From contig MCFE01000024.1 of NCBI GenBank assembly GCA_002104905.1, positions 1-64,000 on the forward strand: a stretch of DNA of 64,000 nucleotides. Reading direction: 5' to 3'. Under the pieces are notes generated by a model that saw nothing but the letters and a program-made list of their open reading frames with translations, was not told the origin of the DNA and searched no databases. A program made the position numbers and the translations under genes. This document shows, in pieces, positions 1 through 64,000 of this stretch. Each line of letters begins with the position of its first letter. The stretch's first letter is position 1. Origin of the DNA: Basidiobolus meristosporus CBS 931.73 (Eukaryota; Fungi; Basidiobolomycota).

Positions 1-2402
1 ATATTCTGCCAGAATAAGCAGGATACATGAAATTTGCTTTGGTCATGGAAATCTTATTATATTATAAGACTCACATACTTCATTCTGATAGTGAAGGGGG
101 CTCAAATATGGGCCTAGACACACCCATTTATGACCAGCCATATATGCAAAGTGCAGGGTAAGAATATATATTATTAGGTTGTTTAGGGCAAGAATTAGGT
201 ACTGTAACCCTTGGGACCAGAACCAAGAAAGAAAGAGTAGTAATTCAAGGGGATTTAGCATAGTATGGGAGCAGTATAAGGGATTGCATCCCCCAGACCC
301 CCAGAGCTCCTAACCTTTTGTAGGCTTGACTCTTACATTTACAATCCTCACCCCTAGCCATGATTAATGTGGCTGCAGATCTTTAATCTTGAAACAGCCA
401 TATTGGGTTCTTAGCTTGCATTCCCAAAATTCAGACATATTCATTAATTTCAATCAGGCCAGTTGAAATGCAGATTTTGTTTCAGACAAAGTGCTACAAT
501 TTTCTACGATGGATATGTCTGGAAGAGTGTATTGTAAATAAAGACAAGCATATTGCTTTACAAGGTAGGTCCAGTAGTAGAACACCTATTCTCAACCGGT
601 ATGCCACTGAATCTGTCACTCGTGCTTTATCAAATTGTGCGTAACCTATGGACAACTTTCTCCCAATGTACAAAATGTCATTGGCACCAGCATTTGAGCC
701 CTTCAAATCACTAATATATCTATCATGTTGTTATTGTGGAGTCTTCAAATGACACAGTAGCGATTACGATTGAGTGATTGCTCCAATAAGAACGGTACTG
801 TTCCGAAGTATGTTTGATGTGGATTACCAATACTAATATTGAGCGGTATCTTGCATGCACCCTGATACAAACCACACGAATATTACAAAGGAATAGCCTT
901 GATACAAATGGCAGAGTGGTTGACTGTTAAAACTGCTGCCCAAGAAGACCTAAAAAACCAAAATACAGTCAACCCATCCAGTAACTTGGTTGGTACTGGA
1001 ACATGAACGTGAGGTTGGACATCAAAGCATTTGATAGATAATTTATAGGAGTAACGCCAGAATTATGCAAGAATAACAATGTGGTTCAGACTATGCCGCT
1101 CAAGTGTTGCCGACTCTTCCGGGAGTGACCACGCCTTTGCACCGGTGTTCAGATCGATCCTGTTTCCTATTATATCCGATAACCATCCATATGATCTTAG
1201 CACACTTGGTCATAGTTTTGTGTTGCATATACGGCACATACTGATGAAAAACCATTCAGCTCTGTTCTTCATAACGCTTCCGTGTGCAGTGGGGAGGTAC
1301 GCAGCCAAAGGATATCAGCTAGGATCATCATGACATATAGGTGGATTTCATCGTTCACCAACTCATCATAGTCAAGGTGTTACACAACTGCTTCTATGAC
1401 AGGATCAATGCCGCGCTTTCTAGTTCTGACATAACAATGACCAGCGTCTCGCAGATCGGTCAAACACAAACCTCGGCTCTTAAGATGATGTTACCGCTGA
1501 TGTGGCCTTTATTCTCCTACAATCAAGCCATCGATGTTTCTGTTAATCATCGCAAATCCACCCGAACCCCGGGGTGGTTTTCTTAGAATCTCACCCATTT
1601 GTTGGTCATCATAGCATACATTTACTGAGCCCAACCCCAAAAAACCACTACCAGTGTCCCTCGGTGTTTCCCAAATAGGAGGAGTCTCCTAGTTTGGAGC
1701 ATGGCTTGGATCAATACAGTCACATATGTTTTGAAGGGAGCCAGTGATTGTATATTTTGGGTCCTGCCATCTATGAATATGATGGTGGTAGCCAGTCAGA
1801 GATGCACACTCCACCTCCTCATTGGCCAGGTGCAAAGGCTTCGCTGCAACGTCCAATCAGCCCCCTCACCAGTTTGATGATTTACAGAATTTGAAAAATA
1901 TCGAGCTCACAACGCGGAGACTATTCCGCGAATGAGGGTGACCGCTCCCTGGATTGGGCCAATCGTCTCCTGTCTTAAGCATCATACACGGTCTCACATA
2001 GCTGCTGAGGAGTCGGTCATTTAGGCTTTGGTTAAAAATAATTCCTTGTTGGACATGTGGCATGCATTTCGTTGGTGAGTGCGCAAAAATAAATCATCAC
2101 GGCCTCCATTATTCAATGTCTTGTCAGCTAACTGGGATCGGTAGGAGTGTCTAGATACCATTGGCTCCCACCATCAACAGTCCTCCTGTCTGGCCATCTA
2201 ACGCAAGTATCACAGGCAGATTTGGCTCAAGTGGATAATTATATTGGGGCAATAATCATATTTATTCCGCATTGATTGATTCAAGGGTAATACACAAATG
2301 TCAAGGACTAGCTTTTTGGATCGCCACCAAAACTATAAATACTCTATGACTGCCCTTCTGATGCTCATCAACTTACGTACGGATTTTCGTATTTCGCCCA
2401 CA

Positions 2403-2765
2403 ATGTTAAAGCAAACACAATCACCCCATCCGAAGTTTACCACTCAGACAAAGCATAGTTATCTCTCCACCCCCAAATCACCGCAAGTAAAGTCACAGGA
2501 AATACCCAGTTCGTTCGAAGCGATTATAGAGCGGCTGAATCAAAAGTCATTTAACCTTAATCGAATCCCAACCATCCCGCTCTCTCCGCCTGAGAGTGTT
2601 TGTGACGATTCTGATTTTGAACTCGAGTTTGAAGACGAGGAGCGCGATCCTCCATTTGACCACAAAACCGACCCTCGCGTCCGCGATTACCACAATCGAC
2701 TTTACAAACGTTACAATGGCATGATGTGCTATTTTCGCAAGCAATCGGCCACTTACTGGAAGTAG
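2403..2765 (+). CDS. Orphan hypothetical protein, ~120 aa (PLSPPES motif, acidic tract)
   Basis: Open frame 2298-2765. A TATAAATA at 2334-2341 makes the ATG at 2403 (context acaATG) the likely start. Composition is protein-like; no family recognised. Confidence 0.5.
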   Translation: MLKQTQSPHPKFTTQTKHSYLSTPKSPQVKSQEIPSSFEAIIERLNQKSFNLNRIPTIPLSPPESVCDDSDFELEFEDEERDPPFDHKTDPRVRDYHNRLYKRYNGMMCYFRKQSATYWK

Positions 2766-5700
2766 GTGACCGATGCAACCTCCTTCATACGACGAAATTT
2801 ATATAGTCCACCCAAGCCACCCTTTCGTTCACACTGTCGTATTGTCTATAGTTCCTTGTGTGCTTGCATTTTGTACTTATATATTGATATTTTTTCCTGT
2901 AATGAATTCTTCAAGATCTAAGTATAGCAAGTTGGAGTTCTACGTTTTCCCCGACCATTTAGACTTCATTGTCTAAACCGCTCAAAGCTACTTGCAACTG
3001 TAACGCTGTTCATATCCTTCTCCCCCTGAGACCCTACGCCATTACCCCCATTCTCATCTGAATTAATCAAAATTACTAGAAGTCCTCTTGTCACCTTCCA
3101 ATCTGATGGTGCCATGTGCCAAAGTGCACCTTTGCATTTGTACCATATCGTATGGATTCACCAGCCCTCCCAATAAACGCCCCACTTATAGGAACACATT
3201 TATACTCAGACAGACAAGCCTACATCGAATTATAGTATCCAGGTTTCTTTCGCTCCTCGTACAACACGCCTTGTTGATACGATACGCGTGAAAATGGAAT
3301 TCGTAAATAGAATGGCACAACGCTTCAGATGACCATAAATTCCAGTCTCGTGAGATTTTCTGTAACGAAGTCGCGTCAAGGACAAGCCCTTCGTAATGGC
3401 GTGAATATACAACGATGTTTGATCATATTAATACAGCAGCTGCAACCGAAGGATGGGAAACAAGAAATACATCGGAATGCAGGTTTGTAACGGCCGTATA
3501 ATAGTGTAGACTGGATTGATTGGTGAAACAACTCAAGAATTAATAAGATAGGCAAGTGCAGCATCCACTCTGCATCTTGCAAGTTCATCTTGGCAGACCA
3601 ATCGTGGAGCGCCATCCCTAAGGTTCCAGATACCAGTTTAAACATCGTATGAACTTGATTGATACGCCTAGGCCTCCTGATTTGTTAAATTCCTCCATGG
3701 CAGCTGGATGATTGTATCGTGATCGCAAAATGATTTGATGCGGATTCTCTTTGATGTAGAGAATCAAGGAGCCTGTATACAACCCTTGCACCTACGCTTT
3801 AACTATGAATGTCCCATTGACGATGATAAGCACCATATGTAAATAACTAAAAGCATCTCCACAATTACATGGTTTCCATTCATCAAGTGCACTACGTTGA
3901 ATCCATGAGATGAATACATAAGCGATCTATATCGAAGACTCATTGCTCGAATTACAGGTATACTACGGCCTATCAACCAAGGCTGAGTGAACACTGAGCC
4001 TTCTCTACGGGCTGTGTAGTCCATATCTGCGTGTTCTCGTGCGGTCAGGATTGCCTCAATCGCATCCCTGTATTCAAACTATGGGAAAATTGTAACGAAA
4101 CAAACTCCCATCCATCTCAACTGATGGATTAATCTAATCATATTATAAAGAGCAAATCACACAAATTTGGGGAATATAGCATACAACTACCACAAACATG
4201 TCAGCTACCCTCAGCCATACTCGTGGGCTCAGATTGATGTATAAGAGTATACATGCGTAGCAATTTCACCAATTAGGCAATCTATGGCTATGGATAGGTG
4301 CACACTGGATAAGCCACCGAGCAAGCGATCCGTTTAGAGGAAGTTGCAATGCAGTACCATGTATTGATTCATTGACTTCCAGGCTGGGCATGTTTCAACT
4401 CCACACGAGTTTTTCCGAATTCTCCCGGATCGTAGCATTGTCAACACTTGCCATATGCAGGATCATTCTATTATGATGAGTGTGGAAGGTACGAGAATCG
4501 CAGAGTTCCCTAATACCCTGCTGCCAGAAAGGGGTGGCATATGTCGCTGGACGGTTACAAACTGAGGGACTGAAGATTCCAGAAGCCTTACAAACTTGGT
4601 AATGCAGTGGGATACGAGGAATTGAGGGTGTGTTGTTTGGCTGCATGACTTTTTGAGGTATGACTGTTTCCCATATGCTATGGTAAAAGCGGATGCATAT
4701 CGTAAAAAGCAAACTCACCGCTGTTTAAATTCCTGAACCATCTGGTGACTTCCAGAGCCTTTTATGTATAGGTAGAGTATTGGAGATCTGGAAGTGATCA
4801 GGGGAGTTAGAGTGCATGGCCTCCACTTGCTAATTTACTAACGGAAGCTAAGAGGTTTTGCCAGAACCTCTTAATGTTAGCCTTACGAGACGACTGAACA
4901 GATATTGAGCTACTTTGAGCACTATATTTCCAACATTTCCACAATCATTAAGAATCATTAAGATTATGAATATCACCCTGAGAACCAGTGATTATCAAAT
5001 AGCTGAAGATCTCCTCTCTTGCCTGCTGCTTGCTGCTGTCTATCTGACTGTCTAATAAATGTATAAGTACTCCTTGCCGTAGCTTCAACTTCTTGTGATC
5101 TCGACCTTCACATTTTCTATATGCCAGTTTTCCTCAAACTAAAGCCCTATTGACCTCCACGACTTAATTGAAGGTATGTTTTTCATCAAGAAACTAGAAT
5201 GTCGTTGTCTTGTATCACATACCTAGTCAGTTTTGTTTAATCTTCCGTTTTTACATCCAACGAACCATTGATTGAATTAAATATTTGTGACAGATGAGAG
5301 TTGCAGTAGGCCACAGCTTTACATTCTGTGTGCTCAAGCACCAGCTAACTAAGGCAAAATTCATTTTTCCACTTTGACTATTTGAACAGTGTTGTTAAAA
5401 ACAGACATGTCTAAAGGAAACTTGTACCAATGCATAAATCTGACACCAGAAGTGTAGTGATGCACTAATTGAAACTTAGGACAAAGAGCACTTCTCGGTA
5501 CCCAATGCATAGAGCCTGGGACACTCCACAAGTACTGTAGCTTTAAATTCGATTATAAACATGTTTAATATGGCATCGGCTTGAAGGTTCTTCACGACAT
5601 CGTAATATATTACCATCTCCTAGTAACAAATTTTTGGACACCAACTATATGAATACAGCTGGCATGCTACTCTTTTACACCAGACTCTACAGTGCCAAGA

Positions 5701-6742
5701 TCCCGTCACATGCAAAAAGAATAAAATATACTGGTCAAACCGGTGTATTTCTCTTCATGGATAGTGATATGTCCGGGGATGCATCATCGCTAGATAATGG
5801 AGTAGAAAATTGTGACGAAATTCCGGTATTGATGAAGTTTGGCAGGATAAGAAATGCAGAGTGCGAGGCTCTCTGTCAAGTCTTGCATGATGGACAGTGG
5901 ATATAGCTGCACCATTGGTGCTACTCATCGTAAATGCACTGCTAGTCGATAAAATACTATTGTCTTCAAGTTGGCGTAGCACCAGAAGGTGCAGCGAGAT
6001 AGTGTTGGTAATGTAATATAACCGCTCGCAATAGAGCGACTTATGACAAGCTTGCACCTGTTTAGATTATAACCCATAGCAGTAAATCAATGGTACCAAA
6101 ACGACACCAAGTTTCATCAGCCAATACAATTTAGCCTCATTACGTCACTCGGGTACTCATCGGTTTTTGCACTCCGTTAGCCTTGATGTGTCGCTGGCTG
6201 AGAGAAACTGGCATTGGTGTTCTGGATGCCACAAAATATTCAGTAATACTACGCCCACCGCCAATGAAAAGCCTCCACTGATGTACCGCTGCGGTCATTC
6301 TGGGGTAGGGTCATAGGCAACCAGTACGATGAGGTTGGCCGAGCTAATCAATCAAACCATCAATCGATTGATTGCTGTAGATGGCGACAAAGTCTGATGT
6401 TTCATTGTTAAGGCTGCAAGTTGTAAAAATGGCTGGCCAATTACTCCAGCTCGATGCCAGTGGTATGAGGTAATATTACAGGATGATCCTACATAAACAC
6501 TCCATACTCATCCAAAATAATGATAGCGTGAGAACCATTGCCAAATATACATCTCCAGGAACACAGACAACTACATTCAAATAGCTTTATTCAGATGCAC
6601 CAATATCCTTCGTCAACAAATCATCACATAAAGTAAACATGAACATAATGATGTATTGATGACTTCAAGCCACCGCCAAATATATAAATACAACGACCCA
6701 GAAGGTTGCTCAATTACAAAGTAAAAGTAGTGAACTTCTACA

Positions 6743-6943
6743 ATGCCTCGCCACAACTCTTTCGTCGAACCCGAATCCTTCGACCACACTCACTTTACCA
6801 TCGACCCAAGGTTCGAAGTCGATTGTGTTGATGAGGGCTTTGGCTTGCACGTACGGGAGCGACCAGAACAAATCACCGAGCACGATCATTCATCGGCCAG
6901 CCACAGCAACCCTGAAGACGTGGAGACATACGTATGTCATTAA
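6743..6943 (+). CDS. Small hypothetical protein, 66 aa
   Basis: TATATAAATA at 6681-6690, acaATG start and GC3-rich codons. No homology recognised. Confidence 0.3.
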   Translation: MPRHNSFVEPESFDHTHFTIDPRFEVDCVDEGFGLHVRERPEQITEHDHSSASHSNPEDVETYVCH

Positions 6944-8123
6944 CCGCAATTTTACGCTTCTAGATGGTCTTCTGGCTCCACTAAACAGCCATTGTATGTT
7001 AATGTGTAAATAGCTTCCCCTAATCCTGGTGTGAGAGTACACAGAATATCGGTACGGGCGATGCGCTCTTCAATAGATAAGGGACAATGTATTGGACCCA
7101 TATAAATAAACGCTTTAACCAACTCTGCTTGTGGTATCTGAGTTTTCATTAATGTATCCTGTTCTCCCACCAAGGCGCCTTTGTGGCGGAGTTTGTAGTC
7201 TTGCGATTTGAGCTACCCTGAATAGCGCACCACGGAATATAAAGTCAGCATGGAGAAATGTTCCCAATGCATATAAGCATGGTGTTCGCCCTGTGGATGG
7301 TGGATACCTCTGCCACTTTATCTCGCATAGCGATCGATTATTTCCCTCGACGTATGCCGCCATCACTTAATCGTAGTACAATCCGCCAGAATCATGAGTC
7401 TAATCGTTTATGGTATTTTGTTCTAGCCACTCTGACCGATTCAACCGCCCTGCTTCAAATGATATTTTGAGGAATGGAACATTCCGCCGTACAGCAGATC
7501 ATCAGCCAAACTCCACAAGCGTTGGAATCCATTGATAATTAATACTTCAGAATACGGGTTTCTGAATTGGCACATGCCTGAGGGAATCCATCTCTAGCAG
7601 GTAACCAGACCATACAGATGGTTACATGAATGGGCATCAGCGTTCGATATCCGGTTGTGTGAGTACAGGCGCGAGGTCTATGTGTGGTCAGCATACACTC
7701 CAATTGGATGCTGGGGATGACCGCTTTTTAAGTGTGGATTGGAATTTTCTAATTGTTTTTCACCTTTGCCTCGAACATTGCTTCACTTACACCACAATCA
7801 GGAATTCAAGGGTGCTCACCATTTTCTCCAAATGGCGGGCGATCCTTAGATGGGGGATTTTGGGGGAGAGATCTGGAATTTTTTCCATCTTGGTAATCAT
7901 TGAAAGAATAGTCCTGCTTGGGTTTGAATTATTATTGGTAAAAATATAATGTGGTGGCATCTCTTTAAATTCTCATACACCGCTTAGATACAACAGTTCC
8001 CTCGTTTTCTTCCAAATTAATCCCCGTTTCTCCTCTGTTGAAACAGTCCCCTGCCCTTTCCCCTTGTTTCCTCAACATTCCCTAACCGACTTTGCTAGCG
8101 CTCTGTTTGTAACGGCTACATCT

Positions 8124-9439
8124 ATGCGAACGCTGTTTCTCTGGTTCTTTCTTTGTTTACTTGTTTGGCCTCCAAGAATCGAGGCCCTGGACGAGTCTTC
8201 GGCATGGTCCATATCAGCTGCTTCGTTCGGTGTGGTACTAGCTATTATAGCTCTGATCATGTTCTGTAGAGGCCCAGCCTTCAAGGCTTTTCTCCGATCA
8301 TTCACGTACGATAGCGAGGAGACGGAACGATTGCTTACCGACGCAACCTTTGACAATTTGAATCCAGAGCTTCTATCGGAGCTGGAGCGTCAAAGTTTTG
8401 AGCTTTCTCGTGCCTTCGAGACCACTTACCCTCCTGGTAGTATACCCACGGAACTGACTTACGAACAAACCACGGTGATCCGGGAAAAAGGGGTGGGCGC
8501 ATGGGAGTTTGTAGCCGATTCCGATGTTAACGTGATCGTACAGGATCGGACTGAGGTATCCTTCTATGGTGGGGAGTATTGTGTCCAAACCAACCTACCC
8601 CTTCCTCGGAGAGAGTCCGTATATTATTTCGAGGTGAAAGTATTTGAAAAAGCCCCACAGACCCGTATCGGGATCGGCCTTTCAACTAAACCGTACCCGT
8701 CTTGGCGGTTTCCAGGTACGTCGGAAGTTCCACTACACATTTTTCATCAAGGGGGTAACTAAACTAGCCTCCAACAGGTCGCAATAGACACTCAGTTGGG
8801 TATCATTCCAACGGTCGGAAATATTGCAACGATCCTCTCAATGGGAAGCCATATGGTGTTCCTTTCTACAAAGGGGACGTGATAGGGTGCGGGTTTCGTA
8901 CACAGAGTGGGACCATCTTCTTTACTCGCAATGGCGTTAGGCTGGGGAGCGCGGTCACTGGAGCGCACCTCAACTTCTTCCCAACCATTGCTGCTGACGG
9001 ACCGTGCATTCTGCACGTTAACCTAGGCCAAATGGGATTTGTCTTCATTGAGGCGAATGTGAAAAAATGGGGCCTGGCTCCGTCTGTGGGTAGCATATCC
9101 CCTCCACCCGCTTATGGTACCGAGAAAAACTCTGTGCTGCTGGAATCCGGCAGCGTATTCACAGAGGCTGAGTTGGCGTCCATCAGAACGAATATACACT
9201 CCAATCCAGACCTCCGAAGATCGATGTTCAAAGATACTCCCTGCATCAACAATAATCAGCAACCCGCCTCTTATGGATCTATTGATACCACCCAACCAAA
9301 GAATTGTGTGTCTATTTCCATAGGTGGCCTCACCCCTCCCCCTGCTTATTCCTTTGGCGAATGCTCCCGCGCCATTGAAGGCCTCTCTCAGTCTGGCGCC
9401 GGCTCATCAGCTGAGAACAGTCCTGATAGGGCAGTGTAA
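8124..9439 (+). CDS. SSH4: Ssh4-like SPRY-domain membrane protein (2 exons; intron 8716-8777)
   Basis: N-terminal hydrophobic segments, then VQTNLPLP..YYFEVKVFEK..IGIGLSTKPYPSWRFPG|RNRHSVGYHSNGRKY..GDVIGCGF..IFFTRNG..FFPTIAADGPC..VNLGQMGFVFIEANVKKWGLAP, typical of fungal Ssh4. Removing the GT-AG intron restores the frame. Confidence 0.88.
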
Positions 9440-9519
9440 ACATCTGTCGGACAAGACTAAATAGTGCTACGAAACCACCTCAACGCTTCATTTCTTTGGG
9501 GATCTCAACGTGTTGTAAA

Positions 9520-10050
9520 TTACTTTTTGAAGATCCAAGCCACCATATCCGCTTTATCTTGTGCGCCCTTAACGAAAATGCCGATCAGTATATTCTTCAT
9601 AAAAGCCATTCGTTGCAGGAGTTCCACATCTGGTGTACACATACTCCATATAAACCTCGCGAATACACCCCTCTCCCACTTGCCCACGAATCTATCCATT
9701 CCACATAACAATATTACCCTCAGATGTTCACACCAGACACTTATTTCCTTGGTCCTGGCCCCACCTTGACCATCATTCCTTTTTGATATCTCTTCACCAT
9801 CACCGTCATCCTCACCCCTTAGTCCCCACGGGAATTCGTATAATAAACGACTGTACAAATGAAAGATATTCCCATCCAAACACTCACATGTCCGAGATCT
9901 TGCGATTCCATCAACGCACGGACCCTTCCATACCCGTGGTTTCGTATGGCGATCGACAGGAACATCTCCACAGTATTTAGCGCCGCCGGGATAGAGAGGA
10001 AAGCCCGATGGCTGTGAACGCAGATGCAGGTCGGCAAGGGACGTTTTCAT
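9520..10050 (-). CDS. Uncharacterised 176-aa ORF whose ATG overlaps the calpain stop codon (ATGA)
   Basis: Long ORF filling the gap between the convergent Ssh4 and calpain genes. No recognisable domain. Confidence 0.25.
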   Translation of the reverse strand: MKTSLADLHLRSQPSGFPLYPGGAKYCGDVPVDRHTKPRVWKGPCVDGIARSRTCECLDGNIFHLYSRLLYEFPWGLRGEDDGDGEEISKRNDGQGGARTKEISVWCEHLRVILLCGMDRFVGKWERGVFARFIWSMCTPDVELLQRMAFMKNILIGIFVKGAQDKADMVAWIFKK

Positions 10051-13000
10051 GGTTCAATGACTTTATTAAGCTGAATGTTTTTGTCCGAATACACGTAGCT
10101 GATGAACTTCCCCGCGAGGTTGGGTTCCCAGGTGGAGAAGATGATGAAGTAGCCTAAGAATATGGTGGGTTAGTGGCCCGTAGACTTGTCGTTATGAGAC
10201 AGCGGAATCTTTACCTCCGGCAGAAGGGGCGAGTTTAATCTCTTCGGTGACGACTCCCTGCATGTAATCTCTTAGAAACTTGTGATGCCACCTGGTTGTA
10301 TTAATATCTCACATTACCTGGACGATGTTGGTGTAGGATCCAGATGACGCGATTTCTTTACCAAAGGAGACCGGGTCTCGTTCATAAACAGCGATATGAG
10401 TTAGTGGTGTTGGATGAATAGACGGGGTCTGCAGGCGAATCCTTCAGGGAGATGACAATGTGGTGAACACTAGGCCTACGGCTTTGGGTGTATGAATGAG
10501 GGCTCACTTGATGATGGTGGTTTCTTTTACGTCTATTCGATACTTCGGGTTCCGGTAATAGTTTCTATGGTTTGGACATCCCCATGCGCTGACCCCTTGG
10601 ACCCTGAAATGAAGTTAGTATGTAGCTCAGGTTGGGCTTGAAATGTCGACATGTATTTACCATTCGCCTTTCAAGATCTTCTTGAATAGTCCCTTTAACA
10701 GATAGATTAGTTAATATGTGGCAGTTTTGGGGGCATATGAAATGAGCACTACCGCTCCTTCCACGGGAATCGTTACAGGCGTGCAGGGATGACTTGATCG
10801 GATGGTCAGGATGAATTCTCCCACTAATCTTGGTTCGTATGCGGAAGCAATCAGCGTATAATTATCGGCTATTTGTTAAGTTAGTGCAAGTTCTGATCAA
10901 ATGGTGGTTCCTCTATAGTCACCTTCGATATTGTTCATCTCCAGACAACAAAATCCATGCCGATAATCGCCTGAACTAGCGATAATATCCTTTGAAGACA
11001 CACTATCAAGGTTCGGTGCCAATTAGTGCCGAAGTCGGCCAGCTCAAGCAGACTGTGTAAACTTGCCTGGTGATGCGGAAGCCACCTCTAACCAATTTCA
11101 AATTAATGGGATAGGTTCTTGGTGCCTCCATCATAATAAGCATATCAAAGCTCCCTTGGATATTCTTGGGAACGGTGATCTTGAACTGGGGGTTGTTCAT
11201 GAACGTGACGTGCGAAGCGTTTCCACCTAGGCAACCAGAGTTGGTGGGTGAGTGCGGGCATTTAATTCAAGTCGAGCAGGAAGGTACGCACCTGCGGTGT
11301 CGTTGGTCCATTGACCAGGAACCTGAAAATATTTGAGTATTAGACGGGCGCGGAGTCCAGAAATGCCAACGTTCCGTCTACCTTCTTTTCGTACAAATAT
11401 CTATCTGGGATTTCGAAGAATTTGAAAGGAGACATGCAGAACGTCCGGATGGTATAGTTCAATGAACGAATCTTTTCATGTTGCGATAGCTAGTAACAAG
11501 AAAACACTCAGTAATCACATAGGAGCATAAGGGACCAAAGTCAAAGTGGCTTACCACGATCGTGTATTTATGGATCCCCGGTGGTGAATTAAAGCGTATC
11601 TAGGTTGGTTTAATGCTCAGTAGACTGTGTCATGCTAAACTGCCATATCCATAGAGTATACCAATATATGCGGGCTATTGACATAGATTCCCTGATAATG
11701 AAGAGAACTGTGAGAAACTCTTGAAGAACGAGAAGAGACGATGTTGGTACCCTACCTGAACTAAAGGCTTTTCGGGGTAATACACTTTGGAGCATCCGGT
11801 ATCGCCATACACGTGCAGGGTGATGTAGTCTCTATTCTCCTCTTTCACCAACACATGCTTAGTGAGTAACAACCAAACGGCAGACAATTTCTCGTGATTG
11901 ACCGAAACTTCAAGTCCGTATTGTGGGTTGTATCCTGTAGTTCAAAAGAATAAGCATTACAAAGTAGTGGCTCATCTACGCGATGGACGCGAACCTAGAT
12001 TGTATGTGTCTTTTTTCGGCCCATGATTACTCAACCAAGATCTAAAGAAATACGAGGCGACCTGAGTTAAGAGCTTCAGGCAGTCCAACAAACCAACTTA
12101 CGAGTGTAGTACATAGCGATAGGTGAAGAGCTCAGGATTCCAGTTCATGTGAATCGAATCAAAATATTTACACACCGACTCGAAATTGATCCAAAAAATC
12201 CCTTTACAAAACGTCAATTAACCTAGAGAAGTTTGGAGTCGTATGATATGCCTTACCATCATCTTTACTTCTCGCTTCGATAGGATCATAACCCAGCGTG
12301 TTTTTCAATTGCATCGACCAATTCTCCTCGTCTAAGCAGCCAAAATCCCCCTTCCAACGCATATGACTCCATGGGTTTTTGACTTGCAGAAGCCGCAACC
12401 CGTCTACTTCTCTAACATCTGGTTGAATCAGATTAGGTGGATACCAACTCGCGAGTTCATGATCCCAGAGGTCAGAAATACCTAGAACAGCATATGCATG
12501 TGTAGGGACGAGCCCAAGCTCATCGGCCTCGATCTCATCAAGTTCTCCGGTAGCAATGGTGATCAAGGCATCTCCTGTATTCAAGAAAAATCGTTATGAA
12601 AGAGCTCGCTGATGTTGGTCGTTTCTAGAAAATACCATATTTTTGACCGTCAAACATTCGTTTCCATTGGCTATCTTGGTTAAACGATTTACTATGTTCC
12701 AAGGTAACAGGTGTTAAGCAAGTCGGCATGCCTCCGATGCAAATTTCGAGTTGCTACATACTCTGTGATAAAAATGTGCTCGGGTACCCAACCAGTTAAA
12801 GCACTTCATGAATGATGAGTAGGGTTCTTGGAGATTTGCCAACCATTCTATTGATTCTACTCACTGTAAATCTATACTCGAGTTCCTAGATTCCACAGCA
12901 GAAGCAACGAATACATTAGTGAAACGGGCACAATAAATCATCTTCTTGGCATCACTTACGATCCCGGAAAATCATATCCGCCCATGAGCTTCATGTACTA

Positions 13001-15028
13001 CAGGAATGCCATATTTGATAAGCTATGTTTGTAAATAACCTCAAATAGCTTGAAGTGTGGACTCACCGCCTTTTCAATGATACTTGCCCAAAGCTCTTTC
13101 CTGCCAGCAATGTAAGTGCACATGGGAATGCCGTTCACGCTTATCGGTAGTGAATCGTCAACCACTGAGTGAACAAAACGTTAAGATGCACTGCCTGCTA
13201 GGTTGATATGCGTGTCTACTATTAAGCTTACCAACCTAGTGAGGTGTGTGAGTAGAGATAAAGCAACTGAAGGTGTGTGCGTTAAACGTACTTTACGTGG
13301 AATGCCATTATATATCAGCTTTATCATGTATTTACCACTGGCATTATATTGCGGTCTGCCGTGTTCGTCTTGCGGATAAATACAAGCGGTGATCAGCTAA
13401 AGGAGGAACGGATAGGTACATAGTGTACATGGATTTAAGCGCCTTGCATCATTCAGCAGACGAGATTATAGACGTTCTACCTGCTTTTTGAACTTTTCTT
13501 CGTATGCTGCACAGACACATAAAGATGCGACAAAAGAGCAATCGGTAACAACTGCCTGATTAAAGAGAAAAATACTAAGCAAAAGTTGCCATTGGAGGTT
13601 TAAAGGGGAAACTTACTTGAATGATATTCTGGCTGTTGTTCAGGTGATTAGGGGAAAGTGTTATGGAAAATCTCGGACAGGAAGCAATGGGAAATCACCA
13701 ACCTAGATATTACTTTAATCATAGTTGGATCTTTCATGAGCTCAGAGGGTCTCTGCCAGCTTCCAAAGTTTTGTATTTGTTTTTCGGAGAGTGGCAGTGG
13801 GCCGTCAGGATCACTAAATATCAGATGTTTATCAATACAAATATGCAGGGAGTCCCTTTATGGAATGCTTACTTACACAAAAGGCTGGGAGTAGTCGAAA
13901 TTTTCCCGCAAGTCAATCTCTAGCCAAGGCAAGTAAGCCTTTCCATTTACATATGACGAGGTTTTGAGCACTTCTAACTCCTGGTTGGTCAGCTTAACTT
14001 CACCTATGACAGGGGAAGATATCACCGGACTACGAAGGGGCTGCTGATAGGCTTCATTGTCGAGATGGATGTCAGGTTGAAGTATTCCCTTCGCCTAGCG
14101 AAATATGTGCGAACCTTTACAATTCGTGGAAATCTCGAGGAGTTTGGGAGTGAGCGAGATGGATGTGCTTTGCTTGATCTTCTCTCCTTGATCTATGACC
14201 TCAGACAGCCACCGTTTAATCTGTACCTTTGACTTTTCGTCCGTTTCCGCTGTAGAGAACACCAGATTAGCCTCCACTCTACTCAACAACCTGGTAAACG
14301 CTCTACCTTTAGCCGCTCGTAAGTAATAATCCGCAGCGCTTGTATATTGTTGAAGCGCCTCTTTCAAAAGGCCCAAACCGTTTTTCTCTTCTCCAAGTTT
14401 ATGATACCGCTGTTGAAGGCATCGCATTGTTAACAACGGAAAGTATACATGTTACTTGGAGGAGTTGTATGGTACGCACTTTGGCTTTTGTGAGAAAATC
14501 TTCCGAGGTGGACGGCTGTGAATTTCGCTGTGTTCTGTTGATTTGTATCAATTCAAGCTGTTCGGCCCGAGAAATGTAAGCACTTGCTCGCTGAGTGATT
14601 TCTCGCTTTTGTGTTTCGTTTTTCTCCACTATGACGGTGAAACAGCCATTATTACGAAAAGGCGGCAAAGGGAGGGACTTACAAGTGAACTCCAGTAGCT
14701 ACGTACCGTCAACAATGTACAAAAATATCTAGGTCAAGAAAAAGGGTATAACGATGATTAACGATGAGTCATTTATTATCGAAATCGCTTGAAAAAACAA
14801 GAGAACATGCAGTAAAGTCCTGACTCAAACCATTTTACCGAGCAGAAAAACCAATCAAAAGTAAATATGTCACTTTACCTCGGCAACTTCCAAATACAAC
14901 CCCCGCGCTTTGACAAAGTTTTCCTGGTGGTCAGCCTGTACAGCCTGCTGCGCTAAGGAGAAGGAGATTTTGTACAACTCGCTTACGCTTTTACCATGAT
15001 AGGGACTCTCTTTACCATTGGGAAACAT
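10047..15028 (-). CDS. palB: Calpain-7/PalB/Rim13-like cysteine protease: two MIT domains, CysPc catalytic domain, tandem calpain-III domains; ~33 exons
   Basis: Hand-spliced from MFPNGKES. Two MIT-like helical domains; catalytic Cys in QNIIQ|[13 protein letters not shown] (codon 13538-13540), His in [10 protein letters not shown], Asn in VKNPW; [49 protein letters not shown], two NPQF/NPKY calpain-III repeats; stop TGA at 10047-10049. Confidence 0.93.
11003..11066 (-). other. GC-AG intron in calpain gene
   Basis: Donor AG|GCAAGT. It is the only phase-2 donor that joins GGFRIT to [14 protein letters not shown] in frame. Confidence 0.75.
13232..13235 (-). other. 4-nt microexon (GTTG) in calpain catalytic domain
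   Basis: Flanked by GT-AG introns 13236-13291 and 13165-13231. Inclusion gives GIPRK-V-V-VDD; skipping frameshifts. Confidence 0.85.
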
Positions 15029-17399
15029 GCTTTGGCAAAGGCTTGTCTCTCAACTACCTTGTGTACTGTGGGCTATATCTCAAAATTACATCCACGGTCT
15101 AACGAACCGACAATCCGTATATCACGTGTTGTGATCTTGTGATTGGCCAGATTTGTATTTAGCAACTTGGGCTTGAATATTTCCTGCCGTCGTTACACCA
15201 GGATGGTTTGCGAATGGAACCATTACATGGCCACACACTCAAAAGCATCCTAGAAATTGTGGTTTGTTCGAACCACTTATTTCAGGTAACAATATGTAAC
15301 CATAATTCCCGATTTCTGCTACCGAGCCCACCCCAGATATTCAAACCAAATTGCTCGCAAGGTGCATTCAAGTATCAAGTGATTTCCGAATGAACATAGG
15401 CAACTAGTATGGATTTAACTTGCTGATTAGCCTCCAAGAAAGATTTTCTTTTCTTTGGTAACCCATGTGATAGGTATGCCCAGTAATGGATCCCCTCGAT
15501 GTCATATGACTAGTCCTGCTAGAGAACAAGTAACGAAGCCAAGCCCGCATACCAAGCAGTTACCTGTGTAGAGTCATCGATTGAGGCGTAAACAATCATC
15601 TAGCCATCTATGGGTTCTATGGCACACTCGAAGGGGTGGCTGCTAATCGACGAGTTTATACTCGGCTCACATGAATTCCTTAAATCAACATTGGCTTCGC
15701 ATTGGGCCTATGCGTGTGGTAACTGAGGGTTACACCAAATTGGCCAAGTGGAAGCTCCTGAACCTTGGCGCTTGAAAATCTTTCCAAGCCTATACACAGC
15801 AGGGTGAAACCTCCTATAATCTCCCAGTTCTCATGTGGAGTGGGCTTGGCTTGGCCAGCTTTTGTCGAGAGAGATACGGTCCCGATAATTCGACCAGCCT
15901 TCTGTGTACCAGCATATCAACCACCGAATCCTAATCTATAAACGGCAATACTTGGTCTAAGCTATTTCAAACGCTGAAGCATCCATGTATTACTAATGAT
16001 CCGTACACCCGACTTCTCGAAAATTCTCACCTACTTGTGTGGTGTTAAGAAACGCCAGTGGCCATATCTTCCGCTCTGTCTCCCGATACATACTCTACTC
16101 TTTAGCTGGGGTATTTAATCGGGCCTGGAGCCTGGAACTAATCGAAGCCTTATCGAGAATCAGCTGCGTTTGAAGCGCATATAAGGAATTCCTAAATGCT
16201 TGGTGTGTTGTATTCTCCTAATAAAGCATCCCACCTATCTTGCACCATTTAAAGTCAGAGTAGCATTCAAATAAATTGGGGACAGAAACGAACCTTGTCC
16301 GAGAAGGATTGATTGATATTTGATCGTTCTCTTGATACTAGTGATTCAAACATTCTCTGGGCTACTGCTTACACATGTGTAGCATGAAATTGGCATGACG
16401 CCTAACATTTCAATTCCTTCGATCCCACGCCTAGGTTGGCTGGGTTGGCTCGGGAGTATTATGAATCTTTCTATGTACCTCTCTTTTCAATCTCCAAATG
16501 TTACTGAAGTTTGCATGTATCTTCCAAAGTACTTGTGGGCAAATTCCAGCCATGAATGAACAGCTGGGAATACATTCATAGCCTGACCTATGGGAATATT
16601 ACCAGGGGTTACTACTTACACTAAGGTTCCTGTGCCAAATAAATCAGGGACTTGGAAGTGATTGAGCTTAATAGAAGAAAGTTGACTACTCGCATATATT
16701 ATGACTAAACTCGATGGATGGTGTTGAGGAGAAATGCATTCATTACTTTTGTCTTGAGGAGGACTTAGCCAAACTAGCTATAGGAAAGTGTTGTAGATGG
16801 TCTTGGGATATAAGTGTGGGGATTTGGGGGGTTTGGATGACATAACTCTACTCAACCTCTCTACAATATTCATTTGTTTTTGTCCTCTTATATGGAGTAA
16901 CATTCGAAGAGAGCCATAAGGTACAGAGGCTTGGCACCTTGGGTATCACCCCAAACCTAATCCTAATGATTGAGGATGTCACTCTTCCAACACCATTTCC
17001 TTACTTACATCCTAGATCAATTGACTGTAATCTGTCAGCCCAGCTCTATAGGCAGTTGAGCCACAATTCAAACCTAGAGCAAATGGTGCAACCACTGATA
17101 TATAAACTGCGCTCAAGACAAATACCAAACTGACATAGTAAATAGTGGTCATGGTGCAAATGCCCCCAAGTGCCAACCTCATAAGATACATGACAGCTCT
17201 ATACCAAATAGACGAGTTTTGCGTTTTGCCGCAAGGAAATTTAGAGTGGAAGCCATCAATCAATCCTATATGTGATACAGAAAGCTTGAACACGCTTGCC
17301 AAGCTAAATACCATTTGCCTTTTTGTGTATAAAAGGATTACCAGCCCAACCCTTTTAGTACATCTTCTTGGTTAATTGGCCAGGCTTATTCTTTATGCA

Positions 17400-19330
17400 T
17401 AGATCAGCATTTCATTCAGTTGAATAGATGAGATCAATACTTCCTCGCCATATGGCCAATTGTCGGATTTTAATCTTTTCAAAGGCCCTTTCCAAGAATA
17501 ATCTAACCCAACTCCCTCCAATGATGGATGCAGTACCCGATAAAAACTTCTGCAGAGGGATGTTCAATGTTATCAATCAGCGCTGTGTAGATGCGCTCAC
17601 GCGACCTGATGCGGAAATCTCTTTCTGGAATCTGTTCGATTCTCCACGAACGTTTTGGTAGGCTTGCATTGCCAACCCTATTGTCCCTGCAGTTTCAATT
17701 TTGGGTCACAGCGCCATGAGATGAAGCACCTCTTAAGCTCTCTGCACCCTGACCCTGGCCCCGAGATTCTGTTTATCCACATGTTAAAAATAGTCTGTCC
17801 CCTAATTGATTGAGCTAGTATCCACATCGTTGTGGGCTGATTGGAGGCATTTTCGGTGGGCTAGTTTTGTAGCAGGTCCTAAAAATCGAAAGGATCCTGG
17901 AATAGTGGCTACAATAGTTGCCAAGCGGCAAAATAAACAATCCACTGTAACTTTCACTCTGGAAGTAGCTTGACTCTTAGGATCAAGACCTCGCCAAGTG
18001 GACATCTCGACTGAAATCTCAGCCTCTAGGCACTAAATACGGAAAATTCGAATTTCTTTAACTGCTTCCAATTCTCTCAGCGCCTCATGACATTTTTGAA
18101 CATTCGAATAATCCTTGAAATCATTTGTGTAACACTGGTTTGGATGATACCGGATTCAAGCGAAGATTTGTAATACAAAATCAGCAACTCCGTTGTATAT
18201 ACTGTGGTTGATCTTAAAGTTGGAAGGGTATCAAAATGTACGGTTGTAGCTCTGTAACCCAGGTCCCTACATTTTCGTAGCCTGCTTTTGCCATGGTCTG
18301 TTTTACTCTAACACTACACCACCAACCTGTTCGTCCCAAATCAATGCTAATCTTGGGAAGTCTTGAATATTGATGGATACGAAGGATTGATTTGAGTTCG
18401 TTGGAAAACATTGGCCACCGTGCCATATATGCCTATTGGAATCGACTCAATGCAAATGATGCGAGTTTATACAACAATTCTGTTGTCAAGAAAAAGGTGG
18501 GCAAGGCCGTTATACTTGGGCTCATTTTTAAAGCGACAGAACAATGGGAGCCCGGCTGTAACTCTAGGTTTGATCACCCCAGGATTTAGAATAACCGGTG
18601 CAACGAGTGTTTTTCTTATCCCCACCTTCTCCGTTGATTGCTCAGCAGTATTCCTGGTCATTTGGGAGGTTTTTTCCATCTCGACGAAGTTAGATCCTGG
18701 TCTCTATTCCTAGCACAGCCGTCGTCGGTGCATGTGACAGAACAAGTATTCAATTAATATCGGCTTTCTGGGCGTTGGAGAATTCATCAAAAATCGAACA
18801 TCCCTCCAATTGGCAACATCCAATTGCTGCATAGTTTGGGGAGACACAGGCATATTGATTTTCCACAGCAATAGCCAATTCTTCACCATGTGAATAGCTT
18901 CATTGGTCCAAGTGCTCAGGTATGGAAACGGCAGTCGAGTTGGTGATACAGTCCACAGTAAGGCGTAATATGGAGATGAATATGATCATAGTTTATTCAT
19001 ATGGATACACCCACACTAGCCCACACCGTTATTGGCTGGCACTCAACATCTGTGACAGCCCTTGTCCACACAATGTTATGGGAATATGATTCAGAGAGGA
19101 AACTTAATCACCGAGCTTGTGGTACCGACACGCAGAAGAAGCCGGGCCTTTGAGCACTGTAGCACGGGCTTACAAATATTCGATTTGAGGCTTCAAGAGT
19201 CTGCTTTTCCCGGATTCTGTTCGCTCCCGAAGTGGGGTTACCGAAAATTCGATTCCAAGAGTAGATTATCGGGAGCAAACCCAAGAGTCAACGAGTATCG
19301 ATGTTCTTCTAATGGCCGGGGTCAACTCCC
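17400..19330 (-). mobile_element. Heavily degenerate Ty3/gypsy-like pol remnant
   Basis: Fragments across frames in gypsy order: protease-like SILVDS (~19281-19301), a pre-RT linker, LNPGVIKP, a KISIDL segment, CYTND near the YxDD position, and RNase H-like KTFV..TDS. Many stops and frameshifts; motifs are weak. Confidence 0.4.
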
Positions 19331-20181
19331 ATGGTTGGAACGAAATGACTTCCACATGCCTCGTTAAATCTGGCATGCACTTAGACGTGTGAATCATGCT
19401 TCGCACAAACTTGAATCATCAGCCCAAGGCTGAAAAATTCCGATTTGTAGTTAGCACACGTTGCTTGAATTCCCGTCCTGGTTTCTGGCCAGCACTGCAT
19501 TCCGACTCCGTCATCTACAGCTGTTGTAGGCTGTGTCCCAGATTGCGGAGCATCAACCCCGATGATATGATCTATGGTCTCAGATTACCTGCTCAAGTAA
19601 AACCAGCCCGGGTAACATCACCTCGAATATTGTCATCACTCCTTCCACTAGTCACCCCATAAGATCAGTGATGTTGATTGTACTGGTTTCTTTCTACCGA
19701 GAGGTCTGTGACAGCTCGTTACATCAATCATCAGCTATCAACTAAATCTAACACAGGTTCACTGATGAATGGTGACAATATTGGCGCTCGGGTGTGGACC
19801 ATGCTGGACTCTCAAGCACCTTCGTTATTTCCCTATTTACTACCTGAGTGCGAAATTCCGTACCATTTCTGTGCCTATCGCCAGTGAGCACTGCCGCGTG
19901 ATCTCGGATGAGGTGAAGAATCTGCACTGCGAGCCAGACGTTCCAGAGTGAAACATCCAGTAGGCAATTTCTGCATTCTTAATTAAACACGTATAGTACA
20001 CATTTTATTTACAATGAAATAATTCAATTCCAATATTTAGTCGACGTCGAGGTGGCCCCAGGTGAATCGTCGCAGAGGCCAGGAAAAGAACCTCCATGCT
20101 GCAAAAATGGGCTCGGGTCACCATCGAATGCCACCACTTGTCTTGCGTCGCTGACGATCTTGAGTGATATCCATAGCAAGC

Positions 20182-20415
20182 CTAGAACCATTTGACGTCC
20201 AGGATGGGGGTTTCATAGTTGTTGCTGAAAGAAACCAGCTTCTGGGGAAGGTCAGCGCTGTTGGGTTGCTGGTGCGCGGGTAATGAATCACTGGAGGGTG
20301 CTTGGGATATTTGGTTTTGAATTCGAGATTGCAGTATATCAAGCGGACTCTTTTCTATCACGGTATTGGAGTCTAGCTGCGAAATGATCTCTTCAATGGA
20401 GTTGATGTTTTTCAT
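20182..20415 (-). CDS. Orphan micro-protein, 77 aa (tandem paralog A)
   Basis: MKNINSIEEIISQLDSNTVIEKSPLDILQSRIQNQIS...ILDVKWF. Paralogous to 21837-22031, with many synonymous differences between the two. Confidence 0.65.
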   Translation of the reverse strand: MKNINSIEEIISQLDSNTVIEKSPLDILQSRIQNQISQAPSSDSLPAHQQPNSADLPQKLVSFSNNYETPILDVKWF

Positions 20416-21836
20416 GTCCAATTGACAAATAGTGATGTTCTAGCAAAGAGGATGGATGAGGTGAAGACCTTGTGAGCCGTAGCTTCGGTTGACAGATTGT
20501 TGGCCTTATATAAATGCAAAGCTGTGTGAATGCATTCATGGCGTTTGCCCCTCTCCCAATCAGTTTCATATTGAGGTATCTCCAGAAATCCAGGGCCCTT
20601 CATTTTTTGCTCAATCGTGACTGTGGATTGTGAAATGTATGACAGAATTGTATGATCTTTGGTGTCATAATCAAATCTAATATCTTACAATGCTTGGCTA
20701 AATACCTTGGCCGAGTCACATCTTCCACCAATTAAACTAGACCAAGTGCCGTTGCTTCCAGCAGTCTTAGGTTGGTTTCTATTGTGAATATTAGCAATCA
20801 TCTCATTAGCACCTCCCTATGCAGCACAACACCTGAATAACAAGATTTGGATCGGCTCCGGTTGAAATGCACCTACAGGCCAAGAGTACGTCCCAACCCT
20901 TACAGACTCAAGCATGCATGAAGAAAAGGGAGAAACAGTTGGCGGCCCTGCTCGTGAAATCCTGAATGGAGATGACCAGCACATGTCCTAGGCGTCGTCG
21001 TGAATAGGCGATGGAGGGAGACCAGTGTCGGCTCTGGAATAAGGCATCCTTAGCACAAGCAAGAATCAGCCTGCAGGATGACGAAAAGCGACATAATAGT
21101 TGCTGAAGAAACTAGCAATGCACCAATAGACCGCGAGGACAGCGATCGGATCGAATCCGAACACATCTGTTGCACTGGACGAATTAAGCAATGACCAGCA
21201 TTCCATTGGAGCGGAACGATTCGAAACCATGGGCATGGGGAAAGCAGATGATTTAATTCCATGCCATCGCTGACATGTCGGTGAATATCGGGGACATCGA
21301 ATGAATGGGGCCATAACCACACATGTCCATATTTGCTTTGGCTTAAGGGAAGGGATCGCTATGATGAGTTACTTACAACATCGGATCGAGACTGGCATGG
21401 TCGTTGCGATCATCATTTGTGCAGGCGGTAGATCTATGGTGGACATGGTCTAAATGAATGCCTCATTGCCATCGTCACATGAAAGTGGCAATCTGATTCA
21501 TACGAAGATTGCCCACTGAATCACCTTTCACACACTTCCGACAGACGTACCATTGGAGCACGCATATCTTCTTCTTATACTGACAAAGCTAATGAAGTTG
21601 GTGTTTCGCCAATTAGCAGCTGATTGCAAATGAACAGGAACAACCCAATTCGGGTGTATATATATGTACAATTTATTTACAATGATACTAAAGCTGAGCA
21701 ATGGAAGTATAATAAGAATAAGAGTAGTAATAAGAAACATCAACCGTCTTCATCGATAATCAATAAATAGCATGAGCCTAGTCTCGGCATTGGAACTATG
21801 CGAGTAATGTCTAATGACTTCAGAGCGGCCCGTAGT

Positions 21837-22031
21837 CTAGTACGTCTTGACGTCTTTAATGGCCTCTTGAGAAACGGTGGGAACGTTGTTGAGTTCCTGC
21901 GAGGCGAGCTTCGCCAATTGATGCTGAATGCGGGCCTCAAGGAGGTCCAACGGACTTTTGTCGCAGACGTTGGAGGAATCAAGTTTGGTAATAATGTCCT
22001 CAATTGAAGCGCTGAAGGTTCTGGTACGCAT
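21837..22031 (-). CDS. Orphan micro-protein, 64 aa (tandem paralog B)
   Basis: MRTRTFSASIEDIITKLDSSNVCDKSPLDLLEARIQHQLA...IKDVKTY. Shares 19 of 31 core residues with paralog A. Confidence 0.65.
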   Translation of the reverse strand: MRTRTFSASIEDIITKLDSSNVCDKSPLDLLEARIQHQLAKLASQELNNVPTVSQEAIKDVKTY

Positions 22032-25000
22032 TATAGAAGTTGAATTTGCAAACGATAAAATATAGATGGCTCTGATAAAAGTGTGGGATATACAGAAGAA
22101 GGCTGGTAGAATTGCTTCAGTGTGGGATGGCTTGGTACATCGCCTCATTTAAATACTTGACCAGACCGCAGAGATTATCCACCAGATAGCCATATTGAGT
22201 ATAAAATAACACAAATAGTAGGACGAAAATTAAGCAATACTTACGAATAGTCGTGTATTCTAATAACAAAATGCCAAAAATGGCAGCTGCAAGTCAATAG
22301 AACATTTTCCACCCTTATTCGGCTTCGTCCTTTACAGCTTGCATCAAGCTGCTTCCTATTTGATGAGTGCTGTCGAATCCATCGAACTGATTTGCTTGGG
22401 AAGTTGGGTCTAAATCAGGCAGCCATAGGCCACATGAAAGAGTGATGTTGACCTCATGAATGCTGGATGGAGGGCTATCTAGGGCTTTGACGCCAAAAAT
22501 ACTCGGATCAATTGGCTTACAACTATAACCTTAATGATGGCCATTCTGGTGATGGTGGCATAACCGGCTCAACACTTGACTCATCGCCCATACATACTTG
22601 ATGCCGTCTTCCAACGGACCTGTATGACACATCACCCATATGGATTCCCATTAGCAGGTTTCTTGGTCATGGAGTTGATGCGGAGGGCTTACCAGGGCTA
22701 GGCGCAAACAGTCATTGATGATACGAAACCAAGAACAGACGGGCACCGAACGTGCCATCTACAGAATAGTCACTTTCCGGGATGACTGCTCAGCGGGGGG
22801 CCATTATAGGCGCCAGAGTGATCAATGATGTGTTGGGATGGAATGGCGATTGATTGATATGGGGAAATCGGATGGTTATGAGCAACATTGAAATCTACGG
22901 AGCATCATTGATTTGGGCGTAGTTTCAAATCATCAACGCCGTAATTTCCATAGAAGCACGCGATTACGAATTAAGTAAAACTGAGGGCTGCTGCCAAGTC
23001 AACCTGCAATCCTATCCTGGCGTAGGATCCAGAGATAAATTGATGATTGACGGCCATTCACCCAGCTTCCAGAGCCCGTAGAGACAATATATGGGATGCA
23101 TTACATGATTGAAATGAATGAAGGGAAACCTCAGGTATGAGTATGGTGGTACAACAGAAAACCTGCAACTAACCTAGTCATCGATTTCTCCAAAAATGCC
23201 CCGATTTTCCTCCGTAGGACATCCCTACGACTCGCTAATGTCCAACAAGCATTATTCCATGCTACACACAGCGCCACACAATTCACGTATGCGATGAGTG
23301 TCACTTTGAAAACAGCCATGGATTGTAGTATTCTAAAGACAGTCCCTGCCACACACCCTCTGCACTGTGTGACCTGGTATATTCTCATTACATAAGGCAA
23401 AAGCCAAAGATGAAGATAGCCCAAGCACAGGAAATCCTCGTATAGATGATCTACAAAGTGTCGATTTGCAAGATGCTACCTCTTCTTTGGTTCCCCTTGG
23501 GGAGCATGTCTCTGGCACCTGCGACATCTACACAAGCGCTCATTCAGATCTGAATGCGGCGTTGCATACTTTCTGAATCGAAATAAAGGAAATGGGATGC
23601 GGAGGATAGGGCTGTCCGTTTAGGGCTGATGCCAGGTAACTTTGGCCACTTGATCGTTCCATATGTGTAGCATGCTTACTTATTTCCAGCTCCGAGATTG
23701 TCGACTTCTCTACACTGCATGAAAGGTGGGAAGCTAGGTGATGCATGTCTCATAGTATGACAAGAAGGGGTACATAGGACACATGCGCTATGGTTGTTCG
23801 CACTCCGATCCGTGGGATCAGTACGCTTCATTCAGGTTTTCGGCAATTCTGTAAGTGATCTCAAATAGAATGGCACTGTGTATGCCGGTGGAGATCATGA
23901 GCTGATCGCGAGCAGGATTTCACTCGGATTTGTGAAATTTCTGGTTTAGCCAAGCTACCCACTTCTTGGCCTGCATAATCAATGCCATATCGATCACATG
24001 ATCCCCGAATTGCCATTCCTTATCTTCCATACCCCTCAGGATGTGTACTCTGTGGTTCCTTTTTGGGTGAAGCTACAAAAATGGCTCATCAGGCAGGGAT
24101 TGCAACTTTGCAGAGTTGGTCATTGAGCGAGGATTCATTGGTTCGGGAGTGAGCTTGCATAGCCACCACCCAATTAACACATGCTTCAAGATGATTGAAC
24201 CAGGTTCTCCTGCTGATCATTGTGACATCGATTGCCGACATGCGTCTCGGAGGTGGTCTATTGGCTGTGATGGCCGCTGCAAGAAAAACAAGGATTGTAT
24301 TAAGGATGAGCATGAGGCGTGAAGTATTTGAAATTCAGATGCTTCCAATGAGGTTTAGGAAATCCCCACGGTAGGACCCCATCCTCCTTCCTATGCCACC
24401 AGGTGAGAGAGGCTAGGAACATGTAGGTCACATTGATGCTAATAGATTAGCGCTAGAGCCGCCGCTGCATGTGGGAGTTCATGTGGATAACACACGTTCT
24501 GCGGGTACTGCTGAAAGGCGAGAACTGAGTAGTAGAACGCTTGCCTATTGCTTCAAATATGGAAGCCTAGCTTCCTTAATATGGTATTGGGGCTAATAAT
24601 TCTTGTCACGTTTATTCAGAGCGGCTGATTTGAGGGCACCTTAGTACTTGAAGTGTTCGTTCGTAAGATGAATTCACCGATCATGATGATTGGCTCCATA
24701 GTTGTTGTAAGCACTGGACTAGTGATGTAATGGAATTTCTGAGGCGCTATGAGACATTAAGGTTTTGCCATGAACATTCACTAACCGTATGCCACCATTG
24801 AAAATTGTATAGTTCTGAAAAGTTTGTATTTCAAGTGCTCGTGAAGTTTGATATCGTGAGAGGATATAGAAATCCAGGTCGGCCACTAATGAATGGTTGC
24901 TCACTACCCATTAGGCTTCGTCAACCAGAGGTGCCGCTAGATACAAACGGTACCTCTCCATCCAAGCCAAAACTAGAAATGTAGTGAGGTATACAGAACC

Positions 25001-26627
25001 TACGAAAGATCGCTTTGTACCAAAGACGGCTAGTGCTGATATTGCTATATATTGGGTGATACTTCCTGCATGATCTCCACATGACATCATACCTACCTCA
25101 TTCGTTACAGTAATTACAACCTTTAGATGATAGAGCCTATCACGAAGCCCTACCCAGAAAACAGTAATTTTGCCTTGGTGAATGAGTGACTAGTAACCGC
25201 TTTCAAATACCAACTATAATTAATCGCTATGGTAAGAAATCTCGGCTAAGATAACCGGCAAATCATCACATATGTAATAGTTTTTAAGTGGCTGATATGA
25301 GCTGGCGGTGATTTGTTCATGATTTAGAGAATAGAATGTTTGTGTAGAGTAAGTGGGGTTGTCAATATCAATTCGACATAAGTGAAGTACAGGCTGGTAG
25401 ATATTCTTGATTTTCGACCGGCTTTATTGTACACTCATGCTTTGAAACGTGACTAGCGTATTTCTAAAATAACGCCGTGGCCCACATTGCCAATATCGAT
25501 TCACCACGTTTTCACCAGCCCTCGGGTTATAAATTAATGGTTGAGGTATACCTATCTATTCTCCGGACTTATTCAAAGATAGAGTGAGTTTGATTCGGTT
25601 GTTAGCCTCCATCTGGACTACCACAACGAAAATGAGGCTTCCTTGCCATATCTTGCTTCTAAATAAGGATCATATTTCACTGAAATTTTTGTGCAATTCT
25701 CTCGGTGTTGCGGAGGGATAAATACTAATCATCGTGTTGATTAGCTCTGGTTGGACAACTCCTTGCGCCCAAGCCCAGCACCTCCTTTAGCTGACGCCGA
25801 AATGCATATTCAATAATCAAACCTCCTATGGTGTTTTAATGCTGCAAGCGATGGGCTCAACATCTAAAAATACATTGATGTTTTGTTACTTCTTTATGGG
25901 TTTCGGCGAACATGTATTATTTGGGAGATGCACAAATATACTTGTCATTAGTGTTTCAATGACCAGAAGTATTCTGTCTTACATGAGCTCAATATAGCAT
26001 CTTAGATATATATGTGCATATTAAAGTATCAAGTGCGCTTTTTGGTGAATGATCCTCTATAGTTGAGTATGTGGCTCTCTGAACAACACGTAAATTCGGC
26101 TGTAATGGCAAATGTCTCCATAAATATCTGAACTCTTGATTTACACCAATATAAACCGTACTGCTGCTGATACTTGATAATCTTTAGTGTGGTGTGTAGC
26201 CTAGGACATGGTAAAACTTTGTACAATAAAGGTAGGAAAAACTCAACCTAAAATGAACTTACCCATCAAATATGGGACTCAGAAAATCCAAGAAACAAAC
26301 CCTACCAAATTATTCATAGGCTTACACTAACTGTAAAATAATTGGGACCTGACCACTTGCAATCTATATTCACCAGCCAAAGGGGAGGAAAAGGGCAAAT
26401 ACCTGCAAAAACCAGGGTAGTATGCTTTACTTTATGCTTTTCCATGGGCGTTATATAGCCCAAGATTTATATTGAAGCTACACCACTGGTGATATTTAGC
26501 TTCAGTCCAACTAGAATGTTACTGAACAATAAATGATTGAGAATAAATATGTTTAATTCATCAGAATATTATTCCCAAAATTGACCATACTATTCTCAAC
26601 AAATGTAACGAGTAATCTGACAAATAT

Positions 26628-27208
26628 TTAGTCGTCTTGGAAGAACTGAGAATATGCTGTCCGTAGCATGTTTATAAAAGAAAGCAATTGTTCGCGAATC
26701 TCCTCTAACATATCAAGGGTTAGATTGAATCTCTGACCAAATAATCCAACAGTACCTTGTTTACGTTCTGATGACCGAATCTCTTCTAGTGCCATAGCAC
26801 ACCCCTCGTTCAAACCTCTCATCTGATTATCCAGATGTAAGGCCAGTAGTGAAAATACTTCATTCATACTTCCGCTCATTTCTTCTACCAAATCTATAAT
26901 TGGGTACGATAAATATGTTTTTACTTGCATATAGCAACTATCCAAATGATAACTATAATAGTACCTTCAAATTCTTTTTGTATCTTTCTGATGTGCTGGT
27001 CAACTTTTTGGTAAATTTCACTTTCATCGTAAGGTACCAGCCTAGTTAGATCCAGGTTCTCACTTCCTCTTATAGGACTCTCGTAGTGCTTTGCCTCTGG
27101 GATTTGTGCACTTCCTGCATTTGGTGCTGAGATGAGCTGCTGAGATTGAGCCGGTGATTTACTCTTTTCTGGTTTTACATGTATCTCTGTTGTTTGTAGG
27201 TCTGGCAT
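26628..27208 (-). CDS. Hypothetical coiled-coil protein, 3 exons (introns 26894-26964, 26705-26755)
   Basis: Two GTACT..AG introns splice in frame to give ...KIQKEFEDLVEEMSGSMNEVF...RKQEEIREQLLSFINMLRTAYSQFFQDD*. Confidence 0.7.
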
Positions 27209-30150
27209 TGACCGATCTTGTGATAGTTGTAGAAAAAGAAGTTAATTGAGACCGGGCGTATATTTTTCATTTTAAACTAATTCCTTTTGGGTATATGCGG
27301 AAAAAATGATCCAAGTGCTGAGTATATGCGCGTGTAAAAATTCTCCCAGGACATTCAGATGACGCTTCATAGGTATTAATCTATTACGCTGGTAAGCACT
27401 TTCTGGCTAAGTGGATAGGTGCGAATGGGGTGCTCTCCATCAGTAGCTTGGGCGTTGACAAATCGTTTCGATTACTCAATATAGATGTGCTGTCCTAAAA
27501 GAAATCAGGTCAAAAGGCTCTTAGGCTGCAGTAAGCGATGGCCTTTCAAGGATCGACCCGGCTATAACCAAAAACTTGCTACTCTGTTGCGTTCTATTTT
27601 GTTAGAATTCACTGCTTTTGTACATGAGATAGTTTAAGGCACCTCAGTGGTGCGAGCTGCAACAATGATGGACCAAAGGTCACAATTCGAAGGGTAGGCC
27701 AGATTTGTAAAGGCATTTTATTACACTCGGATTCAGTTTTCTACATTAGAAAGTCTCGCGCAAAAAGTTCATTGTTATCAGTTCCTTCTTCCCCTTTGTT
27801 TTATGAAGATTCGAATCGATCTACTCGATCATACATTATGTGTCCGCTAACTGGCATGTCTTCAATTAACAAAGCATCTCAATTTTGGCTGGTTTATTTG
27901 CGCCCTTACCATGCAAAGGTGGATGCAATTACAATACACTGTAATCACTCGTTACTGCCGGTAATCTGCTTTGTGCTGATAATAACAAGACACTAACTGT
28001 TTCGATGATGACACTTCCTGATAGTGTCCATCCCGAACCTGTAGAGTGCAAATATTCTTCATCTTGTAGACAAGTTTCTAGCCTTTGGCATCTGGTAAGA
28101 TTTAAACAGGCAGTGGTGATAATCAATCTTCCTCGATATAGCAATTGTATACATACATAAACCCCTCAAGAGTGAAACTTGGCGTATATAGCAGTGGATG
28201 TTTCGCCCAATGGCGGATCAATTTGGGAATCTCCACTATTATAAAGTTGTCTTCAACGAGGTCAGTGTAAAGCCTTTGGATTTCATGCTAAAGTCTGCAC
28301 ATTCCCAATCAACTTATCAAAATCCTTACGATTCAGCCATCCATTATATACTTTGGAATGTGCACACATTAACGCACTCCTAATGATGCAGACTTTAATT
28401 CATTTAGTGCTCAGTATAACATGCCCATTCATAATCGAATAGTAACATGCAGTGGAATTCATACCCACCCTAGGAATTCCCATGCGTAATAGAACATCAG
28501 TGCTTTATCTAGTCCAACCCTATAGGAGAAATAGTTGCTAAGCCACCATGATCCCAAATTAAATCAAGTTTATCAATACCCATTTTAGTATTTAGCCAGC
28601 TTGTTGGCAAAGCCTGTTTGATGGACAGATCCGGCTTTGAGAGGGTGGCCATGTCTATCATTCAACAAGAGCTATAATCATGCTCGTAAGGGCAATGATT
28701 TATGATGTTTGCTTCCGTGCAAAAGCAGGTCTCTAATGCTAAAGATTTCAAATCCACCAAGAGCAACCATAGCGGCTGGCTATAGTCTGTCTCGAAAGGC
28801 ATAAGGAGACGCAACTATTTTGTGGATTGATCAGCCAGATGATCATGATTCAAATCCACTGATGAAACACTCTTGTTACATATGTAATTACACCATTGTG
28901 TGGGATGGCGAAATGCTCTATTTCTGGTGAGTGGTATGTTATACTCCTTTGCCTCATCAGTCAATTCACAATCCCTGTCAAAATCGATGCCCATAACTAC
29001 AGGTTGAAGCTACGTACCAGCAATGCGGGAAAGCCAGTTAAGTCCCATATTTACCTGGATTCAACTATTTTAAATGGATGGGGTTGTAATAGCGGGATTA
29101 TTACTGGTTCACTTAGAAGCATATACTCACACCCGGCGGCACATGAATAATACATGTGACAGCGAGTGATATTGATGATAGTGATGGAATGGACACTAAG
29201 CGATAGATAAGAACGGGACTCTCGGGTTGGGGTGATCTTGAGATTCAATCTGGATCCATGGGTGCAAGCCTCCTAGAAATGGCTTAAACAATGAGCATGC
29301 TCTCATCTCATCATCAAATGGCCCATTTCAAATGTCTCAGAAATGTATCGAATCCTATCCATGAGTTTTTGCAGTCATGTATTGACCGACTAGCTTCAAC
29401 AATGAGGCCAGGTCTTATCTAGGCAACAGGTGGCTGAGTGGATGCTAGCATATGGTACGGAAGGGAGATCACTTATCTCAATGATCACGATATCACTATT
29501 TATCCAAAAGAGGCCACAAAGTGCATATAGTTGCAACAGGCAGATGAAACATCCATGTATGCCCTCTGCTCTGGACAAATCATCCACTTGATCTGGATCT
29601 TTCGCACAGGAACCCTCAGCTTCAGTTCCGTATCGATGACTCCATGTATTCTCCCTCCTGTCAAATCAAATGTGTAATTAGAATGCAAAAGTTTAAATTT
29701 AGCACAGTCAAGCCATCATTGCCACAAGCACTGCTTTCCGTCGGAATAATAATCATTGCTTGATCTGCATTTTTGTTTGAGGGTTTATTGAGATAGAATA
29801 CGCACAATTCATTGAATTGGGTTTATTTGTCTAGATCCTACAAGATTCCAATTGATTTTACTTCAAGAGATCACTAGTAAGGGGAGAGCATCAGTACAAG
29901 ATTCATGTCACATTAGAGGACCCGTCCTCCAGTTTGTCACTCACTCTTTGTTTAGCATTCTGCCATCATTTTGAGGTTATTTCTTCCTATTTCTTCTCTT
30001 CCTCAACTCTCCCCCCATACCCGTCATACACTCTAATATCTCTTCAATACTCAGGAGAGGATTGGATACACAACTCTGAGTACTGTTTGCAACTCGAAAA
30101 GTGCCACCGCTATACCTTGACGTTATTGAAAGCCTATCTTAGTTGTAAAT

Positions 30151-30528
30151 ATGCAAAAACCTACCTCTCATATTTTGTCTGCGTTTTTCAACACTTCCCG
30201 GACATCCCTACTGAAGCTTTCAATAGTCCCGCCCACTATCTTCTTAATACCCTTCGTCATAGCAGTATACTCCTTGTGTGTTGGCTTTGTGATTAGCGTA
30301 TTCTTTGCTAGCTACTTTCTGACTGGTTATGATCTGCTAGCCAGAATCTACAATGAAAATCTGAGCGATTACTCGACGCTTTGGAAAGAATGGATAAAAA
30401 GAAAAGGAGAAGAAAACGGGGTCGAGTTTGAAAAAGATATCCTAAACACTATATGGAGCCTGGCCTTACAATGCCTCCGAGTCGTGCGAGACTACATTCG
30501 TTCCGAGGAACCTGTCGCAAGCTCTTAG
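30151..30528 (+). CDS. Hypothetical membrane protein, 125 aa
   Basis: Single ORF with a long hydrophobic segment followed by a charged helical tail. Confidence 0.5.
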   Translation: MQKPTSHILSAFFNTSRTSLLKLSIVPPTIFLIPFVIAVYSLCVGFVISVFFASYFLTGYDLLARIYNENLSDYSTLWKEWIKRKGEENGVEFEKDILNTIWSLALQCLRVVRDYIRSEEPVASS

Positions 30529-30608
30529 CTATACCACTCTGCAAGAAGCCTATCCAAGTGGGTTGTAACTTTCATACTAGATGTTACAGCGTACAACTCA
30601 AAGATTTA

Positions 30609-31250
30609 CTACGGAATCAGTATTTCTTTTGTTTTCAGAATAATAACCGGACCTATCATTACTTCTCTATTGTTAGGTAGTTTGAAGCCGCTTGCTACCC
30701 CACCTATCTTTTCACTTCTCTCAAGCCCCTTGGCTTCTTTGGCATATATTCGATGGATTCTTTCATGTATAGTTAAAATTATCCAAAGGCCTTGGCTACT
30801 CCCATCAACCCTTAGTTCAACTTGAAAAGCTACAATTGTAGCTATTACCATGTTCAATGCCTCTGAGTGTCGAAAATATGTGGTAACCCACCATCATTTC
30901 TCTAGGAATTTTTTGTCCGCTACACATATGTTTCATCATCAGTCCTTTTGCATTCTTGAACTTTAAACCCAAAACCTCGAGTATATGTATACATATATAT
31001 AACAAATCAACTTGATTAAAACTTTAACTTGAGCATTCCAGTAGGCCGCATCTATTAGCTCTAGGCGAAAACTCCTACCAGGAGCACGTGAGAATCTGAA
31101 GGTGCCGTTTATTTGGAAACGACAAGCCACAACACTCAATCCAATTCGCGCATGGGCAAATCTGCTATGTTCATATGGACCCCAGTCAGTATATTCCAGT
31201 ATAACACCTGCCATCGCAATGATGAAAAGCCCAAAGGCTCATCAACTTAC
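30609..31250 (-). pseudogene. Possible degenerate cytochrome b561-like membrane protein fragment
   Basis: FGLFIIAMAGVIL...F.HARIGLSVV..FQ..G resembles a His-bearing b561 helix. The frame is broken by stops and frameshifts. Confidence 0.25.
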
Positions 31251-32735
31251 ATCTGAAGGCTTCTAGTTAAGTGATGCTCTGGACCCAGTAACAGTGTTGG
31301 TAAAGCAGATACTTATTTTTCTGGCAAAACAGATGCTAATCTCGATTAGTCAAAACAGATGCATTTGGTTCATACTTGTGTAACTATCAGATGAGTATTG
31401 AGAACTAGATTGGCTTCTTAAGGCCATTGACATTCAGGTATTGGGTGATCTATCTGTTACCTACGCAGTAAGCTCGATGAATGTGATGCGGAGTTACATT
31501 AATTGAAAAACCTGATTAATGACATATTAAATGATAAAAATACTGGAGAACACCAGTCACAGCTTTGTCTATTATTGATTATGTGCCCTCTACATTGAGC
31601 CTAGTATTTTGAAAGTGCAGTTGTGTCAAGGCTGTATACCTATGAAATTTTACCATTTGCCAAGTGCAGATACGCTTAGTGTATGCCTTTCAGAAACACA
31701 CATTGCATAGCGAATCAGTAAGTTGGTTGGTTGGCTGATTGCAATATCTATTTCTTTGTACGCTCAATCTCAATCCACCTACTACAATCAGAGGAGGGAA
31801 TTGTTCCTGAATCACTGCGGCGGAGACGCTTCAATCTTGTCTCCAGCATTTATAAATGGTGAATCTAAGCCGTTGTTAGAGCTACCGCCAAAGATCAAAA
31901 TCAGCTACTAATGAGGTAACAGAAAATTTTGTCTATACTTCACGTCACCCCATTAGTGGAGTAGATCCGGTAGTTTCGCATTGGCATCAAGGGCGATGTT
32001 TCCTTGAGTTGTGATGCTTAGAAAATAATGATATGGCCGTGCAGTAAGAATGTTGTTAGCCTGACCAAGTGGAGAGTTAATGCTTCAATAACCCTGCGCT
32101 GCTTTAATTGGTCTTTATACCAACCGCTTGAAATAAAAGTCGATGGATATATGTCAAGGCTGCTTATATTATCTGTGCAACCGTCTCAGGCTGCGTCAGC
32201 AACTAGGATTGTCGAATAAATATTAATGGTGGTTACTCAACAATCGCCAGCACGAAGATAGTAAGCTACCATTTCTAAATGGCCAAAAGAAATTTGAAAA
32301 ATATCGAGAATCGAGAAAGCACATCAAAACAAAGGAACATAGAGTTATTTTATCACAATGGGCACAAAATTTTCATTGATCTGTAAGCATTTTTGAACTA
32401 CATCAAATCATTGGTCGAACAGCAAGAAAACTTCTGGGCCTGTCCTCTCTATACACACTAAGGTTGTTTCTTGGTTGTTATTGTTTATTCCAACTCTCTA
32501 CTCTTTGGAAAAGACATCTCAAGATAGACTACCTCTTTTTGGGCTATTGTTTCTTTGCATCACCACATCACTTTTCCCTAAACAATATCCACTATTCGTG
32601 TAGCTAGTACCTAGTACGCCTGACGCCCTTCTTACAGTACCTGTTATTAACTTCATTGAGTAGAGCAAATATTCTCTCTATTTTGATCTTCAACGTAGCA
32701 ATCTTGTGTAAATCGAAAAGTTAATTCCTATCATT

Positions 32736-34026
<1,291 letters not shown>

Positions 34027-34405
34027 GAGCTTCCCGTATCTTATATTCTATCATACTTTTCCTATTACTTACTCCACCGTTACTTTTACCTGTACAAAAA
34101 AGAAGCAGAATCATTGACAACAAATGTACTTTTGTTTTCTCTTTACTTTCTTATAAACCATTCAGTAAAACTTTTGTTTTCCGGGTTAGCTTGACCGAAC
34201 GTTCTTTCTAAATTACTGTAAGAGGCAGAGGTTGCATCGATACTACTGGCACAAGCGACTCCATATCTGGCCCCTGCATGGTCAAACAATCGATGTGTTC
34301 CGAGCAATTTATTAAACACTATTTCGCTCCGCTATTATTAGCAGTTGTATAGGAGCTACCAAATGTGGATTGCTGCTTCTGGTCATAAAGGGGATTTGTA
34401 AGAGC

Positions 34406-35081
34406 TTAGATGAAACCAATCTTGTTGGCAACATCCAAGGCATCAACATCGGCGGTAAGACGAACGTAAGCCTTCTTTTGACCATCAGGGCGAATGAGAG
34501 TGTTGATTTTGGCGGCATCAACATCATAGAGACGCTTCACGGCATCGCGAATTTGGCGCTTGTTAGCGCGGACATCACACAAGAACACCAAAGTGTTGTT
34601 GTCCTCGATCTTCTTGATAGCAGTTTCAGTATTCAAAGGACTACGAACAACTTCGTATTGATCCATGCGAGGAGCACTAGGAACTGATTTGCGAGGATAA
34701 CGAGGGGCACGTGCAAGACGAAGAGTCTTGGGAAGACGGAAGGTGGTTGAGGTACGGACCTTGCGGAGGGCAGAGCCGTGGGTACCCTTTAGGGCAGCCT
34801 TCTTGGCAGCAAGTGCCTTGTTCTTCTCTGAAGCAACTAGAAATATCAAAAGAGTGTTAACTCATCTTGCACCTATGCTTTGTAGAATCAAGCGAGTGGT
34901 AGAGGGAATGATAGATTCGAATGGATGGGTCAAACTCAAAGCATCAATGGATGGATGGGTGAATTCATGGGATGGGACGTGGAGCATTCATATTTCACAA
35001 GGAGAATTTGCCTCCACCGATTATGAAGCATAACGTATGAGGGGATAACTTGTGCTTAGTACCTTTAGCTTTAGGGGCCAT
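34406..35081 (-). CDS. RPL25: 60S ribosomal protein uL23 (L25/L23a), 2 exons (intron 34837-35062)
   Basis: MAPKAK|[68 protein letters not shown]. Confidence 0.97.
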
Positions 35082-35474
35082 GTCTACTATGATGGATCGG
35101 AATGGGACGACCAAAATTTGGAAAGGAAGAGAGTTAGCCCATCTGCTACAAAATTTATTTTGTATCAATGCTGGGCATATCTATCGATTTCATTCGCTTT
35201 TGGTGGAAATGGGGAATCTGGGGATGGTCCCTGGAATCCCAACCTGCACCCTGATCATTTGGCGTTGTAATTTAATCTGTATATATTGATATACATGGTT
35301 TGCGGAATTGAGTGCAAGTTCGCTACTTTTAATGATAGTATTGATACATGTGCATGTTTCAAGGTGGCATGGTAGGTGGGAAAGAGCAAAGCGCTAAGAA
35401 TTACCAGTGGGTGGGTATATTTCGTACAGGTTCCAAGCATATGTTGTGGTGATTCTACATAGGTGCGTCAAGCT

Positions 35475-36726
<1,252 letters not shown>

Positions 36727-37536
36727 TTACTATATATATACAGAATTTTATGACTTGCTAGCTGAGCTTCCTATTCCATGTACATCACAACTAAGTAATT
36801 CATCAGTATTTTTTAGAGCTTAATAAGTATTAGAGCTAAATGGCTCAAGAATATTAGGCTATATATATATGAGAAGGTTATTTGTACGCCGAGGATTTCC
36901 TTCCCTGGCCTGGAGAGTGATCACTGACATGTGATACCAAGTGATGTGCCGTGTTTATTTTCGATTGGCCGATCCTGGTTACTTCGTGTTTCTTGGTATC
37001 CAAGGCGATCTCGTGTAGGCATGGTGTCTTTGAGGCCTGGATACACGACGTTCCTCAATAGACAGTTGTGCACAGACCGTGTAGAGTAGCACATGTTTGT
37101 AACGTCCTCTGAAGGATCAAGGAGTTATTGCGTACTACGGAGATGCATCTCCAGATCAGGCGATAGGTAAAACTAACAATACTAGTGCGCCGTACTATTC
37201 TTCACTTTCGACACCAGTGGCCTGTTGGAGGGAATGAAAGAATAAGCACCGAGCCTAGTTGCATGATGGCGTATTGGAGAATTTTACTGGGACAATAATG
37301 CGTTCATGCATGTTGCAAAATGTTTGCATCATTTATTCCTCCATTATCTTTCCTTACATATTCGATACATAATTTTGCGGTGTGACCTATTATATAGTCG
37401 ATTCAAGGACACATGTCCGTTTTATATTTCTATCCAAATTCCTTGGGCTCATCGAAGAGGCAACTCAAGAATTTAATTCAACTGGGACTCCACTGGCATC
37501 GCCCTCGCTAATCACCTGTATAAATCCTAGAACGTT

Positions 37537-38244
37537 ATGAAGGAGTTCCACTTTTACCTGCTCATAGCGCTTGTCCTTCGACCAAGTATGGCATTAGGCA
37601 TAGATCTTGATAGCCGTGAGTTACCTCCCCTGCCCGCTATTCTTCCTGGAAATCCCACTGGGTCGCCGCCAGGGACACCAACTGCAATCCCTTCGGTGCC
37701 AGCTGGATCACCGCCGCCAGACACGTCCCCAGCCATCGCGAGCCCGACACCACAGCAGACACCAGCCCCCGAGGATCCCCAACCCACCATAAGTAAAACT
37801 CCTGACCACGCGTCAGCTGGAAATCCCGTGCAACCGCCAGGCAACACCGGAGGCAATGGCAACAGCCCTAGGGTAACCCCCACCAAGCATACAAGCATCT
37901 TGACAATGACTGCGTCAAGTGCGGGCAAAATCCGCACCATCATCGCTACTGAAACACTCGAGGTGATGTCGGGGCAACCAGAAACCCAATTAAACACAAA
38001 CAATGTGCCAAGTTACGCAGGCAGTGGCGGAAACACCAACTCCGATTCCAAAAAGCCCTTGATCACTACGGCGATAGTACTCGGCTCCGTTCTGGTTGCG
38101 GGAGTTGGCATATGGATCTTCCGTAAATGGAAGGTGTCACCCTCGGCCGATTTTCAACAAAAGCTGGCTAACGTGGATTACTTCAAACCACCTGGACACC
38201 ACGACCGGAATACCGTGTTCCTCAGGGAGCTGAATGAGCCCTAG
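37537..38244 (+). CDS. Type-I single-pass membrane protein with Pro/Thr-rich ectodomain (Mid2/Skg6-like architecture)
   Basis: Signal peptide, P/T/S-rich region, transmembrane segment LITTAIVLGSVLVAGVGIWIF followed by RKWK, and a short cytoplasmic tail. Confidence 0.8.
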   Translation: MKEFHFYLLIALVLRPSMALGIDLDSRELPPLPAILPGNPTGSPPGTPTAIPSVPAGSPPPDTSPAIASPTPQQTPAPEDPQPTISKTPDHASAGNPVQPPGNTGGNGNSPRVTPTKHTSILTMTASSAGKIRTIIATETLEVMSGQPETQLNTNNVPSYAGSGGNTNSDSKKPLITTAIVLGSVLVAGVGIWIFRKWKVSPSADFQQKLANVDYFKPPGHHDRNTVFLRELNEP

Positions 38245-38810
38245 CTTACTACTAATCGTTTTGTTGCGCCTTACTGCAAGATAGCTCTGAATATATTGAC
38301 TCGCACCACTCGCTTGCCTGACACCAGTTTTCGAGGCAGCAACGTTGAAGTGTCTTGAAGCCCACCTCATTCCCCTTCTCTCCATAACCCCAAAATGTAC
38401 CCTTTTTGAAAGCCACTACATGAGCATGCCTGGGCCGCCAGGCGTTCTATTTATTTGATTATCACCTTTACACATACCCGAGCAAATATGTTTTCATTAA
38501 AAGGGCGAGATTGATGCTGGGTGACTTGATGTTCCGGTGCAGTATTTAGAGGGGATTTCACATAGAAATTGACGTCCAGGGAGGAATTTATAATTTATTC
38601 TGATAGTAGTGTTGAGGGAACATTGATCCTCTTGGCAAGCAAATTGCGAGAAGTGGGGCAATGGTAGTCATCGCCCCGATAGATCAGAATACCACAGTGT
38701 CGCTTTCTGGGGTTGGCAAATCGGAGACTTTCTCAACCTACAGGACAAAGGGACAAAAAGACCACAAAAATGGCTAGTTAGGTTCGTGCTCCACAGTTGA
38801 AACATTTGGA

Positions 38811-41143
38811 TTAGATGGTCACCTTGACATTGGTGGCAGATTTGGCACCCGCCTTCTTCTGTTGCTTTTGTCCTAGAGCCTGGGCATAGCTGACTGATGA
38901 GGCTGAGCCGTTAGCCTTTTGCTCGTTCGAGTCCACGGATGTGCTCTTTGTCGGCAAGAAGTCGTCATCTGAAGGGGCGTTGATTTCGCTGGTACCAAGC
39001 TTACATTGGGATTCCGGGGATTGGGGTTTGTCAAAAGCCTTCGGCCCCTGGCACGAATTTTGCTTCTTCTGGCCACTTGACGTGGCCAATGAGCTGGTTC
39101 AGCCGAATGTTAGTCACGAAGCGGAGGCCCATTAAGCTGGGAAATCAACGACCCTTACCCTGATGTCTCGGCGTCTCTGCCGCTACTCTCTTTTCCAGGC
39201 TCTGATTTCCTGTTTGCCGCTTTAAAGTCGCCTGGCCTCAGGCTCTTCACAATCTCGGATATCGCAATCGGTGAGCTGTACGGCTTGATGTCTACAGGGA
39301 AAATGAGCAAGCGGCCAATCCACAAATGGGGGTCCTGATACAAACCTTGTTGAGTCGGGGTGGCACTGCCGGATTTGGAGGGCAGGGGTGGGAAATGCTC
39401 TGAGCCTGGTTTGTGTTCAGGTTCCACTGCAAATGAGAGCGGTGTAAGCACTAGTCAAAAGGGATTTCTAAAAGAGGCACTTACTCTTCTCAGGTGAGTG
39501 GGGTATTTTCCCCTCTTGCAGCTTCTTTCTTTCTTGCTTGTCCTGCGGGTTGCTGCCTGGCATTCGAGGAAGGTGCTTTTTGGAAGGTCTCTTCGCCTGC
39601 TTACCGCGCTCTTGTTCGGTGTCGCTTTTGGGGGACTGAGAAGCCCGGTGTTTGTGGTCTGATTCGAATGAGCTAGTGGGCTCCGAAGATTGGTTGAGCT
39701 CCTGCGAATCCTTGAACCCTTTCTTCTGGTTCAGCTGTGTATGCTTGTAATCGTAATGGGGGCGATGATGGTAAATTGGATGGTTTTGATGATTATGATG
39801 CCGAGAATTGTGTGGATGCAATTGGTGATCTTGTTCAGTTCGGGGGTTTCGGTAATGGTTGGGCTCTATTGACAAGCAAAACATCATGAAATCCACCATC
39901 AATGTCCGAGTGTGATTGCGGGCTTACCTTTTCGAGACTCTCTTTTGCCATGTTGCTGGCCGGAATGCCTGGATGACTGGTCCGAGTGTTCATGTTGACG
40001 CGGCACGGTACCAGGGATGGGATATTTATCGTTGGGGTATTGTGTTTTGTAGTAATGGCCATATTTGTAAGAGCGGTAAGGGTTAGTGTCGGGGGCTAGA
40101 GAAGGCGTATTTGCCATGTAGCTGTGGGGATGATTGGGATTATTTGCTGAAGCGAAAGCAGCTGGAGGGATGGCCAGATTGGTGTCTGGCTTGTAGCTAT
40201 GAAGAGAGTTGCGTGAGCTATTCACTCAGAGCATGGGCAATATGGCAACGGGCGGACTTACAATCCTTTCAGGATGTTCTCGGACTTGATGCGACCGGCA
40301 ATGGGCTTTCCTTGGAATGTTCTTCCACGGATGAAGGTTAGCATGTTCAGAGTTTCTTCCTCCGTCCCAAATGTAACAAACCAGGTGTTCCCGAAATCGG
40401 GATTAGCGCTTCTTACCGCCGGATTTCCATCCCCAGAAAAGATCCCCTTGATTTCCTAATTGAACGAGGTAGTAATTATATACGGGGCCAATGGCATCTC
40501 ATCAAGATGGCAGAAATAAACCTCTTCAGAAACCTCCGGCGGGATATCTCGCAATACAATAGTATTCCTTTGGACTGTGAAATTAGGCTTGACTCTGGTT
40601 CCAGTGGGATCGACGGTTAACTGGGAGGACTCTTTGAGCACCTCCATAAGCAGGTCCATGTCGGTGGTCAGCGACTTGACCACCTCTAATTCGGCAACCA
40701 CCGATATCGGGACAAAGAGTTCAGAGTTCATCTGCGACACTACCAAGTGCAGTGAATACCCAAGAAGGTTGTCCGTTGCTACTTGACCTACATACCTAAA
40801 GATGCGTCGGAGGCCAGCTTTTCCCTGGTGAAGTATTCTTCCACCTGCTGCTTTAGAGTTTGTTGTAAACTTTGAGGTTCTAATGGGAGATGTGGATGAG
40901 TATGAAGTGCGATCAACTTTGGAGAGCTGAAAAGAAATTCACCGGCTTGTTCAATAGGCTGAGGTAGTTGAAAATCGTGAAGGATGAGTGGCTATTCTAG
41001 TAAATGCATTTCCATTGAAACAATACCTCTTTGCCCTTGTTAACAAGAACCGCTTCGCTGGGGTTCCTAGGCTGTTGCTGAGGGGTCGAGCTAGGTGGGG
41101 CAGACGTTTCTGCTCCGCCATTGGCTATTGTACCATTGCTCAT
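38811..41143 (-). CDS. La-related protein, LARP4-like (La motif + RRM + low-complexity tail), multi-exon
   Basis: LKQQVEEYFTREKLASDASLVSQMNSELFVPI (La motif), QRNTIVLRDIP..TWFVTF..FQGKPIAGRIKSE (RRM), EHFPPLP and SYAQAL. Includes a 16-nt exon near the 5' end. Confidence 0.85.
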
Positions 41144-43159
41144 GTTTTAGGGCAGTGAAAGGAAAATGCGCTGAGATATACGTGCTCAGGGAGGGAAGCT
41201 GGGCTGTAGGAAGTATGAAAGAGTGGGAAAAGCACCAGTATCTTTATAAGCTTTAGGAGCCTCAGAAAACCCAATGAAGCTGCAAGAGATAGGTAGCTTG
41301 GTTTGGAAAAGGAAAACCCAGTTGATCTAAGATGAATCTTGATTTAATGATACATTTGGCTAGTTATCACCGCCGCCGGACTCGCGAAACCGGCCAGTTC
41401 TCGATATTTACCAGGAGATATGATGGTGTATTTCGATTTCTCATCAATCGAGGAGACTACGGCCAATGATCATATCATACTCAGCGTCCCTGCTATATTT
41501 GGTAGGGATGATGAATATCACAACATCATGTAAACCTTATTCAATTGTATGTGTGTGGTTGATGGTGCTGGTGGATGGATAATGAATGTATCAATATGTA
41601 TCCAATGCTGGAAACGGATCCGAACAGCAACGCTGCTTGCCATTCAATCGAACTTGTATCAAGGGATGCGTGGTTTCTGTTGATGGGTGCCGGTGCGAAT
41701 TGGATCCTCGCGAACCCTCCGGAATACCAATTAATCAGTGCTGCAGTACTGAGCTAGGCTCTAGCCAAGGAAAGCCGATGCAAGTGGATTGATGCAAATG
41801 GCAAGGATCAATGGTGGGCGTACGGTCCATCATTCCCGATCAGCCAGCTACTACGCTGTGTCTATCCCATGCCCGAGTTGGCGCCCAGATGTTTGTTGCG
41901 GCTGCTCGCTGATGGTATGCAACATGATTGGGATTCCTTGAAATCCTGGCCTGTCACGTCGCTCCGCAATCGACTATTTCTCTCTCACGCAGGGCCATTC
42001 CAAATCAATCGCAATGCCGCCACGAAGACTGAGTAGCCGCGAGGCCGAGAGACCCCTAAGTGGCTGTAGGTTTGGGGTCATGAGCACCGTTGGATGAAAG
42101 AGAAATCACCTGAGTTGCCCTATCAGCCACTTGCTTGGCTAGTACATGGCTGCATGAACCCGCCTCTATACTCCGTACACAGGTCTTGCTGCCCTGCACG
42201 CTGTTTAGAACTTAGGCTCAGGCTCAGCATTTAGCCATGGTCACTGGGGCTTGGGTAGGCCAAGAGGGAAGGCTAGCCAAATGGGTGGGTGAATCATGAT
42301 TTCATGAATAATTATGGGAAGAATTCCCTGCAACATATGCTCAATAAACCACTTCGCTGTTGAGCCAAAAAGGACTATTCTCTTCTATATGACTAGATTC
42401 GATAAGGACGGTTTAAACTAATTGGGTGCGGAATTGACGATTTCAGGCTTCTCGCTGAGCTGGTGATTTCTGCACTTTAATCGAATCCTTAAAATTCATG
42501 ATTTGATGGGATTGTTTTGAAAAAGCTTGATCTATATATCAACCGCCATATCTCCGAACAATAGGGAGTATATGTGGAGTCACTTGGGCGGGATCAAAGG
42601 TGGATAAGGCCATATCAAATGCGACTGTACAACTTGATGCCCCTCTCCCCTAGTGAAGATTTCAAACTGGAATCTTATGCTAGCATTCCCACCTTACCAG
42701 TACGGGTTCAAGTTGGGATTCCGCCCCGCTCACCATCCAGATACCATATTGTCCATACCTTGTGAGACTGGGTCTCATACAATGCACATGAAAATTGCCG
42801 ATGAGGGTTCACATACTTGGTGTGGTGTTTTACTTAAATACAGCCCCTCACCCTCATCTATTGAAAGCTTAAAAAGCGCAGCAAATTGACTTGGGTGCCT
42901 GGAAATGATTTGTAGCATTAGGGTAGGGTGGTCTTCACTTGCTGCTCATCAGGCTACAATAAGGTATCAACCCATGTTGCAAAATATTGTAATTGGAAGT
43001 AATCAAATGTTCTGAGGATGGTTCCAGGAAGCTGTGTGTCAAGTTTGAGAATTTTGGGATTCTCAAGAGGTGTCTGGAACATAATATTTGAAAAGGTTGT
43101 CCAAAAGACCTTGTGACCTATGTCACTGGTCTTATGATCTTTTTAGGCAAAAGCACCAC

Positions 43160-43479
43160 TTTTGTATTCAAATATGGTCACTTATATCATTACCTACAAA
43201 TCTTAGAGAATTCTGAGCAAATTCCTGGTTGGGATTTACTTCGAATAGTCTTACCAAAGCATCAGGTACTCAGAACATGAAATTTTGATAAGCTGTTCAA
43301 CCAGCCCCAAACTTTGCGCACATGTTCTTGGGACCTTCCTGACCGTATTCTACATGTTAAATATGCCAAACCATGTAAAAGTATAAATACCATTTTACAT
43401 TCAATAAATCATTATGTGAAAACCACATAATCAACTTGTTCTCCCATTCACTTCCATTATCCCCAAGGCTCTTACAGCA
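43160..43479 (+). repeat. Copia-family LTR copy 1 (5'-eroded solo LTR)
   Basis: Colinear similarity to the LTR at 44135-44466; ends ..CTTACAGCA. Confidence 0.8.
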
Positions 43480-43496
43480 TATTATGCACTAGTTTC

Positions 43497-43845
43497 TGCT
43501 GTGAAAATTTGTAATTCCACCTAAATAATCACCCAACATAGTCACTTAGATTGTTACCTACAAATCTTAGAGAATACTGATCAAATTCCTTGTTAGGATT
43601 TACCTGCAATATTTTCACCAAAATACCAGGTACCCAGAACATAAAAGTTAGATAAGTTGTCCAAACAGCCCCAAACTTTGCACACATGCTCTTGGGACCT
43701 TTCTAAAAATTCTCTACATGCTTATTATGCTAAGAGCATGTAAAAGTATAAATACTACTCTTACATCTAATAAATCATTAAGTGGAAACCACATAATCTA
43801 CTTATTCTCCCAATCACTTCCAATATCTACAAGACTCTTACAGCA
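43497..43845 (+). repeat. Copia-family LTR copy 2 (solo LTR)
   Basis: TGCTGTGAAAA...TTACAGCA; full-length colinear match to the element LTRs. Confidence 0.85.
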
Positions 43846-43934
43846 ACTTCACTGCTCCATTGATAAGAGTACTGCACAGTGCTATGACTTGTTATTATTC
43901 TGTAAAATTAGAGTCCCAAGTGTTGGCTGGAAGC

Positions 43935-44134
43935 TGTTATAAAAGTTTGTAATTCCACCTAAAAATCCACATAACTTGGTCACTTAGACTGTTACCTACA
44001 AATTTCAGAGAATACTGACCAAATTCCTTGTTGAGATTTACTTAAAATATTTTCACCAATATATCAGGTACCCAGAACATGAGAGTAAGATAAGTCGTCC
44101 AAACAGCCTCAAGCTTTGCACACATGTTCTTGGT
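43935..44134 (+). repeat. Copia-family LTR copy 3, truncated by the 5' LTR of the element
   Basis: Starts TGTTATAAAA and matches the first ~200 nt of the LTR. It stops at CATGTTCTTGG, where the next LTR begins. Confidence 0.8.
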
Positions 44135-44466
44135 GTTGTAAAAATTTGTATTTCCACCTAAATATTCACCTAACTTAGTCACTTAGATCATCACCTTCAA
44201 ATCCTAGAGAATACTGACCAAATTCCTTGTCGGAATTTACTTAGAATATTTACCCAGAACATGAAAATTTGATAAGTTGTCCAAACAGCCCCAAACTTTG
44301 CACACATGTTCTTGGGACCTTCCTTAACCTATTCTACGTGTTTGTAATGCCAAGACCAGGTAAAAAGTATAAATACTACTTTTACATTCAATAAATCATT
44401 AAGTGAAAACCACATAATCTACTTGTTCTCCCAATCACTTCCAATATCTCCAAGACTCTTACAACA

Positions 44467-44478
44467 GGTTATGAGCCC
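44467..44478 (+). promoter_or_regulatory. Primer-binding site complementary to the tRNA-iMet anticodon arm (half-tRNA priming)
   Basis: GGTTATGAGCCC lies directly after the 5' LTR. It is the reverse complement of GGGCTCATAACC in fungal initiator tRNA, as in copia/Ty5. Confidence 0.85.
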
Positions 44479-45196
44479 CAAGCTGTCACTCTCTGCAATG
44501 TCTACTACTGCTATTACTGGAATTTTTCCCTCTGCTGAAAAGTTGGATGGCTCTAACTACCAAGTGTGGAAGGTGAAGATGAAGATGCTGCTACAAGAAA
44601 GAGGCCTTTGGGATATTGTCATGGGAGAAGAATGCCCTCCTAAAAACGTGGGAGAGGAAGCCTTAAAGTCCCAGAAGAAAGAACAAAGTGCCTTTAACTG
44701 CATTTGCCTTAATGTCAAGGACAAATTGCTAATTCAATGCTCAAGAGCAAAAACGGCAAAGAATGCCTGGAAAGCATTGGAAGACACCTACCAGTCATGT
44801 TCAGCTGCCAAGAAAATGTATCTGAGACGAAAATTCTTTACTACAAAGATGCTGCCAGGAGAAGAAATGAAAAATCTAATTAACAGAATTACCCTGCTGG
44901 TAGATGAGATGGAATCTGTGGGCGTACCAACTACTGATGAGGATGTGATAGTTACCATCCTGAATAGCCTGACAGACGCGTTTCAGGGCCTTGTATCAGC
45001 CCTAGAGTCCAGAACTGAAGATTTGACCTTAAATTACGTATATGGAAGGCTCCTGGATGAAGAATTAAGAAAATCAAGCGCTAATAAGAAGGAAGAAGAA
45101 AATGCTTTAATAAGCAATGATAACCAACAAAGGGGGTACCCAAGACCCTACAAAGGCAACAGCAACCTGTTTTGTAACTACTGCAAAAGGAAATGA
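44471..45196 (+). CDS. Copia gag (open frame; stop inside the zinc knuckle CNYCKRK*HTSDRC)
   Basis: LDGSNYQVWKVKMKMLLQERGLW and TAKNAWKALEDTY are typical copia gag sequences. Confidence 0.8.
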   Translation: MSPKLSLSAMSTTAITGIFPSAEKLDGSNYQVWKVKMKMLLQERGLWDIVMGEECPPKNVGEEALKSQKKEQSAFNCICLNVKDKLLIQCSRAKTAKNAWKALEDTYQSCSAAKKMYLRRKFFTTKMLPGEEMKNLINRITLLVDEMESVGVPTTDEDVIVTILNSLTDAFQGLVSALESRTEDLTLNYVYGRLLDEELRKSSANKKEEENALISNDNQQRGYPRPYKGNSNLFCNYCKRK

Positions 45197-48100
45197 CACA
45201 CATCAGACCGGTGTCTCAAAAAGAAAGATAATCAGCAAAAGAAGCCTGAATATGGAAATGCTGCAACAACTGAAGATAGACTATTCATATCTGCACTAAA
45301 TATGACCACAAACAAGGATTCTCAGACGTGGTATATTGACTCTGGAGCTTCTCAACACTTTACACACCAAAAAGAACTTTTTACCCAATATCAAGAAATT
45401 CCAATTAAGAAGGTTTTCATGGGTGACAATAGAACACTTGATGCAGTGGGAGAAGGAACTATCCAAGTAAACCTTAGAAGCAGTGAAGGAAGCCATACAC
45501 TGACCTTTAAAGAAGTACTCTATGTGCCAGAAATTGCCAAGAACCTACTCTCTGTAAGCAAGGCCACAGCAGAAGGACTCAGTTTCAGTTTTGACAATTC
45601 TGGATGCAGGATCACTGATCAAAATGGTGCCCATATTGCTTTGGGCATCAGAGATCAGAATCTATACAAGTTGACTTATATTCCATCATATCTGGAAGCC
45701 AATATAGTAACTTAAATGAAGAAACCCTAATGCTTTGGTACAGGAGATATGGACACATCAATTTTGATTATTTGTGCAAAGTTATCATAGATCAGCTAAT
45801 TCTGGAGTAGACATTGATCCCCCAGTTAATTTGGAACACTGTGAAGCCTGCATATATGGGAAACAAGCCAGACAGATGTTCAAGAGCACTGGGTTAATCA
45901 AAATTAAGAAAAAATTAGATCTAATTAACTCAGATCTGTGCGGACCTATGTAAAACTTATCCTTAGGCAGGATGAAGTATCTAATCACTTTTATTGATGA
46001 TTATACAAGATGCACATGGGTCTACTTTATTGAAAAAAGGAAGAAGCCCTGTCTAAGTTCAGGGAGTTTGCAGCCATGGTGGAGAGAAAAACCAGAGAAA
46101 AGATTAAGCAAAACACTCTGACAATGCCCTATGAAAAATCTCAAACCCAAAATTCATCTGATTTTCAGCCAGTACTCTGCTGATATTCTAATGGAGTTAA
46201 GCTGGTATTCAGCTGGTATTTGTTGTTCCAATATCCGGTTGCAATTCTTGAAGGAAGTAGTGGGGAGCTATTCACCAAGTTTGGTATGAATTCTGGTTGG
46301 CCTAGTCTCCTCTTGGAAAATATATCTGCTTGTCTGCCCAAATGCTAGTTTATGAGATAATGATAGTTTTCAGACTTGAGAAACTTGGAATTTAGCTGAT
46401 TTATGATGGTATTCTGCTGGCCTTTTCTGAATTTTTCTCTTTAGGAATGGTGGAAAATATACCTCAAAACTCTTCCTCCACTTCTGCAAAATTCATGGGA
46501 TAAAGCAAGAGACTATTGTACCATACTCCCCACAGCAAAATGGAGTGGCAGAGCATGCAAACAGCTCAAAAATTGATATGGAAAGATATTTGATCCGTGA
46601 TTAAAGATTTTCATATGATTTTGGGTGGAATCAGTTGCCACAGCTGTATCCCTTAATAATAGGAGTTATAATAGAGTATTTTGTAGTTTTACTCCATTTG
46701 AGGGATGGTATGGATACAGACCAAGTACAGAACATCCAAGAATATTAGGGTGCACAGCATATGCCAAGAAACTGCCCAGAAATCAGTCAAAAATTGAGCC
46801 AAAAGGTGTTGAATGCACATTTCGGGGCTACTGAAACAAGAGTAGGGCATACAGACTCTACAATACCAAGTAAGTGTTGTTTGATGAAAATTCAAGATTT
46901 TACAAGAAAAGACATTAGATGATGACCAAAATCTGATCTCAAGTCCACCAATTGTCAGCATTGAAATAAAGGAAAATAATGAAATTTTTTCACACCCAAG
47001 GACTCTACAGCCATGCTTTAGCCAGAATCAGTGCCCAGGAATACCACAGAAGTGATCATTCTTGTATTACAAGCCAGGAGATCCAACCAGACAAGAAATA
47101 ACCCAAATTACTATATCAATGAGGGTACAAACTTAGCTAATGCCTGTTTAGTCCACATTGATGAGCCCCAAGCTGTAAAAGAAGCCCCAAATAGCCCTCA
47201 GAGAAAGTTTTGGTAATCTGCAATGACTGAGGTGTATCAGGCTATGATGGAATATCAGTTTTTAAACATCAAATGGATGTAAAAACAGGATTTTTGAATG
47301 GGGTACTTGATGAGGACATGTATATGGACCAGCCTGATGGGTTTGTTGACCAAGATAACCACCATTTGGTTTGCAAGATTAAAAAATCTCAATATGGTCT
47401 TAAACAATCACCAAGAGCTTGGAACTGCAGGATAGATTCTTATTTGCAGTCTTTGAGTTTTCAAAGGAGTATGGCTATAGTATTCTACTAAAATCCAGAT
47501 AAAACAAATCCAGTTCTATCAGCTTTATATGTGAATGAACTTATTATAGCCACCAATAACAAAGAAACCTTGAAGTGACTAAATCCAGCCTATATAAGGA
47601 GTTCAAGATGTCCAATCTTGGAGCACTCAGTTACTGCTTAGGGATAATGTTCTCCATAGACAGAATATTACTCTATGCCAGTCCAAGTATATTCAAAATA
47701 TACTTAAAAAGTGTCAAATGGAAGACTGTAAACTGACAGCTACCCCAATGGAAACAAACTTAACTTGGTCAAAGCTCAACCAAATCAAGAGTGCTTGGTT
47801 CCATCTGAATGCCCAGACTTTCATTATCAATCAATGGGCAGCAGTCTGATGTATATTATGCTTGGAGCATGTCCAGATATCTCATATTCAGTGGGAGTTG
47901 TCAGCCAGCATAATCACAATTATGGATCTGATCATATAGCAGCAGGTAAATGGATTTTTAAATACCTAAAAGGATCTGCTAATATCTGCTTAAGGTATTC
48001 CTGTAAGGACTTAGAACAAGATCTTGTAGGGTACTCTGATGCTGATTGGGGACAAAGCTTAGAAAACAAAAGATCCACCACAGGATACACCTTTCTTTAC

Positions 48101-48480
48101 TGTAAATGAGCAATTTCATGGAATGCAAGAAGGCAACCAACCATAGCACTTTCCAACACAGAAGCAGAGTATATGGCAGCCTGTGAAACTACAAAAGAAG
48201 CATTGTAGCTCAGAGAGCTTCTTAGATACTTAGTTTATTTCAAAAATCACCTATTACTTTATTTCAAGATAATCAAGGATGTATAGAATTGGGTGGAAAT
48301 CCAGCTTTTCATGCTAGAACTAAGTACATAAGTATTAGACATCATTTCTTACATAAAGCTATAGATAATAACTTAGTCAACTTAGCTTATTGTCCTACAG
48401 ATTAAATGAATGCAAACATATTTACTAAATCATTAGCTAGAGACAAATTTAAATGTCTTAGGCTAAAATTAGTGCTAGTC
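45197..48480 (+). pseudogene. Copia pol pseudogene (protease, integrase, RT, RNase H) with many stops and frameshifts and a MITE insertion
   Basis: Motifs are scattered over several frames. The YVDD motif is mutated to YVNE. Confidence 0.9.
46127..46445 (+). mobile_element. MITE copy A, inserted in the copia integrase
   Basis: CCCTATGAAAAA...TTTTCTCTTTAGG with TSD AATG at 46123-46126 and 46446-46449. Excising it restores integrase SDNGGKY. Confidence 0.85.
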
Positions 48481-48860
48481 AGCAGGAACATGTAGTTGAG
48501 TGGGAGTGTTGTAAAAGCTTGTAAAGACACCTAAATATCCACCTAACTTAGTCACTTGGATACTTACCTACAAATCTTAGACAATACAGACCAAATTCCA
48601 TGTAAGGATTTACTTAGAACATTTTCACAAGAATATTAGGTACTCAGAGCATGAAAATTCTCATAGTTGTCCAAACAGCCTGAAACTGTGCACACATGCT
48701 CATGATAGCTTCCCAAACATATTCTATTTATTTGTTATACCAAGAACAGGCCAAGTACAAATGCTACTCTACGTTCAGTAAATCATTAAGTGAAAACCAC
48801 ATAATCTACTTGCTCTCCCAAACACTACCAATATCTCCAAGACTCTTACAACAGTACTAT

Positions 48861-49175
48861 CCCTGTAAAAATTAACTAGAGGCCTGCTGAATACTATCAT
48901 GATTCTAGCAGAATTTCAAGCTCTCCAAATTTACACATATCAAGATTTTGGTTTTAGCTCTTTGCTAGACAGGTAGTTATGATCTCTAGTGGGAGGCTAG
49001 GCTAGACATCATTATTACAAAGTTAGGCAATAATCTACTTACTGCTTTTACAAGGATTTAAAACTAAACACCAGTAGAATACCAGAAAAATATGAAGAGA
49101 ATACCAGCAGAATACTGGCAGTTTTCAAACAACTGTTGGAAACATACTACTCTTAATGTTTGAGTAATATATCAA
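48861..49175 (-). mobile_element. MITE copy C (diverged; one end eroded)
   Basis: Begins CCCTGTAAAAATT and is colinear with the start of copy B. Confidence 0.55.
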
Positions 49176-49249
49176 AAGCTAAGTCCTATATTCAAGCTCA
49201 TAATATTGCAACAGCTAAGAGAGAACTGCTGAGTATATGGGCAACTTAG

Positions 49250-49540
49250 CCCTGTGAAAAAAAATAAAGAAAAGGCCAGCATGTGCAATCATAATATCAG
49301 CAGAACTCCAAGTTTCTCAAAACTGACAACTCTAAATGTCACAGATGCAAGCTGTTGGGCAGACAAGCAGACATACTTTGCAAGAGGAGACTAGGCCAGC
49401 TAGCATTTAAGCCAAATTTGGTAAGTAGCTGCCCACTACTTCCATCAAAATTGGCAGTTGAAAATTTGACACCGGCAGAATATCCAGCATAATAATGGCT
49501 GAAAATCAGATGAATTCCAAGTTTGAGATTTTTCATAGGG
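49250..49540 (-). mobile_element. MITE copy B
   Basis: CCCTGTGAAAAA...TTTTTCATAGGG TIRs with TSD TTAG at 49246-49249 and 49541-49544. It is the reverse complement of copy A. Confidence 0.88.
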
Positions 49541-49639
49541 TTAGGTGGAAGCTATAAATATAAAGCAACTCAATACACACACCTTGTGACTGTATGGGCA
49601 AAACCCATAACTGATCACATCCATACTTTTTACAATTTT

Positions 49640-49930
49640 TGCATAAAGTGGTATTTATAAATCTTGATAACCATGTCAAATCAAACATGAAGGATATGCC
49701 TCAAAAGGTCCCAACAGCATATCTGCAAAGCTTGAAGTGTTTCCAATAGCCCCAAGAGTTTCCCTGATCATAGTTTGCTTGGTGACAGCCTTCCCCCCGA
49801 CTTTGGTTACTTTTGGACAATTTATCAGGTTTTCGTGTAATGAATAATTGAAATTTTGGTGAAAATATTGCAAGAAAATCACAATAGTGAATTGGTCAAG
49901 TAATTCTCATAAGCTACGACTTAAGCGATC
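49640..49930 (-). repeat. Old inverted copia LTR copy
   Basis: AAGGTCCCAACAGCATATCTGCAAAG, TTTGGACAATTTATCAGG and TTTTGGTGAAAATATTGCA match the reverse complement of the LTR in the correct order. Confidence 0.6.
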
Positions 49931-52900
49931 AATTAATGTAAATACTTGGGTGCAAAATTAACAACAAATGTCACATTAATCAAGTTCACATAAGTATATA
50001 GATGTTATAGTACAGCTGAATAATTCTCCAATGTAAAATCCATCAATGCCATTACCACTCAAAACCGGTAAATGATAGATGATAAAACACCGAATATCAA
50101 GCTGCCTCGGGGACTTTCAAGTGATTTGGAACCAGAAGAAAGTATGACTTTCACTTGGCATACATATTGAAATGAAGTATTGGCACTTTTGATGCTGTGA
50201 TGCTTTTAGGTGCTAAGCGAAACGCTTTGCTGTTAACCAATCTACCAGCCTCAAGATATGCAGCCATTAATTGAGTGTGGGAATGGTTGCGTATTAGTAT
50301 GGCATTTCATAACTAATATATCGTGATATAAAACATAATCATATCGAAAGTAATTCATTTGAATTCCGGATTATTTTTGCAACATTGGCTCACTATGTAA
50401 AACGGTAATTATCTTGTGGCCTATTACCAAACTACCTCCAAGATACAGTTTCAACTTGATTTCCTCATATCATGTCTATGATGTGGATCTTCCGAACTTC
50501 GAATTTATGAATAATACTCACTTTACTATGGTGTAGTAATCTCCTTGAATTCCGAATAACTTGCAGCGGTATCAAATTAACAAGGTGTCAGCTTTGATGC
50601 GAGAAGTGAGCTTAGCACCAGAACTTTAACGAAGCCATAGAATATGTCGAAAATAGTGTGGTAAGTATATATGTATATTACTCCTTTACTAATATAAATA
50701 TGAGGCAAGTCTAAATAAGTGAGCATGAATAGTTAGAGGAGCAGTAGTATTGCACATAATTACCCATTTACGACTTTACATTTCACAAATAGGCAATGTT
50801 TTGACATAATTTATTACTCAATCAACTAATGCAATATACTGCTTATTTTCTCAGCTCAGGTGTATCTGGGAAATGACCATTAACCTCCACACCAACCTTA
50901 AAATGCTTCAAATGCTGAATGTTAAAGAAGATATCAAGTTGGCGAATAGCCCTGAGACAGCATCACCAATTCCTACCAAAGGTGTCTCTCATTAACTGGT
51001 AAATCAAAATGAATTAGTCCTATTTGCAATGCCAAGTGCATTCAGACTCCCAATTTAACTTGGTTCACGTGGTATCTTTGCAATGAACTACATAATCACC
51101 TAGTAATTCGCTCAGAATATCGGCACCATTTATGTGTATTGATCAGATTGATGCTGGTGCTGAAGGGATTTTACTTCCGGTAGAGCTTTGCAGAGATCAA
51201 GGGAGGAGCGATCATAATATCGTTGAGAGACTTCAACTTCGCGGGCCTCTCATTCATTTTGGAACCCCCACGTTTCGGTAGTACTGATACCAATCATTTA
51301 TCCCTGATTCAATCCACTCTTTTACTGGCTTTATTACGAGCGCTATTCAATGGAGCATTGAAACCGAAAGCCATATGCAAATCTTCCATACATATACGAA
51401 ACTGATGTTTTCCCTCCTGAGACTCTCAATACCCTATGCCAGGACTGAAACATCCTGAAAGGCATTCAGTAACCACAGGTAAACACCCTGGAATCTACCT
51501 CTGGCTTTGTGAAATCTCAATCAAGAATACACTGCAAATAACGGAATGGGTGTCTTCGGTAATGTCTAGGAATCCAATATATCATCACAAGCAGGTGACA
51601 AGGTAGACTCTGTGATTCCCTACCAGCTCGTTCGAATTGGTGAAAACTAAATTGAGGAAAGTGGACCGATTCTTAGGTAATTTGATGCCAAACTAATTAA
51701 CTTCGGCATACATTAACTCAACAGAATGACAAATAAGCTCAGGTGCTACCAACAACCTTGCTGGTGATAATTAGTGCTCGCCTTATACTTGACAGTTGTC
51801 TGTGATTCGTGCTAAGTAATATGGTAATCTTAGTTTCAATATCTGTGCAGGGGAATAATTAAAGTGTGAGTGATGATTTTACGGTTTATAGTAAGATGCA
51901 CTGAAGCTTTCCGGGTGTCACTACACCCATCAGGCTATTTTGGTCTTGGAGTCCTGAAATGCTCAGATTCAGGATGATATCATTTACCCAACAACATTGA
52001 TATCTGCTTTTATACGATGAGGAAACCAGATATCGGCTGGCTTGGGTGGACTAGTGGGCATACAGCATTAATGCAAGATTCGGTAGGTACATGCAATTAG
52101 GAAGTGGACTTTTGGCGGTCTTTAGTCCACAGCACAGTAAACTACACAAGCAGTATGTTCATCCTCTCCTGACTACTCTTGCGCCCGGGTGGTCATCTTG
52201 ACGGCCACCATTTGATCAATAGTCACCACCCCATGCTACTATGCATGAAAGTCTACAACGCTCATAAACAGCACCCTACAAAATCCAAGAATCCTTTCTC
52301 TGTCAGAGGTGCTGGATCTTGCATAACATCGTCATGAAACATCTTGGTGGCTCTCCTACGTGAGCTTGGGATGCCTGTGTTGGCATATTTGTTGATACTT
52401 CACCTGTCGCATCACAACCGCACCCAGACTAAAAATAGCAATATGCCTATTATGCAACACGGTTAATCTGGTAGATATTTCAGCTGATCACTGCTTGATC
52501 CTAGCCACGAATGTAAGTGACGAGGTGGCACATATTGGATTGATATTGAATGACACTATTTCTATGGCTTAAGCTACATCAATCTAGCCGATATTCCATG
52601 ATGATCCAGTAGCTTCTCAGGGGCAAAAGTGAAACGCACATATTCCATAGTCCAAGGCAGACCTTGGCCGTATTGTACCTATGGGGACATAATCACCCCA
52701 TATCCATTATTTGTTGAGATAGGTGCATCTCGAACGGAGGGAATGACAAACTCTCTCCAAATGGGCAGCGGAATCCGTTGGCTGGTCTTGATGTTGCAAG
52801 TATGGGGAGGCTGATAAGCCTTGTTTCTGTGCCACATCATGCCCGATATGAAACGGCCATTGCTTGGCCTTCTTGTGGCGGCCTACTTTGTTGTCATATA

Positions 52901-53671
52901 ACCTCACCGGTAAGACAAGACGTCGACATGCCTGGGTTTCGAGAAAGCTTCCACGTACTTCATTGGCACAGAACATGTATACCAGTTCTCTCATACAACT
53001 AAACAAATGTGATGCAAGATTTGGTTAGAACACAATATAAGATGTGCCACATTATTGGCCAAATCCTGGTCATCGATTAGCCTAGATATGAATAGAAATA
53101 GCTATCCCGAGTGCACCTTATTGCTTTTAAGCTACATAATACCAGATCAATTGAAAATCCTGGTCACCACTGTGCCTCCCTGATTGGATCGTACCAATAT
53201 CACGTAAATATTGTAGTAAGTGATTGATTTTCTCCGTTCATCAACAACACATACAATAAGCATCATTGCATTGTTTATAGGAAAATGAGCCATCACGCTA
53301 AGAAGCTCCCATGTATTAGGTACATAGATTCACTTCAATTGTTAAGGGAAAAGTGGGTACTTGCTTCCGGTTATCTAGTTTTGTGTTACATTACATATTT
53401 CCATTTACTAATTGAAAATACCAATTAAGGATTAGAGAAATCAAAGAGGCAAGAGTCTAATTTCTTTTTAACCTGAAAATTTCTCCATACTTATTCTTTC
53501 CTTGTATTCAGTCTTTTACTTTTCCTTTGGGCTAATACTTCGCCGGCATTTCTCCTCTCCTCTCTTGACTGAAAAGCCCCGCCTACATTCAGGTCAATAC
53601 GCCTGTCGATTTCCCTTATTCCCCGCTGACATAGGACCTGTTCCCAACCCCCCTTTGTATTCACTATCCAA

Positions 53672-54775
53672 ATGAAAGGCGGTCTAGAGTTACCTTTGCC
53701 CAACGTAGCCAAAGCCAAGAGTAAGTGGATTCTAGCTGTGTGCTGTGGCTGGACAATCTATTAAATTCTGTTTATTCAAGATGACGAGACCTTCAGGAAG
53801 TATTTGAGTTTATGTACTTTAGTAGTACAGAATAGCGCGTTGGTATTGTTATTGAGATACTCACGAATCGTCCAACAACCCGGACAACCACTGTACATTG
53901 CTTCGACCGTGGTGTTTTTTGCCGAGATTATGAAATTCCTCGTGTGCCTATACTTCCTGTATAAAGAATCTGGAAAATGGTCCATATTTGTAAGCACTGT
54001 TAACGAGGAACTAATCGAGAACTTTTCGGATATCAACAAGATGGTCATTCCTTCTGGACTCTACGCCATTCAGAACAACCTTCTGTTTGTTGCGTTGTCC
54101 AACTTGGAAGCCGCGACCTTCCAAATCACCTACCAAATGAAGATCCTCTCCACTGCTTTGTTTTCGGTGATCCTTTTGGGCAAAAGACTCTCCCGAAATA
54201 AGTGGGTTAGTCTTGTTCTGCTAATGGTTGGAGTCATCCTGGTGCAGCTCCCTGCCTCTAAAGGGGTTACCTCGACCACTGATGAGGAGACCAGCCTGGT
54301 AAATGGTCAGAATCCATTTATCGGCCTTATTGCAGTCATTGCGGCGTGCCTTTCTTCTGGATTTGCTGGCTGTTACTTCGAAAAGATGCTAAAGAGGAAC
54401 TCCACTAGCATGTGGGTTCGCAACATCCAGCTCGGAATTCCCGGTACTCTCTTCTCATTGATTGCAATGATGTTCAACGACGGTCAGGCAATTGCTTCCC
54501 AAGGATTTTTCCAGGGTTATGATCTCTTAACCTGGGTGGTTGTTGTGAATCAGGCGCTTGGTGGACTGTTGGTTGCAGTGGTGGTCAAGTACGCCGACAA
54601 CATTCTCAAAGGCTTCGCCACCTCCCTTTCCATCATCATCTCGAGCGTTATATCCTTCTACCTATTTAATTTCCACCCATCACCACAGTTCGCACTGGGT
54701 GCACTAATCGTTATCACATCGACGTTTATGTACGGGCGTCCGGAAAGAACACCACCAACATCACCGACGCTCTAG
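53672..54775 (+). CDS. UDP-galactose/nucleotide-sugar transporter (SLC35A family, Gms1-like), 2 exons (intron 53721-53780)
   Basis: KYLSLCTLVVQNSALVLLLRYSR, IPSGLYAIQNNLLFVALSNLEAATFQITYQMKILSTA, SGFAGCYFEKMLK, SMWVRNIQL, GGLLVAVVVKYADNILKGFATS. Confidence 0.93.
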
Positions 54776-56666
54776 AAGCAGTCGGTTTGTCCACACACTC
54801 CATTCACCCGTAGGGCTGGTCTGTCCGGTATAAGAGCTCTGGGCGATAAAATTGCAGCTGACACCACCCATCCCAGGGACCTGGGTTCAACCTGAGCAGG
54901 GCCAAATAATATTTTCAGTGCATCCACTCACTCAACTCCCCTCGTCTCCCTTAATAACGCCTGGAAATAGATTACCGTAATACCCACCCTTCTCTTGTAC
55001 TTTAAACTTAGCAGAAGCACCATTTATTCATTATGTTATCCTTGTTCCTTCCATCCAATATCCTATCACATCGGTTTTTTTTGAATTTGTATGAAAATTT
55101 AAATTATAAAGTGTTCCATGTATAGACCAACTTGTGCATTTCAAGCTCAGTCGATTTCGAGGGCAAACTCAACCTTTGGCACTTGGCGAAGGAGCCATTG
55201 ACGGACTGCTCGCCCAAACAGGAATGTACCAGCCCCAGATAAATGACGGATCAATCCAACCCCTTCCATATCCAACATCAGAAGTCTCGCAACGCAACCT
55301 TTCCATTTATATCCATCACCACCTCATGATCGGGAAGTGGCAACATTCGCGAAGCCGGCTCTCATTGGGACCGCCATGGTAACCGGAAAGAGATGGGTGT
55401 GGGAGAGCGACAACCTAATCCAAAAATAGCGACTGTGGAATTGAACAGTGTTCCTTAAGTGCCCCATTTGCTACTGATCCCTTACAGAAAAGGAACAATT
55501 GTCAAGGTCCATCACCGTAATCACCGTTCGTGTCCAACGATTCTGGTTCAAGGGATGAGGAGTCAGCGACCCGTCAGGCTATCCTTGCATCCCATTCGCC
55601 GTGCGCAGGCACCATTCAAGTCAACCTTGCGATCTCTAAAGGGGATGGCTACACAAGGCTACGCACGGAATATATTTGGATGTTGGTGAAATCTTGGCGC
55701 TGCAGGATAGATGTATCTGGGAAGCAGCCAACTGATGCCCTCGTACCCTCCGACGGCCCTTCCAGGAAAGACCATTGGTTGCACCGCGTACCAGTTACCG
55801 TGAGGTAGGTTAAGATTGGGTTCAATCGTGGCACCAATACGCATGCGTGATCAATTTTATATTTAGCTTGTTAGTCAACAAGGGTAGGCAAGTTCAACCT
55901 AGAATCCATTGGCCGAAATCGATGGCATCATTGGAAGATTCGTGACTTCGGTTAAGGCGCTTTAGCAACCCACTTGGATCCATCTTCCAAATAAGGCAGC
56001 CCTATCCTGGCAATCAGGCTCGGACGGACCGAAATATTGCCTGTTGAGCACGGCGCTAGATAATTCCTTGCTGGGTTCGGCACCCGCAGCAGTATGAATG
56101 GCGAATGATGGGACTGCTTTTGGGAGGCTAGTAGAACTTTCTCAAGTTGACCACAGGCTTGTGCAAGGGTGATCACTACTCATGCATAGATTTCACTCAT
56201 TCCGTACCTGCTTGGCATCCAGATGGATCTAATCGTGAGATTTGCTGCCTACAGTGACAGGATGGACCTGTCCTGCCTAATGGGCTATTGAATGCAAGCC
56301 TGCGCAACAGTGGCAATGGGGTGGGGCCTGTAAATGTGGAGTGGCTGGTGCTTGTCACTGGTTGGTTAATGCGATGGAGTAGGGGAAGGGTACCTATGGG
56401 TGGCATCTGCATGCATTGAGAGAGATGATGTGGTGAAGAGGCATCTGAGCGTAGGTGTGATATCTGAATTTATTTTCTCTAATGAAATCGATTCATTAAC
56501 ATTCTACCAAAGGGAATGGAGTGCTACAAAAAATCTTCCATCCATGACTCTAGAGTGGCCAGTGAAGTGTTGGACTGATTCAAATGCCATTGTTATACTA
56601 GTAAATAAGCTTGCAAGTGTGGGTGTTGTCTCCCAGAAGATGATTAAATATGGGTACCGAAGGTGT

Positions 56667-57757
56667 TCATATCACCCGCAGCTATAAGGAAACCATGGGA
56701 TTAGCATTGGTCACACAGATTGAGAGAGCAAATGTCTGGCCCACTTACATAATTACTTGGTACGATACCAACTGTACCATCGCTTCGTCGGGCTTGCCAC
56801 CATTTCCCTTTGGTGTCGACGATATCGAGCACCTCATCCTTGGCAAAAGATATTTCGTTGGGATCGGCGTGGCTAGCCTCATCTGGGAAAAGAGCAGGGG
56901 GTGAGTGGTGTGGTGTACAAATTATGCTATTGCTTCACCTACACGAGTAGACTGCGAGGGCTTTGTACGAGTAACTTGGATTCTGTACCAATGGCGGATA
57001 GAATCCCATTCCCATCCCTGTGGTGCTCGTGCTTCCTCCGGTTGGTCTTTGTGTTATTCCATGGGCGACTGCTCCCATCTGCGGCGAGGCTTCCCCTTCA
57101 ATCATTTCTCCAGAGTAGTTGAGTTCTTGTTCTTCAGTATCGTCCTCAAATCCTAATCCGAATATCCAGGCGATCTTTGCATCAAATCAATCATAAGATC
57201 CATTAAGATTTGCATGATGCTGAGGCAATCAACAGTCACCTATGAACCGAGCGGTCATGGTGGTGTGTCTATGCTCAGGGATTTAATCAGATGCCCACTT
57301 ACCATCCCAATGGCGGTGATAACGAATCCAGTGCCAAGCGCGACAATAGAGGTTACTTTAGAGTAGATCGTATCGTCGATTTCTATTACCAGAAACATAA
57401 TGGCAATGCCAGCGAGGGGGAGAAACTATGGTTCGTGGGTTTAGTAAGCGACCTCCAGTTGCAAAAATAGAAATTTCCCAAGCTTACTGCTAGCCGAAGC
57501 CTTTTGATAAAACCACCGAAAGTGGCGACTGATATTCCAAATATCAAACAAAATAGATATGCAATCACGAACCAGGTAAAGCCCGAAGCACGCAATGCGC
57601 ACGAGGAAACAAACGATACGATGAACCCGCACTGAAGAGAGAGAGGTTAATGAGGCTGCTGGCGTCTTCGATAAACGAGAAAGGGATTGTTTTTTACCAG
57701 ATTGAGTACCAGGGTGAACAGAAAAAAGGGACTTTGGTATGTGAACTTTTGATACAT
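56667..57757 (-). CDS. SHO1: High-osmolarity signalling protein Sho1 (4 TM segments + C-terminal SH3), multi-exon
   Basis: MYQKFTYQSPFFLFTLVLNL|CGFIVSFVSS.. four hydrophobic helices; SH3 YKALAVYSYEASHADPNEISFAKDEVLDIVDTKGKWWQARRSDGTVGIVPSNY|LRVI*. Confidence 0.92.
57234..57239 (-). other. Probable 6-nt microexon (GTGACT, Val-Thr) in Sho1 TM4
   Basis: Flanked by introns 57240-57302 (63 nt) and 57175-57233 (59 nt). Inclusion gives GM-VT-IAWIF, matching the Sho1 MVxIxWIF spacing. Confidence 0.6.
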
Positions 57758-58922
57758 ATCGAACTGCACTTCGGTTCGAGTTGTTTCCCTTTTATTTTCG
57801 CTGTATCGAGAGAACTCTCAATCGAGGCTGAGCGAAACCGCCGGAAATACAAGGATGCAGTGAAGAAAAAGTGGGTGGGTGTGGCGAAGGTACGGGACGA
57901 ATATTACAAAGCTGATCTCCAAACTGCCGTAAATTAGGTTACCGACTAGCCAAAAGGTCTTTTAAATAAGTTCCGGGTCATTCCACACCCCGCCTGGTTC
58001 CTAAAACGTTGTTTAAAAATCATTCCGCGCCCTTTGGCGTTGGAGAAAATCCCGCCTGTTAGCCGACTGGTTTCAAAAGCGTCAAAGAGCGGTTGAACTC
58101 GGAGTCAGAGACATTGAAAATTCCTATTACATCGTTTCCGAACGGAAGTTCACGACCATGCGACAGGATATCACGTGCCAATCCCTTCTGGAGATCCACG
58201 GAAATTAGGAGTAAGCAGGTGATGATTCATGACGTAGATTCAATTGAATGGCCACTATACGATAATGTCAGTGAAATGGGTTAAACAAGGGAAAATCAGG
58301 AAGAGCCGGTGATACAGCGTAGCCCTGTCTGCTAACGCGGTTTGGGAGGTGGCAGCTGAAAGCGCAAGGAAATCTGACCATATGCGCCAGGTAGGGCTTG
58401 CTGGCATCTGCTATTTCCAAAGCAGATGCCATGACGGAGCAGAGTGGCGGCTGAGTATTATTAATTATGTGGTGTGCAAGGATAGCCATCAGAATTAGCG
58501 ATATTTATACCAGGGTTCCATCGCGCCAATCAGATCCGACACAACGAAGCAGTCCGACTCAGGTTGAGTTGGGCTATCCAAGGGTATAATTCCATTCTGG
58601 ACTGATATGGTAAGAACAGGAGCCAAATAAGTGTCATTCACATGCTTCCATCCAACGCAAACAACGATTTGAGTATTGAAAAACCACTGATTGATTCTAT
58701 GGCGTCTTTGGATAATTTGGCCCCTTAGTCCGCGGAATTCGGCAATTACAATAGAGACGTAAATATGACATTTTCATATATATTATTGTTGATCTCGCCT
58801 TCCTGACTCATTCAGCTTCATTCCCTGAACCTTGTAACCTTGCGATAATTCCCTATCCTGTATAATTCTCTTTTGTAACCAACTTCTAACTTCTGGTGCA
58901 AGGTTAAGAATAACTAGTAAAT

Positions 58923-60227
58923 ATGGCCTTTGTGGACGAATTCAAATCTGCCCCTAGGACCGCAGCCTTCGTTGTCTTCTTCCTGGGCCAAGCGGCGATA
59001 ATCAACTTCTCGCAGATACTGTCGTCAATACTCCGACCCTTCAGCAACGTATTGTACGAGCGGTTCATCAGCTATTCACAGCGGCTCTTTGGCATCCTGT
59101 TGGTTGCCATCACAGAACTCTTTGCCCCCTCTTCCTTCGTTATCAGTGCGGATCCCGAGGCTGCGGATATCTTGAAAAACCCCACCAGCGCGTCCCTCCC
59201 CTTGCTATCCTTTCCGGACCGGATAATACTAATTGCCAATCACCAGGTATTCTCTCTTCACACTCCTTTGATTGCCGAGTCACTAACCCAGTACTGTACA
59301 GATATACGCAGACTGGATTTATCTATGGTGAGTTCTCCGTTTATTTCGCCGGTGACCACTCACTAACAGTCCTCCTAGGTGTATCGCGTATTTTGCAAAG
59401 GCTCATGGCGCTATTAAGATCATTTTAAAGGATACGCTCAAGCATATCCCGATCTTTGGATGGTAAGTAAATCAATCCAGCACCGTGGCGCACCACTTTG
59501 GCTAACTTAATCATCTCTTTAGGGTAAATATATATAAAACCGCTCTCCCACCAAGCAAATCTCTAATCTTGCTAACATATAGGGAATGCAGTTTTTCGAT
59601 TTCATATTCCTGAAAAGGAGCTGGGCTACGGACCAGGCCCACTTGACTCAGCATCTAAACCGCCTTTCCAGATCAGTCGATCCATTGTGGTTGATCCTCT
59701 TCCCGGAGGGGACAGTCATTTCCGATTGCACCCGCAAGAAATCTAACGCATTTGCCGCGAAGGAGAAGATTTACACACCCAAAAACGTACTTCTTCCTCG
59801 GTCCACTGGAATGCACTTTTGTTGCTCGCAACTCCGGAAATCAGTGAACTATGTATACGACCTGACCGTCGGGTACGAAGGACTGAAGCAAGACCACATC
59901 CCTCAGATCGAGTACACGCTTAAGAGTATGTACTTTCTTAGCAAGTACCCGCGTCAGATCCATGTGCACGTGCGTCGTTTCGATATGAACGACATTCCTG
60001 CCGACGACACCGAGTTTTCTCACTGGATTCGAGAAAGATGGCAAGAGAAGGACCAGCTGATGGAGCATTTCTACAAGAATGGATGCTTTCCAGCCACTGA
60101 CCATATGAAAGTGATCGACATCAAAATGAACCACTTCTCGGACCTTGGCCAAATCTGGCTCCTAAGCATCCCGCTAATCATAGTCTCGTGTACTATCTGG
60201 TATTTCGTCAGGAACTATATATTTTAG
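58923..60227 (+). CDS. Lysophospholipid acyltransferase (LCLAT1/Cst26-like AGPAT family), 5 exons including a 1-nt exon
   Basis: IILIANHQ|IYADWIYLW|CIAYFAKAHGAIKIILKDTLKHIPIFGW|GMQFFDFIFLKRSW..WLILFPEGT..VLLPRSTG..VYDLTVGY. Confidence 0.92.
59523..59523 (+). other. Single-nucleotide exon (G)
   Basis: Lies between intron 59463-59522 (GTAAGT..GCTAAC..TTTAG) and intron 59524-59582 (GTAAAT..GCTAAC..ATAG). It supplies the third base of the Trp codon TG|G. Confidence 0.85.
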
Positions 60228-60596
60228 AATCCCGTACAGAACCCGTACTACTTTATATGTATATCCTTCTTTACCTCCTTGGATAAGTATCATTACACAT
60301 GAATTTGCCAGCTGGCGGTTGGGTGTCTGCAACACACTGAGAAGAGGCTTCTGCCATTGTCATGGTCTAAATCCCTGCGCCACAACTATACATTATCACT
60401 GTAAACATAATTATTTATTAACACTGTTCCAACAATGGATTCTTCATGGTTATATTCATGTTAGTGCTATATACTCCCACAAACAGATCAGTGCCCTGTG
60501 CTTTTCCAAGCGTAACTCAATACTTTATGAAAATAAAGTCTCGCCTGTACAGCGGAAACCCTTTCCCTCTCCAGCGGACATCAACAACAGGTCTTG

Positions 60597-62614
60597 TCAG
60601 CGACTGGTATCTTCGCACATGTATTTCTCCATGTGAATCTCGTTCATTCGCTGATGTAAATACTCGATCTCTGCCTTCAAATATGTATAGTCTTCTAATA
60701 AGGCGAACTTCGAAATATCTATTGCCGGTGGTTCAGTGAATTGTCGAGACTTGCGCATGACAACTGTGGGCTTTTTGGTTACTGCGATCGTCTCGGACCT
60801 GATCACCCGTACCTGTCGTAAGGAAAGCAGCATCAGCACTTCATGTTTGATTCAATCCAGGATAGGTATTGTGGACGTTCCTGCCGAGGCTAGTACACCT
60901 CCATTGCAGTTATCCAGCATGACCTGACAGATGAATAGCTATTTACCTCGGCATGCAGCTGGTTCAAAGAGTCTGCGTGCAATTGTTGAATCTCCGTTTC
61001 CTCGCTCATCTGATCCTGCAACTTCCTGACCTGCTGGGTCAATCTTTCAATGCTTCTCTGCTGCTCTTGGGCTCTTCGTTGAAGGATCTTGACCAGAATT
61101 CGAGGATTGGCCTCACGTGTGCGGTACCCACGCCTCCAGACCAACAATAACCGTTACCACACCTTCTAAGAGCAATGAAGCCGATGGGAGTGACACACTT
61201 ACCACAAGGCCTGGATTCGGGTGGCTGCGATTTTCTCGTTTTTGTATTTGCGGATTCGTTGACGAACCATTCGTCCGCGCCAAATTTTCTGGATATTCGA
61301 TACTGCCAAGTCCTGCTTGGTATCTGAGCGCGCAATAATGTGAGCAGGGGCTTGTTAGGATGCAATGCACATTCTGACTTACGTAGTTCATCGGATTGTG
61401 GTCCGCGGTATGTCGTGCCAATAAGTGCACACTCCTTGTGGAGTTGATTCAAAGACATAGGTCTTTTGGTGATATGGTATCCACGCAGTTTCACAAACCT
61501 ATGGTTGTGGTGTCTCTTTCTAGCCTAACAACAGGTGAATACACGTTAACCACCCAGTTTGACCCATATATGATCTAAAGTAAGTTGATCCGTTCTTAAA
61601 CATACCAGATGTCCCCGGGCCAACGCTTGAATCCTTGTACTGGCGATGATCAGTCCCTCGGTGTCACGTTGGAGAAGGCCTTTGAAATACTGGCGTATAT
61701 CTTTGACCTGGATGGTTAACGAGATGATACATAAACGTGTGTTCGGCAGCGGGGAAAAATTGAAGGGCACATACTTGCAGTTGAAGTTTCTGAACCTGCC
61801 AGCCCAATTGATCAATTCTCTCTACAGCTAGGAATTCGGATGGTCAGTTATATTCTCTGAATCATGGAGAATGAACATCAGATATACCTTCGTCAATCTG
61901 TTGGTGGTCCGCCATCTTACCGCCATCAGGCTCGTCGGGAGGCCTAACGGTCACTTCGGGGCGGGAATGGTTAGCTACCAAGGAGTAGTTGCGTCTCTAC
62001 AGAGTTCATTATAGCTTACAAGTTGAGGTGACAGTTGTGCTCTGTATATCGTCATTCGATTCAGCTGGCATATCCTCTTGCTCGAGGCCTACTGTTACGA
62101 CTTCCTGTGGTGGTTCACTACACCGGAGTGTGCTCAGACTTTGTTCGGTTGCAGCAGTACAGTCGTGGCTATTAAGTGGGACGAAATTTTGTTCTTGGGT
62201 TTCGAGCTGAGGCGTATACGAGGTTCCATTGGGCTTGCTAATATACGTCTCCCTTTTGGTCACCAACGGTGCATCGGCCTCCGTCGCATTCTGTATATGT
62301 GCGATAGTTATATACTGCCCACTTGTGCTTTTTGTGGCGGCAAAACTATCTGAACGGCTTGCGTTTGAATGAAAAGTGTTTGGAGCGCTGTCTCGGGGTT
62401 GCTCGTCAGATTTCTACAAAGCGGTTAGCATCGCCTCTCATGAGGAGGGGTTTCAAGTAAGCTATGGTCATACCGAGGGAAAAGTGTAAGTCTGAATATT
62501 CGGAGCCGAGTTGGTTTCAGGCGAACGGTGCTTCTTTGAGCCAAGCAGACTGAAACGCTTACTCTCGGTCCCCTCCGGTTTGGCGGATGATTTTTTCCTC
62601 CAGCTCTTGAACAT
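60597..62614 (-). CDS. Hypothetical protein with three IQ (calmodulin-binding) motifs and coiled coils, multi-exon
   Basis: Hand-spliced IQALARGHL|ARKR, IQKIWRGRMVRQR and IQALW|RGYRTR; coiled-coil QEQQRSIERLTQQVRKLQ. Confidence 0.75.
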
Positions 62615-63735
62615 ATCCAACAACGATTTAGTAATACGGGGAAAATAAGGTGGATGTTTCAACCTGGAAGCCCTTTTCCAAAAAAAATCGATTCTTACGG
62701 CTTTCAGTGTATCTGTGTAATGCCCACCGGAATCATGTGGGATTTTTAGTCAGCCGTGCTGGCTCATCCAAGCTCGTGCGTGACCCATGGATCAAAACAA
62801 AAACAACCCAAAAGTCCCCTTGACATAGCGTCAACGTCATCTTGGTACAGGTTGACATCGGCCATCAACTGTATAACAGGTCAACCAACTCGAGAAAACA
62901 TGGTTCTGGCGAATCCCGATCTGTAGGCTCAATGAGCAATGAACACATCGGCCGATTAGTCAGGGAACTTGAGCCATTAATTCACCAACTCAGAGCCTGT
63001 TGAGCCCATCCTAAGATGATCTACTAAAATAGCCTGTAATGGGTTGTGTGAGGAAACAATTGGTTGCCAAGGGAGCCAGGCAATTTGTTGCCGCCCTCAA
63101 GCTGCCAATATACTCGAGGTGACTCCAACGTTGCTCATTTGAAGCTTTGATCTAGATCTACCGATAATCTATCCTACTTATTCATCGGGTCAGAAATCAA
63201 TGGGATTAGAGATATACTTTCATAAGATATCACCACAGTGATTCGGGCGACTGCCAACTTCATCGGTTGTGGGTTGAAATGGCTGCTGAGTCCGAAAGGC
63301 AAACCACTTACTTGGTGGTAAAACATCCTGATACACCCACATGAAACCTATTTCCTGTTGACGAGCGTGTCGGAGTTGTCCTGAACAGTTGAGGTGGTAT
63401 ATTTGCACCTAATTATTATGGTGCTGTGAAATTAAGCCTGCTCAAATGATCCCTCCCTTACACGTGACGGGAGGGAGACTACTAACCACCATTACCCAAA
63501 TTGTTTAAAATTAACCATTTTTTCTGAACAAGTAGGCTCCGCATAACGAATGGCGAAGACGCCTGTAAGTATTTGAAAGAAAGGGTGCATGTTGACGAAT
63601 TCATTTATTCCAAGGCCTAACTCGAACCAAAAATACAAAAACTACAAAGGAAACCTTTTGGTCCCGCAAGGATGCAAGTCAACAGAAAGAAAGCAATCTA
63701 TTTCTCGCGAGATAAACAGAGGTCAAGATGCGTGG

Positions 63736-64000
63736 CTAATCCTTCTTGGAATACCCGGAACCCTTCAGACCCTCCACAACCTTGTCAAAGCAATAATCAC
63801 CAATAGAAAGGTACGTGGACATGGCGGAGCGAAAGGTGGAGTTCTCGATCTTGTCGACGGCAACCCTGTGAAAGGAAGGAAGTGTGAGCATATGTGGTCA
63901 AGGAACGAGAGGGATTTCCACTACTCACGTTAAACCCGTGGAGCGCTTGATACCCGCTAACACAGTTGAGACAAGTGCCGCATCAATTGCATAGTGAACT
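63736..64000 (-). CDS. DUF1748-family small fungal protein (5' end outside the window; intron 63866-63928)
   Basis: VHYAIDAALVSTVLAGIKRSTGLT|VAVDKIENSTFRSAMSTYLSIGDYCFD..SGYSKKD*. Confidence 0.8.

What the first reader, a model, noticed from the sequence alone, without database searches (positions are those of the whole stretch)
59461..59613. Single-nucleotide exon required to build a conserved Trp in an acyltransferase
Seen in sequence: the upstream exon ends ...TTT GGA TG and the coding sequence resumes GGA ATG CAG at 59583. Between them are two complete introns of 60 and 59 nt, each with a GT donor, a perfect GCTAAC branch point and an AG. They are separated by exactly one base (TTTAG-G-GTAAAT). 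Only inclusion of that G gives the family motif PIFGW-GMQFFDFIFLKR. Treating the region as one intron, or retaining the second intron, frameshifts to TGA at 59611-59613. Established: 1-nt exons are very rare (one is reported in Arabidopsis APC11) and gene predictors miss them. Inference: the introns are removed sequentially by intron definition, and skipping could act as an NMD switch on lipid remodelling.
Basis: partly seen in the sequence, partly recalled or inferred. Interest (0 to 1): 0.85.

Follow-up and report, generated by a model that had tools for sequence, protein, structure and literature searches.

The report
Ancient one-letter exon in fungal acyltransferase
A lipid acyltransferase gene of the fungus Basidiobolus meristosporus keeps a single G as an exon between two ordinary short introns, and the same layout is found in distant fungal lineages, so it looks real and very old, though one-letter exons are already known elsewhere.

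Summary
Exon 3 ends ...TTT GGA TG at 59462. A 60-nt intron (59463-59522), a lone G (59523) and a 59-nt intron (59524-59582) follow, and coding resumes GGA ATG CAG at 59583. Only keeping that G gives an open 359-aa frame. That frame is identical to the public protein ORY05523.1 of Basidiobolus meristosporus CBS 931.73.

The same AG|G|GT layout occurs at the same codon in nine loci of eight species. These are a B. meristosporus paralog, B. ranarum, Neoconidiobolus, Rhizophagus, Gigaspora, Geosiphon, Rhizopus and Radiomyces. The intron sequences and lengths are otherwise unrelated (joint chance about 1e-12). Intronless orthologs read TGG GGN ATG without a break. An intron-free environmental contig from a Rhizophagus relative carries the spliced junction.

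No RNA run could be listed for Basidiobolus, so splicing at this locus is inferred, not seen. The proposed NMD switch has no support, and the premature stop would lie in the last exon. One-nucleotide exons are already reported in Arabidopsis APC11, Fusarium CYP621A and 13 Coprinopsis genes. This is therefore a new member of a known kind, notable for its deep conservation and for breaking many public gene models.

The parts
58923..59246 (+). Exon 1 (ATG at 58923; 108 codons, ends ...IANHQ, start of the HX4D acyltransferase motif)
   Evidence: The spliced model equals public protein P0001/ORY05523.1.
59247..59301 (+). Intron 1, 55 nt, GTATTC...CACTAAC...ACAG, phase 0. Position conserved in all intron-bearing orthologs mapped except the chytrid Powellomyces.
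59302..59327 (+). Exon 2, a 26-nt micro-exon (IYADWIYL + 2 nt). The same 26-nt exon is present in Neoconidiobolus, Rhizophagus and Gigaspora.
59328..59378 (+). Intron 2, 51 nt, GTGAGT...CACTAAC...CTAG, phase 2
59379..59462 (+). Exon 3, 84 nt, ends ...CCG ATC TTT GGA TG (first two bases of the Trp145 codon)
59463..59522 (+). Intron A, 60 nt, GTAAGT donor, CTAAC branch motif 17 nt from the 3' end, TTTAG acceptor, phase 2
   Evidence: Same position in nine loci.
59523..59523 (+). One-nucleotide exon: G, third base of the Trp145 codon (TG|G). It is also +1 of intron A's acceptor and -1 of intron B's donor.
   Evidence: Needed for the frame. It is G in all nine loci, including Rhizopus where the codon is AC|G Thr.
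59524..59582 (+). Intron B, 59 nt, GTAAAT donor, CTAAT (16 nt) or CTAAC (7 nt) branch motif, ATATAG acceptor, phase 0
59583..60227 (+). Exon 5 (last exon): GGA ATG CAG ... GMQFFDFIFLKR motif, FPEGT motif, Acyltransf_C domain; stop TAG at 60225-60227
59611..59613 (+). TGA reached if the G is skipped or intron B is retained (frameshift). It lies in the last exon.

Best explanation
The gene encodes an LPLAT/AGPAT-type acyltransferase (PF01553 plus PF16076; Cst26/LCLAT1-like) of Basidiobolus meristosporus. It carries a constitutive one-nucleotide exon, G at 59523, flanked by two complete U2-type introns of normal size for this gene (60 and 59 nt; the other two are 55 and 51 nt). Each intron has its own GT donor, CTAAY branch motif and YAG acceptor, so each can be recognised on its own by intron definition. 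The acceptor of intron A (AG|G) and the donor of intron B (G|GTAAAT) overlap on the RNA, so two spliceosomes probably cannot act there at once. The introns are therefore most likely removed one after the other, in either order, leaving ...GGA TG-G-GGA ATG... in the mRNA (inferred). The G serves three roles: third base of the codon, +1 of an acceptor and -1 of a donor. This would explain why it is G in every locus examined even where the amino acid differs. The arrangement predates the split of the sampled Entomophthoromycotina (Basidiobolus, Neoconidiobolus) from Mucoromycota (Glomeromycotina, Mucorales). Skipping the G gives a frameshift that removes motifs II-IV and the C-terminal domain, which amounts to a null product. 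There is no evidence that such skipping is regulated.
For: Shown here. (1) The anatomy and the frame requirement. (2) The public protein ORY05523.1 (P0001, 359 aa) is identical to the 1-nt-exon model. (3) Exact canonical-splice mapping of public orthologous proteins onto their genomic loci needs the same single G between two GT...AG introns. This holds in Neoconidiobolus thromboides, Rhizophagus irregularis, Gigaspora rosea, Rhizopus microsporus and Radiomyces spectabilis. B. ranarum, the B. meristosporus paralog and Geosiphon show the same AG|G|GTAAxx. (4) Intron lengths range from 45 to 327 nt and the sequences are unrelated, yet AGGGT is the only shared internal feature. Per-locus chance is 0.007-0.35 and the joint chance is about 1e-12. 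(5) The intronless orthologs of Dipsacomyces and Neophaeococcomyces read ...GG(N) TGG GGN ATG CAG... without a break. (6) Contig Ga0170475_119687652 (L013) is about 88% identical to the R. irregularis gene. It lacks the five R. irregularis introns it spans and carries GGATGGGGTATG. (7) Rebuilding the B. ranarum gene and the paralog with the 1-nt exon gives open 359-aa proteins. These score 22 and 14 bits better against a family HMM than the public models with 14- and 7-aa inserts (Pfam scores agree). (8) Precedents use the same AGGGT motif: Fusarium CYP621A, with SRA reads (PMC12940212). Others are Arabidopsis APC11 (PMC4674806) and 13 one-nt exons in Coprinopsis (PMC12230235).
Against: There is no RNA evidence from Basidiobolus. 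The look-up of sequencing runs listed no RNA run, and the spliced junction had no hit in metagenome contigs. A cDNA cannot by itself separate a 1-nt exon from a single 119-nt non-canonical intron (TA...AG or GT...TA), because the extra G can be aligned to either flank. The exon coordinates of the public model could not be read here, so I do not know how the depositors drew the junction. The environmental contig comes from a different species whose genome I do not hold. The nine loci are phylogenetically related, so the joint probability overstates independence.
Confidence: 0.87

Rival explanations
1. A single non-canonical intron of 119 nt (59464-59582, TA...AG, or 59463-59581, GT...TA) is removed in one step. 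The internal AG-G-GT is irrelevant.
For: It would give exactly the same mRNA and protein as the public model. Aligners would draw the junction this way (see the ambiguous BLAST block ends).
Against: It needs a non-canonical splice site at one end in every species. It also leaves unexplained why AGGGT followed by a good donor hexamer is conserved inside otherwise unrelated introns in nine loci, and why each half has a normal intron length and, where recognisable, its own branch motif.
Confidence: 0.04
2. The real mRNA uses a longer micro-exon that reads into 'intron B' and then splices from an internal donor, adding a few residues after Trp. The public models of the paralog (VNFPLLQ) and of B. 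ranarum (VNIYSMLYFARLLQ) are drawn this way. In the window gene this would need the GC donor at 59542 and a 41-nt intron.
For: In-frame internal GT donors exist in L001 and L002, and the public annotations use them.
Against: The window gene has no internal GT in intron B, only a poor GC site. The inserts break a motif that is uninterrupted in 116 homologs and in the intronless genes. The remaining introns would be only 35-43 nt. The 1-nt models score 14-22 bits higher. The window's own public model has no insert.
Confidence: 0.04
3. The exon is real, and skipping it is a regulated on/off (NMD) switch for lipid remodelling.
For: Skipping gives a frameshift and an early TGA. Very small artificial exons are partly skipped in plants (cited in PMC4674806).
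Against: No expression data are available. The premature stop lies in the last exon, so there is no downstream exon junction to trigger EJC-dependent NMD. The layout has been retained over very long times in a housekeeping-type enzyme, which fits constitutive use. The Arabidopsis and Fusarium examples are described as constitutive or accurately spliced.
Confidence: 0.04
4. Assembly error or pseudogene: a base is missing or extra, and the gene is really interrupted by one ordinary intron or is dead.
For: A 1-nt frame problem is what a homopolymer error would produce.
Against: The same layout is found in independent assemblies of eight species and in a paralog of the same genome. The frame is open and the domains are intact when the G is used.
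Confidence: 0.01

Closest known systems
Fusarium CYP621A one-nucleotide exon (Nelson & Syed 2026, PMC12940212)
   Same: It is a fungal nuclear gene with a single G between two canonical short introns and the identical AGGGT motif. The G sits inside a conserved protein motif. It was inferred from a phase mismatch and an intronless family member used as a ruler, and predictors miss it.
   Different: That case is confined to one genus and one P450 subfamily, supplies the middle base of a Gly codon, and is confirmed by SRA reads. Here the gene is an LPLAT acyltransferase and the G is the third base of the codon. The layout spans two fungal phyla, and RNA from this organism is still lacking.
Arabidopsis thaliana APC11 single-nucleotide exon (Guo & Liu 2015, PMC4674806)
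   Same: It is a constitutive 1-nt exon needed for the frame. The proposed mechanism is intron definition with one-after-the-other (recursive-like) removal.
   Different: It is a plant gene and was tested experimentally with GFP fusions. There the identity of the base did not matter for splicing. Here the base is G in all nine loci.
One-nt exons in the long-read annotation of Coprinopsis cinerea (PMC12230235)
   Same: Thirteen 1-nt exons in 13 genes show that fungal spliceosomes handle such exons, and that omitting them breaks gene models.
   Different: That paper gives genome-wide counts only. As far as I read, no gene-level or conservation analysis is given, and I could not check whether the orthologous acyltransferase is among them.
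Stwintrons, spliceosomal twin introns (Flipphi, Fekete and colleagues; e.g. PMC5587772)
   Same: Two U2 introns in direct contact in fungal genes are removed by consecutive reactions. They are linked to 1-nt discordant intron positions between taxa, as seen here between Tulasnella and the paired-intron taxa.
   Different: [quoted passage not shown] Here both introns are complete and one base is kept.
Recursive splicing at ratchet points (zero-length exons, AG|GT)
   Same: An acceptor lies directly next to a donor, so removal must be stepwise.
   Different: Ratchet points leave no nucleotide in the mRNA and serve to remove very long introns. Here one nucleotide is retained and both introns are about 60 nt.

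Membership tests
Constitutive one-nucleotide exon | Two complete spliceosomal introns (GT...AG, each with plausible length and branch motif) separated by exactly one nucleotide | tested here: met
   Introns of 60 nt and 59 nt flank G 59523; donors GTAAGT and GTAAAT; CTAAC/CTAAT motifs; acceptors TAG and TAG
Constitutive one-nucleotide exon | The nucleotide is required for the reading frame, and the resulting protein matches the family without gap or insert | tested here: met
   Only this model is open. It equals the public 359-aa protein. Intronless orthologs read TGG GGN ATG. PF01553 spans residues 100-237 across the junction at 70 bits.
Constitutive one-nucleotide exon | The arrangement is conserved in orthologs while the intron sequences diverge | tested here: met
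   Nine loci in eight species of Zoopagomycota and Mucoromycota
Constitutive one-nucleotide exon | The mature mRNA of this organism contains the nucleotide | tested here: inconclusive
   No RNA run was listed, and there was no metagenome or metatranscriptome hit for the Basidiobolus junction. The only indirect support is an intron-free environmental contig of a Rhizophagus relative with the junction.
Constitutive one-nucleotide exon | Both introns are excised as separate lariats or half-spliced intermediates exist | not testable with these tools
   Needs lariat or nascent-RNA sequencing, or minigene mutagenesis
Stwintron (spliceosomal twin intron) | An internal intron interrupts the donor, branch site or acceptor of an external intron, and the whole is removed | tested here: not met
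   Every way of nesting the two introns reduces to two intact introns with G 59523 retained (sequence reading; definition from PMC5587772)
Recursive-splicing ratchet point | Acceptor and donor directly juxtaposed (AG|GT) with no nucleotide retained | tested here: not met
   One G lies between AG and GT and is needed in the mRNA
LPLAT/AGPAT acyltransferase with Acyltransf_C (Cst26/LCLAT1-like) | PF01553 and PF16076 above Pfam cut-offs | tested here: met
   70.4 bits (cut-off 23) and 71.7 bits (cut-off 26.5) for P0001
LPLAT/AGPAT acyltransferase with Acyltransf_C (Cst26/LCLAT1-like) | Catalytic HX4D motif, the motif II arginine block and the EGT motif | tested here: met
   NHQIYAD, GMQFFDFIFLKR and FPEGT are present in the translated model. 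The motif names come from general knowledge of the AGPAT family.
LPLAT/AGPAT acyltransferase with Acyltransf_C (Cst26/LCLAT1-like) | Lysophospholipid acyltransferase activity and substrate | not testable with these tools
   The only lead is a source name for a cluster member, 'lysocardiolipin and lysophospholipid acyltransferase'

The most novel reading that the evidence does not exclude
This may be the oldest one-nucleotide exon yet recognised. On this reading it was already present in the common ancestor of the sampled Zoopagomycota and Mucoromycota and has been kept ever since. The G would be fixed by its double splice-site role (+1 of an acceptor, -1 of a donor), which restricts the codon to NNG. 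That would channel protein evolution at this site: only W, L, T, M, S, Q and P are seen, and all have G-ending codons. The single introns found 1 nt away (Tulasnella, phase 1) and 4 nt away (Powellomyces) would be derived or alternative states of the same ancient intron cluster, giving a natural system for studying intron sliding and the birth or loss of 1-nt exons.
Probability: 0.4. Interest if true: 0.7.

Novelty: new member of a known kind. Interest (0 to 1): 0.6.

Why it matters
There are three reasons.

1. It adds a well-supported case to a very short list of one-nucleotide exons. Unlike the Fusarium and Arabidopsis cases as published, this one is shared by two fungal phyla. That suggests such an exon is not a short-lived accident and can be held for hundreds of millions of years.

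2. It has practical consequences for annotation. At exactly this junction, 25 public protein models are wrong. The affected taxa include Rhizophagus (a RefSeq model split into two genes), Rhizopus, Funneliformis, Geosiphon, Bifiguratus, Mucor, B. ranarum and the B. meristosporus paralog. The errors are inserts that start with Val (the GT donor read through), deletion of the catalytic motif II, and truncated or split genes.

3. The fixed G and the NNG-only residues offer a simple natural test of how splice-site constraints act on coding sequence. The neighbouring discordant introns in Dikarya and chytrids make the site useful for studying intron sliding.

Tried and rejected
- **RNA runs.** The look-up of sequencing runs on 58800-60400 listed no RNA run. 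The cap is one search, so read laying could not be used.
- **Metagenome scan, Basidiobolus.** An exact scan for the Basidiobolus spliced junction gave 0 hits. The second scan, with the Rhizophagus junction, gave one contig.
- **Logan cluster members.** I hoped the Logan-derived members of the Rhizopus cluster were transcripts. P0180 turned out to be a genomic ORF reading through introns.
- **Entomophthoralean proteins.** The transcript-like Logan proteins P0054 and P0058 (405 and 407 aa on 1.4-kb contigs) carry GWGMQ/GWGMW.
- **Stwintron and ratchet-point readings.** Both were considered and rejected on their definitions.
- **Other micro-exons in the window.** A pattern scan for AG-N(1-3)-GT candidates with intron-like flanks found only 59523 on the plus strand. 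Three minus-strand sites look like chance: 12765 is an ordinary donor preceded by exonic CAG in a calpain-like gene, and 31255 and 4189 have no coding flanks.
- **Origin by tandem duplication.** I did not test properly whether the pair arose by tandem duplication of one intron. By eye the two introns share little beyond the splice signals.

Full report
**1. What is in the sequence**

The window comes from Basidiobolus meristosporus CBS 931.73. The last exon of the gene is 100% identical to public protein P0001 (ORY05523.1, 'acyltransferase-domain-containing protein', 359 aa).

Reading 58600-61000 gives this gene on the plus strand:

| Feature | Coordinates | Notes |
|---|---|---|
| Exon 1 | 58923-59246 | |
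| Intron 1 | 59247-59301 | 55 nt |
| Exon 2 | 59302-59327 | 26 nt |
| Intron 2 | 59328-59378 | 51 nt |
| Exon 3 | 59379-59462 | ends ...TTT GGA TG |
| Intron A | 59463-59522 | 60 nt, GTAAGT...GGCTAAC...TTTAG |
| One-nt exon | 59523 | single G |
| Intron B | 59524-59582 | 59 nt, GTAAAT...CTAAT...TGCTAAC...ATATAG |
| Exon 5 (last) | from 59583 | GGA ATG CAG ...; stop TAG at 60225-60227 |

Splicing this way gives an open 359-codon frame. It is letter-for-letter the public protein.

The alternatives all fail:
- Removing 59463-59582 as one intron gives GWECSFSISYS and then TGA at 59611-59613.
- Keeping intron B frameshifts to the same TGA.
- Keeping intron A gives a TAA directly after Trp.

**2. 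The protein**

P0001 has PF01553 (residues 100-237, 70 bits, running across the junction) and PF16076 (72 bits). It carries the HX4D motif (NHQIYAD), the GMQFFDFIFLKR block and FPEGT. From general knowledge this is the Cst26/LCLAT1-like branch of the AGPAT/LPLAT acyltransferases. One source calls a cluster member 'lysocardiolipin and lysophospholipid acyltransferase'. The substrate was not tested.

**3. Is the one-letter exon real? Comparative test**

I fetched the genomic loci of homologs. I mapped each public protein onto its DNA with an exact search that allows only GT/GC...AG introns.

Five species need the same solution, a single G between two canonical introns at the same codon:
- Neoconidiobolus thromboides (L003, G at 2123)
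- Rhizophagus irregularis (L004, 2282)
- Gigaspora rosea (L005, 2310)
- Rhizopus microsporus (L006, 2027)
- Radiomyces spectabilis (L007, 2138)

Three further loci show the same AG|G|GTAAxx in the DNA: B. ranarum (L001, 3636), the B. meristosporus paralog (L002, 3620) and Geosiphon pyriformis (L012, 1846). Their public proteins are drawn differently.

The flanking introns range from 45 to 327 nt and share nothing but splice signals. The donors of the second intron are all good: GTAAAT, GTAAGA, GTGAGT, GTAAGC, GTATGT and GTATGA.

Shuffling each interval gives an internal AG-N-GTR that leaves two halves of at least 40 nt with probability 0.007-0.35 per locus. The joint probability is about 1e-12. 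The loci are related, so this number overstates independence. Neutral intron sequence has clearly turned over, however, so retention of the motif implies selection.

In Rhizopus the codon is AC|G (Thr), yet the exon is still G.

**4. Rulers and transcript-like evidence**

The orthologs of Dipsacomyces acuminosporus (L011) and Neophaeococcomyces mojaviensis (L010) are intronless. Both encode the motif without a break, and L011 reads ...TTT GGG TGG GGC ATG CAG.... They play the role of the intronless CYP621B1 in the Fusarium study.

No RNA run could be listed for the window, and the Basidiobolus junction was absent from metagenome contigs.

The Rhizophagus junction did hit one 1363-nt contig, Ga0170475_119687652 (L013). 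It is 86-96% identical, block by block, to the R. irregularis exons. Its alignment starts inside the first R. irregularis intron, and it lacks the other five introns. It has one long ORF with LPIFGWGMQFFQFIFLKR and contains GGATGGGGTATG. It is best read as an environmental cDNA of a related glomeromycotan. That is transcript-level support for the ortholog, not for this locus.

**5. Effect on annotation**

Twenty-five of the retrieved protein models are aberrant exactly here:
- Some have inserts beginning with Val, which is the GT donor read through. Examples are B. ranarum, the paralog, Geosiphon, Funneliformis and several R. irregularis models.
- Some have lost GMxFFDFIFLKR, as in many Rhizopus and Thamnidium models.
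- Some genes are truncated at or split in two near the junction, including R. irregularis XP_065993035 and XP_065993036.

Rebuilding the B. ranarum gene and the paralog with the 1-nt exon gives open proteins of exactly 359 aa. They score 488 and 489 bits against an HMM built from 39 uninterrupted homologs. The public models score 466 and 475 bits.

**6. Distribution and evolution**

Intron positions in this gene are well conserved among the intron-bearing fungi mapped: phase 0 after NHQ, phase 2 in WC, the pair described here, and phase 0 near residue 209.

Two other taxa differ at the junction:
- The basidiomycete Tulasnella has a single intron in phase 1 of the same Trp codon (T|GTAAGT...CAG|GG GGC).
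- The chytrid Powellomyces has a single intron 4 nt upstream (G|GT TGG).

The pair is therefore at least as old as the split between the sampled Entomophthoromycotina and Mucoromycota. How it relates to the neighbouring single introns (sliding, loss, or independent gain) is open. The stwintron literature offers one route to 1-nt shifts (PMC5587772), but it does not fit directly.

Among homologs the residue at the split codon is W (116), L, T, M, S, Q or P. All of these have G-ending codons. None of the seven amino acids that lack one appears. This fits a G fixed by splicing needs, but I verified it at the DNA level only for TGG (eight loci) and ACG (one locus).

**7. Mechanism**

What is shown: two complete introns and the need for the G.

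What is inferred:
- Each roughly 60-nt intron is recognised by intron definition.
- U1 pairs with positions -3 to +6 of a donor, and the acceptor AG|G lies within that span. The two sites therefore overlap, and the introns are probably removed one after the other.
- Either order regenerates a usable site. The donor context goes from AGG|GTAAAT to TGG|GTAAAT, and the acceptor context from TTTAG|GGT... to TTTAG|GGG.... This is the model proposed for APC11 (PMC4674806).

The NMD-switch idea is unsupported. Nothing suggests regulated skipping, and the premature stop would sit in the last exon.

**8. Comparison with what is known**

One-nucleotide exons are reported for:
- Arabidopsis APC11 (PMC4674806).
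- Fusarium CYP621A, with the same AGGGT motif and SRA support. That paper calls itself the second example and the first in fungi (PMC12940212).
- 13 genes of Coprinopsis cinerea, from long reads (PMC12230235).

Two full-text searches found no report of this acyltransferase case.

Notes from this scan mention a probable 1-nt exon in APC11 and 2-nt exons in a helicase gene of the same genome. These are unchecked leads, not evidence.

The feature is not a stwintron, because no splice signal is interrupted and a base is kept. It is not a ratchet point either, because one base is kept.

**9. Verdict**

The core interpretation is very likely right (about 0.87). It lacks only RNA from this organism and proof that there are two separate excisions.

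It is a new member of a known kind. The public record of this genome already encodes the right protein. The interest lies in the depth of conservation, the fixed G, and the trail of broken gene models in other species.

Noticed in passing
L002:3559-3676 (B. meristosporus paralog, MCFE01000587.1) and L001:3561-3721 (B. ranarum, JASJQH010007815.1): The public proteins P0003 and P0002 carry 7-aa and 14-aa inserts (VNFPLLQ; VNIYSMLYFARLLQ) made by reading into intron B and splicing from an internal donor. With the 1-nt exon both genes give 359-aa proteins that fit the family better by 14-22 bits.
   Followed up: yes
L004 (Rhizophagus irregularis LLXI01000652.1) and cluster members P0154-P0167: Several R. 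irregularis annotations truncate or split this gene at the junction, including RefSeq XP_065993035 and XP_065993036. Others read through into ...GWVRILTNLIFFEYLFMIC.... Many Rhizopus models delete the GMKFFDFIFLKR motif.
   Followed up: partly
L009:1676-1758 (Tulasnella sp. 427) and L008:1880-1944 (Powellomyces hirtus): Each has a single canonical intron at a discordant position next to the pair. In the basidiomycete it is phase 1 of the same Trp codon (1 nt upstream of intron A). In the chytrid it lies 4 nt upstream. This could be intron sliding or independent gain at a G-rich proto-splice site.
   Followed up: partly
window 59302-59327: Exon 2 is itself a 26-nt micro-exon. The same 26-nt exon, between the same two intron positions, is present in Neoconidiobolus, Rhizophagus and Gigaspora. 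It has fused with exon 3 in Rhizopus and Radiomyces.
   Followed up: partly
homolog set: The residue encoded by the split codon varies in Mucorales and relatives (W, L, T, M, S, Q, P). Every one of these has a G-ending codon, and no amino acid lacking an NNG codon was seen. This was checked at the DNA level only for TGG and ACG.
   Followed up: partly
L013 (Ga0170475_119687652, 1363 nt): This is an intron-free environmental contig about 88% identical to the R. irregularis gene, with an A/T-rich tail region. It is probably a metatranscriptome cDNA of another glomeromycotan fungus.
   Followed up: partly
window about 12300-13200, minus strand: The translations look like a calpain/PalB-type cysteine protease gene with several short introns (…[10 protein letters not shown]…, …[13 protein letters not shown]…, …[11 protein letters not shown]…, …[15 protein letters not shown]…). 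The AG-A-GT site at 12765 is just an ordinary donor after an exonic CAG.
   Followed up: no
same genome, other windows (scan notes s1-199490, s1-206082, s1-206083): Earlier notes of this scan report a probable 1-nt exon in APC11 and two 2-nt micro-exons in a helicase gene of the same genome. B. meristosporus may therefore retain several ultra-short exons. I did not check these.
   Followed up: no
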